The translations under genes were made by a program, and so were the position numbers. The notes beneath the pieces are model-generated. The model was not told the origin of the DNA. It ran no database searches and saw only the letters and a list, made by a program, of their open reading frames with translations. Positions 1-64,000 of a stretch of 64,000 nt of DNA are shown one piece after another. Each line of letters starts with the position of its first letter. The stretch's first letter is position 1. Source of the DNA: Candidatus Bathyarchaeota archaeon (GTDB taxonomy: Archaea; Thermoproteota; Bathyarchaeia; Bathyarchaeales; Bathycorpusculaceae); assembly GCA_963815095.1 (NCBI GenBank), contig CAWFFH010000003.1:896001-960000 (forward strand), written 5' to 3'.

Positions 1-69
1 GGGATTTTCTGCTTTAACCACCATATTTCGCGATGGAGTTACATTTGAAACCTTGCCCAATCTTTGCAA
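1..69 (-). CDS. gar1: H/ACA RNP subunit Gar1/Naf1 family, 5' part only (runs off window)
   Basis: Manual translation from TTG at 69 gives MQRLGKVSNVTPSRNMVVKAENP, resembling archaeal Gar1 N-termini; GAGGGG SD upstream. Confidence 0.65.
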   Translation of the reverse strand, partial: MQRLGKVSNVTPSRNMVVKAENP

Positions 70-229
70 ACGCAATTCCCCTCTCGAAAAACATGTAGGA
101 ACCCGTAACAGTTTATATAAAGTTTTCTAAAAGCTTTATAAGCTGAAAGTAAAAGTCCAGCTTTTTGGGGAGAAAGATTCTTAAATGAGATGTGCGGATA
201 AGACTGTGCCTTAAAAGGGTGAGGCTAAT

Positions 230-610
230 ATGTCAAAACCATTCTATGTAAAATATGAAGTCCCAAAAGAAATCGTAGATGCAGCCTATGAAGCCCTAAC
301 GATTGCTTCAAAAACAGGATCTGTTAGGAAAGGAACAAACGAGGCAACAAAAGCTGTTGAACGCTCACAAGCAAAACTTGTCGTAATAGCTGAAGATGTT
401 GACCCACCAGAAGTTATAGCACACCTACCACTACTCTGCGACGAAAGAAAAATTCCATACGTATTCGTACCCAGCAAAGAACAACTCGGCAAATCCATCG
501 GCATCGACGTTCCATGCGCAGCAGCATGCATCATAAGAGAAGGAGAAGCAGCAGGCTTACTCAAAGAAATCGCAACTCGAATCGATCAGGTTAAACGAGG
601 AACTCAGTAA
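230..610 (+). CDS. rpl7ae: 50S ribosomal protein L7Ae
   Basis: [36 protein letters not shown] motifs. Confidence 0.98.
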
Positions 611-828
611 TGAGTAAAGAAGCAGCTGAAGAACTAATTCCGTCAGAAGTAATACAGGTCATAGGTCGCACAGGCGTAACAGGCGAAATTACACAAGTCC
701 GCGTCCGCATCATGGAAGGCAAAGATAAAGGCAGAATCATCACACGCAACGTTAAAGGACCCGTAAGAGCACAAGACATTCTGATGCTGCGAGAAACAGA
801 AAGAGAAGCAAAGAAAATAACTCGATAA
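610..828 (+). CDS. rps28e: 30S ribosomal protein S28e
   Basis: [32 protein letters not shown]; TAATG coupling to rpl7ae. Confidence 0.97.
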
Positions 829-848
829 AATAACCTGGAGAATTTGTC

Positions 849-1046
849 ATGCCAAAACCTAGAAAATGCTCGTTCTGTGGTGCTGATTTCCCAGCTGGCA
901 CAGGCATGATGTTCGTTAAAAACGACGGATCAATCCTTTGGTTCGATTCAAGCAAATGCAAGAAAAGTAGCATATCCTTCAAACGCGACGCACGCAAACT
1001 AAAGTGGACCAAGTACTTCGGTAAAGAAGAGAAAGGTAAAGGGTAA
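849..1046 (+). CDS. rpl24e: 50S ribosomal protein L24e
   Basis: [23 protein letters not shown]; conserved gene order. Confidence 0.97.
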
Positions 1047-1161
1047 ACCAACAAACAATCTTCTAGTTTTCAACCCATTTTTCCTTATTTTATTGTAATT
1101 TTAGTATTCGCTTTTTGACTGAAACCTTATCTGTTGGCTTGGGCAATGAGGGTTTGCGGTA

Positions 1162-1488
1162 TTGAATTTGCCCTGGTTCCTAGCGAAGAAAGAAGTATTC
1201 GAATGGTTAATGCACGGTCAAAAAACAATCGATGTTCGAAAAGGCAATCTTAAACCTGGTGAAATAGCTGTTTTCCAATCAGGGTCTCGTATTTTGCGCT
1301 TGAAGATAGTGAAGACAGAGAGCGGTCGGCTTACAGAGGTTTTGCGTTTGGACAATTTTAAGTTAGTTATTCCTACTGCATTAGAGCTTGGGGATGCGGT
1401 TAATTATTTAGAGAGGATTTACGGGGTTTGCGATGAGGTTTTTACTGCTTATTATATTGCACCGTTGCTTGTTTCCGAAAAATGCTAA
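1162..1488 (+). CDS. ASCH (PUA-like) domain protein
   Basis: FEWLMHGQKTIDVRKG matches the ASCH GxKxxExR motif; about 108 aa. Confidence 0.7.
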   Translation: MNLPWFLAKKEVFEWLMHGQKTIDVRKGNLKPGEIAVFQSGSRILRLKIVKTESGRLTEVLRLDNFKLVIPTALELGDAVNYLERIYGVCDEVFTAYYIAPLLVSEKC

Positions 1489-1606
1489 TTGATGCTTGAA
1501 TTTGACTTATTTTGAAATAGTATTTACGTTTTTAGCAAAAAATATATGGAAAACGTAACGCTTAAATATTTCGCCAGCCAATGTTGCCATCTAAGAGGAA
1601 AATAAA

Positions 1607-2644
1607 ATGGTGACATTCAGCGGTTGTTACACTGCACTAATAACCCCCATGAACCGTAATCGCCAAGTCGATTACGAAGGATTACAGCAACTAGTAGATT
1701 TCCAAATAAAAAACGGAGTCAAAGGTGTACTCGCCGTCGGTACAACCGGCGAAAGCCCAACCTTAGACTGGAACGAACACAGCAAAGTCATCGAGAAAGT
1801 ACACGAATATTCCAGCAATCGGGGCCAAACCATAGCAGGCACGGGAAGCAACTCAACACAAGAAGCCATAGACGGCACACAGCACGCCCAAGATTTCGGC
1901 GTAAACTGCGTTCTCCTCGTCGACCCATACTATAACGGGCCAAGTTCAATGGAGATTCGCAGAGAATACATCGAGCCCATCGCAAGTCAGTTCCCAGAAG
2001 TTCAAATAATCCCCTACATCATCCCGGGTAGAACGGGTACTCAGCTTTATCCCCAAGACCTCGCAATACTTCATCAACAGTACCCAAACGTTCGCTGCGT
2101 AAAAGAAGCCACAGGTGACCTAAAGAATATGGAGTTAACACGACAGGTCTGTGGTGCAGACTTCGACATACTCTCCGGTGACGACGACAAAACATACACA
2201 ATGATGATTTCACCCGACATAGCTGCAACCGGAGTTATATCGGTAGTCTCTAATGTTGCTCCAAGCGCAGTCGTAGACATGGTGCACTACATCCTCGACG
2301 GCAATGAAGAAGCTGCCAGCGTAATCGCTCAAGCACTCCAACCGCTCTTCAACATAGTTACTGTGAAAACCCAAGAACAAACACCTTACGGGCCAGTCGC
2401 GTGCAAAGCACGTAATCCACTCGCCTACAAGACTCTGATGAACATCTTAGGTATGCCATCGGGACCTTGCCGGCAACCGTTAGGAAAAATGACTCGCAAC
2501 GGATTAGACGTAGTCTTGGTAAACGCTAGAAAAATCTATGAAAGCAACCCACAAATCCTAAAGCCAGTCGCCGACTACTTTGGCGTCGACCTAAAGGAAC
2601 GACTCTACAACGAAAAGTATCTGGAGGAACTCTTCTACGCTTAA
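1607..2644 (+). CDS. dapA: 4-hydroxy-tetrahydrodipicolinate synthase
   Basis: TALITP, GTTGESPTL, PYYN, VKEATGD, ILSGDD. Confidence 0.95.
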   Translation: MVTFSGCYTALITPMNRNRQVDYEGLQQLVDFQIKNGVKGVLAVGTTGESPTLDWNEHSKVIEKVHEYSSNRGQTIAGTGSNSTQEAIDGTQHAQDFGVNCVLLVDPYYNGPSSMEIRREYIEPIASQFPEVQIIPYIIPGRTGTQLYPQDLAILHQQYPNVRCVKEATGDLKNMELTRQVCGADFDILSGDDDKTYTMMISPDIAATGVISVVSNVAPSAVVDMVHYILDGNEEAASVIAQALQPLFNIVTVKTQEQTPYGPVACKARNPLAYKTLMNILGMPSGPCRQPLGKMTRNGLDVVLVNARKIYESNPQILKPVADYFGVDLKERLYNEKYLEELFYA

Positions 2645-3431
2645 GCTCTGTGTTGCAGGCGCTGCAGGCCGAATGGGCAACGCTATCATTAGTGAAGCAA
2701 CATCAAAAGGACACCAAATCATAGGTGCCACAGAAGGACGCAACTCACCCTGCATAGGCAAAAGCCTTCGCCAACTAAACATCACTAATTCCGACACAAA
2801 AATTCTAAGCTCCGACAAACTAAGCGAAGCAGCCAGAGACGCTGACGTTTACATAAGCTTTACAATACCCGCTGCCGAACTAATCAACATCCCAATCGTC
2901 GCCAACCTCAGAAAACCCATAATCCTCGGCACCACAGGCTTCACCCCAGAACAATACAGACAAATTGTATCTGTAATGTCGGGAAAAGTCCCAGCTGTGT
3001 TCTCGCCAAACTACAGTGTAGGCGTCAACATACTCTTCAAGATAGCCGAATCCCTCAAAGCCTTTCCACAAGGCTTCGATTTCAGCCTAAGCGAAATTCA
3101 CCACACCGGCAAGAAGGATGCACCAAGCGGAACAGCAAAGAAACTTGAACAAATAGTTTCCCAAGCTCGTGGTTACTCAAAGACTGTTTACGGCAGGGAA
3201 GGTATTAGCCAACGTCAACCGGCAGAACTTGAATCGGTAGCACTTAGGGCAGGTGGAGTCCCAGGAATCCATGAAGTCATAGTTGCCGGACCCTACGAAA
3301 TGCTGCGAATTGAGCACATAGCTTTCTCTCGGAACGTGTTTGCACAGGGCGCTGTGTATGCAGCTGAATGGTTAAGCAAGCAAAATGAACCTAAAGTGTT
3401 CAGTATGGCAGATGTTTTAGGTTTAACTTGA
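2637..3431 (+). CDS. dapB: 4-hydroxy-tetrahydrodipicolinate reductase; apparent ACG start at 2637 (track start 2673 truncates the Rossmann motif)
   Basis: xLKLCVAGAAGRMG, GTTGF, EIHHTGKKDAPSGTA, FAQGA motifs; GGAGG at 2623-2627. Confidence 0.93.
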   Translation, partial: TLKLCVAGAAGRMGNAIISEATSKGHQIIGATEGRNSPCIGKSLRQLNITNSDTKILSSDKLSEAARDADVYISFTIPAAELINIPIVANLRKPIILGTTGFTPEQYRQIVSVMSGKVPAVFSPNYSVGVNILFKIAESLKAFPQGFDFSLSEIHHTGKKDAPSGTAKKLEQIVSQARGYSKTVYGREGISQRQPAELESVALRAGGVPGIHEVIVAGPYEMLRIEHIAFSRNVFAQGAVYAAEWLSKQNEPKVFSMADVLGLT

Positions 3432-3498
3432 CCACCAAAACCATTAACTTTTTTATCGAGTATATACAAAGTGAAAAGAGCAAAGGAAGAAAAAGCCC

Positions 3499-4557
3499 AT
3501 GCCCAATAAACGTAAAGTCGCCATCATAGGCGCAACTGGAACCGTTGGACAACGGTACATTCAACTCTTGCAAGGTCACCCATGGTTCAAGATTGAGGTG
3601 CTTGCCGCTTCAGAGCGGTCAGCAGGAAAAAAATACAAAGATGCATGCAACTGGCTTATGGAATCGGAACTGCCTACAGAGATCGCTGAAATGCCTGTAG
3701 TCAACGCTGACGTGGTATCTGTAGAAAAGGCAGGCGATATAGACTTGGTTTTCTCCTCAATGCCAGGTGATTTAGCTGGACCGGTTGAATCTGAGTTTGC
3801 AGCATTTTATCCGGTGTTTAGTAAGGCAAGTGCTCACCGAATGGGAAAAGATGTGCCCCTTATTATTCCAGAAATCAATCCTGACCACGCCGAGTTAATC
3901 AAGGTTCAGCAGAACGCTCGGGGTTGGAAAGGGTTCATTTCAACCGACCCAAACTGCAGCACTATCCAAATGGCGATTACCCTAAAACCGCTAATGCAGT
4001 TCGGTTTAAAGCAAGTTATAGTTACTACAATGCAAGCGCTTAGTGGTGCAGGCTACCCAGGCGTAGCTTCAATGGACATCATTGACAATGTCGTTCCCTT
4101 CATCTCTGGCGAAGAAGACAAGATGGAGTCAGAAGCCCTGAAAATATTGGGAACTTTCAACCGAGGCATCATCCAGAATGCAGATTTCAAGCTTAGCGCT
4201 AGTTGTAACCGAGTCAACGTAAAAGATGGCCACTTAGAATCCATATTCGTAAAACTAGACCAAGACCCTTCAATTGAGCAAATTGAAGCAGCGTTTGAAG
4301 ATTTCAGAGGAGCACCACAATTGCTCAAGTTGCCCTCTGCTCCAGAGAACCCAATTATCGTTCGTCACGAAAAGAATCGTCCTCAACCACGTTTTGACCG
4401 TGACGCTGGTCTCGGTATGAGCGTAGTCGTCGGGAGAATCCGCAAGGATCCAATAATGACTTTCAAGTACATGTGCCTTGGGCATAATACGGTTCGGGGA
4501 GCCGCAGGTGGAGGCATTCTGAGCGCAGAGTTGTATGTGGCTAACGGTTTAGCTTAA
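3499..4557 (+). CDS. asd: Aspartate-semialdehyde dehydrogenase (archaeal/fungal type)
   Basis: GATGTVGQ, PNCST, MQALSGAGYPG, HNTVRGAAGG. Confidence 0.96.
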   Translation: MPNKRKVAIIGATGTVGQRYIQLLQGHPWFKIEVLAASERSAGKKYKDACNWLMESELPTEIAEMPVVNADVVSVEKAGDIDLVFSSMPGDLAGPVESEFAAFYPVFSKASAHRMGKDVPLIIPEINPDHAELIKVQQNARGWKGFISTDPNCSTIQMAITLKPLMQFGLKQVIVTTMQALSGAGYPGVASMDIIDNVVPFISGEEDKMESEALKILGTFNRGIIQNADFKLSASCNRVNVKDGHLESIFVKLDQDPSIEQIEAAFEDFRGAPQLLKLPSAPENPIIVRHEKNRPQPRFDRDAGLGMSVVVGRIRKDPIMTFKYMCLGHNTVRGAAGGGILSAELYVANGLA

Positions 4558-4593
4558 ATGCTGTTCCGATAGTAACTGTAGAATCTGGTGTAG

Positions 4594-5886
4594 TTGATGG
4601 TTAAGAGAAAGCTTCGCGAACCCTTAGAAGACCGAAAAGGCAGCCTCTTCTTTGACGGTTTCTCAGTTAAAGATTTGGCTGAAAAATATGATACGCCACT
4701 ATACGTGTTAAGCGAGAAACGAATTAGAGACAACTACAACCGTATCCACAATGCCTTAATTAGCACCTACAAACACCTGCGAGTTTACTATGCCGCCAAA
4801 GCCAACAGCAATCTAACTGTACTGAAGATTCTCCAGTCCGAAGGCGCATACTTAGACACCGTTAGCCCTGGCGAAGTTTTCATGGGCTTAAGCAGCGGAT
4901 ACACGCCAGACCGCATCCTGTTCACTGGAACAAGCGTAAGAAACGACGAATTAAAGTTCCTATCCGACGCCAATATCACGGTTAACGTGGATTCACAATC
5001 AGAGCTCGATAGGTTACTAAAGATTGAAGTTCCACAAACAGTTTCCATTCGTGTTAACCCCGAAATCGGCGCTGGACACCACAGTCATTGCATAACAGCT
5101 GGTCCCGAATCCAAGTTTGGGTTATGGGAGGAAGAAGCCATACAAGCTTACGCAATTGCCAAGCAAGCTCGTGTTGAACGCTTTGGCATCCATATGCACA
5201 TTGGTTCCGGCATCCTTGAGATTGAACCTTATGCTTTGGCGGTTGAAAAGCTTCTATCCATAGCTAAGCGTGTGCACGATGAAGTAGGCATAGCATTTGA
5301 GTTTATTGACATTGGTGGCGGATTTGGCGTTCCATACAAGTCCGAAGACAAAGACTTAGACCTTACAGAATTTGCCAACAAAATTGTGACCCCATTTAAG
5401 AACAAAGTTAAGGAATATGGTTTGGGTAAGCCGTTTTTGTGTGTTGAACCAGGACGGTACCTTGTATGCGACGCAAGCATTCTCCTAACAACTGTGAACA
5501 CAGTTAAGACAACGCCTTCCAAAAAATTCGTCGGAGTAGATGCAGGCTTTAACACACTTGTTCGTCCCACAATGTATGGTTCATACCATCCAATTCTGGT
5601 TACCAACAAAGTTGCGCAGGCTGGTAAGGAAACCTATGACATAGTAGGTCCGATCTGTGAGTCAGGTGATGCATTGGCCAAAGACCGCCAATTACCAAAG
5701 GTTGAGGAAGGTGATTTGCTGGCTGTTCTAAATGCTGGCGCTTATGGGTTCAGCATGAGTTCACAATACAACTCACGACCCCGAGCTGCAGAAGTGATGA
5801 TTCGACAAGGCAAGGATGTTTTAGTCCGCAAGCGTGAGGAACTAAGCGATTTGATGGCCAGTCAACGGATGCAGAGTGGGTCTTGA
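4594..5886 (+). CDS. lysA: Diaminopimelate decarboxylase
   Basis: YAAKAN (PLP Lys), HMHIGS, DIGGGFG, EPGRYLV, GPICESGD, YNSRPR. Confidence 0.96.
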   Translation: MMVKRKLREPLEDRKGSLFFDGFSVKDLAEKYDTPLYVLSEKRIRDNYNRIHNALISTYKHLRVYYAAKANSNLTVLKILQSEGAYLDTVSPGEVFMGLSSGYTPDRILFTGTSVRNDELKFLSDANITVNVDSQSELDRLLKIEVPQTVSIRVNPEIGAGHHSHCITAGPESKFGLWEEEAIQAYAIAKQARVERFGIHMHIGSGILEIEPYALAVEKLLSIAKRVHDEVGIAFEFIDIGGGFGVPYKSEDKDLDLTEFANKIVTPFKNKVKEYGLGKPFLCVEPGRYLVCDASILLTTVNTVKTTPSKKFVGVDAGFNTLVRPTMYGSYHPILVTNKVAQAGKETYDIVGPICESGDALAKDRQLPKVEEGDLLAVLNAGAYGFSMSSQYNSRPRAAEVMIRQGKDVLVRKREELSDLMASQRMQSGS

Positions 5887-6717
5887 TGCGTTTTTGGAAG
5901 ATGCATGGTTTAGGCAACGACTATATTGTTATTGATAATAGGGACATGAAAATCAGCGATGATGGGGCAGCCGAATTAGCTAAGACTCTTTGTGAGAGAC
6001 GTTTCTCAGTTGGCGCCGATGGACTTCTTCTTGTATGCACTTCTAAAGTAGCCGATGTGAAGATGAGGATTTTCAACTCTGATGGTAGTGAAGCTGAAAT
6101 GTGCGGAAACGGCATACGCTGTTTCTCCAAATACTGCTACGAAAATGACATTGCAAAGAAAGCTGAGTTTACAGTTGAAACCCTCTCTGGCATAAAGCAT
6201 GTATGGTTAACCCTAAATGGCAAAGAAGTCGCAACCGTGAAAGTTGATATGGGTGCACCCAACTGGCAGCGAGTGTCGCTTCCAATGATAGGTGAAGGTA
6301 CTTGCATTAATGGTGACTTAAGTTGATGGTGAACCCTACAAAGTTACTTGCTTGTCGATGGGGAATCCCCACTGTGTTATTTTCGTGGAAAACATTGATG
6401 AATTTCCAGTTGACTATGTTGGTCCAATAATAGAAAATGATAGAGCTTTCCCCAAAAGAACTAACGTGGGTTTCGTTCAAGTTCTAACCAAAAATGAACT
6501 TAAGGTTCGAGTTTGGGAACGCGGTTGCGGAGAAACCCTTGCGTGCGGTACTGGCACCTGCGCAGCAGCGGCGGCTGCTAACAAGCTCGGAAAAGTTGGC
6601 ACCAAAGTCACAGTTCATATTCTTGGCGGAGACCTGCAAGTGGAAGTCAGCAAAACCCTCTTCCTAACCGGAGCCGCAGAGAAAGTTTACGAAGGAACAT
6701 TATTCAAGGAGCCATAA
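5883..6717 (+). CDS. dapF: Diaminopimelate epimerase, split by a +1 frameshift at about 6321
   Basis: KMHGLGNDY and EAEMCGNGIRC in ORF 5883-6326; MGNPHCV and ERGCGETLACGTG in the +1 frame. Confidence 0.92.
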
Positions 6718-6720
6718 CAC

Positions 6721-7881
6721 ATGACGTTTGAGTACGCAGACCGAATAAAAAGATTACCACCCTACCTATTTGCAGAACTAGAAAAACTTACACGAGAAAA
6801 GAAACTTAAAGGAATCGACCTTATCTCACTGAGTATCGGTGACCCTGACCTTCCCCCGCCGCCCTTCATCATCGAATCACTAAGAAAAGAAGCGGGCAAC
6901 CTGAAGAATCATAACTACTCTTTTAGTCAAGGCGAACCAGACTTCAGAGAAGCAGTGACGGCATGGTGCAAGAAACGGTTCAATGTTGATTTGCAACAGG
7001 ACCAAGTTGTTGCACTTTTGGGATCAAAGGAGGGGATAGCAAACATTGCTCGAGCATTCATTAATCCAGGCGACCGAGTTTTGGTACCGGACCCAGCTTA
7101 CCCAGTGTATGCTCAGGGCAGCACAATCCTTTGCGATGGTATAACTGTGCCCCTGCCCTTGCTTGAAGAGAATGGTTTCAAGCCCAACTTTGATGCAATC
7201 GACGTCGACAAAGCAAAGATGATCTTTCTTAATTATCCAAACAACCCTACTGCCGCGACGGTTGATAAGAAATTCCTTAAAGAAGCTGTTGATTTCGCCA
7301 AAGACCACAATCTGATGTTGTGCTATGACAATGCATATTCAGAAGTCACTTATGATGGCTATCGCGCTCCGAGCATACTTCAAGTTGATGGCGCAATGGA
7401 TGTTGCAATAGAGTTTCATTCGCTTTCCAAAACCTTCAACATGACTGGAGACCGCATTGGGTTTGCTGTTGGAAACAAGCAGCTTGTGAGCGGTTTAACT
7501 AAAGTGAAAACCCAAATAGACAGTGGACCACCCGTGTACACTCAGAAGGTCGCCGTGAAAGCTTTAGGTGCCTACACTAGTAGTGAACCGCCAGAGTTCC
7601 TGCAGAAAAACAACCAAATCCTCCAAGAACGTCGCGACTTGCTCGTGAACACGCTTTGCAAGCTTGGTTATGAAGTTGAAAAGCCAAAGGCTACCTTCTA
7701 TGTTTGGGTCAACTGCATGTGCGACTCAATGAAATTCGTTGCAAAACTTCTCGATGTCGGTGTGGCAGTGACGCCAGGGGATGGTTTTGGCAAATACGGT
7801 GAAGGCTACGCACGCATAACATTCACGCAGCCCAAAGAACTCATAGTGGAAGCTTGCAAGAGGATAGCCAACGCCTTTTAA
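6721..7881 (+). CDS. dapL: LL-diaminopimelate aminotransferase (class I/II PLP)
   Basis: LPPYLFA, LGSKEGI, NYPNNPT, EFHSLSKTFNMTGDRIG; last gene of the dap operon. Confidence 0.85.
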   Translation: MTFEYADRIKRLPPYLFAELEKLTREKKLKGIDLISLSIGDPDLPPPPFIIESLRKEAGNLKNHNYSFSQGEPDFREAVTAWCKKRFNVDLQQDQVVALLGSKEGIANIARAFINPGDRVLVPDPAYPVYAQGSTILCDGITVPLPLLEENGFKPNFDAIDVDKAKMIFLNYPNNPTAATVDKKFLKEAVDFAKDHNLMLCYDNAYSEVTYDGYRAPSILQVDGAMDVAIEFHSLSKTFNMTGDRIGFAVGNKQLVSGLTKVKTQIDSGPPVYTQKVAVKALGAYTSSEPPEFLQKNNQILQERRDLLVNTLCKLGYEVEKPKATFYVWVNCMCDSMKFVAKLLDVGVAVTPGDGFGKYGEGYARITFTQPKELIVEACKRIANAF

Positions 7882-7958
7882 CATCCCTCTTCTTGAAACT
7901 TTGTGTACCTTCGCAAGTTTATTATTCCATTAGTTGCCATTATTCTATCGGTGTCCTT

Positions 7959-8987
7959 TTGGGCGTAAATTTCAAAGACCTCATACCAAAAACCCCCGTG
8001 AAACTCGAAGACCTAGGCGGCAAAATCATAGCCATCGACGCATACAACGCCATCTACCAGTTCCTCAGCATAATCCGTCAACCAGACGGCACACCACTCA
8101 AAGATAGCTCAGGAAAAATCACCAGCCACCTAAGCGGACTCTTCTACCGCACAAGCAACCTGATCGAAATGGGCATAAAACCCGTCTACGTCTTTGATGG
8201 CGAATCCCCAACTTTGAAGGCAGCTGAAGTCGAGCGGCGCAGACAAGTAAAAGTTGTAGCAACTGCACATTATGAGAAGGCTGCTGCAAAAGGCGACACA
8301 GAAAAAATGTTCATGTACGCTCAGGCATCGACAAGCATGAAAGATTACATGTTAGACGACAGCCAAAAACTCTTGGAGCTAATGGGCTTACCGTGGGTAC
8401 AAGCACCAAGCGAAGGTGAAGCTCAAGCGGCACACATGAACAAGAAAGGCGATGCAGACTACTGCGCAAGCCAAGATTATGATAGTCTCCTTTTTGGCGC
8501 ATGTAAGCTCCTTAGAAACGTGACCATTTCAGGAAGAAGAAAAAGAGGAAAAGTCACTATTGAAGTAGTTCCAGAAGTTGTTGAGTTACCCAAAACGCTT
8601 CATGAATGCGGTTTAACACGTGAGCAGTTAATTGATGTTGGTATCTTAATTGGTACTGACTTTAACCCAGACGGCGTAAAAGGGATAGGGCCTAAAACAG
8701 CGCTCAAACTCATAAAGCAATACAGCACCCTCAAGAACGCTCTGCCTCACATAGAAAATGTAACTTTTGCTGACAAGATTGATGAAATCCAGCAAATTTT
8801 TTTGCACCCAAAAGTCACTGATAGCTACAAGATACAGTGGAAAGAACCTGATGAGAATGGTTTGATCGATTTTATGAGTCGTCAAAAAGAATTTGGCGAG
8901 GAACGCATCAAAAAATCCATAGAGCGGATGACTGCAGGAAGCAAGAAGCAGAAGGGAAAAGTTTCGCTGGAAAAATGGTTCGGCTAA
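7959..8987 (+). CDS. fen: Flap endonuclease 1
   Basis: TTG start MGVNFKDL; DAYNAIYQFLSIIRQPDG, APSEGEAQAA, SQDYD, GTDFN, C-terminal PIP-like SLEKWF. Confidence 0.97.
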   Translation: MGVNFKDLIPKTPVKLEDLGGKIIAIDAYNAIYQFLSIIRQPDGTPLKDSSGKITSHLSGLFYRTSNLIEMGIKPVYVFDGESPTLKAAEVERRRQVKVVATAHYEKAAAKGDTEKMFMYAQASTSMKDYMLDDSQKLLELMGLPWVQAPSEGEAQAAHMNKKGDADYCASQDYDSLLFGACKLLRNVTISGRRKRGKVTIEVVPEVVELPKTLHECGLTREQLIDVGILIGTDFNPDGVKGIGPKTALKLIKQYSTLKNALPHIENVTFADKIDEIQQIFLHPKVTDSYKIQWKEPDENGLIDFMSRQKEFGEERIKKSIERMTAGSKKQKGKVSLEKWFG

Positions 8988-8993
8988 TCCATT

Positions 8994-9137
8994 CTATTGG
9001 GTGAATTTTTGGCAGGTGCAGCCTTTGATGGTGCATTGTTGGTCTTGTTGATGGGTTCCTCTTGGGTGTCCGCAGGTAGCACATGATTTTAGAAGTGTTG
9101 CACTTAGGATTGCATCTTGAGTTAAGATATCACTCAT
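8994..9137 (-). CDS. 47-aa Cys/His-rich putative zinc-binding microprotein (not in ORF track)
   Basis: MSDILTQDAILSATLLKSCATCGHPRGTHQQDQQCTIKGCTCQKFTQ; fills the fen-glmS gap; TTTAAG box upstream. Confidence 0.75.
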   Translation of the reverse strand: MSDILTQDAILSATLLKSCATCGHPRGTHQQDQQCTIKGCTCQKFTQ

Positions 9138-9235
9138 AAATGAAAGAATACATACTTAAAACTTAAAGAATTTTCCCCATTAAACCGACTTTCTATTTCT
9201 TATAAACTAACAAAACAAAAGAAAGAAAAATGAGA

Positions 9236-11065
9236 TTATTTTACAGTTACTGACTTTGCCAAGTTCCTTGGCATATCAGGGTTAACGCCTTTCTCTAAAG
9301 ACACATAGTAAGCCAGTAACTGCAGCGGAACCGCAAATGGAATCGGCGATAGTACGCTCGGGATACCTTTTGGAACCTCGATGTATTCTTCTGATAAGGA
9401 TTTGATTTCTTCATCGCCTTCCTCTATAACGGAGATTATGTGGGCACCGCGGGCTTTCATTTCCATGATGTTGCCGATGACTGTTTTGTGGGTGTCGTCT
9501 CTGGGGCATATGAATACTACTGGGAAACCCTTTTCGATTAGGCTGATTGGACCATGTTTGCTTTCTCCTGCGGGGAAGGCTATAGATGGGATGTAGGCGA
9601 TTTCCATGAGTTTTAGTCTGCCTTCAAACGCAGTGGCGGTGCTGATGCCTCTGCCTAAGAAGAAAAAGACTTTAGAAGCCGCATATTTTTTGGCGATTTG
9701 CTTAATTTTTTCTTCCTGTGTCCGAACAATGGTTTCGACGTCTTCAGGCATCTTTTTTAGGTTCACTTCTAGGCAATCCATTTCGTCTTGAGATATTTTG
9801 CCTCTCTTCTTGGACAATTTTAAGGCGAGTTGGGCTAAGACAGAAAGTTGAGAGGTGAAGGTTTTGGTTGCGGCAACGCCGATTTCTGGACCTGCCTGCG
9901 TGCCAATGTATACTCGGGAAATCCGTGTCAAAGTGGAGCCGATAACATTGGTTAAGCTTAACACAGTTGCTGCACGTTGCTGTGCACAACTTACCGCTGC
10001 TATGGTGTCTGCGGTTTCGCCTGATTGGCTCACAGCCAATATGGTGCTGTCGATGTTAACGGATTTGCCATATTGCTCCAAAAACTCAGATGCGTAAACT
10101 GGGTAAGCGGGCAAGAAGGCCAGTTTAGAAAACATGTAGGAAGCTGCTAAACATGCGTGGTAGCTTGTTCCGCAGGCAACCAAAAAAACTTCGTTAGCGC
10201 GGTCAAGGAAAGTAGAGAGCAGATCCAAATAGTGGTCTTGGATGCGCAAGGTGTTGTACAGAGTTTCGGGTTGCTCATGGATTTCTTTGATCATAAAGTG
10301 TGGATAACCCTGTTTTACCGCCATCTCTGCGGTCCACTCTACAGTTATGGGGTCGCGTATAACTGGACTGTTATCGGAGATTTTATGGATTTCGTAGCCA
10401 CCTGCTGTGAGAATGACGAGTTCTCCGTTGTTTATCATGACGGCTTTGTTGGTAACTTCCAAAAACGCAGGAATGTCGCTTGCGCAGAAGATGCCTTTGC
10501 CGTTGATTCCTAAAACGAGGGGACTTTCGTTTCGGGCGCAGATTATCTTGTCTGGTTCGCGTGTGGATATTATGACGAATGCGTATGAGCCTTCTATTCG
10601 TTTGAGGCTGGCTAAAACGGCTTGTTGGAGGGTTAGGTTGGGGTTTTGTTTTAGGTTTTCCTCAATTAGGTGAGGCATGACTTCGGTATCTGTTTTTGAT
10701 ACAAATGTGTGGCCTAGGTCTTCAAGTTCCTCTTTTAGTTCCATGAAGTTTTCGATAATACCGTTGTGGACGACGACGATTTGGCCTTTGCAGTCCGTGT
10801 GGGGGTGAGAGTTAACCTTCAGGGGTGCTCCATGTGTTGCCCAGCGAGTGTGTCCGATGCCTATACTGCCGGACATGTCGTCAAGGTTGACGATTTTGTC
10901 TACTTCATCGATTTTGCCTGCGTCTTTTTTTATAAAGATTTTTCCGTCTGATATTGTTGCTATGCCGACTGAGTCGTAACCTCGGTATTCGAGATGTTTT
11001 AGGGAGGAATGGATAAGCGGTGCAGCTTTTCCTTCCTTTAAAATACAGCCAAATATTCCACACAT
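9236..11065 (-). CDS. glmS: Glutamine-fructose-6-phosphate transaminase
   Basis: MCGIFG, EYRGYDS, GHTRWATHG, SQSGETADT, PRNLAKSVTVK. Confidence 0.98.
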   Translation of the reverse strand: MCGIFGCILKEGKAAPLIHSSLKHLEYRGYDSVGIATISDGKIFIKKDAGKIDEVDKIVNLDDMSGSIGIGHTRWATHGAPLKVNSHPHTDCKGQIVVVHNGIIENFMELKEELEDLGHTFVSKTDTEVMPHLIEENLKQNPNLTLQQAVLASLKRIEGSYAFVIISTREPDKIICARNESPLVLGINGKGIFCASDIPAFLEVTNKAVMINNGELVILTAGGYEIHKISDNSPVIRDPITVEWTAEMAVKQGYPHFMIKEIHEQPETLYNTLRIQDHYLDLLSTFLDRANEVFLVACGTSYHACLAASYMFSKLAFLPAYPVYASEFLEQYGKSVNIDSTILAVSQSGETADTIAAVSCAQQRAATVLSLTNVIGSTLTRISRVYIGTQAGPEIGVAATKTFTSQLSVLAQLALKLSKKRGKISQDEMDCLEVNLKKMPEDVETIVRTQEEKIKQIAKKYAASKVFFFLGRGISTATAFEGRLKLMEIAYIPSIAFPAGESKHGPISLIEKGFPVVFICPRDDTHKTVIGNIMEMKARGAHIISVIEEGDEEIKSLSEEYIEVPKGIPSVLSPIPFAVPLQLLAYYVSLEKGVNPDMPRNLAKSVTVK

Positions 11066-11150
11066 TTTTTTAGTGCCTTCGAGTGATAATTATGTTGATG
11101 TCTTATGAAGTTTGAGTTTTATTAATAAGGATTTTTAATATACTAGTTTG

Positions 11151-11176
11151 ACTGCTAAAAAGTTTTTTTTAATGGT
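11151..11176. promoter_or_regulatory. Candidate operator palindrome 1 (ACTGCTAAAAA-N4-TTTTTAATGGT), upstream of the glmS promoter
   Basis: Imperfect inverted repeat with the same arm and spacer geometry as 11236-11261. Confidence 0.45.
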
Positions 11177-11235
11177 TATCGTCAAATTTGCATATAAACA
11201 GAAGTTTACAAACTGTATTTTGACTGATTTCTTGA

Positions 11236-11261
11236 ACCACTACAAATAAATTTTTTATAGT
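11236..11261. promoter_or_regulatory. Candidate operator palindrome 2 (ACCACTACAAA-N4-TTTTTTATAGT), overlapping the regulator's TATA box
   Basis: Imperfect inverted repeat; contains TTTTTATA about 30 nt before ATG 11288. Confidence 0.45.
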
Positions 11262-11287
11262 GCCATTGCTTAATCCTATCGAACAAT

Positions 11288-12250
11288 ATGCAAAGAAAGC
11301 TTCTCCTTCAAGACCACAACAACACTCAAGAAGTAAAAGAAATAACCGTCTTAACTGACTCCCAAAAATTAAAAATGATACTCGGTGATCTCAGCTGGAA
11401 AATCCTCACAATGCTCTCAAAAAAAGAAATGTACCCAATAGAAATCGCCAAACAACTTGGCATGCATGAACAAAAAATTTATTATCATATAAGAATACTC
11501 GCCAAAGCAGGCGCCATCGTGGTCACGCGTGAAGAAAAAAGGAAGGGTGCAACAGCAAAATATTACAAAACTGTTTCGCCCGCCTTTGGAATCGAATTCC
11601 CAGAAGGTTACACGCCAATCCAAAACTTATGCGCTCAAAGCCTCGATGAGCCGCTGCAGAAATTCTTCAAAGAATTCATCGACAATGGTGTTTTTGATGG
11701 AAAAATAGTGGTAGGCAGCCCTCAGCCGCATGGACCGTTCAAAACCAGCGCCAGGGACGGTCACTACGCAGCGCATTTGTCTCTTTTCTTGGGACAATTC
11801 GCAAAGATGCCCACCGAGTTTGCAGTGAAGTTGGACGTTGATGTGAAGGTTGAGAAGGAAGAAAAAACTAACCTCATTCTCGTCGGCGGCCCTGGAACAA
11901 ACCTGTTGACACAGGAAATTAACGATTATTTACCCATCAAATTTATAATGCAATCCTCCGGGCAAGGGTTTTTGCTGGGAGGTTTATCCTCGAAGAAAAC
12001 TGGGCAAGTTTACACTTCAGACCTCTCAGGGGTTGTGGCCAAAATCGTAAACCCATGGGATAACACTAAACGAATAGTAGTTTTGGCTGGAAACAAAGCA
12101 GTAGGAACCAAAGCGTGCGTGTTGGCGTTGACGAATTTTTGGAAGAAAACCTTAGAAAAATATCATGGCGAAGACACTTTCGCCTCAGCTATTCATGGTT
12201 TCGATTTGGATGGGGACGGAAAAGTGGATTCAATAGAGGTTACTGAGTAA
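11288..12250 (+). CDS. ArsR-like wHTH regulator fused to an S-layer C-terminal-like domain
   Basis: N-terminal YPIEIAKQLGMHEQKIYYHIRIL HTH; C-terminal NLILVGGPGTNLLT, VVLAG, DLDGDG. Confidence 0.75.
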   Translation: MQRKLLLQDHNNTQEVKEITVLTDSQKLKMILGDLSWKILTMLSKKEMYPIEIAKQLGMHEQKIYYHIRILAKAGAIVVTREEKRKGATAKYYKTVSPAFGIEFPEGYTPIQNLCAQSLDEPLQKFFKEFIDNGVFDGKIVVGSPQPHGPFKTSARDGHYAAHLSLFLGQFAKMPTEFAVKLDVDVKVEKEEKTNLILVGGPGTNLLTQEINDYLPIKFIMQSSGQGFLLGGLSSKKTGQVYTSDLSGVVAKIVNPWDNTKRIVVLAGNKAVGTKACVLALTNFWKKTLEKYHGEDTFASAIHGFDLDGDGKVDSIEVTE

Positions 12251-12685
12251 TTGAGCCCCAAACAAAAAACAGAAGTATTCTGGGCGCTAGGACACTCCAA
12301 CATTCAAGCAAATCACCCTACTACATTGATGTTTACTAAGGATATTCATGTATCAAAGAACGGCGATTGCATAGTTGCCATGACCGCTGACAAATCGGTT
12401 ACCGATCTAAGCGCCCAATTCAAGGAGGAACTTAGAAAGCCAAATGCTAAAGTGATCGTAACTATAGAAGCGGGCGATTTCAGAGAAGAAATCAAAGCGA
12501 TAGGTTCTCCTAAGCTTTGTTTATGCCACCCAACTGATATCGTAATAAGGAAAAGTGATTATGTCTGCAATAGAACGTTGGCGATTTGTGCTGATAAATC
12601 CTCAATTGATTTGTCAAGAGCGCTTGTAGAGAAACTTCAGGATCCTAACCAAAAAATCAAAATAACTTTAAGTGTTGAAAGCTAA
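12251..12685 (+). CDS. DUF371 family protein
   Basis: GHSNIQANHPTTLMFTKD, GDCI, DIVIRKSDY, RTLAI.ADK. Confidence 0.85.
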   Translation: MSPKQKTEVFWALGHSNIQANHPTTLMFTKDIHVSKNGDCIVAMTADKSVTDLSAQFKEELRKPNAKVIVTIEAGDFREEIKAIGSPKLCLCHPTDIVIRKSDYVCNRTLAICADKSSIDLSRALVEKLQDPNQKIKITLSVES

Positions 12686-13752
12686 ACGATTTTGACATCT
12701 AACACAACTTGAGACTCAAACGGCGCAGTCTCCCGAATACTTTTTGCAAATAGAAATTCCTCAACTTTCCTTCCATTCTTTTCTACCTGGCTAATGAAAT
12801 GTTGTTTTAGGTCCCCTATTGTTTCAGGTGAACGCACAAAACTGTAGAAATGCGCTAATCCACCCTGGGGCTTAATTGTGTTGCAGGCAGCGTCGACGAA
12901 ATCGATAGCGGTTTCGGGCAAATTCATGATGACTCGGTCAGCGATGCCTTTTAGTTTAGTCGCGGCGATTTCTCTCGCATCCGCGAGTATCGGTAACACC
13001 TGATCTTCAACCATGTTAACCCTTACGTTCACTTTAAGCAGATCAACCGCGTCGGGGTTAAGATCAACAGCGTAAACTTTAACGGTCGGATTTCTCTTTC
13101 CAATCAATACTGAAAAGGGTCCAACTCCCGCGAACAGATCCACCACAGTTTCTCCATCTCGTACCTGCACGGCCACTCGTTCATGTTCATGGGATAACCG
13201 GGGAGAAAAGTAAGCTTTTGCTATGTCTACATGATATTGGCATCTGAATTCGCGGTGGATGGTTTGGGTTTTGTGTTCACCAGCGATGTAGTCGTAATCG
13301 CGGACGCGGAAGACGCCGCTTATATCACTTGCTTTTGCAAGAACGGTTATTACGTTTTTTTGTGTTTGTAGAATTGCTTCGCCAATTTGGTTCTGGTATG
13401 ATTTGAGTTGAGGTGGAATGTCTATAATAACTATGTCGCCGATGATGTCGAAGGATTGGGGCACCTTTGCAAGCAAATCAGGGGGCAATTTGTCTTGAAG
13501 CGCTTGGGTTAGAGTTTCTGGGGGAAGTTGTTTTTCGCTGAAAACAGCGGTTAAAATGGTGAATTTGGAGATTTGGTTTTGCAGGGTCGTTAACTCAATA
13601 CCTTGAGGTTCTCTAATCAGGGGAATAATGAGGCTGTCTTGATCTCTTTGGATAACCAGCGCTTTGTCGGCGAGCCCAAATTTGGTGGCTAACGTTAATG
13701 TTTTTTCGCCTTGACTTTTCGGCACTTTAATGCAAACTGATGGTCTTGGCAT
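12682..13752 (-). CDS. trm5: Trm5/TYW2-family tRNA methyltransferase
   Basis: FDIIGDI, YFSPRLSHEH, DLFAGVGPF, DRVIMNLP. Confidence 0.88.
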   Translation of the reverse strand: MPRPSVCIKVPKSQGEKTLTLATKFGLADKALVIQRDQDSLIIPLIREPQGIELTTLQNQISKFTILTAVFSEKQLPPETLTQALQDKLPPDLLAKVPQSFDIIGDIVIIDIPPQLKSYQNQIGEAILQTQKNVITVLAKASDISGVFRVRDYDYIAGEHKTQTIHREFRCQYHVDIAKAYFSPRLSHEHERVAVQVRDGETVVDLFAGVGPFSVLIGKRNPTVKVYAVDLNPDAVDLLKVNVRVNMVEDQVLPILADAREIAATKLKGIADRVIMNLPETAIDFVDAACNTIKPQGGLAHFYSFVRSPETIGDLKQHFISQVEKNGRKVEEFLFAKSIRETAPFESQVVLDVKIV

Positions 13753-13757
13753 GTTGT

Positions 13758-14792
13758 TCAGCTTTTTTCTATTCGGTAGAGGTTATTTGTTTTTTGGATG
13801 TTGAATTGGACGTTTAACATTTTTCCCATAAGCCAAACGTTAGACTCGATATGATCGGAGAATGTTCTTGATAGAAAAACTGATTTGCCTTGCCCCAATG
13901 CTATATAAGGAACAAGCATATCTGCAAGAAAAATATCCACAGAAGGCTTAACGGACAGTTCAGTCACAAGCCTCTGTGAAGCTTCTTTTCCAACAACTTC
14001 GCTCATTTTTCTTAGTTCTCCTATGGCATCAGCCCCGATAATAACACCTGTATCAGTTTCAGCCCACAAAACGATAGAACTCCCTTTCTGAAAAGAATTT
14101 GACTTGTCATTTACGACTTGAATATCAGCTTTGAAACCATTCTGTGAAAGGTACTTTTGCGCTGCTTTTGCTTGTCTTTCAGCCACCTGTTTATCTGAAA
14201 GAAATGTACAAAGAGAAACACCTTTTACACTTTTTAACATGCCAAAACTTTCCAACGTGATCGGTTTTAAGTAATGGTTTGGCTTAACTATCAAAGTTGC
14301 TTCGCCCATGCCTTTCGGGTAGTAGCCATATTTTTGGACAATTATTTCAGCGTCAATACCCATCTGCTTTAGCGTTGGAAGGAATACGTACTTGAGGTAA
14401 TTGATGGTTGGGGCGTGAGTTGTGTCTGTTCCGCCCTTTGCGACATGTAAACGCACTGGATTCTTGGCGAACAAACAAATAGGCAATGTAGCCAGCAAAA
14501 GCATTGGAATGCTTCCTGCGGTTTCGATTGTTGCTTCAATATTGCCGCCTTTAATTTCTTCGGGTGAAAACCATAGTTCCCTTGAGCCTAATTTTGCTCC
14601 TTGGATTTTGGCGTTGCAAAGCTTACCTGCAGTCAAAACAGCCTCAAGATGCTGAGGTTTCAGTCCTGGCTGCGGACGGTTTTGTCTTATGTTAGTTATA
14701 TGCAGAGGTTGATTGGTGATGGCGGCCAAAGCTATGGATAAACGAAGTATTGTTCCGCTTCCACTTTTTTGGCTTCCATCAATTTCTATCAT
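13758..14792 (-). CDS. rtcA: RNA 3'-terminal phosphate cyclase
   Basis: IEIDGS..SGSGTILR, RPQPGLKPQH, GGTD, GYYPKG.G, DHIESN (catalytic His). Confidence 0.93.
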   Translation of the reverse strand: MIEIDGSQKSGSGTILRLSIALAAITNQPLHITNIRQNRPQPGLKPQHLEAVLTAGKLCNAKIQGAKLGSRELWFSPEEIKGGNIEATIETAGSIPMLLLATLPICLFAKNPVRLHVAKGGTDTTHAPTINYLKYVFLPTLKQMGIDAEIIVQKYGYYPKGMGEATLIVKPNHYLKPITLESFGMLKSVKGVSLCTFLSDKQVAERQAKAAQKYLSQNGFKADIQVVNDKSNSFQKGSSIVLWAETDTGVIIGADAIGELRKMSEVVGKEASQRLVTELSVKPSVDIFLADMLVPYIALGQGKSVFLSRTFSDHIESNVWLMGKMLNVQFNIQKTNNLYRIEKS

Positions 14793-14869
14793 GAAAATTT
14801 TTCACTATCTCAATTTGCAAACAATTAATAAGCGTCTGGGATTATTTAGGAGTTTAAGAGGAACCACTT

Positions 14870-15313
14870 GTGAGCGTTGACAAGGAAAAACTCAATCAGC
14901 TTCTGCAAAGAGTTGAAGAAATTACCGTTACTTTAAACAAGGTTTCAGAGGAGTTGCGGTCGGTTTCTGCGTCATTAAAGTCACTTGCTGTAGGACAAAT
15001 TACTCAGCCCAAAACTACTTCTACACCAGCTTCTACTTCGATTCCAAAGACCACATCAGCCCCTTTAACCACGTCTCCCATGATTGAACCCTCAAAACAA
15101 AGATCTCTCGATGATATCCGCATGTCCTTCCCAGAGGAACTCGAAGCTCGATTAAGTTTCGACGAAAAAGGCGACTACATCATCATAAAGCCCAAACAGT
15201 TCTTGGGATCTGAGAACTTCGCTAAAATCGCTTCTGCCGTACGAGGCATGGGCGGTGAATACATCAGCGCTGGAAAAGACTCGCATTTTAGGGTCCCAAA
15301 GAAAAAAGCTTAA
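14870..15313 (+). CDS. Hypothetical protein: N-terminal coiled coil, Thr/Pro linker, compact C-terminal domain
   Basis: Heptad-like N-terminus; C-terminal FPEELEARLSF...FLGSENFAKIA...GGEYISAGKDSHFRVPK; GAGG SD. Confidence 0.75.
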   Translation: MSVDKEKLNQLLQRVEEITVTLNKVSEELRSVSASLKSLAVGQITQPKTTSTPASTSIPKTTSAPLTTSPMIEPSKQRSLDDIRMSFPEELEARLSFDEKGDYIIIKPKQFLGSENFAKIASAVRGMGGEYISAGKDSHFRVPKKKA

Positions 15314-15318
15314 CCAAA

Positions 15319-15591
15319 TTAAAGCACTTTAAAACTAGAAAATTCGCCCTTAAAACGTCCATAAGTAACATCCAGATTAGTCACTCTTGCAGCGGAGGGA
15401 CCCTGACGACAATAATTAACGAGCATTTTAACCTCATGTTCTTCGCCTTCAAAAACCGCTTCCACACGCCCATCGATCAGATTTCGCACCCAACCAGTGA
15501 CCTCTAAGCTTTGCGCCTCAACTAGAATGCTCTGTCTAAAGAAGACTCCCTGAACTTTTCCAGAAATCAATATGCGTGCTCTAACTTTCAT
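15319..15591 (-). CDS. acyP: Acylphosphatase
   Basis: GKVQGVFFR, GWVRNL.DGRVEA, GPSAARV. Confidence 0.95.
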   Translation of the reverse strand: MKVRARILISGKVQGVFFRQSILVEAQSLEVTGWVRNLIDGRVEAVFEGEEHEVKMLVNYCRQGPSAARVTNLDVTYGRFKGEFSSFKVL

Positions 15592-15662
15592 GCTCGTTCT
15601 TCGAAGTAAAAGGAAGGCTGATGCTTAAAAATATAATTTTAACAAAAAGGAAAAATGGCTGT

Positions 15663-16121
15663 TTACCATGGATCGATTTTTTCGCCCACGGTGTACAAGA
15701 AGAGGCTTGCGGAAGGTGGACCTAACCACTTGAACGTATTTACTAAATCTTTGATTGCATTAGCGTAGTTGTTGGATTTGTCGAGGCTATCGAGATATTT
15801 TTGGAATGAACCGTAACGTTTTTCGATGGCTACGAAGTTTTGTGCGTCTTGAATGATGGCTTTGATTTTGCCTTTGTTCCTAACGATGCCTGGGTCATTC
15901 ATAAGGCGTTGAACGTCTGCGTCAGTAAATGTTGCCACCTTTTTGATGTTGAAATTTTCAAATGCCGTCTTTGTGGTTTGCCATTTGCCGTCTATAACTT
16001 TCCAGTTTAAGCCCGCTTGAAAAATCACTCGGCACATGTTCTCAAAGTAAACGTTATCGTTAGCTGGTTTTTCTTTTCGGCACCACCAGTCAGGCATCTT
16101 CCATGTTTCGTGTTCCTGCAT
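15663..16121 (-). CDS. DNA-3-methyladenine glycosylase I (Tag) family
   Basis: FQAGLNW, AFENF, LMNDPGIVRNKGKIKA, FKWLGP. Confidence 0.85.
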   Translation of the reverse strand: MQEHETWKMPDWWCRKEKPANDNVYFENMCRVIFQAGLNWKVIDGKWQTTKTAFENFNIKKVATFTDADVQRLMNDPGIVRNKGKIKAIIQDAQNFVAIEKRYGSFQKYLDSLDKSNNYANAIKDLVNTFKWLGPPSASLFLYTVGEKIDPW

Positions 16122-16130
16122 AAATTTAGC

Positions 16131-16556
16131 CTACTTCCATTCCCAGATTGTAATGTTTAATTCCATCCACATTGAGTCAGCCGCTTCAAAAGTAACTAGA
16201 ACGACAGTTTCGTTCAGCCAAGCCAGTTTATCGGACATCGTCATAAAACTCCATAAGCCCACGCTTGTGGGTTTTGCCCCTGGCACCATCTTCATTAGGT
16301 CAAAACCTTTTAAAATTGCCATATCCCCGGTCATAGTCATCAGCATTCCTTGATCCATTGATGATGCTATGCCTTTTGGGGGAGTCATGCTCTTGCCTGT
16401 TACGTTTAGGTTGCAGTCTACGCCGCTAGCTTTTCCCATGCCTTTCATCTGGGCGGTCCAAGTATATACTGATGTTACACCATCCATTCCGACGGATTTT
16501 ATGAAACTTGCACCACTTTTGCCTTTGCCTTCCCAAAGTTTTTCACCAATTGCCAT
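16131..16556 (-). CDS. Hypothetical beta-rich, Met/Gly-rich protein (an in-frame upstream GTG at 16658 is also possible)
   Basis: MAIGEKLWEGKGK...DKLAWLNETV...IWEWK; GAGG SD before ATG 16556. Confidence 0.75.
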   Translation of the reverse strand: MAIGEKLWEGKGKSGASFIKSVGMDGVTSVYTWTAQMKGMGKASGVDCNLNVTGKSMTPPKGIASSMDQGMLMTMTGDMAILKGFDLMKMVPGAKPTSVGLWSFMTMSDKLAWLNETVVLVTFEAADSMWMELNITIWEWK

Positions 16557-16738
16557 TCTATTTTCGCCTCTACAAAAGAAAGGAGCTTTTGTTGGGAATT
16601 TAAGCAGTTGTGGTTGGACTAGTACAGCAACAAGCAAGCAATTTAGGTTCACTTTCACCTAACCCTCCGCTCCTTGGAGAGGTCGGCGTTTGGGTTGATT
16701 TAAAAGAGTTTTTCATAGATTGGTGATTTGGTGCAAGT

Positions 16739-17077
16739 ATGTTTAAGGGTAACTTTGGGAAACTGATGGTTTACGCTTCGGTAGGCATTCCAAGCGGGAA
16801 ACGGTTAGAATCAGTTAGAGCTGCTGCAAAAGAAACTGCTAAAAGTTTGAATTTAGATTTTGAAATGGTACGATTAGATCGAGCATCGTCACCCATTTAC
16901 GTGTATTACGAGGAAAATAATGGGGATGACCCAATCCCTCTCTATTGTGATGAAGGTAAAATGTCAGGTTTGGACGAAATCAGCGGTAAACTCAGAAATA
17001 TGATGTTTGTGTTGTCTTTTCATCCAAACCATTCGGCGTTAAGAGAAATGAGGAAAGAGATTCTCAAACTTTCCTAA
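16739..17077 (+). CDS. Hypothetical protein
   Basis: 112-aa ORF with GGTG SD and protein-like composition; no recognisable motif. Confidence 0.7.
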   Translation: MFKGNFGKLMVYASVGIPSGKRLESVRAAAKETAKSLNLDFEMVRLDRASSPIYVYYEENNGDDPIPLYCDEGKMSGLDEISGKLRNMMFVLSFHPNHSALREMRKEILKLS

Positions 17078-17387
17078 AGCGGATCGCTTGGTTTTCAAGC
17101 ATAACCTCGTAAACTTGGTTAACATCGAAATTTATTCCTAAGTTGTCGTATTCTTGTTCGGTTAGAAACAAAATTATTTTCGGTGTTGCCATCTGTGTGC
17201 GTTGGGGCAAAAACGGCATTTGTGTTTGAAGTGCTTGCATGATGTCTTGAGCCATTTTAGCTTCGTCAGATTGGGGTCTCACTATGTAAGGGTTAACTTC
17301 TCGTTCTTCGAGGAGCTCAATTCTTTTTCCAAGGTTACCGTCTAAGTCGCGGGTAGATTCGATTTTGCTAACTCTAACACGAAACAA
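17064..17387 (-). CDS. Arcadin-1 family protein
   Basis: Pattern IEL.EERE...MAQ.IMQALQ..MPF...PKIILFLTEQEY..LG..FDV..VYEV.LEN.AI.F resembles Pyrobaculum arcadin-1 as I recall it. Confidence 0.7.
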   Translation of the reverse strand: MFRVRVSKIESTRDLDGNLGKRIELLEEREVNPYIVRPQSDEAKMAQDIMQALQTQMPFLPQRTQMATPKIILFLTEQEYDNLGINFDVNQVYEVMLENQAIRFRKV

Positions 17388-17479
17388 ATTATTTTCACTC
17401 TCTCAATAGGATTAGACAGTCACAGATTTAATTCTTTACACCAACTAAACTGGTTGTCGCGAAATAACGGTTTCTCAAT

Positions 17480-18076
17480 TCAGCTAGCTTGCGAGGTCGA
17501 AGATTCAGGTTTAGCTTCTTTTTTGATTTCTGTAATTCTTTGGTCTAGATGTTTAAGGCGTTCACGCATGGTTTTGACTGCTTCATAGATATGGTTTCGC
17601 TCGTGCTCTAACTGCTTGAGTGTACGGTTATCACCTGCTTTGTCTTCAAGAAAAGCTGAGAATGGCGAGGGTATATTTGGCATTGAAACATCGGTTGGTT
17701 CAACATTTAAGACGTCGCGGGAGAACTCGCGAAAGAGGGCACCTATGTTGTTGAATATTTCTGTTTGTTTTACAATGGCGTGTCTTAGGATTAGTTCTCC
17801 TGATTCGGTTATTTTGTATACCTTGAGTCTTCTGTTTTTCTGAGTTTCCCAATGGCCTTTGATGTAGTTTGATTTTTCTAGGTCGCGAAGGATTGGGTAT
17901 ACGCCACCTGCAGTTGGTTGCCAGAAGCCTTTGGTGCGACAGTTGATTTCTTTCATGATTTCGTAGCCGTGAGACGGTCTTTTGTTGAGTAGGATTAGGA
18001 CCCCCATTCGTATGTAGCCTTTTTGGGCTTCTTTCATCCAGTTTGCAGTTGTCTTGTCTTCTGAGTCTGTTATCAT
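17480..18076 (-). CDS. PadR family transcriptional regulator
   Basis: HGYEIMKEI, PTAGGVYPILRDLEK, YKITESG; C-terminal coiled coil. Confidence 0.92.
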   Translation of the reverse strand: MITDSEDKTTANWMKEAQKGYIRMGVLILLNKRPSHGYEIMKEINCRTKGFWQPTAGGVYPILRDLEKSNYIKGHWETQKNRRLKVYKITESGELILRHAIVKQTEIFNNIGALFREFSRDVLNVEPTDVSMPNIPSPFSAFLEDKAGDNRTLKQLEHERNHIYEAVKTMRERLKHLDQRITEIKKEAKPESSTSQAS

Positions 18077-18122
18077 TATGTTTCAAAACTATATTGTATT
18101 TGGGTAATACTTATATTTTACC

Positions 18123-18149
18123 GCAATATATTGCACTGAATACTATTCA
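18123..18149. promoter_or_regulatory. Adjacent palindromes GCAATATATTGC and TGAATA-C-TATTCA, candidate PadR operator
   Basis: Perfect short inverted repeats between the divergent padR and ABC genes. Confidence 0.4.
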
Positions 18150-18167
18150 ATCAACGTGGAATCCAAA

Positions 18168-19187
18168 ATGGCAAACGAATCCATTATTCAAGTTGACCAT
18201 CTAACCAAGATGTTCAAAAAGTTTACGGCTGTAGACGACATTTCGTTCGATGTTAAGAAGGGCGAAATTTTTGGACTACTGGGACCAAACGGGGCAGGCA
18301 AAAGCACCACCCTACGCATGCTCTCCACCCTATCAAGACCTACCAAAGGAACAGCAACAATCGGCGGCTACGATACAGTAAAAAACGACACAGACGTCCG
18401 CAAATTAATTGGCATCGTGTCAGAAAAAATGATCATTTACAACCGCTTAACTGCGAAAGAGAACCTGTCGTTCTTCGGGAGCCTCTTCAACATCCAAAAA
18501 GACACGTTAAACAAACGAATCGATGACTTACTTGAGCTTGTTCAATTAACCAAATTCAAGGACGCTCAAGTCGGGACGTTCTCGACTGGTATGCGCCAAA
18601 GAATGAACGTGGTCCGAGCCTTGCTTAACATGCCTCAAGTACTATTTCTTGATGAGCCAACTTTAGGTTTAGATCCCCAATCATCAGTGGAAATTAGGGA
18701 GTTCGTGAGAAAACTCAACCAGGAACAAGGAACTACTGTCATCATAACTACACACATGATGCTTGACGCTGACTTGTTATGCGACCGAATAGCTATTGTC
18801 GACCACGGAAAAATCATAGCCCTTGACACTTCAACTAATCTTAAAAAGATAATTTCAGGCGGAGACACAATGATAATTAAACTTGAAGTAGCAAACCTAA
18901 CAGCCAACATGGTAGCCACTGTAAAAGGGCTCAGTTGTGCCGATGCGGTTACGCAGGAAAACTCCACAACCCTGCACGTTATAGTTCATGGTGAAGAAGC
19001 TTTTGACTCTATTATTGATTCTATCAGAAAGTCAAATGGAAAGATAACTTCAATGGCGAATCTGCAACCTTCACTTGAAGACGTATTCCTGCACATCACA
19101 GGCCACGAAGTCCGAGACAGCGCAGACCAGAAAATCAAGCAGGAGAATGGACCAAGGTTTGGTGCAGCTCCAAGTAGAGTAAGGTGA
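18168..19187 (+). CDS. ABC exporter ATP-binding protein (DrrA-like)
   Basis: GPNGAGKST, FSTGMRQR, LFLDEPT, TTH, PSLEDVFL. Confidence 0.95.
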   Translation: MANESIIQVDHLTKMFKKFTAVDDISFDVKKGEIFGLLGPNGAGKSTTLRMLSTLSRPTKGTATIGGYDTVKNDTDVRKLIGIVSEKMIIYNRLTAKENLSFFGSLFNIQKDTLNKRIDDLLELVQLTKFKDAQVGTFSTGMRQRMNVVRALLNMPQVLFLDEPTLGLDPQSSVEIREFVRKLNQEQGTTVIITTHMMLDADLLCDRIAIVDHGKIIALDTSTNLKKIISGGDTMIIKLEVANLTANMVATVKGLSCADAVTQENSTTLHVIVHGEEAFDSIIDSIRKSNGKITSMANLQPSLEDVFLHITGHEVRDSADQKIKQENGPRFGAAPSRVR

Positions 19188-19193
19188 TAGAAC

Positions 19194-20393
19194 ATGACCG
19201 CACAAACTATTCTTCAACACAGCTATAGAATCGCGAAAAAAGACTTAACCGAATTGTTCCGCAACCGCCTAGGCTTAGTTCTCTTAATCGTCATGCCTTT
19301 GTTCATGATGGTTATGGTGGGCTTCATCTACCCGTCTAACGGCACAATCACGGGTTTGCAGATAGGCTTGGTCAACGAGGACTCAGGCTTCAATGGAGCA
19401 TTTATGTCTAACACGACTCATGGAGGTTTTATCCAGAGTTTGGAAGTAATCAATGATCAAACACACATGCTCGTGATAACTAACGTCTCAAGTACAGCAA
19501 GCCTCAGGGATATGGTGCAGCGTGGAGAACTGGAAGGCGGTGTAGTCATACCCAGCAACTTCTCCCAAAGTATGCTAACTGGGCAACAGGGCACCCTCAT
19601 AATAGTCAGCGATGAATCAAACCCCCAGATATCCGCGACAATCCAAGCTGCCTTAAGCGGTGTGTTCAATGCAATGGGTCAACAAATAGCCATGCACAAC
19701 GTTCAGACATTGAATTCAACAGTTACAAATCCCCTTGCAGTTATACAGCCCTTTAATGTGCAGACTCAAGGTGTAATTTCAGGTCATCCAAGTTACTTTG
19801 ACTTCATCGCGCCAGGCATCATGGCTATGACTGTTATGATGAGTGTCATGACAGGCTTGCCAGTTGCAATTTCACAAGAGAAGGAAATCGGCACGATGGA
19901 TGGCATGATGGTTGCGCCGGTAAATCGCCTTTCAATCCTTCTGGGTAAGACTGCAGCGCAGACGGCCAGAGGCTTAATTCAGGGTATCATAATCTTGGGA
20001 TTAGCCATCGGCATATTCGGAGTTGCTGTGCAGGGCAGCTTGCTGCTGGTGTTTGCACTGCTTTTGCTGGGCGTATTTAGCTTCGTCGGCTTAGGCATAG
20101 TCATAACATCGTTCACTAAAGACCAAGAAACCGCACAGATGCTCATGATGACACTGATGTTTCCAATGATGTTCCTCTCGGGAGTATTCTTCCCTATACA
20201 GCAAATGCCAGGCTTCATGCAGACTATAGCACATTTCCTGCCGCTAACCTACGCAAGCGATGCACTGCGAAAAGTCATGGTGCTGGGCGCAGGAATACCT
20301 CAAATATCCACTGACCTCATAGTATTGATAGTGTTCGGCGTAGTCATGATCGCAATCGCACTGCCAGTCTTCCGAAGAATGATGACACGGTAG
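19194..20393 (+). CDS. ABC-2 type exporter permease
   Basis: N-terminal TM, extracellular loop, EKEIGT, FLSGVFFP, PLTY; multiple TM helices. Confidence 0.93.
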   Translation: MTAQTILQHSYRIAKKDLTELFRNRLGLVLLIVMPLFMMVMVGFIYPSNGTITGLQIGLVNEDSGFNGAFMSNTTHGGFIQSLEVINDQTHMLVITNVSSTASLRDMVQRGELEGGVVIPSNFSQSMLTGQQGTLIIVSDESNPQISATIQAALSGVFNAMGQQIAMHNVQTLNSTVTNPLAVIQPFNVQTQGVISGHPSYFDFIAPGIMAMTVMMSVMTGLPVAISQEKEIGTMDGMMVAPVNRLSILLGKTAAQTARGLIQGIIILGLAIGIFGVAVQGSLLLVFALLLLGVFSFVGLGIVITSFTKDQETAQMLMMTLMFPMMFLSGVFFPIQQMPGFMQTIAHFLPLTYASDALRKVMVLGAGIPQISTDLIVLIVFGVVMIAIALPVFRRMMTR

Positions 20394-20403
20394 GATAGAG
20401 AAA

Positions 20404-20559
20404 ATGAGCACACTCTGTTCCAAATGTCCCTTCTTCCAACTTGCCCCCCTTTTGAGGCGCAAGAACGCACGCAAACGATGCCGCATCGAACCCCAAAGAC
20501 AACTCCGAATCTACGAATGCAAAGACTATCCCGAAAAAAAGGGGCTCTTCAAAAAATAA
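20404..20559 (+). CDS. 51-aa basic four-Cys microprotein (not in ORF track)
   Basis: MSTLCSKCPFFQLAPLLRRKNARKRCRIEPQRQLRIYECKDYPEKKGLFKK; starts 10 nt after the permease stop and is followed by a T-tract. Confidence 0.6.
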   Translation: MSTLCSKCPFFQLAPLLRRKNARKRCRIEPQRQLRIYECKDYPEKKGLFKK

Positions 20560-20765
20560 TTCTTTTTTTTCATTTATTAGTCACTTACCTTTCTTCAAGC
20601 CCTCTCCTACGTTTTTTAACCTTTGGAAATGAAATTTAGGGCTTTTTTTCGACTTTTTAGTTGTTTTTTAGGATCTTTTACGCTATTCGACAGTTTGTTT
20701 TAGTGGATTATTCCCGTTATGGTTTTATATTCTACAAGCATACAACTGAAAAGAAGAGAATCCTC

Positions 20766-22208
20766 ATGTCTGATACTGGTATAACCGTAAAGAAATGTGA
20801 CGACTTCAGCGAATGGTACGTCCAAGTGGTTTTGAAAGCTGGACTGGCAGATTACGCGCCCGTTAAAGGCTGCATGATTATTCGCCCCGACGCTTACTCG
20901 GTTTGGGAGAAAATCCAAGAAGTAGTCAACCAAAAAATCAAAGCTACCGGGCACCACAATGCCTATTTCCCCATGTTTATCCCAGAAGCATTCCTCAAAA
21001 AAGAAGCCGAGCACTTCGCAGGCTTCACCCCAGAAGTCGCATGGATTACACAGGGTGGCGACACCCCGCTTGAAGAGAAGTTGGCGGTTCGACCTACCAG
21101 TGAAACCATAATGTACGCGATGTTTAGCAAGTGGATACGCAGCTGGAGAGATTTGCCCTTGAAAATTAATCAGTGGTGCAACATCGTACGTTGGGAAACC
21201 AAGGCAACGAAGCTGTTTTTGCGGACACGCGAGTTTCTCTGGCAGGAAGGCCATACCGCACACGCAACCGCTCAAGAAGCCGAAGCTGAAGTTATGTACG
21301 CGCTCGGTGAGTACAAAGACATTATGGAAAATTACTTAGCTATTCCAGTGGTTGTTGGCACCAAGAGTGACAGCGAAAAGTTTGCTGGCGCCATTTACAC
21401 AACAGCGCTTGAATCAATCATGCCTGACGGCAAAGCTTTGCAGATGGGAACTAGCCATAACTTGGGACAACACTTCGCTAAAGTCTTCGATGTTAAATTC
21501 ATCGGCGAAGACAAACAAGACCACTTTGTATGGCAAACCAGTTGGGGCATTACCACACGGCTAATCGGTGCAATGATTATGGTTCACGGCGACGACAAAG
21601 GCTTAGTGATGCCGCCAAAAGTTGCACCAACACAAGTTGTAATCGTCCCCATTCCATTCAAAGGACTCGAAGCAGAAGCAATCGCCGCTAAAACCAAGGA
21701 AATCGCAGCCACCCTCAAAACTTACGGCATCAGCGTAATTCTCGACGACCGCAACGAGTACACGCCAGGATGGAAATTCCACCAATGGGAACTAAAAGGC
21801 ATCCCAATACGCTTAGAACTCGGTCCAAGAGATCTCAAAGCAGGACAAGTCGTTATGGTCCGACGCGACACAGGCCAAAAAACCCCAGTAACCGATGCCG
21901 ACATCCCAGCAACAGTCGAGAAGCTGCTACAGGAAATCCAAGACAACATGTTTGCAAAAGCCAAAACCGTCCTCCAAGACAAAACCACCTCTGTGCGAAG
22001 CTATGAGGAATTCAAGAAAGTGCTAGAAGAAAAAGGCGGATTTGTCAAAGCAGCATGGTGCGGTAGCCCAGACTGCGAAGCAAAGGTAAAAGACGAAACA
22101 GGTGCCACTATCCGCATTCGACCATTCCAGATAGAAGAGCCAACCTCAAACTGCATAGTTTGTGGAGAGAAAGCTAAAGAAACAGCTTATTTCGCCAGGT
22201 CATACTAA
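20766..22208 (+). CDS. proS: Proline-tRNA ligase (archaeal/eukaryotic type)
   Basis: FSEWY, RPTSET, RTREFLWQEGHT, QTSWG.TTR, C-terminal FARSY. Confidence 0.98.
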   Translation: MSDTGITVKKCDDFSEWYVQVVLKAGLADYAPVKGCMIIRPDAYSVWEKIQEVVNQKIKATGHHNAYFPMFIPEAFLKKEAEHFAGFTPEVAWITQGGDTPLEEKLAVRPTSETIMYAMFSKWIRSWRDLPLKINQWCNIVRWETKATKLFLRTREFLWQEGHTAHATAQEAEAEVMYALGEYKDIMENYLAIPVVVGTKSDSEKFAGAIYTTALESIMPDGKALQMGTSHNLGQHFAKVFDVKFIGEDKQDHFVWQTSWGITTRLIGAMIMVHGDDKGLVMPPKVAPTQVVIVPIPFKGLEAEAIAAKTKEIAATLKTYGISVILDDRNEYTPGWKFHQWELKGIPIRLELGPRDLKAGQVVMVRRDTGQKTPVTDADIPATVEKLLQEIQDNMFAKAKTVLQDKTTSVRSYEEFKKVLEEKGGFVKAAWCGSPDCEAKVKDETGATIRIRPFQIEEPTSNCIVCGEKAKETAYFARSY

Positions 22209-22213
22209 CCGAC

Positions 22214-24040
22214 TTAGCTCAACATAAGCTGACTTGCCACGTCAGCTAGTCCCAACTTTTCCAAAGTTTCTTTTTTCGGAACCCCATTCTTGTCCCAGCC
22301 ACGCTTCTGATAGTAAATATCGAGCATAGCGTCGTATTTTTCTATGTCAAGCACTGCGCCTTTTAGGGGACCTTCGGTTAGGGGTTCTTTGAACCATCGC
22401 ATTGGAGGAACATCTAATCTCCAGCTCCATTTCTCGCCGTATTCTCGCACCCAGAAAGCGCGGATTAGGGTTAGAATTCGGTCGCCAACTTGGTTTAGCT
22501 GTTCCATAGAAAAGTTCACTCCAGTCGATGCTCGCAGGTATTTTTGGTACCATTCCATCTCAAAGCCTAATGAGCCGTGGGGAAAACGGCAGACGGTAAG
22601 TGCTTCGAAGACTCCGCCTCGTAAGAGCTGGGTCTGAATTAGGTGGTCCACTTTTGCTTCGTCATATTTTTCTCTTCCAGTTTTCTGTTCCCAGGTAATG
22701 ATCCAGGCGTCTTTGTGGTGGGCGCCAATTGAGCTTGTGCCATAAGCTAATGCCATGCCTGGTGCAATGTGGCAATCATAGGCGGATACTTCTAAGCCTT
22801 TAACATGCATCGCCCATTCACTTGAGCCTTTGCCAATGGTTTCGGCTGCGGAGCGCACGCCTTCAGCTAAAACCGCGCCTAAACCACGACGATAGGCAAT
22901 ATCGTAAATCAACGCTTTGATCGCTTCAAAGTCACCCCAGCCGATCTTCTGGGGGATTAGACCTTTTTCGGAGGCTTCCATCGCAAAGCCAATGACGCTC
23001 CCGAGAGAAATGCTGTCGAAGCTAAATTCGTCTGCCAAACGGTTTAGGGTAGCGACTTGAGCAAGATCACCTAAACCGATGTTCGAGCCAAGCATAACTA
23101 CGTTTTCGTAGTCCAATTCGGATTCTTTGCCTTCGCTGTCTTTGACGACGTTGCCGCAGGTCATGTTGCACTGCGGGCATCCTCGGTTGGAAATCTTCAA
23201 CTTCTCCATCGTGAAACCGTTTATTCCTTCGGCTTTGTCGAAAACGCCTTGTCTATAGTTGTGAGTGGGGAGGCAGCTGTTTTCTTGACACCACTCAACC
23301 GTTGACATGGTGCCTTGCCGTTTCCAAAAAGAATAGAGTGGTTTTGCTAGAAGTTCTTTGTAACCGTCAACTGCCAGTTGTTTCATTTCTTCGGCGTTTG
23401 CAAGCGGAATTGGCTGGGTGCCTTCGACTACGACGGCTTTAAGGTTCTTGGAGCCCATGACCGCGCCCATGCCCGGCCGCCCGCCAGCACGCCCATTCTG
23501 CGAAACCACTGTAGCAAACCTCACAAGGTTTTCACCAGCAGGACCAATAGAAACGATGCCAGCTAACTTGGAGTATTTTTTCCTAAGTTGTGCTTCAACT
23601 TCAAACGTGCTCTTGCCCCATAAATCCGCGGCATCCAAAAACTCACAGGTTTTATCTTTGATTTGAAGTATGACAGGTTTGGAAGCTTTGCCTTCAATAA
23701 CAAATGCGTCATAGCCAGCTTTACGTATGTTCACAGCCGCCCAACTTCCAGAGTTGCCGTCGCCGTAGCCGCCGGTCAAGGGACTTTTTGAAGCAATGAC
23801 AAGTTTACCGCTGTTAGGCAACCCGATGCCCGTGAGCGGTCCAGTGGCCAAAATGAGTTTGTTTTCAGGCGAAAAAGGGTCTGTTCCCTGCTTGAGAGTG
23901 TCCCAGAGAATTTTGATTGCAAAGCCTCTGCCGCCCAAAAAATTTAACGCCAAATCTTCACTGTACATTTCAGCGACAGCCGCGCTTTTGGTTAAATCTA
24001 CCTTTAAGAAAAACCCTGTCCATCCCTTCATTATAGTCAT
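22214..24040 (-). CDS. aor: Tungsten-containing aldehyde:ferredoxin oxidoreductase family
   Basis: LGGRG, SKSPLTG, IGPAGENLV, AGGRPGMGAVMGSKNLKA, CxxCxxxC, YYQKRGWD. Confidence 0.93.
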   Translation of the reverse strand: MTIMKGWTGFFLKVDLTKSAAVAEMYSEDLALNFLGGRGFAIKILWDTLKQGTDPFSPENKLILATGPLTGIGLPNSGKLVIASKSPLTGGYGDGNSGSWAAVNIRKAGYDAFVIEGKASKPVILQIKDKTCEFLDAADLWGKSTFEVEAQLRKKYSKLAGIVSIGPAGENLVRFATVVSQNGRAGGRPGMGAVMGSKNLKAVVVEGTQPIPLANAEEMKQLAVDGYKELLAKPLYSFWKRQGTMSTVEWCQENSCLPTHNYRQGVFDKAEGINGFTMEKLKISNRGCPQCNMTCGNVVKDSEGKESELDYENVVMLGSNIGLGDLAQVATLNRLADEFSFDSISLGSVIGFAMEASEKGLIPQKIGWGDFEAIKALIYDIAYRRGLGAVLAEGVRSAAETIGKGSSEWAMHVKGLEVSAYDCHIAPGMALAYGTSSIGAHHKDAWIITWEQKTGREKYDEAKVDHLIQTQLLRGGVFEALTVCRFPHGSLGFEMEWYQKYLRASTGVNFSMEQLNQVGDRILTLIRAFWVREYGEKWSWRLDVPPMRWFKEPLTEGPLKGAVLDIEKYDAMLDIYYQKRGWDKNGVPKKETLEKLGLADVASQLMLS

Positions 24041-24183
24041 CAAAACCAATTTGTACTTTAGGCGTTCGGGAATAAAAATGTGCTGAGGGCATTCTTAGGG
24101 TCCAATTCCCACAAACTATTTGTCCAATTTAGGGAAGATTTATTTTTTGGGCTATCAAGTGTTCTGGGTACAGGTAACACAGC

Positions 24184-25422
24184 TTGGCGCACGTTAAGGT
24201 CACGAAGAGGGCAAGCAACATCGAGTATGCAATAAGAGACGTTATAGTTCATACTCAGGAGCTCATTAAGAACGGCAAAAAAATCTATTACCTGAACATC
24301 GGCGACCCCGCTGCGTTCGACTTTAAAACGCCACAATACGTCAAAGATGCCCTCTGCAAAGCAATTGACTGTGACGACAATTACTATTCGCCGTCCGAGG
24401 GCAGGTTGGAACTTCGCGAAGCTATAGTACGTAAAGAAAAAAGAGTAAACGATGTTGACATAACAGCCAACAACGTTTTGATTACTGAGGGCATTTCGGA
24501 GGGCATCCAGATGATTCTGGCGGCGCTGGTTGAGAAGGGCGACGAAATCCTCTTTCCTGGACCAACTTATCCACCCTACATTTCATACACCAAATTCTTT
24601 GAGGGTACCCCGGTCGCTTACGAAACAATCGAAGAGGAAGGTTGGGTGCCAAATATTGATGATTTACGCAGCAAAATCTCAGCTAAAACCAGAGCTATTG
24701 TAATAACTAATCCAAACAACCCTACAGGTTCAGTTTACAGCGAAAAATACATTAAAGAAATGCTTGACATCGCAGGCGAAAATAACTTGCCTGTGTTATC
24801 TGACGAGATTTATGACCAATTAACCTACGAGAAACCATTCGTAAGCACTGCTCACCTCTCCAAAGATGTGCCCGTGGTTGGTTTAAACGGGTTCTCAAAA
24901 GTTTACCAAATGACTGGTTGGCGTTTAGGATACATGTACTTCAAAGGTGAAGGCAAACAGCTAGATGACCTCAAGATGGGTGTAGAAAAACAATGCCGCA
25001 TCCGCTTATGCGCAAACACACCTGTTCAAATCGCTGGAGCAGCCGCACTCAACGGACCCCAAGACTTCGTTAAAGGCATTGTCGAAAAACTAAGAGAAAG
25101 ACGTGACTACGCGTTTAAACGCCTAAACGAAATCGAAGGTATTAGCGCAACAAAACCTGAAGGTGCTTTCTACATATTCCCCAAAATCCGCGACATTGGA
25201 TCAAGGTGGAAAAACGATATGGAATTTGTCGTTCAAGTGCTCAAAGAAACGGGCGTTTTAATCGTGAACGGTTCAGGATTCGACCCTTACTATGGGAAAG
25301 ATCATGCAAGAATTGTTTTTCTGCCGCCCTGCGAAGAACTCGAAGAAGCCTTCAACTGCTTAGAGCAATTCATGAAGAAGAAACAAAAGAAAGAAAGCCT
25401 TGGCCATGTCGGCTACGGCTAA
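24184..25422 (+). CDS. Class I/II PLP aminotransferase (AlaA/AlaAT-like)
   Basis: EYAIRD, LNIGDP, NPNNPTG, DEIYD, NGFSKVYQMTGWRLG. Confidence 0.9.
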   Translation: MAHVKVTKRASNIEYAIRDVIVHTQELIKNGKKIYYLNIGDPAAFDFKTPQYVKDALCKAIDCDDNYYSPSEGRLELREAIVRKEKRVNDVDITANNVLITEGISEGIQMILAALVEKGDEILFPGPTYPPYISYTKFFEGTPVAYETIEEEGWVPNIDDLRSKISAKTRAIVITNPNNPTGSVYSEKYIKEMLDIAGENNLPVLSDEIYDQLTYEKPFVSTAHLSKDVPVVGLNGFSKVYQMTGWRLGYMYFKGEGKQLDDLKMGVEKQCRIRLCANTPVQIAGAAALNGPQDFVKGIVEKLRERRDYAFKRLNEIEGISATKPEGAFYIFPKIRDIGSRWKNDMEFVVQVLKETGVLIVNGSGFDPYYGKDHARIVFLPPCEELEEAFNCLEQFMKKKQKKESLGHVGYG

Positions 25423-25429
25423 GAGAAAT

Positions 25430-26314
25430 TTAGATTTTTGTGCCCTGTTTTGGGTCTTCGATTACTTTCTGGAACCCGATCATTAGTTTCTTTGTAATTG
25501 TCCCAGGTTTTCCGTCGCCGATTATGCGTTTGTTGACTTCGCGGATAGGCACCATTTCCATAGCTGTACCCGTGAAGAATGCTTCGTCAGCGGTGAAGAG
25601 CATAAATGGAGTTAGGTTAGTTATTATGAGGTCTATGTCGAGTTTTGCACAAAGTTCAGCCACGACGTCTGCTGTGATGCCTGCCAATGCGCCTGTAGAT
25701 GTAGGCGGCGTAAAGACTTCGCCTTTTTTAACGATAAAGATGTTTTCGCCAACGCCCTCCGCTATGCAGCCGCTCGCTTCTAAGCAGATTGCTTCGTCGA
25801 CTCCGTTTGCGTTCGCTTCTATCTTTGCCAGCACGCTGTTTAGGTAGTTGAGCGATTTTATCTCGTGGGTGGTTGCATCAACTGGGTTTCTGCGTACCCA
25901 GCTAAACATGGTTGTAATGCCGACCTCTTTGGCGTTGCCTGCTTTGATGTTGATAGTATCGGTTATGATTATAATTGTGGGTTTGGGGCATTTACGTGGG
26001 TCCAATCCCAAGTCGCCAACTCCTCTTGAAACGATTAAGCGGATGTAGGAGTCCTTCATTTTGTTTTTTCTTAGCGTTTCAACTACTGCGTTTGCCATTT
26101 CTTCTTTTGTTAGTGGGATCTGGAGCATTATACCTTTGGCTGAACGGTAAAGGCGGTCAATGTGTTCTTTGAGCTTAAAGACTACACCGTTGTATTCGCG
26201 GATGCCTTCAAACACGCCGTCGCCGTAGAGGAATCCGTGGTCGTAGACGGAGATTTTAGCTTGTGATTTAGGGTAGAATTCGCCGTCTATGTATACTTGA
26301 TGTTCATTGATCAT
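25430..26314 (-). CDS. ilvE: Branched-chain amino acid aminotransferase
   Basis: DHGFLYGDGVFEGIR, KSLNYLN, EGVGENIF, LAGIT, ADEAFFTGTA. Confidence 0.96.
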   Translation of the reverse strand: MINEHQVYIDGEFYPKSQAKISVYDHGFLYGDGVFEGIREYNGVVFKLKEHIDRLYRSAKGIMLQIPLTKEEMANAVVETLRKNKMKDSYIRLIVSRGVGDLGLDPRKCPKPTIIIITDTINIKAGNAKEVGITTMFSWVRRNPVDATTHEIKSLNYLNSVLAKIEANANGVDEAICLEASGCIAEGVGENIFIVKKGEVFTPPTSTGALAGITADVVAELCAKLDIDLIITNLTPFMLFTADEAFFTGTAMEMVPIREVNKRIIGDGKPGTITKKLMIGFQKVIEDPKQGTKI

Positions 26315-26408
26315 TTGTTTTCCCCTTCTTGGATGACTGTTTCATATTGTACAATTGTTTGATATAGTTTATCCCAGTGATACATACGATTCGTTTACAT
26401 CTGATTTA

Positions 26409-28313
26409 TTAACCATGGAACTGCGGCCGTTTAGACATGAGTAGCGGCAATGGCAAAGCTTTGTAGGGCTTGCCAGCGATTTTCTCGGACACCTTCGCAA
26501 TCAACTCTTCTGCCGTCATGTTTTGCTGTTGACCCTTAAGCTCGCGAACTCTAACAGAGAGAGTGCCTGATTCGATTTCTTTTTCGCCCACAACGATAAT
26601 GTAGGGTACCCATTCCTGTTCAGCTTCACGGATTTTCTTCTGCAATGTCGAAGCAGAGTCATCGATGTCAACGCGGATGCAGTGGGCACTAATTTGTGTT
26701 GCAAGTTGCTCCATTTTGTCAAGGAACTTGTCGGAAATTGGAATAAGCCGTACTTGAGTCGGCGAAAGCCATAGCGGAAGCATCGGCGCTTTTCCTGTCA
26801 TCTGTTCGCGGTAAGCCTTCTCCAGTAACGCATAGATGTCACGCTCGATGGCGCCGCTTGGGCTACAATGGAGAATCAAAGGATATTGTTTTTCACCTTT
26901 CTCATCGACGAAAGTGATTTCATAGCGTTTAGCGTTTTCGACGTCGATTTGGTCAGTGCTGAGGGCCGCCGCTTTATCCTGGTTATCTATAAAGTTGAGG
27001 TCCCATTTTAACTCAAAATAGAAGAACCGTTCATTCCAAACCTCAGCCAAGATTGGTTTACCAAAAGCTGATGCTAACTCTGTTATGAAGTCTTTGTGTT
27101 CTGCGTAGAAATCTTTGGTGAAGCGCATGGCTATTTCGTAATCGTCTTTCACTAAACCAATATTACTTAAGACTTCGATGCAGAGATTGAATCGGATCAT
27201 GAATTCTTTTTTTGCTTGATCTAAGTCCGTACAGAATGCGTGGCAGTCGGGCATCGTGAACGCTCTTAGGCGTTTTAAGCCGACGACTTCACCGCTTTTT
27301 TCTCGGCGGAAACTGTAGCGTGTGAGTTCATAGAGTTTAATCGGCATTTGTTTGTAGCTGAACTGGGCGTCATGCGCCATAAGGAATTGACCAAAACATG
27401 CGGCAAAACGCAAGAAAAGCTCCTTATCCTCGGATTTGAGAGTGTATTGGCGTGCTGGGAAACGGTTGAGGTAACTTTTGAGGCTTGGGTGATTGAAGTC
27501 ATACATAAGGGGCGTTTCGACTTCCATGCCGCCGTAAGCTGCAACTTTTGCTGAGACGTATTGTTCAAGGAGTGATTTTATCATGCGCCCTTTTGGATAC
27601 CAGCGGATGTTTCCTGGGTCACTGCCGGGCTCATAATCGGCAATTTCTAGACGCTTCATGAGCGGCACATGTGGAGGCATAACTGTAACTGCACGGGTTT
27701 TCTTAATTTCGTAATTGGAGAACTTTTGCAGGTTTGCATGTCCTTTGAATTTGAATTCTTCGATAGGCACCAATGAACCGTCGGTTTGAAGTATGTGCCA
27801 GTAGGATTTCATGGTGTCTTCGGCTTTCAGAGCAGCGGAGATGGGTTCTTCTTCTTTTTTGGTTTCACATGGAGCTGCTGTATCTGTTGCGGCGGCTGCC
27901 TGTGTTGGCGCGTAGCTTCGGGACTGCTCAGCAAGCGGATGTCCCTTGATAGAAATTGTAAATTGTTTGTTCCAGCCAAACGGGGCACGGTTGGTTTCGA
28001 TGCCTTTTTCTTTAGCGTAGGCTTCCATGTCCTTGATTATTTTTAATGCCTCTGAGGGCTGGGACAGGTTGCTGCTTAAATGAGCGAATGGGTAGATGAG
28101 GATGCGGTTAGCCTTGAGTTTTCCCAAAAATGCCCGCACATCATCGATGGCCTTCTTTGCCATAGCGGAGTTGTCGCCTTCCTCAATCGCAGTGAATAGA
28201 ACAACGACTTCTTCAACGCGAGTTTCAACTTTTTCCGCTTCCTCAGCGGTTTTGATTTCTTTTTCGACAGGTTTGAAAACTATAAAGTTAGAATGTAACT
28301 GCAAAATTCGCAT
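26409..28313 (-). CDS. thrS: Threonine-tRNA ligase, archaeal type with N-terminal editing domain
   Basis: MRILQLHS, YPFAHLS, PFGWNK, KGHPLAE, LRFAACFGQF, RLRAFTMPDCH, LHCSPSG. Confidence 0.98.
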   Translation of the reverse strand: MRILQLHSNFIVFKPVEKEIKTAEEAEKVETRVEEVVVLFTAIEEGDNSAMAKKAIDDVRAFLGKLKANRILIYPFAHLSSNLSQPSEALKIIKDMEAYAKEKGIETNRAPFGWNKQFTISIKGHPLAEQSRSYAPTQAAAATDTAAPCETKKEEEPISAALKAEDTMKSYWHILQTDGSLVPIEEFKFKGHANLQKFSNYEIKKTRAVTVMPPHVPLMKRLEIADYEPGSDPGNIRWYPKGRMIKSLLEQYVSAKVAAYGGMEVETPLMYDFNHPSLKSYLNRFPARQYTLKSEDKELFLRFAACFGQFLMAHDAQFSYKQMPIKLYELTRYSFRREKSGEVVGLKRLRAFTMPDCHAFCTDLDQAKKEFMIRFNLCIEVLSNIGLVKDDYEIAMRFTKDFYAEHKDFITELASAFGKPILAEVWNERFFYFELKWDLNFIDNQDKAAALSTDQIDVENAKRYEITFVDEKGEKQYPLILHCSPSGAIERDIYALLEKAYREQMTGKAPMLPLWLSPTQVRLIPISDKFLDKMEQLATQISAHCIRVDIDDSASTLQKKIREAEQEWVPYIIVVGEKEIESGTLSVRVRELKGQQQNMTAEELIAKVSEKIAGKPYKALPLPLLMSKRPQFHG

Positions 28314-28328
28314 AGAGGGTGCCTCGCT

Positions 28329-28529
28329 TTAACCGTAACGCCACTTGTCGAGGGTTTTGTCTTTTTTGGTTTTCTTTTTGTATTCTTTGTAGTGTTCTTT
28401 GCAGAGGTAAGCACGTTTATCGGCGCTGCCGACACTTAATCCGGCAGCTTTAACTTTATCAGCTGATAATGAACGCTCAGCTTCTTTGCCGCAGACGCTA
28501 CATTTTACTCCTTTGTCTATACGTCCCAT
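28329..28529 (-). CDS. Small basic zinc-finger protein (CxxC...CxxH)
   Basis: MGRIDKGVKCSVCGK...AYLCKEHYKEYKK; co-oriented between pfkB and thrS. Confidence 0.85.
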   Translation of the reverse strand: MGRIDKGVKCSVCGKEAERSLSADKVKAAGLSVGSADKRAYLCKEHYKEYKKKTKKDKTLDKWRYG

Positions 28530-28567
28530 AATCAACGCCTCTCAAGTTTAACTCGTTACATATGCAG

Positions 28568-29494
28568 CTATTGCTTAAGTTTCTTTTCGTACAAAGAATT
28601 GGCTCTTCGATAAATTTCCTCTTTTTTGCCAAAATAAGTAGAACCTAATCCCTCAACTACACAGGAAGCTGCAGCGGAACCAACACTGGCGCACCACAAA
28701 GATTCTTTTTGTTGGAGATATTCAGCTAAGAAACTGCCGACGAAGACGTCACCTGCACCTGTTGGATCAACCAATACTTGTGAAGGGCAAGCCTCAATAT
28801 TGTATAATGCCCCTTCAACAGAGAGAACTGAGCCTTTCGGGCCCAAGGTTACAATAACGGTTTCTACTCCAACATCATGAATTGCCTTAATTGCAGGTTT
28901 AAGTTCGGGTTCACCAGTTAAGGCGTAGATTTCATTTTGTGAGGACTTGTAAATGTTGATTAGACTAAAAATTCGATTATCTACAGAAAAGTTTTCAGTA
29001 ACGTTTCCTGCTTGGTCAAAGCTTCGAAGTAAACCCTGAGGGTCAAGCGACAAAACATCTGCACACCCTTTGAGGCGCTCAACTAGGTCATATGGGATTT
29101 CATCTGCAATTGGGGCAATATGAATGGCTTTGGCGTGAAAATCTTTGGGAACATCCTCTGCGTTTAAGGCTGGTCCTTTGCTCTTCAGCCTTAAGGTCCG
29201 TTCCGAAAGGTCTTTGTTATAGGTGAGCTCAAAACAAGTTGTAGGTTCATTAGCATGTTTCGTGACGGCTGTGATGTCGATACCTTCTTGCCTCAGCCAC
29301 CAAAGATAAGCTTCGGGAAAGTTCCCGCCGACTTTAGAGATAACTGCTGCCGATTCGTCGAGACATCTTGCCGCAAAAGATGTGTAGGTTGCTGCACCGC
29401 CTAAAACCACGAATGGCTTGGTTCTGCTTGGCAGGATTATGGTGTCGATTGAGAAGTGTCCAACCACTGCTATGTCAGAGTTTTGAGCAGCCAT
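28568..29494 (-). CDS. PfkB/ribokinase family carbohydrate kinase
   Basis: GGAATY, LDPQG, VTLGPKGS, VDPTGAGDVF. Confidence 0.92.
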   Translation of the reverse strand: MAAQNSDIAVVGHFSIDTIILPSRTKPFVVLGGAATYTSFAARCLDESAAVISKVGGNFPEAYLWWLRQEGIDITAVTKHANEPTTCFELTYNKDLSERTLRLKSKGPALNAEDVPKDFHAKAIHIAPIADEIPYDLVERLKGCADVLSLDPQGLLRSFDQAGNVTENFSVDNRIFSLINIYKSSQNEIYALTGEPELKPAIKAIHDVGVETVIVTLGPKGSVLSVEGALYNIEACPSQVLVDPTGAGDVFVGSFLAEYLQQKESLWCASVGSAAASCVVEGLGSTYFGKKEEIYRRANSLYEKKLKQ

Positions 29495-29631
29495 TTTTCT
29501 TATCCACTTGAATATTGAAATGAGTCATATATAGCGTTAGCTCAAGAACAAAAATAAATTCTTAATTGGAAATCGTACTTTTTGTTTTTTCTGCGGTAAA
29601 GTTTAATACAATTAATACTGCAGAATGACTT

Positions 29632-29695
29632 GGCTATGGCATTAGCCGTGGCATATGCCAAAACCGCAGCCGTGAGGATGCTGATAATGCCTACC
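29632..29695 (+). ncRNA. Fluoride (crcB) riboswitch aptamer
   Basis: GGCTATGGCATTAGCC (P1 GGCTA/TAGCC), AAACCGC, GCTGATAATGCCTAC; pseudoknot GGCATT/AATGCC; directly upstream of crcB. Confidence 0.9.
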
Positions 29696-29715
29696 TAACA
29701 AAAAAGTTGGAAGGT

Positions 29716-30111
29716 ATGCGTATGAAGTGGATTGAGTTCATCCTCTTGGCAGTTGGCGCTATAATCGGAGCTTCTTTACGTTACAAACTTGTAGAGACGC
29801 CTGTTGCATTTTATGGGTTACCCGTTAATGTCTTAATCATAAATATCTTGGGCAGTTTCATTTTGGGCTTGTTTTCAGTTTTATCGATTGGGTTGAATAT
29901 TGATTCGCAGTATACTTTGCTTGTGGCGGTTGGTTTCTGTGGATCTTTCACCACGATGTCATCCTTCGCGTTGGAAACTAGCAACCTTGTTGATGCAAAC
30001 CGTTTTAGCCTAATGGCATTAAATATTCTAGCAAATGTGGGCTTGTCGCTAGGCGCGGTGTTTGGTGGAAGGCTAATTGGTAATGAAATAATTGAGAGGT
30101 TTATGCGTTGA
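29716..30111 (+). CDS. crcB: Fluoride channel Fluc/CrcB (start ATG 29716 or 29722)
   Basis: GAIIGASLRY, NILGSFILG, GFCGSFTTMSSF; 4 TM helices. Confidence 0.95.
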   Translation: MRMKWIEFILLAVGAIIGASLRYKLVETPVAFYGLPVNVLIINILGSFILGLFSVLSIGLNIDSQYTLLVAVGFCGSFTTMSSFALETSNLVDANRFSLMALNILANVGLSLGAVFGGRLIGNEIIERFMR

Positions 30112-30419
30112 GACAGAAAATGTGGAACCTAACCATCAGAATAAAGAAAAATGATGAAGTTGGAGGTAAGCGACTTCAGGCGTTAATAATGGATTGCCTA
30201 ACGAAAGCCCATATTGAAGGTGCTACTGTTTGGACGGGGGTAAACGGCTTTGGCAAACGGGGAAAATCAACTTTGCATCTTGAGGGTGTATCAGTGAACA
30301 TGCCGCTGATTATTGAAGTGGTGGATGAGCAGGCAAAACTTGAACCTTTGTTGCCTGAACTGAAACTGATTGTTGGGGATAATGGTTTGATGACTATCCA
30401 AGAAACCTTTGTGATTTAA
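30108..30419 (+). CDS. DUF190 (PII-like) protein
   Basis: GATVWTGVNGFG, PLIIEVVD; typical crcB partner. Confidence 0.9.
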   Translation: MRQKMWNLTIRIKKNDEVGGKRLQALIMDCLTKAHIEGATVWTGVNGFGKRGKSTLHLEGVSVNMPLIIEVVDEQAKLEPLLPELKLIVGDNGLMTIQETFVI

Positions 30420-30485
30420 GTAATCTTGTCCCTCAGACGTGACCTCCCCCTCGCTTATATAAAGGAAAAATCCAATAGCATAGCG

Positions 30486-31724
30486 ATGATGGAACAAAAA
30501 AATCAACCACTCGAAGCTATAGTCGTGGGGGGTGGTCCAGTTGGTTCATATGCTGCCTTAAACTTAACTAAACTAGGTGTAAAAACCACCGTTTTTGAGG
30601 AGCATCCTTCAATTGGTTTTCCTTCACACTGCGCAGGGCACATTAGCATAAAAAGTCTAAAAAATATAGGGCTATATCCTCTTCCAGAGGGCATCGTTGA
30701 GAATACGTTTTGTGCAGCCAACTTTTATTCATCATTCGGAACTAAGTTCTCGATTAAGCTTTCCTGTCCAGTCACAACAGCCTTGAATAGGGCACGGTTT
30801 GACCAATACTTGGCTAAGAAAGCTCAAGTTGCTGGAGCAAGCTATGTTTTGGGTTCACGTGTTCAATCATTGTTAACGAAAGGTGGTCTTGTAACAGGTG
30901 TTAATGTTGAGGGAAACGATGGCGTTGAAAGGCAAGTTAATTCTAAAATCATCTTGGATGCTGAAGGCGTTTCATCAAGGCTTTTAAGGCAAGCTGGATT
31001 AGCGGCGTTTAAGCCCAGCGGTTTGGTTTATGCGGTTGAGGCCGAAGTGGAAAACGTGCAGGATGTTGAGCTTAACGCGGTTGAAGTTTACTTTGGCAAA
31101 TCGTATGCGCCTGGCTTTTACGGTTGGCTCATCCCAAGACCCGATGGCTCAGCAAAGGTCGGTTTAGCAACAAACAAAGGCAACCCCCAAGAATATCTAA
31201 AACGCCTCATGACTAAACATCCAGTCGCGGCTAAACAGCTTGGGAAAGCCAAAATAACCCAGGTAGGCTATCACTCAATCACCTTAGGCGGACCAATCAA
31301 CAGGTCCTATGCGGATGGTTTTCTTGCGGTAGGTGATTGTGCTTCACAAGTTAAGCCTACAACGGGGGGTGGGGTAATCTTCGGGTTAACCTGTGCCAAA
31401 GTAGCGGCAGAAGTTGCGAGTCAAGCCCTAAAACAAGATGATGTTTCCTCTAACTCCCTGCAGAATTACCAGAAAAAGTGTAATAAACTGTTAAGTTTTG
31501 ACTTCCTTGTTATGCTTCGGCTAAGGCGCTTTTTAGGTTCCCTCTCAGACGAGAAAATCGATGAAATGTTAAGGGTATGCGGCAAGATAGGAGTAAACAA
31601 GGCGTTGAAGGATGTAGATGAGATTGACTTTCAGGGCAAAATGCTGTTTACAGCAATCAGAAAACCTGCAATGGCAGCGGCTTTGGCTTACTTTGGATTG
31701 CTTTACGTCTCTGCAAACCCTTAA
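30486..31724 (+). CDS. Geranylgeranyl reductase family flavoprotein
   Basis: VVGGGPVG, PSHCAG, R..FD..LA, APGFYGWLIP, VGDCASQVKPTTGGG. Confidence 0.88.
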   Translation: MMEQKNQPLEAIVVGGGPVGSYAALNLTKLGVKTTVFEEHPSIGFPSHCAGHISIKSLKNIGLYPLPEGIVENTFCAANFYSSFGTKFSIKLSCPVTTALNRARFDQYLAKKAQVAGASYVLGSRVQSLLTKGGLVTGVNVEGNDGVERQVNSKIILDAEGVSSRLLRQAGLAAFKPSGLVYAVEAEVENVQDVELNAVEVYFGKSYAPGFYGWLIPRPDGSAKVGLATNKGNPQEYLKRLMTKHPVAAKQLGKAKITQVGYHSITLGGPINRSYADGFLAVGDCASQVKPTTGGGVIFGLTCAKVAAEVASQALKQDDVSSNSLQNYQKKCNKLLSFDFLVMLRLRRFLGSLSDEKIDEMLRVCGKIGVNKALKDVDEIDFQGKMLFTAIRKPAMAAALAYFGLLYVSANP

Positions 31725-31761
31725 AATCTCCAGTGCCAACTTAGATGGGGGATAATGCTGA

Positions 31762-32124
31762 ATGATTGAATTTGAATACAAACAAGTCCTTGTCTTCCGA
31801 ACCGACTTGCAGCTGAGCAAAGGCAAGATAGCTGCACAAGCCGGACACGCAGCAGTCTCCTCAGCCCAAGATGCTTACCAGCGCCATAAGAAGTGGTGGG
31901 ATGCCTGGATGCATGAGGGGCAAAAAAAAGTCGCTGTTAAGGTTGCAGTCGAAAAAGAGCTGCATGAACTCGAAGAGGCAGCAGACGATTTAGGGTTGCC
32001 ACACGCGCTTATTGTTGATGCCGGTTTAACAGAGATTCCAGAGGGCACTGTGACGTGTTTAGGGATTGGACCAGCGCCTACAGGCATGGTTGACCGTTTA
32101 ACAGGTAAACTCAAATTGTTATAG
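31762..32124 (+). CDS. pth2: Peptidyl-tRNA hydrolase Pth2
   Basis: KQVLVFRTDL, GKIAAQAGHA, DAGLTE, TCLGIGP. Confidence 0.97.
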   Translation: MIEFEYKQVLVFRTDLQLSKGKIAAQAGHAAVSSAQDAYQRHKKWWDAWMHEGQKKVAVKVAVEKELHELEEAADDLGLPHALIVDAGLTEIPEGTVTCLGIGPAPTGMVDRLTGKLKLL

Positions 32125-32132
32125 GCGATTTT

Positions 32133-33506
32133 TTGTCTGTTCCCGAAATTGATAGGCTACTTGGCATGGAAGTTTACGCCACTAAAACCGTAGGTGTCGG
32201 GGGTGCCATTCGGGAATCAGTCGAGGATTTTGTTGTCGAAGAGGTTCTTGTGGACGGATCCAAAGCTTTAGTAACTGGAGAGATTTCAAAGAAAGTTCTG
32301 GGGTCTACGGATAAGAAACAACGTTATCTGCTATGTGTTTTGGTTAAACGCAACTGGGACACCTTCATAGCAGTAAAAAACGTTGCAAAATCATTAGGCA
32401 TAGACCAAGCACGGGTTCAGTTTGCAGGAATCAAAGATGCCAAAGCAACCACTGCCCAACACATCTCAATCGAAAATGTTTCAATCGAGGACATAACTAA
32501 AGTTAATGTTAAAGATGTAGAGGTTCAACCTATCGGTTACGTCCGAGAAATGCTCTCACTATTCTATCTGTTGGGCAACAATTTTACAATAAACATAAAA
32601 GCCATAACTGAATCCGAGGAAACCGTTAAGGAAAATATTGCTCAAACAATTCAGCACCTCGAGGGAGTCGGCGGAATTCCAAACTTTTTTGGTCACCAAC
32701 GCTTCGGAACCACCCGCCCTATAACGCATTTGGTAGGAAAAGCGCTTATTCAGGGTGATTTTAAGGTTGCTGCAATGCTTTTTTTGGCTAAACCCAGTTT
32801 GTACGAGCATCCAGCGTCAAGGCAAGCCCGCCAAAACCTCCAGGAAACTGGTAATTTTAAGTATGCTCAGGAGAATTTTCCCAAGCAACTCCGTTTCGAA
32901 CGAATGATGCTTAACCATTTAGCTGATAACCCGGATGACTTCGTTGGTGCTTTTCAAAAGTTGCCAGTCAAACTTCAAGCGCTCTTTGTCCAAGCTCACC
33001 AATCTTATTTGTTTAACCGTTTTCTGAGCGCGCGAGTGAAGCATGATTTGGCTCTTAATGAGGCTTTAGAGGGGGATTACGTGGTTGGTGTTGAGCGTTC
33101 TGGTTTACCTCTGACGACGGTAGCTAAGGTTGTGGCTTCTCAAAACTTGGCGGAGGTTAATGTTCAGGTTAAGGCTGGACGGTTGCGTGTTGCTCTTCCG
33201 ATTTTTGGAGTAAAACAGAAGCTCTCTCTTGGCGTCATGGGGCAAATTGAGCGTGAAGTTCTTGATCAGGAAGGTGTGGAAGTGGAAAACTTGCGATTTA
33301 ACATTTTATCGAGAATGGGAGGAAAAGGAGGTTTACGTACCGCTGTTACTCCAATTAAAGGCTTCAATTTGCAGGACGTCTCAACGAATCCAGATGGATG
33401 TGGTGTTCAAGCAAGGGTAAGTTTTATGTTATTCCGGGGTTCCTATGCAACAATCGTTTTAAGGGAAATTATGAAGCCGACCGACTTGATTGCTGCTGGC
33501 TTCTAA
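32133..33506 (+). CDS. truD: tRNA pseudouridine(13) synthase
   Basis: EDFVVEE, AGIKDA.A.T.Q, GNNF, PNFFGHQRFG, GSYAT.VLRE.MK. Confidence 0.95.
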   Translation: MSVPEIDRLLGMEVYATKTVGVGGAIRESVEDFVVEEVLVDGSKALVTGEISKKVLGSTDKKQRYLLCVLVKRNWDTFIAVKNVAKSLGIDQARVQFAGIKDAKATTAQHISIENVSIEDITKVNVKDVEVQPIGYVREMLSLFYLLGNNFTINIKAITESEETVKENIAQTIQHLEGVGGIPNFFGHQRFGTTRPITHLVGKALIQGDFKVAAMLFLAKPSLYEHPASRQARQNLQETGNFKYAQENFPKQLRFERMMLNHLADNPDDFVGAFQKLPVKLQALFVQAHQSYLFNRFLSARVKHDLALNEALEGDYVVGVERSGLPLTTVAKVVASQNLAEVNVQVKAGRLRVALPIFGVKQKLSLGVMGQIEREVLDQEGVEVENLRFNILSRMGGKGGLRTAVTPIKGFNLQDVSTNPDGCGVQARVSFMLFRGSYATIVLREIMKPTDLIAAGF

Positions 33507-33568
33507 AGGGTTAGCGGTATGCTGATAAGCAAGCGATTAATTCAATATTTGTTAGGAAGCTTCCTTTT

Positions 33569-34132
33569 ATGGAAAATGAACCGCCGCGTCAATGTGTCAT
33601 TCCGATTCATAAACCAAGCAATAGGGAATTAGCATTCTTTTTTGCTTCAGGCATACTGGTTAGTATTCCCTTTGCTTTGTTCTTTTCCCAGTTCTACACT
33701 TACTTCCCTGCGGTCATCGCTGTAATTATTTTGGCTCCCTTTATCGAGGAGATAGCGAAGGTTTTTCCACTTTTCTACAGGCATGGCGAAACCGAGCGAT
33801 CATATGTAACATTGGGAATTCTGATTGGTTTAGGTTTTGGCATTTCAGAATTTGTCCTCTACGTCTTCTTTTTGGGCGTACCCTTCGTTGCTCGAATACC
33901 TGGTGTTGTCTTTCATGCTTCAAGTGCAGCCATTACCGCTTATGGCATAGCTAAAAAGAACCCGTTACCTTACTACTTGGTTTCTGTGTCGCTTCACATA
34001 GCCAACAATTTTGTTGCTCTTTCAGGTTTACTCATTTTTGGGAGTATAGGTGAATTGCTGATTTTAATTACAGTTTATCTGTTAGCTTGGCGGTTTTATC
34101 GTCAGGCTTCAAAAGACAAAATGGTTGTTTAA
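33569..34132 (+). CDS. PrsW family intramembrane glutamic protease
   Basis: APFIEEIAK, GLGFGISE, VFH, SLHIANN. Confidence 0.85.
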   Translation: MENEPPRQCVIPIHKPSNRELAFFFASGILVSIPFALFFSQFYTYFPAVIAVIILAPFIEEIAKVFPLFYRHGETERSYVTLGILIGLGFGISEFVLYVFFLGVPFVARIPGVVFHASSAAITAYGIAKKNPLPYYLVSVSLHIANNFVALSGLLIFGSIGELLILITVYLLAWRFYRQASKDKMVV

Positions 34133-34656
34133 CAGACTCGGTCGGTTCTAGCCAAGTCTCTGAGCCTGTTAACCCCATCAATTTCCAAAATAAAGTCTGA
34201 CACGCTTTTGGGCACAAGTTCTGTCCAACTGTCATCTTTGACCATTTTTTCACGTACCACGGTGGACATGTAGACTTTTCTTTCGAAAAGTGGGATGGTT
34301 TTGACTTCGTAGCCTGCTTCCATGAAAAGTCTCTTGGTCAAGGGTTCGTTGGAGAAGAGAACGTTGAATTTTGGTGTGTAACCTTCGACGGCGCTGACCC
34401 ATAACATGTGCAAGTGAACGTCAGGTACAGGAACAATCCACAGTTTAGAGTCAGGTACCCCAGCTTCCATTAAAGCCTGACGAACCATGACGAGTCTCTC
34501 GCCTGCTGTAAATGGGTTGTTGACGTTATGGCTGTACTGGGCGCTGCCGATAACGACCACAAGTTCATCAACCTCGTTTAATGCATACTTTATTGCGTCT
34601 AGGTGTCCTAAATGGAATGGTTGAAATCTTCCAACGTAAAGACCTCGATTAACCAC
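34129..34656 (-). CDS. nadM: Nicotinamide-nucleotide adenylyltransferase
   Basis: RGLYVGRFQPFHLGH, IGSAQ, NPFTAGER. Confidence 0.95.
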   Translation of the reverse strand: MVNRGLYVGRFQPFHLGHLDAIKYALNEVDELVVVIGSAQYSHNVNNPFTAGERLVMVRQALMEAGVPDSKLWIVPVPDVHLHMLWVSAVEGYTPKFNVLFSNEPLTKRLFMEAGYEVKTIPLFERKVYMSTVVREKMVKDDSWTELVPKSVSDFILEIDGVNRLRDLARTDRVC

Positions 34657-34713
34657 GGTGCTCACTTGCTTTGACTGGGGGCTCGCATGCATTTATGATT
34701 TGTGCAACGATAC

Positions 34714-35298
34714 TTAAGCGAAACCTTTGAGAACATTTTCAACTGGGAAAACCCAAAGTTCTCCACCATCGACAGAAATATTTTTTGAATCAACAAACCC
34801 TCGCTTTTCCCTGCCTAAAAGTTGCATCTTGACTTTCAAGCCAAAACCATAACCGCCTAGCCTAAAATCTGCCTTAACGACTCTATGGCAAGGAACGATG
34901 GGTGCAAATGGATTGGATGCCATGATGTTTCCGACGGCTCTGGGTCCGCCGCCGACGGCTTTGGAGATTGCGCCGTAAGATGTTACGTAGCCAAGTGGAA
35001 TTGTTGAGGTTGTTTTGAGGACTTTTTTGGTGTAAGGGGGCAAGTGGGATGTTGCCAGAGGTAGGTCTGATTCAACGCTTTTTCCTTCGTAGATGTTCTT
35101 CAAAGCTGTAAGCATGTTTTTGGCGGGGGCTGTGGGTTCGTGGAAAACTTGAAAAGGCAAATTGAATGGCACGTTGCCTAAGATGTTACTTAATGCTGTT
35201 TGCTGGTTTGCTCCAAAAGATGAAGTTACGATTTGTTGCTTGTTGACTGCGACTGCAAACCACGTATCTTCGATGTTTTGAGCGTAGATTTCAATCAT
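34714..35298 (-). CDS. ogt: Methylated-DNA-protein-cysteine methyltransferase
   Basis: IPLGYVTSYG, RAVG, VPCHRVV, LGGY. Confidence 0.92.
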   Translation of the reverse strand: MIEIYAQNIEDTWFAVAVNKQQIVTSSFGANQQTALSNILGNVPFNLPFQVFHEPTAPAKNMLTALKNIYEGKSVESDLPLATSHLPPYTKKVLKTTSTIPLGYVTSYGAISKAVGGGPRAVGNIMASNPFAPIVPCHRVVKADFRLGGYGFGLKVKMQLLGREKRGFVDSKNISVDGGELWVFPVENVLKGFA

Positions 35299-35333
35299 TC
35301 TGCTCTTCCTTCATTGAAGAAAGTATGTGTTTG

Positions 35334-35504
35334 TTAAAAGTTTCTGCGGTAAAAACCTGCTCCGCTTGAGCAATCTATGCATGTTCCAACCAACTTTACA
35401 TTATCTTCTGTGGGTTTAGCTTGTAAGAAGCTTTTTGGGGTAACGGTTACGTAACCGAGGGGGTTGCCACATTTTTGGCACCTTAACGGTTTAGACTCAC
35501 TCAT
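35334..35504 (-). CDS. Small zinc-ribbon protein (56 aa)
   Basis: MSESKPLRCQKCGNPLGY...GTCIDC; two CxxC pairs. Confidence 0.75.
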   Translation of the reverse strand: MSESKPLRCQKCGNPLGYVTVTPKSFLQAKPTEDNVKLVGTCIDCSSGAGFYRRNF

Positions 35505-35585
35505 GAAAGCCACTTCGCTTACTCTATAATGGTTATAAGTAACCTTAATAATTTGTCTTGTGTATATCAAGAAAAGGCGAAAATT

Positions 35586-36284
35586 ATGGAAGGTTATGGA
35601 CCACAATTACCAACTTTACCCAATATTCCACAAATCCAGCTAATGCCGCAGGAACAACAGCAAGCTCAAGGCAACCAAGCCCAGCAAGGCGGCGGATGGA
35701 TGCCTGGTGCAACCACAGTTGGTGCCATCTTCAAAGATGGAGTTATCTTAGCTTCAGAAAAAAGAGTAACATATGGTAACTTTATCATGAGTAAAGGCGG
35801 CAAAAAAGTCTTCAAAGTAACAGACCGCATCGGCGTTGCATGTGCGGGACTTATTGGAGACATGCAGATTCTTGCCAAAGAAATGCAGGCGCAAGCTAAC
35901 CTCTTCAGCATGGATGTTGGAAGACAAATTAGTGTGCGTTCAGCAGCGAAACTTTTGGCTAACGTATTATTCAACCGCAGATACTCGCCATTGTTTACTC
36001 AAACAATTGTTGGCGGCTTAGATGAAGAAGGCGGATCGCTTTTCGTGCTTGACGTCTTAGGCTCCTTAATTCCTGACAAGTACGCAGTAGTGGGTTCCGG
36101 CACAGAAATCGCTATGGGAGTTCTCGAAGAAGGCTACAAAGAAACCTTGAGCCTAAAAGAAGCCAAAGATCTCGTTACTAGGTCAATAAAATCAGCAGTC
36201 AGCAGAGATTCCATGAGCGGTGACGGAATAGACTTCCTTATAATAACTAAGGAAGGCATCACTGAAGAATCCATAAAGTTTTAA
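35586..36284 (+). CDS. psmB: Proteasome beta subunit, probably non-catalytic (Thr1 replaced by Ala), with Gln-rich leader
   Basis: PGATTVG, GVILASEKR, AGLIGD, VGSG, SRDSMSGDG. Confidence 0.92.
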   Translation: MEGYGPQLPTLPNIPQIQLMPQEQQQAQGNQAQQGGGWMPGATTVGAIFKDGVILASEKRVTYGNFIMSKGGKKVFKVTDRIGVACAGLIGDMQILAKEMQAQANLFSMDVGRQISVRSAAKLLANVLFNRRYSPLFTQTIVGGLDEEGGSLFVLDVLGSLIPDKYAVVGSGTEIAMGVLEEGYKETLSLKEAKDLVTRSIKSAVSRDSMSGDGIDFLIITKEGITEESIKF

Positions 36285-36350
36285 CCACTTTCTTTTTTAA
36301 TTTTTTTTAGTTTATTTGGCGGTTCTGCGCCGTGCATAGGAAGGGATCGT

Positions 36351-36975
36351 ATGTCGTTTGAATTGACTGATGAAGAAGGAAAATTTTTAATCAATTTAGC
36401 TCGAAGTACAGTGAAACAATTTTTGGAAACTAGGTAAAGCTCCAAAACCGCCCAAAGAAACTCCAAAAAAGCTCTTTGAGCACTGCGGCGTTTTCGTAAC
36501 AATAAACAGCGTTAGTGGGGGCGAGAAGGAACTTCGTGGCTGCATCGGCTACCCGTACCCCACAAGTCCGTTGGTAGAAGCAGTGATTGACAGCGCTGTT
36601 AACGCTGCGACAGAAGATCCACGCTTTGAGCCCATGTCGCTAACAGAGTTGGATACAGTGGTTTTTGAAGTCAGCGTGTTAACACCACCACAACCCGTCG
36701 AAGTTGCCAACCCAAAAGAGTATGTGCACAAAATCAAAGTCGGCGAAGACGGCTTAATCATCGAACAAGGCTACCGCAAAGGCTTACTTTTGCCCCAAGT
36801 ACCCATCGAATGGGGTTGGTGCGAAGAAGAATTCCTCTGCCAATGCTGCATGAAAGCAGGCTTACCACCCGACAGCTGGTTAACCAAAAACACAAAAATC
36901 TACAAATTCAAAGCCATAATCTTTGACGAAGAAACACCAAATGGCGAAGTTAAACGCCTAAACCTAACAAAATAA
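36351..36975 (+). CDS. AMMECR1/TIGR00296 family protein, split by a +1 frameshift at about 36432
   Basis: MSFELTDEEGKFLINLAR (36351 frame), then GVFVTIN, LRGCIG, DPRF, EVSVLT, GLLLPQV in the +1 frame. Confidence 0.9.
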
Positions 36976-36980
36976 ACCTG

Positions 36981-38120
36981 CTAGTCCAGCAGGGTTTCTA
37001 CAATTGAAACTGCCCTATCTAAGCCCTTAAACCTGTTCGAAAACTCGTTAACTAACCGCACGTTATTGTTGTAGGATTTCTTTTCACACTGCATTTTTTC
37101 GATGGCTTTTTCGAGTTGCTTCTTATTTTTTACAGTTATCGAACACTTTAGATCTTCGAGTTTAGCGGCGTTGCCTAACTGTTCGGGCTGGGTTGGGATG
37201 CAGATACTTGGTTTAGAGTATTTTATGGTTTCAAAACATGTCGCATGTCCGCCGCTGAATATTACGAATTTGGCGTTTCTCATAGCTTCTTGGCGTTCCT
37301 CGGGAGAGAGCCATGTGTGCAGTTCGCAGTTGCCAATTTTAGTTGAAACTTTCTTTCCGGGAGTTCCTAGACTTATGATGCATTTAGTTTTGAGTTTTTC
37401 AAGCACTGGAATGAGCGTTTTGGTGAGTTTTGCTCTTGTTCCAACGGGTCCACTTATTGCAGCATAAATATGCTCTTGAGAACCCTTAACAGGCGTCGTG
37501 TCGACGAATGCCCCAACATACTCAACATTTCCCTTTAGCCCTACTTGGTCCAAATTGCCAATACTGTACTCGGATACTGTGTAAGGCGGTGGGTTGTCGG
37601 GAATTATGATTTTTAAGCACTTTTTCACATATCGCTCAACGACCCGCTCGCCCGGGCTCAGAAAAGCCGAGAATCCATAACTTGGTCTTATCATGTTGGC
37701 GATGTAGACTGAGGGGATTTTCCATCTTTGAGCAAGGCGAAGCGCGTTTATGTCGCCGTCTGCAATGAGCATGTCTGGTGCGATATCATGGAGGTTTTCT
37801 CTTAGATCGTAGTAGCGGTGGATGGTTTCCATGGCGTTGGATTTCTTGAGTTCAAACCTGTTTTGGTCTGTGTTAAAGAGAGGAAGAGGAATGAGGAGGT
37901 TTAGTAGTGAAGCTGAAGTGATTATGCCATGTGCGTTTTCGTACCAGGAGACTGGTTGGCATTCGTAAACGTTCTTAAATTCATTCTTGAGCAGCTCGTA
38001 TGCTTTGCCTCCTGAAAAAAAGAACATTTCATGACCATTTTTCTCCAGCCGCTTCCCTAACGGAATGATTCGTGAAACGTGACCTAATCCGAGTTCGGAG
38101 CAGCTAAGGAGCAGTCGCAT
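36981..38120 (-). CDS. GT-B glycosyltransferase (GT28/MJ1255-like)
   Basis: GLGHVSR, GGHAT..E, KP.I.IP.QPEQ..NA. Confidence 0.85.
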   Translation of the reverse strand: MRLLLSCSELGLGHVSRIIPLGKRLEKNGHEMFFFSGGKAYELLKNEFKNVYECQPVSWYENAHGIITSASLLNLLIPLPLFNTDQNRFELKKSNAMETIHRYYDLRENLHDIAPDMLIADGDINALRLAQRWKIPSVYIANMIRPSYGFSAFLSPGERVVERYVKKCLKIIIPDNPPPYTVSEYSIGNLDQVGLKGNVEYVGAFVDTTPVKGSQEHIYAAISGPVGTRAKLTKTLIPVLEKLKTKCIISLGTPGKKVSTKIGNCELHTWLSPEERQEAMRNAKFVIFSGGHATCFETIKYSKPSICIPTQPEQLGNAAKLEDLKCSITVKNKKQLEKAIEKMQCEKKSYNNNVRLVNEFSNRFKGLDRAVSIVETLLD

Positions 38121-38216
38121 ACATCACACCTGTAAGTGCAAGATTATATTTGAACTATAGCTTGGTTCAACCAATGAAAGGCAAGCATTTTAAGCTCTAA
38201 ACCCAACACTACAATT

Positions 38217-39071
38217 ATGTTTATTCCACGAAAAATGGTCGAGGAGAAGCTCAAACAATTCCTCGCCGACGACATCGGATTGGGTGACGTAACGGCAGCA
38301 GCAGTTATTTCCCCAAATTTAGTCGTTAAAGCAGAGGTTATTACAAAAGAATCGGGAGTCGCTGCTGGAATTGAAGAAGCAAAAATTCTTGCTGAATGTT
38401 TAGGGTTGACCGTTAACGTTAAAGTTGTAGATGGCGAAAAAATAAAAAACCAACAAGTCTTGTTACAGATTTCAGGTGATGCCCAGACTATTCTCTCAGT
38501 TGAGCGGACTATGCTTAATCTTCTGTCGCGAATGAGCGGCATAGCAACCAAAACCCAAATGCTAACCGAGAAGCTTGAAAAAGCAAACGTAAAAACAAAA
38601 ATTGCAGCAACACGCAAATCCGCGCCTGGACTGCTTTACTTTGACAAAAAAGCTGTTGCCATTGGGGGCGGGGATCCGCATAGGCTGCATTTGGATGATA
38701 TGATTCTCATAAAGGATAATCATCTTGCAATTGTAGGAAGCGTTGAAGAAGCCGTTATGAGGGCTAAATCTCATGGCTCTTTTACAAAAAAAATTGAAGT
38801 CGAAGTCACAAAAGGTGAAGATGCTTTGAAAGCTGCAAAGCTGGGGGCAGACATCGTGATGTTGGATAATTTTTCTCCCAAACAAGCTAAAGCGGCAGGT
38901 GAAGCCCTCAGGAAAGCTGGGTTTGGCAAAGTGCTGCTTGAAGTAAGCGGTGGAATCACTGGTGAAAATCTGTTACAGTATGCGCAAGCAGAAGTTGATG
39001 TCATAAGCATAGGTGAGTTGACTCATAGCGTTAAGGCTCTTGACATAAGTTTAGAAATTGTGAAAAAGTAA
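38217..39071 (+). CDS. nadC: Quinolinate phosphoribosyltransferase
   Basis: ERTMLNLL.RMSGIAT, TRK, HRLHL.D.ILIKDNH, EVEV, MLDNF, EVSGGI. Confidence 0.96.
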   Translation: MFIPRKMVEEKLKQFLADDIGLGDVTAAAVISPNLVVKAEVITKESGVAAGIEEAKILAECLGLTVNVKVVDGEKIKNQQVLLQISGDAQTILSVERTMLNLLSRMSGIATKTQMLTEKLEKANVKTKIAATRKSAPGLLYFDKKAVAIGGGDPHRLHLDDMILIKDNHLAIVGSVEEAVMRAKSHGSFTKKIEVEVTKGEDALKAAKLGADIVMLDNFSPKQAKAAGEALRKAGFGKVLLEVSGGITGENLLQYAQAEVDVISIGELTHSVKALDISLEIVKK

Positions 39072-39088
39072 GAAGGTTGTTTTCTTTT

Positions 39089-39640
39089 TTAGGCTACGAG
39101 ATTTATGAGCCAAACCTCAACTATGGCGCCAATGGCAAGCAAGCCCGCGCATGTTCCAATGAAGACTGCTGTCCACTTTAACTCCGCCCACCGCTGTTGA
39201 ATTAACCTTCTAAACAGCCAAATGCTCGAGGCCATCGCAATAGAGTAGGATAAGAATTCTAACCAGAACACAGGCGTCACAGTCAAGCTCGCTATACCAA
39301 GCCATACCGGGTAGCCATGCGTTATTGATATAGCGTTGAGGGCAACTCCAGTATCAAACAATATGAACATTCCCAGCGCAGCACCAGCGATCGGTATGAA
39401 CATCAACATGCAGATGGAGAAGTTGTTTATGAAAATGTATTGTGTCAAAGTGTTGGTAGCTTTGTTTTGGTTTAATGTCGCATTAACCTGGTTGCTCAGA
39501 GTTAACGCGTCATTCGAGCTGAGCGGAATATAACTTCCGATTATTGTGACTATGAAGGCAACTATGAAGATGGCGATAATCGAGTAAATTCGTTTTCGTT
39601 TGGGTGAAGCTTTCGTCCAAAAAGACAAATCCAATTTCAT
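39089..39640 (-). CDS. Stage II sporulation protein M (DUF95)-like membrane protein, copy 1
   Basis: IFINN, LMFIP..G, WLEF, GAIVE; paralog of 39777-40370. Confidence 0.75.
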   Translation of the reverse strand: MKLDLSFWTKASPKRKRIYSIIAIFIVAFIVTIIGSYIPLSSNDALTLSNQVNATLNQNKATNTLTQYIFINNFSICMLMFIPIAGAALGMFILFDTGVALNAISITHGYPVWLGIASLTVTPVFWLEFLSYSIAMASSIWLFRRLIQQRWAELKWTAVFIGTCAGLLAIGAIVEVWLINLVA

Positions 39641-39776
39641 TGCAAGGGTCCTTCGATTAACTTTTGCTCAAAAGTTACCTTTCGAATGACGCTTAAAAAC
39701 GTAACTCAACTATTAAGAATATAATCCCTGACAAGTAATGAGTAACATTAGAAAGCGTTGTTCATAGGCTTGGAGT

Positions 39777-40370
39777 TTAGAGCGGTATGGAGACTGCCCA
39801 GGTCTCAACGATTGCTCCAAGCGTAAGCAGCAAAGCAACCAGCCCGATTAATAACGCTGCGTTTTTGAGTTCTCTCCACCTGCGTTGCTTTAACCTCCGA
39901 AAAAGCCAGACGCTCTCCATCATGCCGATCGAGTAGGAAACGAACTCGAACAGGAAAGTCAATGCAATCAGAACCAAGACCAGAGTTGCTGTGGAAGCTG
40001 AGATGTTTTGGGTTGTTGTACTTGAAAAACCATTCGCGTTCGCGCTCACAACATCGAATATCGCTCTGAATGCTTGTCCAGAACTAAACATAATGAATAG
40101 ACCAATCGGTAACCCGGCAAGAGGAATGAACATGGCTAGGCAAAGCAAAAAGTTGTTTAAGAAAATGTTAGTTGCTAAACTGTTGGAGGCTTGACCTTGG
40201 ATGAGGGTTTGGTTGACCTGGTCATTCACTATCTGTTCTTCTTGGGGGCTAAGCGGAACAAGAACACCCACGACAGTAACTAAAATGGCTAACATGAAAA
40301 TGAAGAGGGTTGAGTAGATTCTTTTTCGCTTAGGCGAAGTGTTTTTCCAGAATGGCAAGTTAAGGTTCAT
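39777..40370 (-). CDS. Stage II sporulation protein M (DUF95)-like membrane protein, copy 2
   Basis: IFLNN, AMFIP..G, FEF, GAIVE; shares FW..SPKRKRIYS with copy 1. Confidence 0.75.
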   Translation of the reverse strand: MNLNLPFWKNTSPKRKRIYSTLFIFMLAILVTVVGVLVPLSPQEEQIVNDQVNQTLIQGQASNSLATNIFLNNFLLCLAMFIPLAGLPIGLFIMFSSGQAFRAIFDVVSANANGFSSTTTQNISASTATLVLVLIALTFLFEFVSYSIGMMESVWLFRRLKQRRWRELKNAALLIGLVALLLTLGAIVETWAVSIPL

Positions 40371-40390
40371 TCAATGGGGGCCTTCTAACG

Positions 40391-41089
40391 TTAGATTGGC
40401 TCTAATCTTAGAGCTCGAAAACCTCGTGCAATAGGGTTTAACGTTTCTGACAATTTAACCTTTTTTAAAACTCTTGATAAATCCGTGCTGAATCCGCGTA
40501 CATCATGCTCGTTTCCGATGAGCGAATAAAGATCAACTCTGTTACTGACGACTCTGGGCTGGCACATCAACGGTAACCCTAACAAAACACTTGTTTTCTC
40601 ATCTACCGCTTTTTGGGCAGCAAACAGAATTGCTTCTGCCCCAGCTGTCAACTCTGCAATCCGAACAGGCACGCTCTCTTTGCCAATAGCCAACATGTCT
40701 ATGTCGTGTAGTCGCTTGATTTCACAAGCAATTTTTCGGAGCTTTGGCAGAATCTTGAGGATGCTCTCTCGTCCCGTCTTTGATGCGCGCATGTTTAGAA
40801 GTTCAACAGGAGACAATTCCTCAACTGAAATTCCGCCCAAAGTTATATCCAAATGCACTACGTCCGCTTTCATTATATCCAGTAAGCTTCTGCAGAGTTC
40901 AGCTTCATGCACAATTATGTCAAACCCAGTTTCAACTTCGCGGAAAATTGGTTCAGCTAACCGAAAAGACGGTTCCCTATATGGCGGTTCAACCAATACT
41001 GCAACGGAAGCAACATGTAAAATTGGGTTGAAATGTTCATCTAAAATGGCTGCTGCGGAATCCGCTGAAATGACTTTCAAATCTTGCAC
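40391..41089 (-). CDS. DUF4152-like conserved archaeal protein
   Basis: VISADSAAAILD..F.P, VLVEPPY, VVHLD.TLGG, AIGKES.PVRIAE, LGLP, NP.ARGF. Confidence 0.7.
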   Translation of the reverse strand: MQDLKVISADSAAAILDEHFNPILHVASVAVLVEPPYREPSFRLAEPIFREVETGFDIIVHEAELCRSLLDIMKADVVHLDITLGGISVEELSPVELLNMRASKTGRESILKILPKLRKIACEIKRLHDIDMLAIGKESVPVRIAELTAGAEAILFAAQKAVDEKTSVLLGLPLMCQPRVVSNRVDLYSLIGNEHDVRGFSTDLSRVLKKVKLSETLNPIARGFRALRLEPI

Positions 41090-41118
41090 CTAACCAAAAA
41101 TGAACGTTTGTGGGAGAA

Positions 41119-41751
41119 TTAGTTTTCCCTTTCACATTCACGTGCAGTCTTTAAGCCTAACGCTAAAAGGTACATTTCGCTGCTTTGTTGTCGGCTTGCC
41201 TGAGGCTTTACCAACTTGACTTCTTCAAACAGCGTTTTTATGTGTAGCGTGAAGTCGTTGAGTAGGTCGCCTTCGAAGACTTTGACAAAAAAGTTTCCGT
41301 TTGGGCGCAGTACGCATTGGGCAATTTCTAGGGCTTGGGTAGCTAAGTCTATTTGTCGTGCATGGTCGACTTCCCATACGCCTGTAATGTTTGGGGCTGC
41401 GTCACAGAGAACTACGTCTGCTTTGCGTGGAATAAACGAGAGGATTTGGTCGACCGTCCCCTGTTCTGTGAAGTCGGCGATGATTGTTCTGATATAATCT
41501 TGCGTGAAAGGTTCAATCGGCTTTAAGTCAATGCCTAAGACGAAGCCGTGTTTTCCTGTCATCTTTCTTGCTGCTTGAATCCAGCCGCCTGGAGCTGCAC
41601 CTAAATCAACAATTATGTCGCGTAATCTAATGAAGCCATACTTTTCGTTAGCTTGAATAAGCTTGTAGATGGATCGGCTGCGATAATTTTCTTCTTTGGC
41701 TTTCTTAAAATAATATTCGTTTTTTCTTTCATTTAACCAAGCTTTCGGCAA
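41119..41751 (-). CDS. rlmE: 23S rRNA 2'-O-methyltransferase RlmE/FtsJ
   Basis: YRSRS.YKL, DLGAAPGGW, CDAAPN.TG, KVF.G, ASR..SSE.Y. Confidence 0.95.
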   Translation of the reverse strand: MPKAWLNERKNEYYFKKAKEENYRSRSIYKLIQANEKYGFIRLRDIIVDLGAAPGGWIQAARKMTGKHGFVLGIDLKPIEPFTQDYIRTIIADFTEQGTVDQILSFIPRKADVVLCDAAPNITGVWEVDHARQIDLATQALEIAQCVLRPNGNFFVKVFEGDLLNDFTLHIKTLFEEVKLVKPQASRQQSSEMYLLALGLKTARECEREN

Positions 41752-42178
41752 CGGAATCATCCTCAGGTAAATTCGGCTCTGATGTTGGGGAGCTTGGATC
41801 TTCAGGAGCAGCGGTGGCTGGTGCTGGCGGTTTTCCTAAGTTTAATATCCAATCTGTTAGTTTTGGGCAACTTTTCGGGGAAAGGGCAGTAGTTGGGTCG
41901 CAGCGTGCATTGTCTGGGCATAGTAGGCATGGGCAATCCACGATGGTTTCTATGGATGCAGGTAACCTTTTGGGGTAGAGCCTGTAGGTCCATCTGCCTT
42001 CTTGAAGTTCTTTTTCTCTGCGAATAAGTCCTTTCTCTTCTAATTTAATTGAGACGCGGGAACCTTCACGGCTGCTTGCGCCAAGTTCACGCCATAAATC
42101 TGACTGCAGTACACCCTGATAGCCTGTACCGACGACGTAGTGGAGTGCTTTCTGTTCAAGGTCATTACGCTTAGGCAT
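41729..42178 (-). CDS. RPC34/RPC39-like transcription factor E beta subunit (wHTH plus 4-Cys Fe-S domain)
   Basis: GVLQSDLWRELG...LEEKGLIRR...GRWTY wHTH; PCLLCP...C...SPKSCPKLTDW. Confidence 0.8.
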   Translation of the reverse strand: MPKRNDLEQKALHYVVGTGYQGVLQSDLWRELGASSREGSRVSIKLEEKGLIRREKELQEGRWTYRLYPKRLPASIETIVDCPCLLCPDNARCDPTTALSPKSCPKLTDWILNLGKPPAPATAAPEDPSSPTSEPNLPEDDSVAESLVK

Positions 42179-42248
42179 TTATGATCAGTTCCAAATAATA
42201 CAGTAATATAAGCGTTGGATTCACATAAAAATATGTATCCCTAGTTAA

Positions 42249-43289
42249 ATGTGGAATGGCATGAGAAAAATCGGGAAAGATGATTCAGGCAATTACTGTT
42301 TAGGGATCGAGTCTTCAGCTGATGACTTCGGAGTTGGAATTGCGTCGTTTAGTGGGGATGTCTTGGCGAACAAATCCGATAGTTACATCCCAGCGGAAGG
42401 CGGAATTCATCCCCGAGAAGCAGCACGTCACCATGCTGAAGTTGCAGATAAAGTGCTAAAAGAAGCCTTATCAAAATCTGGCTTAAAACCCAAAGACTTG
42501 TCGGCTATTGCTTTCTCTCAGGGTCCAGGTTTAGGACCCAGTCTACGTACAGGAGCCACTGTTGCTCGAGCCTTAGCCTCATATCTCGATATTCCACTTG
42601 TGGGAGTCAACCATTCCGTTGCTCATATTGAAATCGGTAAACTCAAAACTGGCGCCAACGATCCCGTGACCCTCTATGTTTCCGGAGGCAACACCATGGT
42701 GACAGCTTTTGAATCTGGACGCTACCGGGTGTTCGGCGAAACTTTGGACATTGCGCTGGGTAACTGTCTTGATGTTTTTGGTAGGGCAGCAGGGCTTAAG
42801 GGCCAGAAGGGCTTACCAGTTGGAGCCGCCATTGAGCGGTTGGCGCTTGCAGGTCGAAAACTGGTTTCATTGCCTTATGTTGTTAAGGGTATGGATTTGT
42901 CTCTTAGTGGCTTGTTAACAGCGGCTACAGTTGCGTTGCAAAAAGGCGATTGCAAACTCGAGGATTTGTGTTATAGTCTTCAAGAACATGCCTTCTCTAT
43001 GGTAACCGAAGTTACTGAGCGGGCGCTGGCTCATACCGAAAAGAAAGAGGTTTTATTGACAGGTGGAGTAGCTGCGAATAAAAGGTTGCAATTCATGCTT
43101 GCAATCATCGCCGAAGAGCACGATGCTCAGTTCAACGTGGTTCCTTTAGAATTCGCAACCGACAATGGCGCTATGATTGCTTGGACTGGCGTATTAGCTT
43201 TTAAACATGGTTTAGTTACTCCCGTTGATGAGAGCTACGTGAAACTCCGGTGGAGAGTCGACAAGGTGGATGTGCCATGGATACAATAG
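42249..43289 (+). CDS. kae1: KEOPS subunit Kae1 (t6A synthase)
   Basis: GGIHPREAARHH, GPGLGP.LR, VNHSVAHIEIG, GETLDIA.GN, DNGAMIA. Confidence 0.96.
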   Translation: MWNGMRKIGKDDSGNYCLGIESSADDFGVGIASFSGDVLANKSDSYIPAEGGIHPREAARHHAEVADKVLKEALSKSGLKPKDLSAIAFSQGPGLGPSLRTGATVARALASYLDIPLVGVNHSVAHIEIGKLKTGANDPVTLYVSGGNTMVTAFESGRYRVFGETLDIALGNCLDVFGRAAGLKGQKGLPVGAAIERLALAGRKLVSLPYVVKGMDLSLSGLLTAATVALQKGDCKLEDLCYSLQEHAFSMVTEVTERALAHTEKKEVLLTGGVAANKRLQFMLAIIAEEHDAQFNVVPLEFATDNGAMIAWTGVLAFKHGLVTPVDESYVKLRWRVDKVDVPWIQ

Positions 43290-43945
43290 ATAAAGTCGAC
43301 ACAATAAGGCTGCTCAAGAAGGGTGCCGAAGCCAGCCTCTTTTTAACTGAATGGTATGAACGAAAAGTAATCATTAAAGTTCGGGTTCCCAAAAAATACC
43401 GCCCCGAGGAATTAGATGAACAAATCCGAAATTACCGAACAATACATGAACCCCAGTTGATCCATGAAGCCAAAGCCGCAGGGGTGCCGACTCCGCTGAT
43501 TTACATGGTTAATGTGCATCACTCATCGATTACCATGGAGTACATTGAAGGACAACAAATAAAACAGGTTTTAAACAGCGTATCCAAAATCGAGCGGCAT
43601 GATTTATGTGTTAAAATCGGCGAATTCATCGCGCGATTGCATAAGCAAGGCTTAATTCACGGCGACCTAACCACCTCCAACATGATACTAAACCCCAACG
43701 GCAAAATCTTCTTTATCGACTTCGGGTTGGGTGAAAAAAACATCGAACTTGAAGCCAAAGGTGTCGATTTGCACCTGCTCAAACGAGCATTACAAAGCAC
43801 ACACTATCAGCATTGGGAAGAATGCTTCCAAAACGTCTTATGCGGCTACACATCCATAATAGGCGTCGATTTGGCGGAAAAAGTTTATGAGAAAATCAAA
43901 GAGATAGAGAGGCGTGGGCGCTATGTCGAAGAACGCAGACAGTAA
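43277..43945 (+). CDS. bud32: KEOPS kinase Bud32
   Basis: KGAEA, K.R.PK.YR, HGDLTTSN, IDFGL, VDLHLL, RGRY. Confidence 0.95.
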   Translation: MDTIDKVDTIRLLKKGAEASLFLTEWYERKVIIKVRVPKKYRPEELDEQIRNYRTIHEPQLIHEAKAAGVPTPLIYMVNVHHSSITMEYIEGQQIKQVLNSVSKIERHDLCVKIGEFIARLHKQGLIHGDLTTSNMILNPNGKIFFIDFGLGEKNIELEAKGVDLHLLKRALQSTHYQHWEECFQNVLCGYTSIIGVDLAEKVYEKIKEIERRGRYVEERRQ

Positions 43946-44537
43946 CCAATGTCAAATTCCGAAGCGTAAAGTTGTCTTTTTTGCGACAGGTAATATCAAT
44001 AAATTTAACGAGGCGCGAAGCATTCTTGGTCAACATGGGATTGCGGTTGGCATGCTTAAACTCAAAGGCGACGAAATTCAGAGTGAAAGTCTAAAAGAAA
44101 TCGCCCAGAAAAGCGTTTTAAATGCTTATAGACGGTGCAGGTTGCCGATTTTTGTTGAGGACGCAGGCTTATTCATCGATGCCCTAGAAGGGTTTCCTGG
44201 TCCATACGCAGCCTACATTTACCACACCATTCACAACAGCGGCATCCTCAAACTCATGGAAAACAAGGCTGAACGAAAAGCCAAATTCCAATCCGTCATA
44301 GCTTACTGCGACGACCAAACTCCCAACGAACCCATATGTTTTGACGGCGAATCCATAGGTCAAATAACAACGGCTGAACGCAAAGAACAAGCTAAATCAG
44401 GCTTTGGTTTTGATCCCATCTTCCAACCTGAGGGAAGCGCTAAAACTTTTGCGGAAATGACTATAGTTGAAAAGAATGGTTACTCGCATAGGGCGGCGGC
44501 TATTCGTAAGTTTGCGGAATGGTATAAGAACCAATAA
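43923..44537 (+). CDS. rdgB: Non-canonical purine NTP pyrophosphatase (RdgB/Ham1)
   Basis: ATGNINKF.E, VEDAGL, GFPGPY, GFGFDPIF, SHR. Confidence 0.95.
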   Translation: MSKNADSNQCQIPKRKVVFFATGNINKFNEARSILGQHGIAVGMLKLKGDEIQSESLKEIAQKSVLNAYRRCRLPIFVEDAGLFIDALEGFPGPYAAYIYHTIHNSGILKLMENKAERKAKFQSVIAYCDDQTPNEPICFDGESIGQITTAERKEQAKSGFGFDPIFQPEGSAKTFAEMTIVEKNGYSHRAAAIRKFAEWYKNQ

Positions 44538-44597
44538 GCAAGTTTTTCAAAAATATTATATTGTATTTCGTTGCATAAGCAGTTGTGGAGAAATATA

Positions 44598-45089
44598 ATG
44601 AGCCAAAACTCTCGTGGAAATTGGTCATTTAGCGAAGGTTTGATTACAGCCTTAGCGGTAGGCGGATTCCTGATTATATTGGGCTTGGTGGCGTTCACAC
44701 CCAGTATCGCCCAGAACACCAACACTTTCATCTCCGACCAAACCACTGTAACCTCTCATTTTGGTTCAAGCACCGTAAATTTGCCTGCCCCAGCACACCC
44801 TTCAGAGCACATTGAATTCTATAGCGCTGTGATAAATTTCCTGTTAGGCATTGGCATCCTGCAGATAGTCATATTAGGTCTAAGGTTATGGGTGAAATCG
44901 CCGATTAGGCGGATATCTCAAAGCGTTGGCGACTTGATTTTCTGGTTGGGCGCTGCAGTTGTGGCTAATGTTTTCCTCTTAACTGGTACACTTAATGGGT
45001 GGTTCCAGTTCTGGTCAGCGTTAATCATAATTATTGGTGTATCATTGATTGGCCGGTTTTTTGTTTATTTTGTGAAAAGGCATCAATGA
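44598..45089 (+). CDS. Hypothetical 4-TM membrane protein (paralog of 61782-62279)
   Basis: LPAP.HP..H, L.LR, FWLGA, WF.FW..II...G.SL..R shared with 61782. Confidence 0.75.
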   Translation: MSQNSRGNWSFSEGLITALAVGGFLIILGLVAFTPSIAQNTNTFISDQTTVTSHFGSSTVNLPAPAHPSEHIEFYSAVINFLLGIGILQIVILGLRLWVKSPIRRISQSVGDLIFWLGAAVVANVFLLTGTLNGWFQFWSALIIIIGVSLIGRFFVYFVKRHQ

Positions 45090-45193
45090 AACTGCCCCAA
45101 TAAGGGAACCCATAATTTTTCGGTTTTTCTTGTCAAAGGGATTACTTTTAAATATTGGGGCGGCGTGGTTAAGTTGCGCAAATAGGTGTAATA

Positions 45194-45634
45194 ATGCCCA
45201 AGCAAGAAAAAGGTAAATCGCATTCAATTCGCCCCGTTAGCAGGCGTCCTCCAAGCTGGTGCAAGTATCAGCCTGAAGAAGTAGAAGCATTCATAATTAA
45301 GCACGCCAAAGAAGGCCACTCACTCAGTAGCATAGGCACAATTCTACGTGACCAATATGCTATTCCACTTGTAAAACCCATAACGGGCAAGAGCATAAGC
45401 GACACACTCAAAGCTGCAAACTTAGCTCCAACAATGCCCGAAGACCTCTCCAACCTGATGAAAAAAGCTCAAAGCCTCGCAGTCCACATGGACAAAAACA
45501 AGAAAGACCTCCACAACAAACGCAACATGCAAATCATCGAAGCCAGAATTCACAAGCTCAGCCGCTACTATAAGCGTGAAGGCGTTATTGCGAAGAACTG
45601 GAAGTACGTGCCAAAAATCGCGTCCGTAACCTAA
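45194..45634 (+). CDS. rps15: 30S ribosomal protein S15 (S13e)
   Basis: GKSHSIRP, IG.ILRDQY, PEDL.NL, IEARIHKL.RYYK. Confidence 0.97.
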   Translation: MPKQEKGKSHSIRPVSRRPPSWCKYQPEEVEAFIIKHAKEGHSLSSIGTILRDQYAIPLVKPITGKSISDTLKAANLAPTMPEDLSNLMKKAQSLAVHMDKNKKDLHNKRNMQIIEARIHKLSRYYKREGVIAKNWKYVPKIASVT

Positions 45635-45721
45635 ACTTCTTCCTTTTAAATTTTATTATTTTTAAGTCATAGAAAGTTTAATATTTTCACTTATTGCATA
45701 GCAGTAAGTAGGCGAGCAAGC

Positions 45722-46345
45722 GTGCTCCAAAAACCAATCAAGACTAAAATTCGGCTTTACAGTATTATTGCATTAGCCCTAACGTTTTGTCTTATCCTAA
45801 CCGTTGCGGCTTCCTTATCATTTAGTCCAAAAGCCTCGGTTCAAGATCAATCTGAAGAATCTAATCTTCCCGACTCGGCTGCATTTTCTGACAACTTGTC
45901 CTCGGATATCAGCGTCAACGGTACTGATGAGCAAACCCAGAACGTAACGCAGGAAAACGTTTCGCTAATTACACAAGAACAAGCCCTCAACATATCCATG
46001 CCCATCATTGACCAATTTGTGATAAAATACAACCTAACATTATTATCGGTAAATACAACATTCGCCTACAGGCCGGATAACGACGGCTTAAGAGGAGGAC
46101 CCAGCTTATACCATCTAGTGGCCGAAAATCTTTCCTCATCAGAAATCTATAGCCAACTTAAAAGCTACCCAGTATGGACTGTGACAGCAAAATTCAACCC
46201 TGTTACGATTTATGGAAATGCGACCGATCGAAATGGCGAACCTTATACTTGGTATCCCGGGATGACTATTGAAAGTTATTTAATTAGACTTTGGGCGGAC
46301 AATGGGCAAATTTTTTATTCATCTAAAGAACCCTTAGTTTGCTAG
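45722..46345 (+). CDS. Hypothetical N-terminally anchored surface protein
   Basis: Basic then hydrophobic N-terminus, several NxS/T sequons, YPVW and WADNGQI (PepSY-like). Confidence 0.65.
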   Translation: MLQKPIKTKIRLYSIIALALTFCLILTVAASLSFSPKASVQDQSEESNLPDSAAFSDNLSSDISVNGTDEQTQNVTQENVSLITQEQALNISMPIIDQFVIKYNLTLLSVNTTFAYRPDNDGLRGGPSLYHLVAENLSSSEIYSQLKSYPVWTVTAKFNPVTIYGNATDRNGEPYTWYPGMTIESYLIRLWADNGQIFYSSKEPLVC

Positions 46346-46429
46346 TTTTCATTTTAGGACTTTTTGTTTTCTATAGATGCACCAGCTTTAAATTCGATTA
46401 TCGCCTTTTAGCCCGAGAAGTGAGTGGGC

Positions 46430-47900
46430 ATGGCTGCACAGCAACAACAAAACATCGAAGGCTTCTTAGCTGCGGCGAATGAAGCAGCAAAAGTAATTCT
46501 GGAAACCGCCAAAAAAGACGGCTTTATTCTTGTGTTCTCCCATTTGGATGCGGATGGGGTTGCTGCTGCAGGCGTCATGGGCAAGATGCTCCATCGACTT
46601 GATGCGCGTTTTCGGATTCGGGTTATGCAGTGGGTTGATGACAAAATCATCGGCGAAGTCATCGCTGACAAACCGCAACTCGTGATTCTTGACTGATTTT
46701 GGCAGCGGCTACCTTGATCTGCTCAATCAGAAAATTCCAAACGTCAAAGTTGTAATCCTCGATCATCATCAAATAAACAGCAAAGTGGTTAACTCCAATT
46801 TTACACAGGTTAATCCGCATATGTTTGGTATTGATGGGGCGACGGATGTTAGCGGTTCAGGTGTAGCTTACTTTGCGGCTAAAGCGGTGAATGCTGGGAA
46901 TGTGGATTTGGCTCCAATTGCCTTAGTTGGCGCGCTTGGGGACATGCAGGACAAGTACGAACAACGGAGTTTTCGCAGCCTAAACGAAATAATAGTGAAC
47001 GATGGTGTCGCCGCTGGTTTGCTTAAGGTTGATAAGGACTTAATTTTCTTCGGCAGAGAAACACGACCCATCTACAAGATGTTAACCACCACAACTAACC
47101 CGTTTATTCCCGGATTGAGCGGTCAAGAAACTGAAGCCTTGAATTTTGTTGCAAACTTGGGTATACCTCTAAAGCAAGGCGACAAGTTGCGGGCTCTTTG
47201 TGACTTAACTGATGATGAAAGAAAGCGGCTGTGTACGGCTTTAGCTGATTACTTGTTGTCTAAGGGGTTACATTTGGAAGTTGAGAACCTCATTGGATAC
47301 ATCTACGTTTTAACAAAAGAAGAACCCAACACTGCGTTGCGAGATGCACGTGAATTTGCGGTGGTTTTGAATTCGGCGGGGCGCATGGACAGGCCAAGCC
47401 TCGGCATTGCCATATGCATGGGCGACCGTAAAGCAGCTTTGGAAGAATCTAACAAAATCCTTGAGGACTACCGTAAAAACATCAGCAAATACCTCGGCTG
47501 GGTTACCGAAAAACCTGAACGAATGCGCGAACTTGAAAACATCTACGTTATCTACGGTGAAAACTTTATCAACGAAAAAATAATCGGCACCGTCTCTTCT
47601 ATAATTGTCTCAAACCTTGCCAACAACGAAAAACCGCTTTTAGCATTCGCCAATATTGAGGCAGAAAAAGCCGCAAAGTTTTCAGGACGAACAACCGAAG
47701 CGGCACTCCGCAAAGGCGTGAACCTTGGCGATGTGATGCGGATAGCTTCAGAAATGCATGGAGGAAAAGGCGGAGGACATAACATCGCAGCAGGCGCCCA
47801 AGTGCCCCTGGATAAAGTGATTGATTTCGTTAAGACGGCCGACGAGTTGGTAGGTCGGCAACTTAAGGGTGAGAAGCTTGGAAGCAACAGTCACACTTGA
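46430..47900 (+). CDS. RecJ-like DHH phosphoesterase, split by a +1 frameshift at about 46690
   Basis: SHLDADG (ORF 1); TDFGSG, LDHH, VGALGD, GGGHNIAAG (+1 frame); rps15-DHH-pcc1 order. Confidence 0.9.
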
Positions 47901-48123
47901 GTACAAAGATGAAAAAACCGCGGAATCTATTTCCAAGGCGGTTTCGCCTGACAACTTCAAAACCCCAATTGGGTTGAAGGTGAAAACTGTGAGGGAAAAC
48001 AACAAAGTAATAACCAACATCAAATGTGAGGGAAAACTTGCTACCTTCACCGCTACTATTGACGACCTACTCTTCAGTGCATCCACTGCGGAAAAAACGC
48101 TTCATATCATACAAAATAAATAG
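47869..48123 (+). CDS. pcc1: KEOPS subunit Pcc1
   Basis: A..I.KAVSPDN...ATIDDLL; size and position after the DHH gene. Confidence 0.85.
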   Translation: MRSLEATVTLEYKDEKTAESISKAVSPDNFKTPIGLKVKTVRENNKVITNIKCEGKLATFTATIDDLLFSASTAEKTLHIIQNK

Positions 48124-48209
48124 CAAAGCGTTTTCTCCAAAATTTTTTGAAAACAAAGGGGATGTTGTTTTGACTTTTTTAGCTGCGATTAGATGTTGAA
48201 AATAGAGCT

Positions 48210-48623
48210 TTATTGTATGGGTTTATAATTTAAAGCGATTGCTCCGCCAATGATTCCAAATCCTGCGCCGACAAAGTATCCGCCCATGCCTACAAAGCTG
48301 ATCGCTGAAAACACCACGATTATTGCTCCCCAACTGACATGTTCCTCAGGATGAACTCTTAAAACCAAAGCGCTCATCACAACAATTACTCCGCAAACAA
48401 GGCTGACTACGGAGACAGCGGTGAAAAAACTGTTAGAGCTGCCATAGGTGCCCATGAAGCCGTGATAGCCTCCAATCATGCTGCGCATGTAGCTGCCAAA
48501 GCCGCTCCAAGAAGGAGCGTTGGCACCAAACCAAACGGCATTAATCAAGCTTACAACAAGGACAATTAAGCCTCCAACAAAAGAAATAACAAATGGCAAA
48601 AAAACTCCCTGTCTAGTACTCAA
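48210..48623 (-). CDS. Hypothetical membrane protein
   Basis: TTG start after GAGGAGGTG SD; 4 TM helices, WG.II..FS.IS..GMGG...GA..GIIGG. Confidence 0.75.
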   Translation of the reverse strand: MSTRQGVFLPFVISFVGGLIVLVVSLINAVWFGANAPSWSGFGSYMRSMIGGYHGFMGTYGSSNSFFTAVSVVSLVCGVIVVMSALVLRVHPEEHVSWGAIIVVFSAISFVGMGGYFVGAGFGIIGGAIALNYKPIQ

Positions 48624-48636
48624 TAATTCCACCTCC

Positions 48637-50404
48637 TCAAAGGAATCTCCTCGGATCAGTGTCAATGTCAACGATTGTAGGTTTTGTGGATTTGAGGGCT
48701 TTGTCAACGGCTGCTTCAAGCTGGTTTGGTTCTGTAACTTTGATGCCTAAACCGCCTGCATTCTCAGCAAAAGTGGCGAAGCTGAAGTCATGGAGGTCTG
48801 TTTGCCAACCCTCATAGCCCTCAACTTTCTGTTCCTGCATAATCATTCCCAATCGTTTGTTATTCATAACAAACACTTTAACAGGTAAATTGTATTTGAG
48901 TGCTGTTAAGAAATCACCTAAAACCATTGTTAAGCCGCCATCGCCGGTCAAACACACAATTTGCCTTTCAGGGTAAGCCAAGGCTGCTGCTAAAGCTCCA
49001 GGCAAACCAAAACCCATCGTTGCCAATTGTCCGCTCATGACCATTTTCTGTGATTTTTTCATCCTAAAGTTGCGGCCAAACCACCAGCAGTTTTCTCCAA
49101 CATCTAAAGAAATCACTGCATTGTCAGCGATTTTTTCGTTTAGGACTTTGATGATGTATTGTGGTCTAATCGGTTTCAGGGTTGGGTCAGCTTCTTTTTC
49201 GAGTTGAGTTAGCCATTCCTGTTTTAGTTTGGCTACTTCAGCTAAATAATGTCTCTTTTTCTTTCTGCTGAACCTTATCGGTCAACTTGGGAATCAACAC
49301 AGCGCTGTTTCCTAACAATCCCACCTCGACAGAGTACCTGCGAGCAATCATCAACGGATTAATATCAATCTGCACTGTGCGTTTTTTGGGAATAAGCGAC
49401 AAATCCGAAAACGAAGATCCAATGGCTATTAGCAAATCTGCTTTTTCCATGAGTTGCCCAGCGGCAGTTGAACCAACCCCACCATGGCATCCAACATACA
49501 ACGGCTCGTTTTCATCAACGATGCCTTTTGCGCGGAAAGTCGAAATAATTGGCGCACCAATCTTCGAAGCCAACTTTAAGAGCTTGGTTCCTTGTCCCCT
49601 GGCGCCGAAACCCACCAAAATTATAGGTCTATTGGCTGAATCAATGACTTTTGCCGCCTTTTCAACAACCCATTCCTCCTGTCCATAAGCAAGATTTGGC
49701 ATTCTGCCCTCAAACGGCAAAATCTGGGTTTCATATGGCAATTTTTGAACGTCGTTGGGTAAGCCGATGTGAGCAACACCCTGATTCAAAAGCGCATGCT
49801 TAATTGCCAACGTTGCCAGCGTTGTGGTTTGGTCCTCAGTCATCAACGTCTTGTTATAGACGCTTAACGGTTCAAAAAAAGCTTGTTGATCAATTTCTTG
49901 TATTGCACCTTGACCCATATGTTTTCGTGGAACCATACCGGTCAACGCCAAAACTGGCGAATGATCCAGCTGAGCATCGTACAATCCAGTCACCAAGTTA
50001 GTTGCCCCCGGACCAGAAATTCCAAGGCAAGCTGCTATATGCCCAGTTAATTTCCCATAAGCCGATGCCATAAAGGCGGCTGTTTCCTCATGCCTGACTT
50101 GCACGTATTTCACTTTGCCTTTGCTTTTACGTATTGCATCCACAATACCTAATGTTGAGGTGCCAGGAATACCGAAAACGTATTGTACGCCCCACTCAGC
50201 AATCTGGTCAATAAGAACATCGGAAACCGTGTGTCCACCTTTTTTCGTATTCTCTTCTGCTTGCGACTCTGCTAACAATATAAACGCTGATTTTGGTGCC
50301 CCGCAAATAGGACAAACCCATTCTTCAGGCAAATCGCTAAACTTTACCTTCTCTTTCGCATCATCATAAACCCAATTGCAAACAGTACATCGGTATTTCG
50401 CCAT
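48637..50404 (-). CDS. Rubredoxin fused to a pyruvate oxidase/acetolactate synthase-family TPP enzyme, split by a +1 frameshift at about 49245
   Basis: CTVC...W.CPICG rubredoxin; FGIPG, VRHEE.AAF.A, GPGATN; [11 protein letters not shown] and GDGG...NN in the shifted frame; 49117-49240 is open in that frame. Confidence 0.88.
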
Positions 50405-50520
50405 TTCAAACCCTCAAAAACCTATAGAAACTAAGTGATTCCGTCCTTATCAGTTTATTGGAGCATTCAAAAATTGAACATTTTTATAAACTGCTTAACC
50501 AACTAATTACTTGTAAAGAG

Positions 50521-51462
50521 ATGCTAATTATGGAGAATTGGGATGTCATAATCATTGGCGCTGGCTCCGCTGGTTTAGCTGCGGGAATTTACACTGTTCG
50601 AAGTGGTTTGAAAACTTTGATTTTAGATGAGAAACTTCCCGGCGGAACAATCTCAGATGCCTCAATGGTGGTTAATTATCCTGGGTTTGCAGAGATTAGT
50701 GGTGGGGAATTGGCAGAAAAAATGACTCTGCATTGCAAAAAGGTCGGCGCAATCATTCACGATTTAGAGCCAGTCACTGAATTAGACCTTGTGGGCGAAA
50801 AGAAAATTGTGAAAACCTCAAACGCAACCTATGAGGCTAAAGCAGTAATATTTTCTGTTGGTTCACATTACAAGGGAATCGATGTTAAAGGTGAAAAAGA
50901 GTTTCGCGGTAGAGGCGTAAGCTACTGCGGTGTTTGCGATGGACCATTTTTTAAGGGCAAAAAAGTGCTTGTGGTCGGCGGTGGAAATTCAGCTTGCATT
51001 ACCACTCTCTATCTTTCCGGTCTCGCAGCACAGGTCACGGTTATTCATAGGCGGGAAGCGTTTAGGGCGGAAGAATCTTTGGTGTCGGACATATCCTCAA
51101 AAGGTAATGTTAATATCATGTGGAATACTGAAATTCAAGAAATCAAGGGCGACAAACAAGTAAAAGCCGTCACCCTAATCGATAACATAACAAAGAAAAC
51201 AAGTGAACTTTCAGTTGACGCGGTTTTTGTTCAAGTTGGCGAAGCACCCAACAGCCAAATAGCCAAAGCCAGCGGTGTAGAAACCGACGAGCATGGATAC
51301 ATCAAAATTGACATCCACCAACAAACAAATCTGCCTGGAGTTTACGCGGCAGGCGACGTAACTAACCATCCCATTAAACAGGTGGGTACTGCTGTGGGTC
51401 AAGGTATCACTGCAGCTCTTGAAGCTTATAGTTACATTCGACGACCCTATTACAAAAAATAG
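50521..51462 (+). CDS. trxB: Thioredoxin reductase
   Basis: IIGAG.AG, GVSYCGVCDG, VGGGNSA, HRR, AAGDV. Confidence 0.93.
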   Translation: MLIMENWDVIIIGAGSAGLAAGIYTVRSGLKTLILDEKLPGGTISDASMVVNYPGFAEISGGELAEKMTLHCKKVGAIIHDLEPVTELDLVGEKKIVKTSNATYEAKAVIFSVGSHYKGIDVKGEKEFRGRGVSYCGVCDGPFFKGKKVLVVGGGNSACITTLYLSGLAAQVTVIHRREAFRAEESLVSDISSKGNVNIMWNTEIQEIKGDKQVKAVTLIDNITKKTSELSVDAVFVQVGEAPNSQIAKASGVETDEHGYIKIDIHQQTNLPGVYAAGDVTNHPIKQVGTAVGQGITAALEAYSYIRRPYYKK

Positions 51463-51565
51463 AGAGTAAGGATTATATGATTCTTAACCTCTTTTCATTT
51501 TTTCAATCAGCTTAAGCTTTGATAAAGCCGAAATTAGTGGCTAGATGCATGAATGAGGTTTACAA

Positions 51566-52789
51566 ATGAGTGAAAAATGTCTCGCTGTAGTCGAAATCAA
51601 TCAAGACCTATGCAGTCGATGTTATGTCTGCAAATCAATCTGTCCCTATGAAGCTATAAAGGCGGATTCAACGGGCAAAGTTGAAATTAACAGTCAAGAT
51701 TGCCAAGTTTGCGGCATCTGCTATAGTGCTTGTCCCTCTGCAGCCATAAAAATGCAATATTACACTTACGATAACCTATCAGAATTCCTTGCGAAGGCGC
51801 AAATTAAAGCCAAAAACGTTAACACCCTTGTCTTGATGTGTCGAGGAAACTCGCCTTCCACAGGGGAAGTCCAAGACATCCTAAAAGAGCAAGGATTGAA
51901 AGTTGACAAATACATGGCTTTGCGTCTGCCATGTGCGGGTCGTGTTCCAACAGACTTTGTTTTTGAAGCCCTAAACTCAGGCGTTAAAAACATTGTTTCC
52001 ATCCAATGTGAAGACCCATTCTGCCGCTACAAAGAAGGCACAAAAATTAACACACGCAGACTCGTCTTAGCACGCAATGTTCTAAAACAATTAGGCTTTG
52101 ATGAGAACGCTGTAAGGGTTGTAAAGTTCTCCCGTAAAGCAGTCTATGACGTACAGGCATGTGTGGGTTGCGACAAATGCATCTTCATCTGCCCATACGG
52201 CGCGCTTGAGTTTGAGTCGTTTGCAACTCCAAAAGTAATTGAAGAAAAATGCACAGGATGCGGTGCATGCCAACTGGTTTGTCCACACCATGCAATACAA
52301 GTGAAAGGTTTCGAATTCGAAGATGTAGTTGACCGCTATGGCAAATCACTTGCACTTCTGAAAGACAAAAACAAAGGACCCGCCGTGCTCGCGTTCGTTT
52401 GTCAATGGTCCGAGTTCTCTGCATTAGATAATCCCAACAAAGCATTCGAAGGCAAAAACGTCCTGGCCCTTGAAGTTCCCTGCTTCAAATCCCTTGACCC
52501 CGTCCATATCATCAACGCATTAAACTGCGGCTTCGATGGTGTAATGGGCGTGGTTTGTTCAGCTAAAGACTGCAAGCTTCAAGAAGGAAGAGGCGCTGCA
52601 GAACGCAACGTGGCTGCACTGAAAGTTGCACTTAAAAAATTGGGTTTGCTCGACCGATTCGAACTCTACGAGGAGTCACCCAGATGCGCTGATGAATTCG
52701 AGGCAAAACTCGATGAATTCTACAAGAAAATTTGTACTTTACCAAAACGGGAAGTAGCTTTGGAGGCGACTGAAAAACGTACAAAATAG
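51566..52789 (+). CDS. Tandem (2[4Fe-4S] ferredoxin - MvhD/FlpD-like [2Fe-2S]) x2 fusion protein
   Basis: Four CxxCxxCxxxCP motifs in two pairs; MvhD-like MC..LPCAGRV..QC....C and VC.WS..VPC...DP..GFDGV...C....C. Confidence 0.85.
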   Translation: MSEKCLAVVEINQDLCSRCYVCKSICPYEAIKADSTGKVEINSQDCQVCGICYSACPSAAIKMQYYTYDNLSEFLAKAQIKAKNVNTLVLMCRGNSPSTGEVQDILKEQGLKVDKYMALRLPCAGRVPTDFVFEALNSGVKNIVSIQCEDPFCRYKEGTKINTRRLVLARNVLKQLGFDENAVRVVKFSRKAVYDVQACVGCDKCIFICPYGALEFESFATPKVIEEKCTGCGACQLVCPHHAIQVKGFEFEDVVDRYGKSLALLKDKNKGPAVLAFVCQWSEFSALDNPNKAFEGKNVLALEVPCFKSLDPVHIINALNCGFDGVMGVVCSAKDCKLQEGRGAAERNVAALKVALKKLGLLDRFELYEESPRCADEFEAKLDEFYKKICTLPKREVALEATEKRTK

Positions 52790-53622
52790 TATCGAAAAAA
52801 GAATTAGTTCCCAAGATCAAACTCTTAGAAGTTGATGCTCCAGACGTTGCGGCTCAATCACACGCTGGCCAATTCCTAATTGTAATCCATGGCAAAACAG
52901 GCGAACGAATACCCTTAACTATCTGCGGCTACGACACAACGAAAGGAACGGTTTCTTTTGCATTCCATGAAGTCGGCAAAACCACCAAAGATTTGGGCTT
53001 ATTAAACCAAGGCGAATGCATCGACAACGTTACGGGACCACTTGGCAACCCCTCTGAAGTTAAAAACTTTGGCAAGGTTCTCTGTGTGGGCGGAAGCATA
53101 ATGATTGCGCCTTTGCTATTGCAGGCTAAAGCCATGAAAGAAGCAGGCAACAAAGTAACTACAGTTCTAGGTGCCCGAACAAAAGAATTCATCATGATGG
53201 AAAATGAAGCTAAAGCCCTTAGCGAAAAAGTCTACGTTGCAACCGACGATGGGTCAAAAGGTTACAAAGGTTTAGATTTCCTAAAAGAATTGCTAAAGAC
53301 GGAAAAGTTTGACCGCTGTGTAGTCATGGGTCCAGTTATCCTGATGAAAGACGTTAGCGAAATTACTAAACCTTACAACATCCCCACAATAGTCACCTTA
53401 ACTCCCATAATGATTGATGGAATGGGTATGTGTGGAGTATGCCGAGTTACAGTCGACGGCAAAATGAAGTTTGGCTGTGTAGACGGACCAGAATTTGACG
53501 GTCACAAAACAGACTTTAACGAATTAATCATTCGTCAACGAACTATGCTTCCTGAAGAAAGGTTAAGTTCAGTATTATCGGAAATGAGTGGAGGTTGCAA
53601 GTGTGGCAGAAACAAAGCCTAA
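52777..53622 (+). CDS. sudB: Sulfide dehydrogenase/Nfn small subunit (SudB/NfnA); apparent ACG start at 52777
   Basis: xYKIVSKKEL, GQF, GERIPLTI, VGKTT, GPLG.PS, TDDGS, MIDG.GMCG.CRV, CVDGPEFDGH; frame open from 52774. Confidence 0.92.
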   Translation, partial: TYKIVSKKELVPKIKLLEVDAPDVAAQSHAGQFLIVIHGKTGERIPLTICGYDTTKGTVSFAFHEVGKTTKDLGLLNQGECIDNVTGPLGNPSEVKNFGKVLCVGGSIMIAPLLLQAKAMKEAGNKVTTVLGARTKEFIMMENEAKALSEKVYVATDDGSKGYKGLDFLKELLKTEKFDRCVVMGPVILMKDVSEITKPYNIPTIVTLTPIMIDGMGMCGVCRVTVDGKMKFGCVDGPEFDGHKTDFNELIIRQRTMLPEERLSSVLSEMSGGCKCGRNKA

Positions 53623-55012
53623 ACCAAAGTTAAACAAGAAAGCAGTTGAAATGGCTAAGCAAGAGCCAAAAGTTCGCGCTAAAAATTTCAGTGAAGTTGC
53701 TTTAGGTTACACTGAAGCAGAAGCCCAAGAAGAAGCAAGTAGATGCCTGTGCTGTCCAAATCCTCAATGCAGAACAGGTTGCCCCGTGGAAGTTCCAATT
53801 CCAACATTTGTCAAATGCATCAAAGAAAAGAAGTACGCTGAAGGCATCGCAGCAATCAAAACCAAAAACGCCCTGCCAGCAGTTTGCGGACGCGTCTGCC
53901 CACAAGAAGTACAATGTCAAGCCAAATGTGTCATCGGCAAGATGGGCGACCCAATCAGCATCGGACGTTTAGAACGGTTCCTTGCCGACTGGGAAAGAGA
54001 TAATGGCTCCCAACTTCCGCCAAAAGCTCCAGACACTGGTAAAAAAGTAGCAGTTATCGGTGCGGGTCCAGCAGGCTTAACCGTTGCGGCAGACCTCGTT
54101 AAACTCGGCCACAAAATCACCATGTTCGAAGCGTTGCATGTAGGCGGTGGAGTGCTCTCCTATGGTATCCCGGAATTCCGCTTACCCAAAACCATCGTGC
54201 AGGGCGAAGTTAATTATGTCCAGAGCCTTGGTGTTGATTTACGCCTCGGTAACCTTGTCGGCAGAATTCACACTATCCCAGAACTTATGAAGAATGGTTA
54301 CGACGCGGTATTCATTGGAAGCGGCGCGGGCTTACCCCAATTCACTGGTTGTCCAGGAGAAAACCTCGGCGGAATTTATTCAGCAAACGAATTCCTCATA
54401 CGCGTTAACCTCATGAAAGCCTACCTGTTCCCAGAGTATGACACTCCAATACGTCTCGGCAAAAAAGTTGTCGTTATCGGCGGCGGAAACGTAGCCATGG
54501 ATTGCGCAAGAAGTAGCATGCGACTTGGCTCCGAAGTCTGTTTACTCTACAGACGCTCACGCGACGAATTACCTGCAAGACATGAAGAAATCGAAAACGC
54601 TGAAGAAGAAGGCTTAGTCTGCAAATTCCTCGCAGCACCCCTAGAATTTTACGGTGACGAGAAAGGCTGGATTAAAGCCATGAAGGTCATTGCAATGGAA
54701 CTAACTGAACCAGATGCAAAGGGCAGAAGAGGCGTTAAAGAGGTTCCAGGCAGTGAATTCACAATGGATGTCGACACAGTCATAATTGCAATAGGACAGA
54801 CACCAAACCCAATCATCCAAAGCACCACAGGCGGATTAGTAAGTGACCCTAAACGAGGAACTATCACTGTTAACGAAGTTGGCAAAACAAGCTTAGACGG
54901 AGTTTACGCAGGCGGAGACGTCGCCACAGGCGCAGCAACAGTTATCAGCGCTATGGGTGCAGGCAAACGCGCAGCCAGGGCAATGCACGAATACTTAACA
55001 AACAAAGAATAA
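53603..55012 (+). CDS. sudA: Sulfide dehydrogenase/Nfn large subunit (SudA/NfnB, GltD-like)
   Basis: EASRCL.C...C..GCP, CGRVCPQE.QC, GAGPAG, YGIPEFRLPK, GGGNVAMD, AGGD..TGAATV. Confidence 0.93.
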   Translation: MAETKPKPKLNKKAVEMAKQEPKVRAKNFSEVALGYTEAEAQEEASRCLCCPNPQCRTGCPVEVPIPTFVKCIKEKKYAEGIAAIKTKNALPAVCGRVCPQEVQCQAKCVIGKMGDPISIGRLERFLADWERDNGSQLPPKAPDTGKKVAVIGAGPAGLTVAADLVKLGHKITMFEALHVGGGVLSYGIPEFRLPKTIVQGEVNYVQSLGVDLRLGNLVGRIHTIPELMKNGYDAVFIGSGAGLPQFTGCPGENLGGIYSANEFLIRVNLMKAYLFPEYDTPIRLGKKVVVIGGGNVAMDCARSSMRLGSEVCLLYRRSRDELPARHEEIENAEEEGLVCKFLAAPLEFYGDEKGWIKAMKVIAMELTEPDAKGRRGVKEVPGSEFTMDVDTVIIAIGQTPNPIIQSTTGGLVSDPKRGTITVNEVGKTSLDGVYAGGDVATGAATVISAMGAGKRAARAMHEYLTNKE

Positions 55013-55157
55013 AACTCTGTTTCCCTTTTTTTGGGGGACTTGTTAATTTTTCATTTTTAATTTTAAAAATTCTATATCATAAGAGAGTTAGTTTTAGTCT
55101 TGCATTTCGGTTTGAGTTGCCATACGGTAATATAGTTACACCGTCCTGCTTTGATTT

Positions 55158-55874
55158 ATGCGAAAGATTAAAGGTTCCAGCAGCTATCTCAAGAATCAGG
55201 TCAGAAAAAACCTCGCCAAAGCCACCTTAAGCGCGCTAATATTTTCAGCTGTCTTCGCACTATTAATCTACAGAATACTAGTAACACTGCAAGTTGGCAT
55301 CTTAGAGGAAGCAGGGCTCATTTTTTTGCTTGCACCAATGGTTAGTTTCTACTTTTATCTGCGTAAATACCGTATCTACAGAGGCGGTTGGCAAGGCGAA
55401 AAACAAGTTGCTAAACTCTTAACGAGTAAACTAAACGACGACTACTACCTCCTAAACGACCTCTACCTGCGAAGTGGCGGCGGAGATATCGATCATATCG
55501 TTTTGGGACCCAACGGGGTTTTCGTTTTGGAAACCAAGAATTGGAGTGGTAACATTTCCTGTAACGGCGACGAGTGGCAAAGAGTTGGCAAAAGAAATTT
55601 TTCAGGCAGCCCCAGTCGCCAGGTTAAACGAAATGCCGCCAAAATCAAACAAATAATTGATAACAATCCCAATCTAAGAACGCTGGGCATCTGGGTTGAG
55701 GGAATAGTGGTTTTTACGAATAATCATGCAGCCCTTCACGTGAATAAACCGACTGTTCAGATCCTTAAGCTATCTCAGTTGTCCAGCTACATAATAGGGT
55801 TCAGAAGCTCCCTGAGCATATCCCGTGATCAATTAGAAGCCATCGGAAAAGATATCGTTCAACAAAAGCATTAA
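55158..55874 (+). CDS. NERD nuclease-related domain protein with 2 N-terminal TM helices
   Basis: G..GE..V, DIDHIVLGPNGVFVLETKN, SP.RQ. Confidence 0.88.
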   Translation: MRKIKGSSSYLKNQVRKNLAKATLSALIFSAVFALLIYRILVTLQVGILEEAGLIFLLAPMVSFYFYLRKYRIYRGGWQGEKQVAKLLTSKLNDDYYLLNDLYLRSGGGDIDHIVLGPNGVFVLETKNWSGNISCNGDEWQRVGKRNFSGSPSRQVKRNAAKIKQIIDNNPNLRTLGIWVEGIVVFTNNHAALHVNKPTVQILKLSQLSSYIIGFRSSLSISRDQLEAIGKDIVQQKH

Positions 55875-56557
55875 TCGCACTGGGGAGGCGTAATTTTTAG
55901 CCACGCTTTCTTTTTCACAAATATCAAAGAGGTAATAGTGGTTACCAGCATGGTGCCCAGTAGATAAGAATTGTAATAAGCGCGGTCAGGGTTTTGAATT
56001 GTAGCGATCGAGACGGATACCAGAATATACAATGCCGCCAATCCAGTTACCAATTGAAGCACATGAAGAACTTTGTTTATCTGGCATGCTTTAGTTTTTA
56101 CCCAGTTCAAACCCGATTCGATCCGTTCTGAAACGTCAGGCAAATCATCCAAAAGCAATGTTAACCCTGCCAAAAAGAAAAAGCGCCCAACATTAACTGC
56201 TATGTCGTTTGAATTTAAAAGGAAAAGGTAACCAAGAGAAATAGAAGTAAAGAACACAACAAATAGACAAGAGAAAAGAAGAACTAAAAAGCCATAGACG
56301 TAGTGGTGAAACAGGAATCTTCCAGTATGTAAAGCACGACCGATACAAGCCGCGGGAAAAATATTAATCATTGCCGCTGCGACTGCAAACCAGAGGAGGC
56401 TTCCGTCAAGCAGGAAAGGCGAGAAGGGATGCCAATATGGGTAGGCTTTGTAGAAGCTAAATAGCAGTCCGGTAACAACTCCCAAAGTGATGAGGGCGTT
56501 GAAAATCAATGCCAGACTGAATATTTTCTTTAAGATTACCCTAACGGAACCAGCCAT
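55871..56557 (-). CDS. Hypothetical multi-pass membrane protein
   Basis: About 6 TM helices; FHHYVYG and GL.L.LDD motifs. Confidence 0.75.
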   Translation of the reverse strand: MAGSVRVILKKIFSLALIFNALITLGVVTGLLFSFYKAYPYWHPFSPFLLDGSLLWFAVAAAMINIFPAACIGRALHTGRFLFHHYVYGFLVLLFSCLFVVFFTSISLGYLFLLNSNDIAVNVGRFFFLAGLTLLLDDLPDVSERIESGLNWVKTKACQINKVLHVLQLVTGLAALYILVSVSIATIQNPDRAYYNSYLLGTMLVTTITSLIFVKKKAWLKITPPQCD

Positions 56558-56744
56558 TTTGTGCCAAGCCCTAAGATAAGCCCTTTAACCCATTTTTTAT
56601 TAACAAGCTTGTGGAACCATCATTTATAAGTAATGCACGTTGTGCGCAAGAAACTATGAAGTCAGATTGTATTGAAAGTCTAAAATGTTAATATCGGTTC
56701 AATAAGAGAACCTTTTTATTATCTCTTTTATATGAACGTGAATA

Positions 56745-57110
56745 GTGAACAGTTTGGGCAGCATCGGATTAGGCGCTCTTGTTGGTTTCTTCATAACAGT
56801 AATCATTAGCATAATATATCCAGGTTTTGGGTTCATCCTTGGAGCGTTCTTAGGCGGAATAATCGCAGGGCTCATTGCAAGAGGTATATTAGGCGGAGCA
56901 ATGGCAGGTTTCATCTCAGGGTTTGCCAGCGCCGTTTTATTATCAATTCTGTTGTTTCTACACTTTATTGTAGTCGAAACAATTAGACACGGGGTTTTGG
57001 GTTTTCTGTTTGGTGGTTTAGCAGGTATAATTTTGGGCGTAATTGTTCTGGTTGTGGTTACGGTACTGTCGGCAATCGGCGGAGCCATAGGTGGAGCAGC
57101 AAGAAGATAG
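56745..57110 (+). CDS. Gly-rich membrane protein (DUF5518-like)
   Basis: GGIIAG..ARG..GG..AGF.SG; GlyGly-rich TM helices. Confidence 0.7.
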   Translation: MNSLGSIGLGALVGFFITVIISIIYPGFGFILGAFLGGIIAGLIARGILGGAMAGFISGFASAVLLSILLFLHFIVVETIRHGVLGFLFGGLAGIILGVIVLVVVTVLSAIGGAIGGAARR

Positions 57111-57117
57111 CTGCCAC

Positions 57118-58662
57118 TTAACGGTCGAGCATAAACGGTTTTTTACGTGTTGCCTGTTCTGGGATTCGGTCTAAAATCATTTTTTCCTCTGGTTTTTTGC
57201 TCAGCACTATCGGTGACAGTTTTCCAGCAAGTTCCAGCGCAGATGCCAATTTGCTGCTTCTCTCAGCGTAAATTTCAAGCAAGACTCCGTTTTTGTGTAC
57301 TGTATCGCCTAGTTTTGCATGCAAAACTACTCCTGCGCCCTTCTCCTTGGGTGCTCCGGCTTCACGGGCAATTCGTACAATGTCGTCGGTGCTTAGCCAT
57401 AGAACTTTACCTGCATTTTCTGAGCGTACAGTAGCAGAGTTGGGTCCTACAGGCAAATCTTCAGGTTTTACCGCCGGGTTTCCGCCTTGAGCAGCGATGA
57501 TTTCCCGCATCTTCTGCATTGCTTTTCCTGAATCAAGCATATCCTCAGCCATTGCGCGTCCATTTTCAACTCCGACCATTTCAAAAAGCATACTAGCAAG
57601 GCCTACTGCTTTTTCGCGCAGGTCAGGTGGGCCTCCACCCATAAGAGTCATTAATGCTTCTCTTGCCTCCAAGGCAGGTCCAATTCCACAGCCCAAAGGC
57701 TGCTCCCCAAAAGTCAAGGCACATTGAATGTTTAATCCTAAACGTTTGCCCATATCCACGAAATCCGACGCTAACGTGTAGGCTTCAGTTCGAGTTTTGA
57801 TTTTAGCTCCCATACCCGTTGGAATATCGATGACTACTTGGGTTGCTCCAATGGCTTTTTTCTTGCTTAGAATCGAGGGTAAAAGCATCGGGTCAATTCC
57901 CAAGGGGTACTCGACTTGGATAAATAGGTCGTCGGCTGGTGCAAGTTCCAAAGATCCGCCCCAAACTAGGCATCCGTTGGTTTTTGCTACGACTTCTTTG
58001 ATTTCTTTTATTGAGAGATTAACTGGGCAGAGAGTTTCTACTCTATCAGCTGTCCCCGCAGGTGACGTGATGGCGCGTGAAGAGGTTTTGGGGATAGTGA
58101 ATCCTGCAGCTGCTACAATGGGCACAACGAGCATACTGGTTTTGTCGCCTGGAATGCCGCCGACGCTGTGTTTGTCGAGGATGGGTGATTTTCCAAAATC
58201 GATTGTTTTGCCAGTGAAAATCATCGCTCTCGATAAGGCTTCTGTCTCGCCTGTGCTTAATCCATTAATGCTCAATGCTGTAAGGAAAGCGGCGATTTCA
58301 ACTGTGCTCAAGTGCCTTTCTACAACATCTTTCACAATAGCCAGAATGTCCCCCTCACGTAAACGTTCTCCACGCAACTTTGCTCTGATGTTAAAAAGTG
58401 ATTCAGGAAGCGGAGCCAACTCCACATTAACAGTTTCACCCTCCTTAACCCCAAGTGCAGCAACGGTTTCCCGGTAGAGTCCGATGCGGTTTGTGGGAAA
58501 ATAATCAGCAATGTTGGCGATTGCTATCATCATTTGGTTTTTGCAAGTAATTTTTATTCTATCTGAACTGTGCACACCAAGCATGTTGGCGCTTTCTTCA
58601 CTTAGTATGGCGATTCTGCTGCCGCCAGTTGTTATCATTAACGATTCAACGCTTAATTCCAT
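57118..58662 (-). CDS. AMP phosphorylase
   Basis: DKHSVGGIPGDK, PKTSSRAITSPAGTAD, WGG...APADD, IGPALEA; N-terminal extra domain. Confidence 0.95.
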   Translation of the reverse strand: MELSVESLMITTGGSRIAILSEESANMLGVHSSDRIKITCKNQMMIAIANIADYFPTNRIGLYRETVAALGVKEGETVNVELAPLPESLFNIRAKLRGERLREGDILAIVKDVVERHLSTVEIAAFLTALSINGLSTGETEALSRAMIFTGKTIDFGKSPILDKHSVGGIPGDKTSMLVVPIVAAAGFTIPKTSSRAITSPAGTADRVETLCPVNLSIKEIKEVVAKTNGCLVWGGSLELAPADDLFIQVEYPLGIDPMLLPSILSKKKAIGATQVVIDIPTGMGAKIKTRTEAYTLASDFVDMGKRLGLNIQCALTFGEQPLGCGIGPALEAREALMTLMGGGPPDLREKAVGLASMLFEMVGVENGRAMAEDMLDSGKAMQKMREIIAAQGGNPAVKPEDLPVGPNSATVRSENAGKVLWLSTDDIVRIAREAGAPKEKGAGVVLHAKLGDTVHKNGVLLEIYAERSSKLASALELAGKLSPIVLSKKPEEKMILDRIPEQATRKKPFMLDR

Positions 58663-58747
58663 GTCAAGCACGTCAATACCAATTGTTTGAGAAATAGTTA
58701 AAGATTTTAAGGCAAAGTCAATGAATCTAGCCATCGAGGATTGCGCT

Positions 58748-59971
58748 TTGAAGTATATTGACTTTGTAGATTTATCTTACAAGCCTAAGGAAACCGATTT
58801 AATCTGCACTTTTTACGTAGAGCCTGAAGGCATAACATTAAAAGAAGCTGCAGGCGGAGTTGCTGCTGAAAGTTCTGTGGGTACATGGACTGAATTGACA
58901 ACTGAGCAGCCTTACGTTAAGCGATTAGCAGCACATGTCTATAGCGTTGAAGACTGCGTTATCAAAATCGCTTATCCTATTGAACTTTTTGAGTCAGCTA
59001 ACATGCCCAACATCTTAAGTAGCGTGGCTGGGAACGTTTTTGGGCTTAAGGCACTGAAAAACCTGCGTTTACTCGATATTGAATTTCCCAAACAACTATT
59101 AAACAGCTTCAAAGGACCCGCCTTTGGCATAGCTGGAATTCGCAAACTCCTTAAAATCCCAAAACGTCCCCTCGTCGGTACCATAATCAAACCTAAACTT
59201 GGGTTAGAAACTAAAGACCACGCCAAAGTAGCTTATGAGGCTTGGTTTGGAGGTTGCGATGTCGTTAAAGACGATGAGAACTTGAGTAGCCAAAAATTCA
59301 ACCCCTTTGATGAGCGCCTTGTGCAGACTCTTGAGAGCCGAGACAAAGCACAAGAGGAGACGAATGAACGCAAGGTCTACATGATTAACATCACTGCCGA
59401 AACCCAAACCATGCTTAAACGCGCCCAAACCGTCGTTGACCACGGCGGCGAATACGTCATGGTGGACATCTTGACCTGCGGTTGGTCCGCACTACAAACA
59501 TTGCGCGACCAAGACTTCAAACTTGTTATCCATGCTCACCGTGCTGGGCACGCGGCTTTCACCAAAAACCCCCTGCATGGTATTGCGATGAAACCCATAG
59601 CTACAGTTGCAAGGATAATTGGCGTTGACCAACTTCATGTTGGCACAGTCGTCGGCAAGATGTCTGAAACTAAAACAGAAGTTATCCAAAACATCGACGC
59701 GTGCAAATCCGAAATGGGTTATCTCAAACCTGTTTTGCCTGTTGCAAGTGGCGGAGTACATCCAAGGCTAATCCCCGCACTCATTAAGACTTTCGGCAAC
59801 GATTTCGTTATTCAAGCCGGCGGCGGCATCCACGGACACCCACATGGTACAATCGCAGGTGCCAAAGCCATGCGTCAAGCTGTCGACGCAACCCTGTATG
59901 GGAAAACTCTGGAAGAATACGCCAAAAACCACCAAGAACTAGCGGAAGCCCTGAAACAATGGAAAACCTAA
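58748..59971 (+). CDS. rbcL: Form III ribulose-1,5-bisphosphate carboxylase
   Basis: AAESSVGTWT, GNVFG, KPKLG, DVVKDDE, HAHRA.H, GTVVGKM, SGG.H, QAGGG.HGHP. Confidence 0.95.
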   Translation: MKYIDFVDLSYKPKETDLICTFYVEPEGITLKEAAGGVAAESSVGTWTELTTEQPYVKRLAAHVYSVEDCVIKIAYPIELFESANMPNILSSVAGNVFGLKALKNLRLLDIEFPKQLLNSFKGPAFGIAGIRKLLKIPKRPLVGTIIKPKLGLETKDHAKVAYEAWFGGCDVVKDDENLSSQKFNPFDERLVQTLESRDKAQEETNERKVYMINITAETQTMLKRAQTVVDHGGEYVMVDILTCGWSALQTLRDQDFKLVIHAHRAGHAAFTKNPLHGIAMKPIATVARIIGVDQLHVGTVVGKMSETKTEVIQNIDACKSEMGYLKPVLPVASGGVHPRLIPALIKTFGNDFVIQAGGGIHGHPHGTIAGAKAMRQAVDATLYGKTLEEYAKNHQELAEALKQWKT

Positions 59972-60209
59972 GTCAGTAAATAGGTTGCCCTACCTTTCAT
60001 TACCTCCACTATTTTTTTGGTAACTCCAAATTTGGCACAACTATAACATTGGAAAATTTTATTTTGGGATTCTAAATGTTAATTGTAGAGTTGGAGTCAC
60101 TTCAATAATTCAAAATTATTCTCATTGATGAAAAGTCAAGAACTGATCCAAGGTAAAAGTCATTTTTGAAATATCGCATAAGATATAAAATTATTTAGAA
60201 AAACGAATT

Positions 60210-61127
60210 TTAGAAAATCCAGGAGTATTTTCGGCGCATAACCTCGACAATTGTTTGGGATGTTATTATGCCTTCTTCGCAGATTAAGCCGTGTATGTAA
60301 CGGTTTGGGGTAACGTCAAAGGCTGGGTTGAGTACAGTGAGTTTTGATGGTGCTTCGTTCCAGACTTCGGCTGGGTTGCGTTGCTCAATTTTTTCGCATT
60401 CGCCTTGAAGTGTTTCGGGGTCGAATTTGAGTAGTTCCGAAACCACGTAAAAAGGCACTCTGGCTTCATGGGCTAAAACCGCGATACCGCTTGAGCCAAT
60501 CTTGTTAACTACGTTGCCCTCGGAGGTTATTGCGTCAGCTCCCACAATTACCACATCAACATCCCTCATGAATGTCCGCGCAGCCGAATCTACAACAAAT
60601 GTGGTCTCAATTCCCAATTCCACGAGTTCTTTGGCAGTTATTCTTCCCTGAAACGCTGGACGCGTCTCGGTACAGATGACTTTAAAGATTTTGCCATCCG
60701 CTTTGGCTTTAGCAAGTAGTCGGGTTACGGTTGAAGAGTGGCAATGAGTAAAAACCACTGAGCCGTCGCGGATACGTTTGGCACCAATTTCAGCTATCTG
60801 CTCTTTTGAATCCTCCAAATCTTTGAGGAACTGGTCCGCTGAAGAAACCACCAGTTTGCTCAACTCACCCACTTTTTCTGTGTTAGCGGCTTGGGTTTGG
60901 GTGATTAACCAGCGGATAGCGTTTCTCATCAATGGCTCGGTTTCTCTGGATGCAGCGAAGATGGTTTGAGCTTCTTTAAGCTCAGCAAAAAATTGGGTTT
61001 TGTTTTTCGTTTTTGTTTGCTGTGCTTGGGTTTGGATAGCTTTGACTGCGGCTATGGCGACGTTTCTTGCGCCTTGAACTTGCAGCTTCTTGATTTTTTC
61101 TGCTGTCAAATGGATTATTTCTGACAT
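60210..61127 (-). CDS. Ribose-1,5-bisphosphate isomerase
   Basis: VQGA..VA, R.TEP.MRN, THCHS (catalytic Cys), ETRP..QG, GAD, NKIG, NPAFDVTP; next to AMP phosphorylase and Rubisco. Confidence 0.92.
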   Translation of the reverse strand: MSEIIHLTAEKIKKLQVQGARNVAIAAVKAIQTQAQQTKTKNKTQFFAELKEAQTIFAASRETEPLMRNAIRWLITQTQAANTEKVGELSKLVVSSADQFLKDLEDSKEQIAEIGAKRIRDGSVVFTHCHSSTVTRLLAKAKADGKIFKVICTETRPAFQGRITAKELVELGIETTFVVDSAARTFMRDVDVVIVGADAITSEGNVVNKIGSSGIAVLAHEARVPFYVVSELLKFDPETLQGECEKIEQRNPAEVWNEAPSKLTVLNPAFDVTPNRYIHGLICEEGIITSQTIVEVMRRKYSWIF

Positions 61128-61251
61128 AATCTTCAACCCAGGCTTTGTTTTTAATTATTGTGGAGAAGCATATAAGCAAATTCATAACAACTGTATGGTG
61201 AACGTTAGGCTGCATGAGGAAGATAGCATCGGGCATTTTAGGCAGTATAGT

Positions 61252-61662
61252 TTAAGATGGTATAGGTGCGCGTTTTCGTGCAAACACAAACACGTAGATG
61301 GCGCCGACAATTATGATTACGCCAATTATTAATAGCATAATAGCCCAATCTGCACTATTGAAATAACCACTTATCTCCAAAACAGAGAAAATCCCAAATG
61401 TAATGAGGATTAAACCGCCAATTAAATAAACAATAAAGCCTGCTTCTCCTTTCCGATGTTTTTCGCCCGTTTCAGGATGTTGCTGTTTTTCCTCCTTCTC
61501 ATTCTTGTCTAATCTCTCATCACTTCGATTGATTGGCTGAGCAGGCGTTGGTGAACTTTGACTAGTTTGATCGGAGGAAGAAGTTTTTAATGATGCCCCG
61601 CAACCTATGCAGAAAACCATATTTTCGTTAACTTCATTGCCGCATTTTGGACAATACGACAT
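61252..61662 (-). CDS. Zinc-ribbon domain membrane protein
   Basis: YCPKCG...FCIGCG, EK-rich linker, 2 C-terminal TM helices. Confidence 0.85.
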   Translation of the reverse strand: MSYCPKCGNEVNENMVFCIGCGASLKTSSSDQTSQSSPTPAQPINRSDERLDKNEKEEKQQHPETGEKHRKGEAGFIVYLIGGLILITFGIFSVLEISGYFNSADWAIMLLIIGVIIIVGAIYVFVFARKRAPIPS

Positions 61663-61781
61663 TCAATTTCATCCTGACCCTATTTTATCAGCTTTATGCT
61701 ATTTAAAACATGCACTTCTCCATTAAAGAGAAAGATATATGTGTTAAATGCGTTATTTTCGAATGGAGCAAGATAGCTTTG

Positions 61782-62279
61782 ATGAGTTCCTTGAATCCGC
61801 AGTCGTTTACCGATAAGAAAAAGGAAAGCTTTTTCTCTGCTATTTACATCGGCAGTGTTTTCATCATCTTAGCTTTAGTCTTCTTTATCCACGTAGGCGA
61901 CAACGTATGGAATAGTTTGGTAAACTTTTTTAGTTCTCTTACGCTTGCCCCAGTTCCGGCTACAGGCATCTCTTTGCCTGCACCTTCAGATCCATCTGCT
62001 TACTTTAATCTCTACAATGCTGCTTTCCACTTCGCTATCGCATTAGGCATCTTGGAAATCGTGATTCTGCTTTTAAGAATTTGGCTTCATTCATCGGTGT
62101 ACCGTTTGGCTGAAACCATCGAAAACATAGTCTTTTGGCTTGGCGCAAGCTTCCTAGTAACTACTTACCTAGTAAATATGACCATATCAAGTGAGTGGTT
62201 TGTCTTCTGGGCTGGAATAATCCTGATCTTTGGGTTAGCATTAGTTGCACGGTCCTTTGTGCTTTTAGCTAAAAAGTAA
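61782..62279 (+). CDS. Hypothetical 4-TM membrane protein (paralog of 44598-45089)
   Basis: LPAP.DP, LLLR, FWLGA, WFVFW. Confidence 0.75.
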   Translation: MSSLNPQSFTDKKKESFFSAIYIGSVFIILALVFFIHVGDNVWNSLVNFFSSLTLAPVPATGISLPAPSDPSAYFNLYNAAFHFAIALGILEIVILLLRIWLHSSVYRLAETIENIVFWLGASFLVTTYLVNMTISSEWFVFWAGIILIFGLALVARSFVLLAKK

Positions 62280-62280
62280 C

Positions 62281-63015
62281 CTACTGCTTTTTTATTTTCA
62301 GTTTCCACCAAAGCGACATTACTTGCTTAAACATGTTCCAGGAATCTTTTGCGAGGTTTACCTTGGTGTTCTTGCCGCTTTTCCATTCAACGGCAATTTC
62401 CTTTATCTTGAACCCTGCACGGTGAGCTCTTACCAAGATTTCCGTATCCCAGAACCAGTGAGTAGCTTCCACCTTGTCAAGTAACTCCATGAGAGGTTCT
62501 CTTTTGAATCCTTTGAAACCGCATTGGTGATCGCGAAGTTTAGAGCCAAGCATATGTCTGACAAGAAAATTGTAGGTTTTACTGCTTATGCCTCGGCTCA
62601 TCGTACGTTTCGCTTTACTTTCAGCCATCATCCTGGATCCAGTTGCAAAATCGTATCCTTCAAGTGTAATGGCTTCTACAAGAGGTTTTAGATATTTTAG
62701 GTCAGTGGCCAAGTCTAAATCCATGTAAACCAAAACTTCGCCGTTGCTCTGCTTAAACGCATTGTTGAGTGCAGTTCCTCTCCCGAGTCGTTTTTCACGG
62801 TGAATATGTCTAACGCTTGGGGTTTTCTCTGCTAATTCTTCGGCAAGTTCTGCGGTTCCGTCGAAGCTGCCGTCTTCTGCAATGATTACTTCGTATGATT
62901 GTGTGAATTGTTTTAGGGTTTGAATGGTTTTTTCTACTGCTGGCTGCAGGTAGTTGACTTCGTTGTAGGCGGGAAGAACCACAGAAACCTGCAATAGCCT
63001 GTTTTGTATTGTCAT
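62281..63015 (-). CDS. GT2 polyprenol-phosphate glycosyltransferase (Alg5/DPM1-like)
   Basis: SVVLPAYNE, EDGS.DGT, G.G.A, MDLDL, GSR, D.QCGFK, WD.E.L. Confidence 0.92.
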   Translation of the reverse strand: MTIQNRLLQVSVVLPAYNEVNYLQPAVEKTIQTLKQFTQSYEVIIAEDGSFDGTAELAEELAEKTPSVRHIHREKRLGRGTALNNAFKQSNGEVLVYMDLDLATDLKYLKPLVEAITLEGYDFATGSRMMAESKAKRTMSRGISSKTYNFLVRHMLGSKLRDHQCGFKGFKREPLMELLDKVEATHWFWDTEILVRAHRAGFKIKEIAVEWKSGKNTKVNLAKDSWNMFKQVMSLWWKLKIKKQ

Positions 63016-64000
63016 TATGCGTAACTGCCCCAGCTTGGGAACCACTTTAGATAATTGTTAATGAATGAATTTGAAACGGGGGCTCCTGAAATCACGGGGT
63101 AAAAAAGCAGAAACAGTCCAACAACGCCCGCAAAAATCGCTACAGCCGCTACCTTACCCATCCGAGTGTTCCAGTACTTGTTAACGAAGTAGGTTGTTGC
63201 CAGGCAAAGTAGAGGTACGCTGAGGTAGTAATGGTAGACGTATGTTGCTCTGCCTATGAAAACGTAGGGCAGCCATGAAAAAGCGAATACAACTACAATA
63301 AATATCGCTGTTATGTCCCAACCGTTACCACGTATACTAACCCCTTTGGCTGTAGATGACTTAGATATTCGGCTCCAAAGGTTCGCCACCACTGCTCTGC
63401 CATGAATCGCTCTCTCCGCGAGCACAAGCATCAATGCAAAGCCAATCCACCAGACCAAGGGGTTGCCGAAAACTGATATGGTGGAGATCATGTTGTTAGG
63501 CAGGTAGGTTATGTCAAACCATCTAGGAACCGTTATGTTGCCTGTTCCAATCATCAATGGCCAAGACCACCAAGGAGACGAAGAAGGATCAACAACGGAG
63601 CCTCCGTGGAAACTGAGCATAGAAAACTGCAAATTCACAATCGACGAGAACGAATCACCTAATAGCATGTCGGGGATGTAGGTTGCAAAGTAAATGAGCG
63701 CCACTAAGCCAACGCACGCCCCCAGAAGTAGGAACGGGTGCTCAAAGAAGCCAACATATTTGTCGGCTAAACTACCCTTTTGTTTCCAGAGATCCTTTAG
63801 TCTAACTGCGGCAAGTAATGCAAGCAGCCCCAACGCTGGAAAAAGCGGGAACCCAAATTTTGTTGAGAACCCTATAGAGAAGAAAACCACGGCTAATATC
63901 AAAGGCAAAACTGACGTTTTCTTCCAGCCATCCTTGAGGACTCTCATGAAGTAGACTAAGAAAAACAACTGGGAAAGCAACGAGAAAAATATTAGATAAG
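63015..64000 (-). CDS. PMT-family (GT39-like) protein O-glycosyltransferase, C-terminal part (5' end outside window)
   Basis: Q..ML.FH, SSPWWSWPLM, GNPLVWW, WLPY...R..Y.YHY, FLLFYP.ISG.P, L.WFPSW. Confidence 0.8.
   Translation of the reverse strand, partial: YLIFFSLLSQLFFLVYFMRVLKDGWKKTSVLPLILAVVFFSIGFSTKFGFPLFPALGLLALLAAVRLKDLWKQKGSLADKYVGFFEHPFLLLGACVGLVALIYFATYIPDMLLGDSFSSIVNLQFSMLSFHGGSVVDPSSSPWWSWPLMIGTGNITVPRWFDITYLPNNMISTISVFGNPLVWWIGFALMLVLAERAIHGRAVVANLWSRISKSSTAKGVSIRGNGWDITAIFIVVVFAFSWLPYVFIGRATYVYHYYLSVPLLCLATTYFVNKYWNTRMGKVAAVAIFAGVVGLFLLFYPVISGAPVSNSFINNYLKWFPSWGSYA

What the first reader, a model, noticed from the sequence alone, without database searches (positions are those of the whole stretch)
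51566..55012. Tandem (ferredoxin-MvhD)x2 protein coupled to NfnAB: candidate new electron-bifurcating complex
Seen: a 407-aa protein made of two repeats of [two CxxCxxCxxxCP + 4-Cys MvhD-like domain] overlaps sudB, which overlaps sudA. No hdrA, hydrogenase or fdh gene is in the window. Established: MvhD/FlpD normally wires HdrA to a hydrogenase or Fdh, and NfnAB is usually a two-subunit bifurcating transhydrogenase using free ferredoxin. Inference: a dedicated third subunit (up to four [4Fe-4S] and two [2Fe-2S]) linking Nfn to HdrA-type or other modules. SudB also has an atypical NAD-binding loop, GGSIMIAP instead of GGGxGxAP, hinting at a changed electron partner.
Basis: partly seen in the sequence, partly recalled or inferred. 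Interest (0 to 1): 0.7.

Follow-up and report, generated by a model that had tools for sequence, protein, structure and literature searches.

The report
Nfn enzyme with hard-wired MvhD cable
A Bathyarchaeia archaeon encodes an NfnAB-type NADPH flavoenzyme with an extra six-cluster iron-sulfur "cable" subunit that appears to plug the pocket where NAD normally binds, suggesting a version of this energy-coupling enzyme wired directly to a hydrogenase or heterodisulfide reductase.

Summary
Window 51566-52789 encodes a 407-aa protein of two [2x[4Fe-4S] ferredoxin + MvhD] modules with 24 invariant Cys. It overlaps sudB (52777-53622), which overlaps sudA (53588-55012).

The triad is conserved across Bathyarchaeia. 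The tandem protein occurs in 116 of 401 sampled genomes. sudB directly follows it in 79 of 80, 25 of 34 and 32 of 32 loci examined; the other 9 of 34 carry metVF there instead.

- **NAD loop.** Every SudB that follows the tandem gene (0 of 132 read) lacks the second glycine of the NAD(H) loop and has Met, Phe, Trp or Leu. SudB copies not next to it keep the glycine, including 5 of 5 same-genus genomes that lack the tandem gene.
- **Predicted docking.** A complex prediction (ipSAE 0.67, best control 0.00) puts the C-terminal Fd-MvhD module into that NAD cleft.
- **Likely partners.** In other families mvhGA hydrogenase, hdrCB or metVF genes sit in the same cluster. This genome has an hdrCB-mvhGA operon without mvhD or hdrA.

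Best reading: an Nfn whose NAD branch is replaced by a protein wire to Mvh/Hdr. All evidence is computational. I found no paper describing it. This scan had flagged the same architecture in four other genomes. sudB also starts at a conserved ACG.

The parts
51566..52789 (+). Tandem (2x[4Fe-4S] ferredoxin + MvhD)x2 iron-sulfur adaptor, 407 aa. Domains: Fd1 about 8-70, D1 about 88-185, Fd2 about 190-250, D2 about 273-395.
   Evidence: Pfam FlpD 125.5 bits in 2 stretches and Fer4 in 4 stretches. 24 invariant Cys. AF2 model pLDDT 88.6, pTM 0.85. Foldseek best match MvhD 5odc_D, TM 0.81 on the target. D2 Cys align with Cys of solved MvhD.
52762..52779 (+). GGAGG Shine-Dalgarno (52762-52766), a 10-nt spacer, then the ACG codon (52777-52779) at the position of the sudB initiator. 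It lies inside the 3' end of the tandem gene.
   Evidence: Sequence. The homologous codon is ACG in 59, ATG in 33, GTG in 6, TTG in 6 and ATT in 1 of 105 loci, with GGAGG-like SD at the same spacing.
52777..53622 (+). sudB/nfnA-type small subunit (FAD, [2Fe-2S]) with a degenerate NAD(H) loop G105-GSIMIAP-112 (numbered from the ACG codon).
   Evidence: NF004862 351 bits. 256 bits to PfNfnI-S 5jca_S, with the RIPLT and DGxGMCGxCRV motifs kept. Loop tabulated.
53588..55012 (+). sudA/nfnB-type large subunit (two [4Fe-4S], FAD, NADPH site). It is the only SudA homologue in the genome.
   Evidence: TIGR01316 580 bits. 548 bits to TmNfnB 4ylf_B. Single match in the own genome.
50458..51462 (+). Thioredoxin-reductase-type flavoprotein (CGVC active site, GGGNSA...HRRxxFRA motifs) 103 bp upstream. 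Its membership of the system is uncertain.
   Evidence: TIGR01292 343.0 bits against a cut-off of 343.45. A match lies upstream on the same strand in 72 of 80 close loci and in families f1 and f4, but not in f2, f5, f12 or f13.

Best explanation
The 407-aa protein is a dedicated third subunit of a SudBA/NfnAB-type flavoenzyme. It is a six-cluster electron cable made of two modules of the kind found at the C-terminus of HdrA2 (a two-[4Fe-4S] ferredoxin domain plus a [2Fe-2S] MvhD domain).

Its C-terminal module (Fd2-D2) sits on the NAD-binding domain of SudB. The FESFATP loop (216-222) enters the former NAD(H) cleft, where the second glycine of the dinucleotide loop has become Met (Phe, Trp or Leu in relatives). 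The high-potential branch of Nfn (b-FAD to [2Fe-2S] to a-FAD to NAD+) therefore no longer ends in NAD. Instead it continues through the cable.

The free N-terminal module is inferred to dock to the Mvh-type [NiFe]-hydrogenase MvhAG and/or HdrBC. This genome encodes these as an hdrC-hdrB-mvhG-mvhA operon that lacks both mvhD and hdrA.

The inferred net chemistry is that NADPH oxidised at SudA's FAD is split between ferredoxin (through SudA's two [4Fe-4S]) and H+/H2 or a disulfide (through SudB and the cable), or the reverse confurcation.

sudB synthesis is translationally coupled to the cable gene, through a 13-nt overlap and a weak ACG start behind a strong SD.

- **Shown by computation:** architecture, conservation, loop covariation, predicted interface.
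- **Inferred:** cofactor content, partner docking, direction of electron flow, bifurcation.
For: **Architecture.**
- Two Fd+MvhD modules with 24 invariant Cys.
- The MvhD fold is confirmed.

**Conserved gene order (tandem gene followed directly by sudB).**
- 79 of 80 close genome loci; the one exception is cut by the contig end. sudA follows in 78 of 80.
- 25 of 34 loci from other genera and families. The other 9 have metV-metF in that place.
- 32 of 32 metagenome loci at 39-65% identity.
- The tandem protein is present in 116 of 401 sampled Bathyarchaeia genomes and 39 of 131 genera.

**Loop covariation.**
- The fifth loop position is Gly in 0 of 132 SudB that follow the tandem gene: 113 Met, 7 Phe, 9 Trp, 3 Leu.
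- Gly is kept in SudB homologues not directly downstream of it: L152, the second copy in L179, and 5 of 5 same-genus genomes without the tandem gene, which carry a different SudBA (SudB 48%, SudA about 65% identity).
- SudB-linked tandem proteins share a T221-P222 loop that the MetV-linked ones lack. Trp-type SudB pair with loops carrying Trp at the position of F216.

**Complex prediction.**
- ipSAE was 0.67, 0.67 and 0.62. The best of 3 controls scored 0.00.
- That mark was reached by 116 of 157 solved complexes and 2 of 215 mismatched pairs. The counts hold only roughly, because my own alignments and three chains were used.
- The runs share at least 61% of contacts, and the partner pLDDT is at least 76.
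- Interface on SudB: G106, S107, 132-137, 155-158, 165-166, 185-193 and tail 251-276.
- Interface on the tandem protein: 196-208, 216-221, 237-241, 312-321 and 344-355.
- No confident contact with SudA 1-150 was listed.

**Partner modules in the same clusters.**
- mvhG-mvhA(-hycI) next to tandem-sudB: L117, L120, L151, L154, L155, L168, L172, L174, L186.
- hdrC-hdrB right after sudA: L119, L143, L144, L160, L161.
- The own genome has hdrCB-mvhGA without mvhD or hdrA. Its MvhA is 63% identical to the one beside the tandem gene in L117.
- Within the 40 sampled genomes of this genus: tandem and MvhA both present in 27, tandem only in 1, MvhA only in 1, neither in 11.

**Precedent.** In PfNfnII an altered NADH-binding domain is linked to a different high-potential partner (PMC6405883, passages read).
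Against: - Nothing here is experimental. Cofactors, binding and activity are all inferred.
- The complex job used SudA cut to residues 1-150, so contacts with the rest of SudA could not appear and the absence of SudA contacts is weak. The model (ESMFold2) carries no cofactors.
- The loci are kin, so the 0 of 132 count reflects few independent events.
- In this genome the hydrogenase and hdrBC genes lie about 460 kb away. The genome also has an HdrA2::MvhD fusion with a polyferredoxin that could serve MvhAG-HdrBC on its own.
- MvhA occurs without the tandem gene in several f1 genera, so the hydrogenase does not depend on it.
- In family f13 sudA is separated from tandem-sudB, which does not fit a strict three-subunit unit everywhere.
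- A Met in the loop does not prove loss of NAD(H) binding.
- Bifurcation needs crossed flavin potentials, which cannot be read from sequence.
Confidence: 0.55

Rival explanations
1. Non-bifurcating H2:NADP+ oxidoreductase. The cable simply carries electrons from MvhAG into SudB (FAD/[2Fe-2S]) and on to SudA's FAD and NADP+. This is analogous to the beta/gamma subunits of group 3b sulfhydrogenase. Ferredoxin plays no obligatory part.
For: - mvhGA is clustered with tandem-sudB in nine loci.
- These include L172, where no sudA lies between sudB and mvhG, and family f13, where sudA is several kb away.
- SudB is homologous to hydrogenase gamma subunits (NF006220, NF040835 matches).
- The predicted docking on SudB fits this reading as well.
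Against: - SudA, with both [4Fe-4S] motifs, follows sudB in the great majority of loci (78 of 80).
- SudA is a close NfnB homologue (548 bits).
- The genome already has a group-3b-like NAD(P)-linked hydrogenase.
- The electron entry predicted at the a-FAD side is the Nfn high-potential branch.
Confidence: 0.22
2. Tethered ferredoxin on the low-potential branch. A ferredoxin-like domain of the tandem protein docks at SudA's distal [4Fe-4S] in place of free ferredoxin. The SudB loop change is unrelated, for example a switch of nucleotide preference.
For: - GltD/NfnB-type modules usually hand electrons to Fe-S partners through their N-terminal cluster pair.
- Examples are HdrA with an inserted GltD/NfnB domain (PMC9012536 and PMC12054007, passages read) and ferredoxin-GltD fusions such as the PRK12771-type matches.
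Against: - No confident contact with SudA 1-150 was reported, while the SudB interface scored 0.67.
- The loop covariation tracks adjacency to the tandem gene.
- The A-type-specific TP loop lies in Fd2 at the SudB interface.
Confidence: 0.1
3. Co-regulated neighbours without a stable complex. The tandem protein serves Mvh/Hdr (or TrxR) independently, and SudBA is an ordinary Nfn-like enzyme.
For: - Local synteny in general is conserved in the close relatives; the TPP-enzyme and NERD genes are also kept.
- An HdrA2::MvhD gene lies next to the cluster in some f1 genera.
Against: - Adjacency persists at 39-50% identity, where all other neighbours differ.
- The genes overlap and sudB has a weak ACG start.
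- The loop covaries with adjacency to the tandem gene.
- The complex prediction passed with controls at 0.00.
Confidence: 0.08

Closest known systems
NfnAB / NfnI (Thermotoga maritima 4YLF/4YRY; Pyrococcus furiosus SudAB, 5JCA)
   Same: SudA and SudB are clear homologues (548 and 242-256 bits). FAD, [2Fe-2S] and two-[4Fe-4S] motifs are kept, and the genes overlap as sudB-sudA.
   Different: There is a third, six-cluster subunit. SudB's GGGxGxA NAD(H) loop is degenerate (GGSIMIAP), and the cleft is predicted to be filled by protein. NAD(H) is therefore probably not a substrate.
P. furiosus NfnII (Xfn), 5VJ7
   Same: An Nfn paralogue whose small subunit has a deviant NADH-binding domain. A different high-potential partner has been discussed for it (PMC6405883, passages).
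   Different: Its loop is GAYTGIVE and keeps the fifth-position Gly. No extra subunit is known. It is 173 bits to this SudB, against 256 for NfnI.
MvhD of MvhAGD-HdrABC and FdhAB-MvhD-HdrABC (5ODC, 7BKB, 8RVU)
   Same: Both halves carry the MvhD fold and its Cys ligands. Relatives sit beside mvhGA.
   Different: The domain is duplicated and each copy is fused to a two-cluster ferredoxin domain. The first motif is CQWS, not CNWC. The predicted partner is SudB rather than HdrA.
HdrA2 of Methanosarcina acetivorans (HdrA2B2C2), with C-terminal ferredoxin + MvhD fusion
   Same: Each module is most similar to HdrA2 residues 572-772.
   Different: There is no thioredoxin-reductase-like FAD domain and no N-terminal HdrA domain. 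It scores 177 bits against a cut-off of 1100, so it is not an HdrA.
Type III HdrA with an inserted GltD/NfnB-like domain (ANME-1; Bathyarchaeota, clustered with mvhADG)
   Same: It joins an NfnB/GltD-type NAD(P)H module to Hdr/Mvh-type Fe-S wiring. It is known from genomes only (PMC9012536 and PMC12054007, passages).
   Different: There the module is fused into HdrA and HdrA's own flavin is kept. Here SudA and SudB are separate, HdrA is absent from the unit, and the link is a double MvhD adaptor on SudB.
MetFV-HdrABC-MvhD of Moorella thermoacetica
   Same: MvhD-type wiring of a flavoenzyme module to methylene-THF reductase. The sister subfamily of this protein is encoded as tandem-metV-metF, mostly beside mvhGA.
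   Different: No HdrA is in those clusters. The window's genome has no MTHFR match.

Membership tests
MvhD / FlpD (PF02662) | Profile match above the curated cut-off | tested here: met
   125.5 bits against a cut-off of 22.3, in two stretches. In the own genome the matches score 79.4 and 52.2 bits.
MvhD / FlpD (PF02662) | Four Cys that ligate the [2Fe-2S] cluster, aligned with those of solved MvhD | tested here: met
   D2: C279, C306, C331 and C336 align with Cys of 7bkb_F and 5odc_D. D1: C123, C148 and C153 align, and C92 aligns with C279 only in the family alignment. All eight are invariant in 44 sequences. Which Cys ligate the cluster in the solved structure is recalled, not checked.
MvhD / FlpD (PF02662) | Encoded with, and docking to, a hydrogenase (MvhAG) or Fdh and HdrA | tested here: inconclusive
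   This is not the case in the window. mvhGA is adjacent in 9 SudB-type and 6 MetV-type relatives' loci.
NfnAB / SudAB | Large subunit: GltD-like, N-terminal two-[4Fe-4S] domain plus FAD and NADPH domains | tested here: met
   Fer4_20 136 bits and Pyr_redox_2 123 bits. TIGR01316 580 bits against a cut-off of 472. 548 bits to 4ylf_B.
NfnAB / SudAB | Small subunit: PyrK-like with FAD site and Asp/Cys3 [2Fe-2S] motif | tested here: met
   NF004862 351 bits against a cut-off of 220. GERIPLT and DGxGMCGxCRV...C are conserved against 5jca_S and 4ylf_A.
NfnAB / SudAB | Small subunit binds NAD(H): glycine-rich loop GGGxGxA | tested here: not met
   The loop reads GGSIMIAP. The fifth position is Met, Phe, Trp or Leu in 132 of 132 SudB that follow the tandem gene. 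Actual binding was not measured.
NfnAB / SudAB | Two-subunit enzyme catalysing NADH- and ferredoxin-dependent NADP+ reduction | not testable with these tools
   This needs enzyme assays. A third subunit is predicted.
HdrA / HdrA2 (NF040770, NF041778) | Full-length match including the thioredoxin-reductase-like FAD domain | tested here: not met
   177 bits against a cut-off of 1100, covering only profile positions 572-772. There is no flavin-domain Pfam match.

The most novel reading that the evidence does not exclude
A new class of flavin-based bifurcating complex: MvhAG-(Fd-MvhD)2-SudBA.

- An Nfn-type bifurcating flavin is hard-wired through SudB's former NAD pocket to a [NiFe]-hydrogenase, or in some lineages to HdrBC or MetFV.
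- The reaction would be 2 NADPH + Fd(ox) + 2 H+ <-> 2 NADP+ + Fd(red) + H2, or the disulfide or methylene-pterin equivalent.
- The same double-MvhD adaptor would then act as a general plug that lets Bathyarchaeia combine donor and acceptor modules without HdrA.
- Production of the flavoprotein would be enforced 1:1 by an ACG-initiated, translationally coupled sudB.
Probability: 0.3. Interest if true: 0.85.

Novelty: new variant of a known kind. Interest (0 to 1): 0.72.

Why it matters
- **Nfn mechanism.** Nfn is the textbook minimal electron-bifurcating enzyme and is thought to use only soluble carriers. A natural version whose NAD site is replaced by a protein cable would show that the bifurcating core can be re-plugged into hydrogenases, heterodisulfide reductases or methylene-pterin reductases.
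- **Open questions.** It would offer one answer to what Nfn paralogues with a deviant NADH-binding domain use as their high-potential partner, as discussed for NfnII. It would also speak to what Mvh/Hdr genes do in non-methanogenic Bathyarchaeia.
- **Ecological reach.** The tandem protein occurs in 116 of 401 sampled Bathyarchaeia genomes. These are abundant sediment, peat and soil archaea, so it bears on how they balance NADPH, ferredoxin and H2.
- **Annotation.** sudB here has no canonical start codon, so gene callers will truncate it (the first in-frame ATG/GTG/TTG leaves a 209-aa ORF) or drop it.

Tried and rejected
- **Cluster names.** The taxonomy of the distant clusters P0125-P0161 therefore stays unknown.
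- **Metagenome scan.** The search for related loci on metagenome contigs with alignment A2 failed because no stretch was conserved enough. I redid it with the single protein P0125.
- **Apparent fusion.** The "open frame 720 aa" in G390, which looked like a TrxR-tandem fusion, is an artefact of a run of N.
- **In-frame neighbours.** Two apparent 666-672-aa tandem-SudB fusions (L117, L151) came from my script reading through a stop. The genes are in the same frame but separated by a stop.
- **Rosetta-stone search.** Pfam on 22 longer relatives found Fd-MvhD fused to HdrA-like, NuoG-like, molybdopterin and other domains. None was fused to SudB or SudA.
- **Which half is partner-specific.** Per-domain identity between SudB-linked and MetV-linked subfamilies gave only a weak hint: the A-versus-B to within-A ratio is 0.64-0.67 for the C-terminal module and 0.74-0.84 for the N-terminal one.
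- **Whole-chain fold match.** Foldseek against PDB found none (query TM at most 0.30). Only the MvhD and ferredoxin parts match.
- **RNA evidence.** No RNA holder was listed.
- **Archaeal promoter.** The consensus scan tool covers sigma-70 only and was not run.
- **sudB start.** A -1 slip on A-AAA-TAG at the end of the tandem gene, giving a fusion protein, cannot be excluded as an alternative to ACG initiation. I prefer ACG because ATG, GTG or TTG occupies exactly that codon in 45 of 105 loci, with the same SD spacing.
- **Fnor paper.** Only the outline of the JBC 2025 Fnor paper (PMC12221290) was read. It concerns monomeric NfnB-like enzymes and was not used.


Full report
**1. What is in the sequence**

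The window is G000:C3:896001-960000 of a 98%-complete Bathyarchaeia genome (the close relatives are named Bathyarchaeota MAGs).

ORF 51566-52789 (+) encodes 407 aa.
- Pfam finds FlpD/MvhD (PF02662) at 125.5 bits in two stretches, and Fer4 in four stretches.
- The best NCBIfam hit is only the C-terminal 200 residues of HdrA2, its ferredoxin domain plus fused MvhD. It scores 177 bits against a cut-off of 1100.
- The protein is therefore two copies of an "HdrA2 tail", not an HdrA.
- In alignments of 17 and 44 relatives down to 29% identity, 24 Cys are invariant. They form four CxxCxxCxxxC(P) motifs and two sets of four Cys in the MvhD-like domains.
- The four Cys of the second MvhD domain align with Cys of solved MvhD chains 7bkb_F and 5odc_D. 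Three of the first domain do so as well.
- An AlphaFold2 model on the 44-sequence alignment is confident (pLDDT 88.6, pTM 0.85). Its best structural matches are MvhD chains (5odc_D, target TM 0.81). No solved chain matches the whole protein.

Downstream lie two further genes.
- A SudB/NfnA-type gene scores NF004862 351 bits, and 256 bits to PfNfnI-S.
- A SudA/NfnB-type gene scores TIGR01316 580 bits, and 548 bits to TmNfnB.
- The genome has only this one SudA.

No hdrA, hydrogenase or fdh lies in the window (64 of 73 ORFs of 90 aa or more were scanned; searches place the genome's other FlpD and all NiFe-hydrogenase matches elsewhere).

**2. The sudB start**

The sudB frame has no ATG, GTG or TTG between the in-frame TGA at 52771 and codon 73.
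- The codon that aligns with the initiator of relatives is ACG (52777-52779). It is preceded by GGAGG at 52762-52766.
- Across 105 loci that codon is ACG in 59, ATG in 33, GTG in 6, TTG in 6 and ATT in 1, with the same SD spacing.
- The tandem gene's stop (52787-52789) lies three codons inside sudB.

I read this as a weak near-cognate start that makes sudB translation depend on ribosomes finishing the upstream gene. A -1 slip at A-AAA-TAG that would fuse the two proteins cannot be excluded.

**3. Conservation**

- The tandem protein has 1546 database relatives at E of 0.001 or better. About 17 full-length 50%-identity clusters appear among 1.8 billion representatives.
- In a 401-genome sample of the phylum, full-length matches occur in 29 genomes, all in the class Bathyarchaeia. 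Elsewhere only single Fd-MvhD tails of HdrA-like proteins of about 800 aa match.
- In a 401-genome sample of the class it is found in 116 genomes (39 of 131 genera; family f1 82 of 103).

Gene order in the loci examined:

| Set of loci | sudB directly after the tandem gene | Other outcome |
|---|---|---|
| 80 close loci | 79 of 80 (sudA also in 78) | 1 cut by the contig end |
| 34 wider loci from other genera and families | 25 of 34 | 9 have metV-metF instead |
| 32 metagenome loci found with distant representative P0125 | 32 of 32 | none |

All other neighbours change across these sets. The thioredoxin-reductase gene upstream is kept only in families f1 and f4 and in part of the metagenome loci.

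**4. The SudB loop as a natural experiment**

Solved Nfn small subunits have GGGVG[VI]A. This SudB has GGSIMIAP.
- Of 132 SudB that directly follow a tandem gene, the fifth position is never Gly. It is Met in 113, Phe in 7, Trp in 9 and Leu in 3.
- SudB homologues in the same lineages that do not follow a tandem gene keep the Gly:
  - L152, where the order is sudB-sudA-tandem-metV-metF (GGGVGIAA);
  - a second copy in L179 (CGGVGIAA);
  - all five same-genus genomes tested that lack the tandem gene. These carry a different SudBA with CGGLG[TA]A.
- These loci are related, so the number of independent changes is small. The association with gene position is nevertheless complete.

**5. Predicted complex**

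I folded SudB (281 aa), SudA residues 1-150 and the tandem protein, each with a 25-row alignment of SudB-linked relatives. Full-length SudA would have exceeded the 1000-residue limit.
- Scores were ipSAE 0.67, 0.67 and 0.62, and the best of three controls scored 0.00.
- That mark was reached by 116 of 157 solved complexes and 2 of 215 mismatched pairs. The counts hold only roughly here, because my own alignments and three chains were used.
- The runs share at least 61% of contacts, and the partner pLDDT is at least 76.
- The model supports binding but does not show it.

The confident interface joins the second ferredoxin domain and the second MvhD domain of the tandem protein to SudB.
- On the tandem protein: residues 196-208, loop 216-221 (FESFAT), 237-241, and helices 312-321 and 344-355.
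- On SudB: G106-S107 of the glycine loop, 132-137, 155-158, 165-166, 185-193 (the GPV stretch), and the C-terminal tail 251-276.
- These SudB residues are the elements that form the dinucleotide cleft of this fold. That assignment rests on my knowledge of the FNR-like fold and was not checked on coordinates.
- No confident contact with the SudA N-domain was listed.

The loop is specific to the SudB-linked subfamily. T221 and P222 are invariant in that subfamily and absent in MetV-linked proteins. Trp-type SudB pair with loops that carry Trp at the position of F216.

**6. What the cable connects to**

In other Bathyarchaeia families the cluster contains partner modules.
- mvhG-mvhA-hycI lies directly upstream of tandem-sudB in f12 (L117) and f13 (L120, L151, L154, L155).
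- mvhG-mvhA lies directly downstream of sudB or sudA in L168, L172, L174 and L186.
- hdrC-hdrB follows sudA directly in L119, L143, L144, L160 and L161. A convergent hdrA2-hdrC-hdrB is present in L153, L170 and L183.
- metV-metF follows sudA in L195.

The sister subfamily (35-37% identity) is encoded as tandem-metV-metF. mvhGA is adjacent in 6 of its 9 loci. The family therefore behaves as a modular adaptor.

In the window's own genome:
- An hdrC-hdrB-mvhG-mvhA operon about 460 kb away has neither mvhD nor hdrA.
- Its MvhA is Mvh-type (380 bits to 5odc_F) and 63% identical to the MvhA beside the tandem gene in L117.
- The genome also has an HdrA2::MvhD fusion with a polyferredoxin and a group-3b-like hydrogenase. 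It has no MTHFR match.

Within the genus, the tandem gene and this MvhA co-occur.

| | MvhA present | MvhA absent |
|---|---|---|
| Tandem gene present | 27 | 1 |
| Tandem gene absent | 1 | 11 |

These are 40 genomes, read from the tables. In other f1 genera MvhA occurs without the tandem gene, so the dependence runs one way.

**7. Mechanism proposed**

- **Shown by computation:** a three-gene unit, a six-cluster adaptor, a SudB whose NAD loop is altered wherever the adaptor gene precedes it, and a predicted adaptor-SudB interface at that cleft.
- **Inferred:**
  - SudA keeps the NADPH site and the bifurcating FAD, with its two [4Fe-4S] leading to ferredoxin.
  - The other electron goes through SudB's [2Fe-2S] and FAD into Fd2, and along the cable to the N-terminal module.
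  - That module docks MvhG and/or HdrC.
  - Depending on H2 pressure, the complex would couple NADPH oxidation to ferredoxin reduction plus H2 (or thiol) formation, or run in reverse.
- **Confidence in each step:**
  - The protein is a SudB(A) subunit: about 0.8.
  - It docks at the NAD cleft: about 0.6.
  - MvhAG or HdrBC is the partner in this organism: about 0.5.
  - True bifurcation: about 0.35-0.4.
- The rivals are given in the Rival explanations section.

**8. Comparison and novelty**

The unit works like Nfn joined to the MvhD wiring of Mvh-Hdr complexes.
- SudA meets the Nfn large-subunit criteria.
- SudB meets the fold and cofactor criteria but fails the NAD(H)-loop criterion. I therefore do not file the enzyme as a standard NfnAB.

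The nearest ideas in print:
- NfnII, with its deviant NADH domain (PMC6405883, passages).
- HdrA proteins with an inserted GltD/NfnB domain in ANME-1 and Bathyarchaeota, the latter clustered with mvhADG (PMC9012536 and PMC12054007, passages).
- MetFV-HdrABC-MvhD (PMC5861303, passages).

I found no description of a double Fd-MvhD subunit on NfnAB.
- Term searches within two Bathy-6 genome papers, PMC11697101 and PMC7886697, did not mention it. Their supplements were not read and could bear on this.

This scan had already flagged the same architecture in four other genomes (e1-2951407, e1-2100410, e1-3938123, e1-3007882). Those notes agree on the cable and Nfn reading and on a hydrogenase link.

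What is added here:
- the loop-versus-adjacency control;
- the predicted docking in the NAD cleft;
- the MetFV-linked sister subfamily;
- the within-genus co-occurrence with MvhA;
- the ACG start.

**9. Verdict**

This is a real, conserved and apparently undescribed variant of a known kind of enzyme, with a specific, testable mechanism. All evidence is computational.

Noticed in passing
window 52762-52789: sudB has no canonical start codon. The initiator-aligned codon is ACG in 59 of 105 related loci (ATG, GTG or TTG in 45), behind a conserved GGAGG and overlapped by the upstream gene's stop. Gene callers would truncate sudB to 209 aa (TTG at 52993). A -1 slip on A-AAA-TAG is an untested alternative.
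   Followed up: partly
window 50458-51462: A thioredoxin-reductase-type gene (CGVC, NADPH-type HRRxxFRA motif) lies 103 bp upstream of the tandem gene. It is kept there in families f1 and f4 and in many metagenome loci, sometimes with a divergent HdrA2::MvhD gene beyond it. Whether it belongs to the system is open.
   Followed up: partly
G000:C3:1408384-1413832 (L137 6385-11832): The own genome has an hdrC-hdrB-mvhG-mvhA operon lacking both mvhD and hdrA. It is followed by a flavodoxin-like gene, a YgbA_NO-family gene and the hycI protease gene. The only HdrA is an HdrA2::MvhD fusion with a polyferredoxin on contig C5 (L004 9672-13072).
   Followed up: partly
L118, L145-L148, L152, L158, L159, L162 (other Bathyarchaeia families): A sister subfamily of the tandem Fd-MvhD protein (35-37% identity) is encoded as tandem-metV-metF, mostly beside mvhGA. 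This suggests an HdrA-free, hydrogenase-linked methylene-pterin reductase. L152 reads sudB-sudA-tandem-metV-metF, with a canonical SudB loop.
   Followed up: partly
window 48637-49116 and 49238-50404 (- strand): A TPP enzyme (acetolactate-synthase/pyruvate-oxidase type) with an N-terminal rubredoxin domain is split into two ORFs (N+M domains; C domain) about 120 nt apart. The same split pair is matched in most of the 80 related loci, so it is probably not an assembly error.
   Followed up: partly
window 5883-6323 and 6352-6714 (+): Diaminopimelate epimerase appears as two adjacent ORFs, each with one DAP_epimerase domain, within a lysine-biosynthesis cluster (dapA, dapB, asd, lysA).
   Followed up: no
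window 57118-61136: A form III-type RuBisCO large subunit (58721-59971) lies between a 538-aa ORF on the opposite strand (57118-58734) and an IF-2B-family gene (60213-61136). The 538-aa ORF has no Pfam hit at 1e-12 and resembles nucleoside/AMP phosphorylases only from recall. This layout is that of the archaeal AMP-salvage pathway.
   Followed up: no
G000:C3:1030156-1034120 (L138 5156-9120): A group-3b-like [NiFe]-hydrogenase whose beta and gamma subunits are fused into one 639-aa protein (Fer4_22 + NAD_binding_1 + DHODB_Fe-S_bind), followed by the small and large subunits.
   Followed up: no
representatives P0129, P0134: Two distant tandem Fd-MvhD proteins carry a C-terminal extension of about 120 aa without a Pfam match at 1e-8. 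It looks like a helix-turn-helix domain by eye only.
   Followed up: no

Follow-up and report, generated by a model that had tools for sequence, protein, structure and literature searches.

The sudB/nfnA locus and its start region

The window, that is, the whole stretch of 64,000 nucleotides from a Candidatus Bathyarchaeota genome that was analysed here, contains a same-strand cluster in which the gene for a thioredoxin-reductase-like flavoprotein is followed by genes for a polyferredoxin, a SudB/NfnA-like protein and a SudA/NfnB-like protein (Table 1). The source organism is a soil archaeon. SudB gave a full-length match to NCBIfam NF004862 (PRK06222; 351.1 bits versus a cut-off of 220), and its C-terminal 2Fe-2S domain of the DHOD-B type was recognized by PF10418 (residues 212-245; 42.6 bits versus a cut-off of 23.9). 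The adjoining gene encodes a large subunit of the SudA/NfnB (GltD-like) type (TIGR01316, 580.3 bits versus a cut-off of 471.75; Fer4_20 and Pyr_redox_2 domains). As had been claimed in the preliminary description, its start shows a similar spacing, with GGAGG at 53590-53594, followed after 8 nt by GTG 53603, which is in frame with the ORF and results in an overlap of 20 nt with the end of sudB. The cluster partners of sudB, namely the flavoprotein gene and the gene for a polyferredoxin with two MvhD domains, suggest that the products may form an electron-transfer complex.

Table 1. Positions of the genes and start-site elements discussed in the text (window coordinates, except for the last line)
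Feature	Position	Strand	Remarks
Thioredoxin-reductase-like flavoprotein (Pyr_redox_2)	50458..51462	+	first gene of the same-strand cluster
Polyferredoxin with two FlpD/MvhD domains (upstream gene)	51566..52789	+	TAG stop 52787-52789
SD core GGAGG of sudB	52762-52766	+	within the 3' end of the upstream gene
In-frame TGA	52771-52773	+	closes the sudB frame two codons 5' of ACG
ACG, proposed sudB/nfnA initiation codon	52777-52779	+	Met1 position
sudB/nfnA-like CDS	52777..53622	+	281 codons plus stop; FAD/NAD-binding small subunit with 2Fe-2S domain
TTG, first canonical start in the sudB frame	52993..52995	+	72 codons 3' of ACG
sudA/nfnB-like CDS	53603..55012	+	likely start GTG 53603; first canonical codon of the ORF is GTG 53588
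dapA (DHDPS)	1607..2644	+	stop TAA 2642-2644 overlaps dapB
GGAGG of dapB	2623..2627	+	within dapA; 9 nt to ACG
dapB CDS	2637..3431	+	starts with ACG 2637-2639
ACGs of the fasciclin and TrmB-like genes	G000:C3:1509111 and C7:33650		

The sequence at 52771-52788 reads TGA-AAA-ACG-TAC-AAA-ATA and is followed by GTA (T-Y-K-I-V); in the source genome, AAA and ACG are the only entry codons left between the TGA and Tyr2 of sudB. Positions 2-268 (of 281) of the NF004862 profile correspond to residues 3-266 of the K-T-Y... translation and, because profile position 2 aligns with the residue that follows the ACG, the ACG occupies profile position 1, that is, Met1. A spacer of 10 nt separates GGAGG from the ACG, and the polyferredoxin ORF overlaps sudB by 13 nt, its TAG lying 10 nt past the first base of the ACG. 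Every coordinate of this geometry in the preliminary description, including the TGA and the first canonical start 72 codons downstream, was confirmed, and the placement of the ACG at the homology-defined Met1 is borne out by the profile alignment. It should be noted that the C and the G of the ACG double as positions 1 and 2 of an Arg codon in the overlapping polyferredoxin gene, and their invariance is therefore not purely a matter of start-codon selection.

Among 19 congeneric species genomes, the Met1 column of sudB is ACG in 13, ATG in five and GTG in one, and the SudB proteins of the 13 ACG congeners are 85-98% identical to that of the source genome. In codons 2-72 of these 13 species, 23, 12 and 65 sites are variable at codon positions 1, 2 and 3, respectively; because 65 of the 71 third positions vary, this region is evidently translated and well diverged. 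The sudB ORF is intact and, as judged from the aligned sequences, under purifying selection, and TTG 52993 is not a plausible start, because it is preceded by 72 codons that are under such selection. A 151-nt unitig of the public run X1 (Logan), which spans 52664-52814, is identical to the window, ACG included; runs X2 and X3 had no coverage of the site, and four contigs of X4 (Logan), which cover the ACG at most 31 nt from their ends, were not counted either way. Read support at 52778 and conservation in sister genomes had been named as checks in the preliminary description, and the identical unitig together with the 13 species indicates that the ACG is no miscall.

Of 120 public protein clusters of SudB (ENA, JGI, NCBI and Logan), 15 contain T-Y-K forms. 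Since 47 of the 120 clusters are called 3' of Met1 and 15 are extended 5' through the ACG, such genes in Bathyarchaeia MAGs are systematically cut short or wrongly extended, or run the risk of being taken for pseudogenes.

ACG at Met1 in dapB and in other genes

The preliminary description had counted two genes of the window with ACG at Met1; the second is dapB, and this assignment and its geometry proved correct. The gene is part of a dapA-dapB-asd-lysA operon. Positions 2-124 of the PF01113 (DapB_N) profile align to residues 3-126, the start column is ATG in 27 of 27 intact relatives, and a protein begun at ATG 2673, the earliest canonical start, would lack the beginning of the NAD-binding fold. 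The overlap of dapA and dapB is 8 nt, with the SD inside dapA, and the T/C difference between ATG and ACG coincides with the synonymous third base of the penultimate codon (Tyr) of dapA.

An ACG at the same column was found in the genomes of three other species and in 14 JGI metagenome contigs, the latter retrieved with a degenerate ACG-only pattern and thus uninformative on the frequency of ACG; an exact 30-mer search for dapB in metagenomes yielded no matches. On a dapB tree with 42 rows, seven ACG/ATG changes are needed, at least three of which are forced by well-supported branches, and the dapB ACG is estimated to have at least three origins. A perfect GGAGG precedes 16 of 18 ACG copies overall; the two copies without it (L151 and L170) count against the reading of ACG as a start. 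In sets that had been gathered without reference to the SD, GGAGG was present in 15/15 ACG versus 1/27 ATG rows of the tree, and in 1/3 ACG versus 9/77 ATG copies of a species census that is unbiased as to codon. When reduced to phylogenetically independent comparisons, only three supported pairs remain; all of them behave as expected, but the sign test gives p 0.25.

The source genome was scanned for in-frame codons that follow a strong SD and lie at least 10 codons 5' of the first canonical start (2441 coding-like ORFs). ACG was the most enriched triplet, with nine observed versus 1.59 expected from gene interiors (Poisson 4.4e-5; about 0.003 when corrected for 64 triplets), and the enrichment was also seen relative to all such leader codons (nine versus 1.97 expected, Fisher 1.5e-4); since the scan demanded an SD, the presence of an SD in these cases is partly built in. 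Five of the nine matches lie exactly at a homology-defined Met1, namely those of sudB, dapB, a fasciclin protein, a TrmB-like regulator and the unknown protein P0004. The remaining four (C3:205438, C3:903812 and one each on C5 and C6), which have weak coding scores or unchecked homology, are about the number that chance predicts.

The homologues of the fasciclin and TrmB-like genes have ATG, TTG or GTG at the ACG column, and the Pfam N-terminal domains begin 10-13 residues after the ACG, which in both genes is known from one assembly only, that of the source genome. P0004 still has its ACG in G010 (73% identity), as do two G001 paralogues (65% and 63%). An in-frame stop is located 0-2 codons 5' of the ACG in four of the five genes, and in all five the next canonical start is 12-72 codons further 3', within conserved domains. 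In addition to the 10 nt in sudB, the GGAGG-ACG spacing is 9 nt in dapB, the fasciclin gene and P0004, while the TrmB-like gene has GGTGA 6 nt 5' of the ACG, which is the same register. For canonical first starts of this genome, the GGAGG-to-start spacing peaks at 9-10 nt, with 49 of 88 starts at 8-10 nt; the 3' end of its 16S rRNA reads ...GGATCACCTCCT.

In an 800-kb sample of G040, which belongs to another family of the same order, ACG was again the top-enriched triplet (three observed versus 0.11 expected, P 2e-4), and two of its ACG matches lie at or next to the start of a Pfam match (OCD, 2-319 versus profile positions 2-312; CobS, 11-270 versus profile positions 2-206). A sample of the same size from the congener G002 contained no ACG match (0.59 expected), and a scan of about 440 kb of relatives' loci returned only the target genes themselves. 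ACG and CUG were the commonest non-canonical codons in the scanned samples. The genome-wide enrichment, the presence in five gene families and the further cases in other species and in a second family of the order bear out the earlier view that ACG at Met1 reflects a rule rather than chance. The proposed restriction to coupled, operon-internal genes is not supported: no ORF overlaps the fasciclin, TrmB-like and P0004 genes from upstream (P0004 follows a 43-nt spacer) and, because this applies to three of the five genes, neither coupling nor frameshifting can be the general cause.

Candidate explanations for the ACG codons

The ACG in sudB/nfnA, dapB and the other genes is most likely a real start codon that has been missed by gene finders. 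The features of a near-cognate start, that is, the Met1 position, a functional SD spacing and retention under purifying selection, are found together at sudB, and ACG 52777 is probably its functional initiation codon, at which Met-tRNAi would mediate SD-driven near-cognate initiation. A perfect GGAGG at the optimal distance of 8-10 nt would set the P site of the 30S subunit on the ACG, and Met-tRNAi (anticodon CAU) would pair with it despite the mismatch at the middle position, so that initiation might be weak yet sufficient. In sudB and dapB, ribosomes coming off the overlapping upstream gene may provide extra help by termination-reinitiation coupling; the stop/start overlap typical of this mechanism is present (13 and 8 nt, respectively), the coupling itself being putative. 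ATG-to-ACG changes would have been tolerable and would have persisted chiefly in genes that have a perfect SD. As the same solution would have been adopted in at least four other genes of the source genome and in genes of other members of this Bathyarchaeia order, ACG would be a genuine, if infrequent, start codon of the lineage.

The initiation machinery of the source genome looks ordinary in the respects that were inspected. A divergent aIF1 had been suggested as a cause, of which there is no sign: the protein aligns without gaps over 99 residues with aIF1 of M. jannaschii (E 9e-33, whole-alignment comparison). Aragorn detected 45 tRNAs and missed some; the set contains one initiator-like tRNA(CAU) and one ordinary elongator tRNA-Thr(CGU), and a special initiator tRNA with the anticodon CGU was not among the 45.

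Some public gene calls would be in line with a start elsewhere. NCBI calls of SudB with 278 aa fit a start at an Ile codon (ATA 52786), JGI calls begin at codon 5 where that codon is GTG, codon 4 is ATA, ATC or ATT in 20 of 20 sudB loci, and near-cognate codons are also found 5' of the ACG in the fasciclin gene (ATA) and 3' of it in P0004 (ATT/ATC). Translation might begin at such a neighbouring codon, or at a downstream canonical one, to yield a protein that is at least three residues shorter, the ACG being a relic. This is unlikely, because the distance between GGAGG and ATA 52786 would be 19 nt, which is found in 1 of 88 canonical GGAGG starts, because the TrmB-like gene and dapB have no ATA, ATT, ATC or CTG beside the ACG, and because the enrichment of ACG over other codons would be left unexplained. 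The sole feature that the five genes and the two genes of G040 have in common is ACG at the Met1 column with a spacing of 8-10 nt. For sudB only, a fusion of polyferredoxin/MvhD and SudB can be envisaged, produced by a GGAGG-stimulated -1 slip on A-AAA before the TAG (52783-52789): the sudB frame is indeed -1 relative to that of the polyferredoxin gene, the ACAAAATAG/A string is present in 18 of 19 congeners (L015 differs), and bacterial examples of -1 shifts near stops that are stimulated by an SD are known (dnaX and B. subtilis cdd). However, the zero frame (GAA AAA CGT ACA AAA TAG) contains no X-XXY-YYZ heptamer, a conserved slippery site is lacking, and the ACAAAATAG/A string also occurs in most of the ATG/GTG species, where it simply encodes Y-K-I. 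A fusion is thus very unlikely at sudB, and it would require the opposite shift (+1) at dapB and leave the fasciclin, TrmB-like and P0004 genes unexplained, as an upstream overlap exists at sudB and dapB only. A -1 slip on the AAAAA before the sudB ACG was considered separately and rejected, since the A-run varies between species (GCAAAACG, CGAAACG, GTAACACG).

The interchange of ACG and ATG at one column between related species would also be compatible with site-specific C-to-U editing, which would turn ACG into AUG in the mRNA. The flanks of the five sites have nothing in common but the SD, and a restored AUG would make the accompanying perfect SD needless; that ACG varies together with the strength of the SD points to a codon whose weakness is offset rather than to one that is restored. 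In addition, a search for the CMP/dCMP-deaminase family (PF00383) returned one ordinary gene, and this family also matches 12 of 14 control genomes, and no report of mRNA editing in archaea was found in a literature search that was not aimed at it specifically. Editing is accordingly regarded as highly improbable. Least credible of all is an artefact or decay, either a T-to-C miscall or the loss of starts in genes that are no longer expressed. Three of the five ACGs (dapB, fasciclin and TrmB-like) are absent from the 24 congeners sampled, as would fit such an origin, but 13 separate species assemblies, 15 public protein clusters drawn from four sources and the identical unitig all have the sudB ACG, the dapB ACG recurs in the 14 JGI contigs, and the ORFs are intact and under purifying selection, with dapB forming part of the dapA-dapB-asd-lysA operon.

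Initiation at ACG, the reading preferred here, can be extended to the order as a whole, albeit tentatively and with some doubt. The order might have a widened start-codon set, in which ACG and CUG are selected, heritable and read by the ordinary initiator tRNA on aIF1/aIF2 machinery; this would amount to a eukaryote-like hierarchy of near-cognate codons on SD-led mRNAs, with expression set by ATG/ACG switching and SD strength. If this were true, gene callers and NCBI table 11 would need ACG for this lineage. Conserved ACG starts in intact metabolic genes, if true, would offer a natural system for the study of aIF1/aIF2 stringency and of the compensation of a weak codon by the SD.

Comparison with known systems

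In bacterial genetics, changing ATG to ACG is a standard way of killing a start codon, and the fact that this change is used to disable starts in Synechocystis and Sinorhizobium counts against the reading of ACG as a start. According to the available text of a study on E. coli, ACG is able to initiate with Met, and it falls into a class that initiates at 0.1-1% of AUG (Hecht et al., bioRxiv 10.1101/063800); the low efficiency counts against ACG as a start, as does the statement, in the available part of a review, that aIF1 of Sulfolobus was reported to reject AUU (PMC4705826). AUG, GUG and UUG are the only starts named in the accessible portion of a 2020 review of archaeal initiation (PMC7531240). 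A literature search turned up no description of ACG as a natural start codon in either bacteria or archaea.

Termination-reinitiation coupling has been described for overlapping gene pairs in archaea and bacteria (PMC6728339, PMC10666635), and sudB and dapB resemble the pairs in the available portions of these studies in that they start 13 and 8 nt, respectively, before the upstream stop, have the SD inside the upstream gene and encode a complex subunit (sudB) and a pathway enzyme (dapB). Unlike ACG here, the starts of the pairs covered by these portions are ATG, GTG or TTG, and three of the five ACG genes are uncoupled.

In plant organelles, ACG start codons are subject to C-to-U editing (ndhD, psbL), and edited organellar start codons likewise show an interchange of ACG and ATG between relatives. 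The ACG at Met1 described here also alternates with a genomic ATG among relatives; in contrast to the organellar case, the sites have no cis element in common and no editing factor is known. Rare non-canonical starts of bacteria include the AUU of infC and pcnB, and CUG, AUA, AUC and AUU are listed in NCBI table 11. The archaeal cases are similar in that a near-cognate codon at Met1 follows a good SD, is kept across species and is presumably read by the initiator tRNA, but they differ in the codon, since ACG has its mismatch in the middle position and is outside table 11, and in the aIF1/aIF2-type selection; unlike infC, the ACG genes are metabolic and regulatory genes without evident autoregulatory logic. 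Near-cognate initiation at ACG is known from eukaryotes and their viruses, for example, VP2 of AAV. There, the start is selected by scanning and Kozak context rather than by SD/anti-SD positioning, and in the present genes ACG is the sole start and does not give rise to an alternative isoform. Nevertheless, Met-tRNAi and a machinery of the eIF1/eIF2 type would be common to both, and the prevalence of ACG and CUG among the non-canonical codons resembles the eukaryotic hierarchy.

Start region of sudB and its neighbourhood

The sudB gene is an ordinary member of the SudB/NfnA family (NF004862, 351 bits in a profile search, cut-off 220), and the geometry that the preliminary description had proposed for its start, with TGA, AAA and ACG following a GGAGG motif, was borne out in every coordinate by the sequence (Table). 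The ACG lies 13 nt inside the upstream polyferredoxin ORF, and the earliest ATG, GTG or TTG in the same frame is TTG 52993, 72 codons downstream. Positions 2-268 of the profile align with the residues after the ACG codon and, therefore, ACG occupies Met1.

Table. Features of genes with proposed ACG or CTG starts and of their surroundings (plain numbers, window positions; G000, own genome; G002, congener; G040, another family of the same order; C, contig; L, locus)
Feature	Position	Strand	Remarks
SD core GGAGG of sudB	52762-52766		10-nt spacer to ACG
In-frame TGA	52771-52773		followed by AAA, then ACG
ACG of sudB	52777-52779		at Met1 (52777); followed by TAC AAA ATA GTA
Upstream ORF, polyferredoxin with two FlpD/MvhD domains	51566..52789		TAG stop 52787-52789
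sudA, SudA/NfnB-type partner, next to sudB	GGAGG 53590-53594, GTG 53603		TIGR01316, 580 bits
dapB	2637		GGAGG 2623-2627, 9-nt spacer; DapB_N profile 2-124 vs residues 3-126
Fasciclin-domain protein	G000:C3:1509111		ATG/TTG in homologues at ACG column
TrmB-like regulator	G000:C7:33650		ACG right after TAA; homologues TTG/ATG/GTG at column
Unknown protein P0004	G000:C3:1054669		ACG at Met1 column
Ornithine-cyclodeaminase-family protein (G040)			ACG hit; Pfam match 2-319 vs profile 2-312
CobS (G040)			ACG hit; Pfam match 11-270 vs profile 2-206
Flavodoxin (G040)	L290:17018-17500	+	CTG at/near Met1 behind SD; Pfam 2-153 vs profile 1-154
Alba protein (G040)	L294:5846-6121	+	CTG at/near Met1 behind SD; Pfam 6-69 vs 1-65
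DegT aminotransferase (G002)	L253:14254-15381	+	CTG at/near Met1 behind SD

The SudB protein was searched against 40 relatives, 24 of them congeneric, and the start column was read in 19 orthologous loci of the genus and in one locus of another family. Within the genus it holds ACG in 13/19 loci (own genome included), ATG in five and GTG in one; the other family has ATG. The SudB proteins of the ACG genomes are 85-98% identical to that of the own genome, and on the SudB tree the start codon requires two changes, or possibly one, with one ATG species nested within ACG species. Across the 13 ACG species, the variable sites of codons 2-72 number 23/12/65 at codon positions 1/2/3, and synonymous codon differences exceed non-synonymous ones in 12/12 pairwise comparisons; therefore, the stretch that would be lost with a canonical start is translated and constrained.

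Among the best 120 public SudB clusters (gene calls from ENA, JGI, NCBI and Logan), 58 have M-Y-K at Met1, 15 have T-Y-K and are extended upstream, and 47 are called downstream; the names attached to these entries assign the lineage to Bathyarchaeia. One public soil run, which may be the source sample, contains a 151-nt unitig that spans 52664-52814 with zero differences. Read support and conservation of the ACG, both left to be checked in the preliminary description, are provided by this unitig and by the congeneric loci. In the public run X4, several strain-variant contigs start or stop at 52761/52762 and 52787/52802 (window 52761-52802) and have only the SD-ACG-overlap core in common, so that no other stretch is as conserved between the co-occurring strains as the start region. 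The sudB orthologue of one relative (G011:C3:125185-126031) is in two overlapping pieces and is probably frameshifted.

The GGAGG, 8-nt spacer and GTG claimed for sudA are present as well. The mechanical sudA ORF opens at GTG 53588 (window 53588-53605); this motif and its spacing favour GTG 53603 as the true start codon, in which case sudA would share 20 nt with the end of sudB. The cluster at 50458-55012, encoding a thioredoxin-reductase-like flavoprotein, a polyferredoxin with two MvhD domains, SudB and SudA, may specify a putative uncharacterised electron-transfer complex, possibly bifurcating, and is followed by a NERD-domain gene (55158-55874).

Proposed ACG starts in the genome and the evolution of dapB

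The own genome (2.69 Mb, nine contigs) was scanned using 2441 stop-to-stop ORFs (minimum length 100 codons, coding-like codon usage), and in-frame codons were counted that lie at least 10 codons 5' of the first canonical start and 5-11 nt behind a strong SD 5-mer. ACG was the top-enriched triplet of all, with nine occurrences where gene interiors predict 1.59 (Poisson 4.4e-5) and all leader codons of that class 1.97 (Fisher 1.5e-4). Five of the nine coincide exactly with the Met1 column of their homologues, in keeping with the proposed rule rather than a one-off; the remaining four are about as many as chance would give and are candidates only. The ACG of P0004 is kept in two relatives' genomes, G010 (73% identity) and G001 (two paralogues, 65% and 63%), and distant homologues start with ATG or GTG.

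In the dapA-dapB-asd-lysA operon, the dapB start overlaps the dapA stop. The base that distinguishes ATG from ACG falls on the third position of the penultimate codon (Tyr) of dapA, where T and C are synonymous, so that the exchange matters to the dapB start alone. The start is ATG in 27/27 relatives whose DapB has its N-terminus intact. Metagenomes scanned for the ACG form yielded 14 contigs from many data sets, the DapB proteins of which are only 67-84% identical to the own DapB. In an unbiased census, which covered the best 80 of 188 species genomes, 77 had ATG, three ACG and none any other codon. On the dapB tree of 42 rows, the start codon requires seven changes, at least three of them forced by well-supported branches. 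The SD motif, which played no part in the dapB search, covaries with the start codon: GGAGG precedes 15/15 ACG rows versus 1/27 ATG rows of the tree, kin among these not being independent, and 1/3 ACG versus 9/77 ATG rows of the census. Only three supported independent pairs exist, which all point in the same direction (sign test not significant, p 0.25), and two dapB-ACG species (loci L151 and L170) are devoid of GGAGG. The dapB orthologue at G020:C10:87948-88463 contains four stops.

Proposed mechanism of initiation

The preliminary description had suggested relaxed start-codon fidelity on coupled genes. Overlap with an upstream gene is found for sudB and dapB; neither the fasciclin gene nor the TrmB-like gene has one, and a T-rich spacer of 43 nt precedes P0004, so that a restriction to coupled genes does not hold and coupling or frameshifting cannot be the general cause. 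Common to all cases are ACG at Met1 and a GGAGG 9-10 nt 5' (8 nt in one G040 gene) or an equivalent GGTGA register; GGAGG at 9-10 nt is the mode for canonical starts in the own genome (49/88 at 8-10 nt). The usual CCTCC is present at the 3' end of the 16S rRNA. The components of the initiation machinery appear normal: a single initiator-like tRNA(CAU) was detected beside one elongator tRNA-Thr(CGU), and aIF1, suspected earlier of being divergent, aligns gap-free with that of M. jannaschii. From the shared ACG and SD spacing and this ordinary machinery, we infer SD-anchored near-cognate initiation, in which Met-tRNAi would initiate at ACG; where genes overlap, reinitiation may assist. Published data point in both directions. 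ATG-to-ACG changes have been used to knock out starts in two bacteria. ACG initiates with Met in E. coli, but in a class at 0.1-1% of AUG (10.1101/063800), and AUU is reported to be rejected by aIF1 in vitro (PMC4705826).

Some public gene calls imply that sudB is initiated at the adjoining ATA (52786), which would lie 19 nt from the SD motif, a spacing found in 1/88 canonical starts, and would leave the ACG enrichment unexplained. A -1 fusion of SudB with the polyferredoxin would require frameshifting, but a conserved slippery heptamer is absent, and the fusion fails for the uncoupled ACG genes. The same interchange of ACG and ATG between species would be produced by C-to-U editing; however, the ACG sites have no common flank, and the SD covariation speaks against it. 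A search with PF00383 found a single ordinary gene of the CMP/dCMP deaminase family. Recurrence of the ACG forms in relatives and public data rules out sequencing error or gene decay in the case of sudB and dapB; either could still apply to the fasciclin and TrmB-like genes, whose ACG codons come from this assembly only.

Probable near-cognate starts across the order

The ACG scan was repeated on 800-kb samples of two relatives. The G002 sample contained no ACG (0.59 expected) and four CTG (0.67 expected), and the G040 sample three ACG versus 0.11 expected (P 2e-4), two of them validated by Pfam. Judged from these sequences, near-cognate starts, ACG and CTG foremost, appear to occur across the order.

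Several further loci are of note. A hybrid response-regulator/histidine-kinase gene (L024:1528-3015:-; G000:C3:158528-160015) has its receiver domain from residue 4, but its first 19 codons offer no canonical start; AAG stands right after TAA and AAGGAG, and codon 4 is ATT. A geranylgeranyl-reductase-like flavoprotein (L025:1371-2852:+; G000:C5:126871) has an apparent ATC start behind AAGGAG; a start at the first canonical codon, number 16, would remove part of the FAD-binding fold. In G021, a paralogue of the TrmB-like regulator (L108; G021:C3:102559-107607) shows ATT in the Met1 column, preceded by GGTGGAGG. Four successive ORFs of about 124 codons at G000:C3:109439-111313, spaced by 522 nt and identical in their first 36 bases and upstream context, look like one coding unit repeated in tandem. 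At G000:C1:176754-177080 (- strand), the beginning of an open frame shows GCGGAGG with about 24 consecutive A after it.

A 2020 review of archaeal initiation names AUG, GUG and UUG only (PMC7531240). No report of such ACG start usage was found in the openly accessible articles searched, and an earlier one may exist. The usage would resemble both the rare non-canonical starts known from bacteria and the near-cognate initiation of eukaryotes, and it differs from them in the codon ACG, the archaeal host, the SD-led mRNAs and its retention through speciation.
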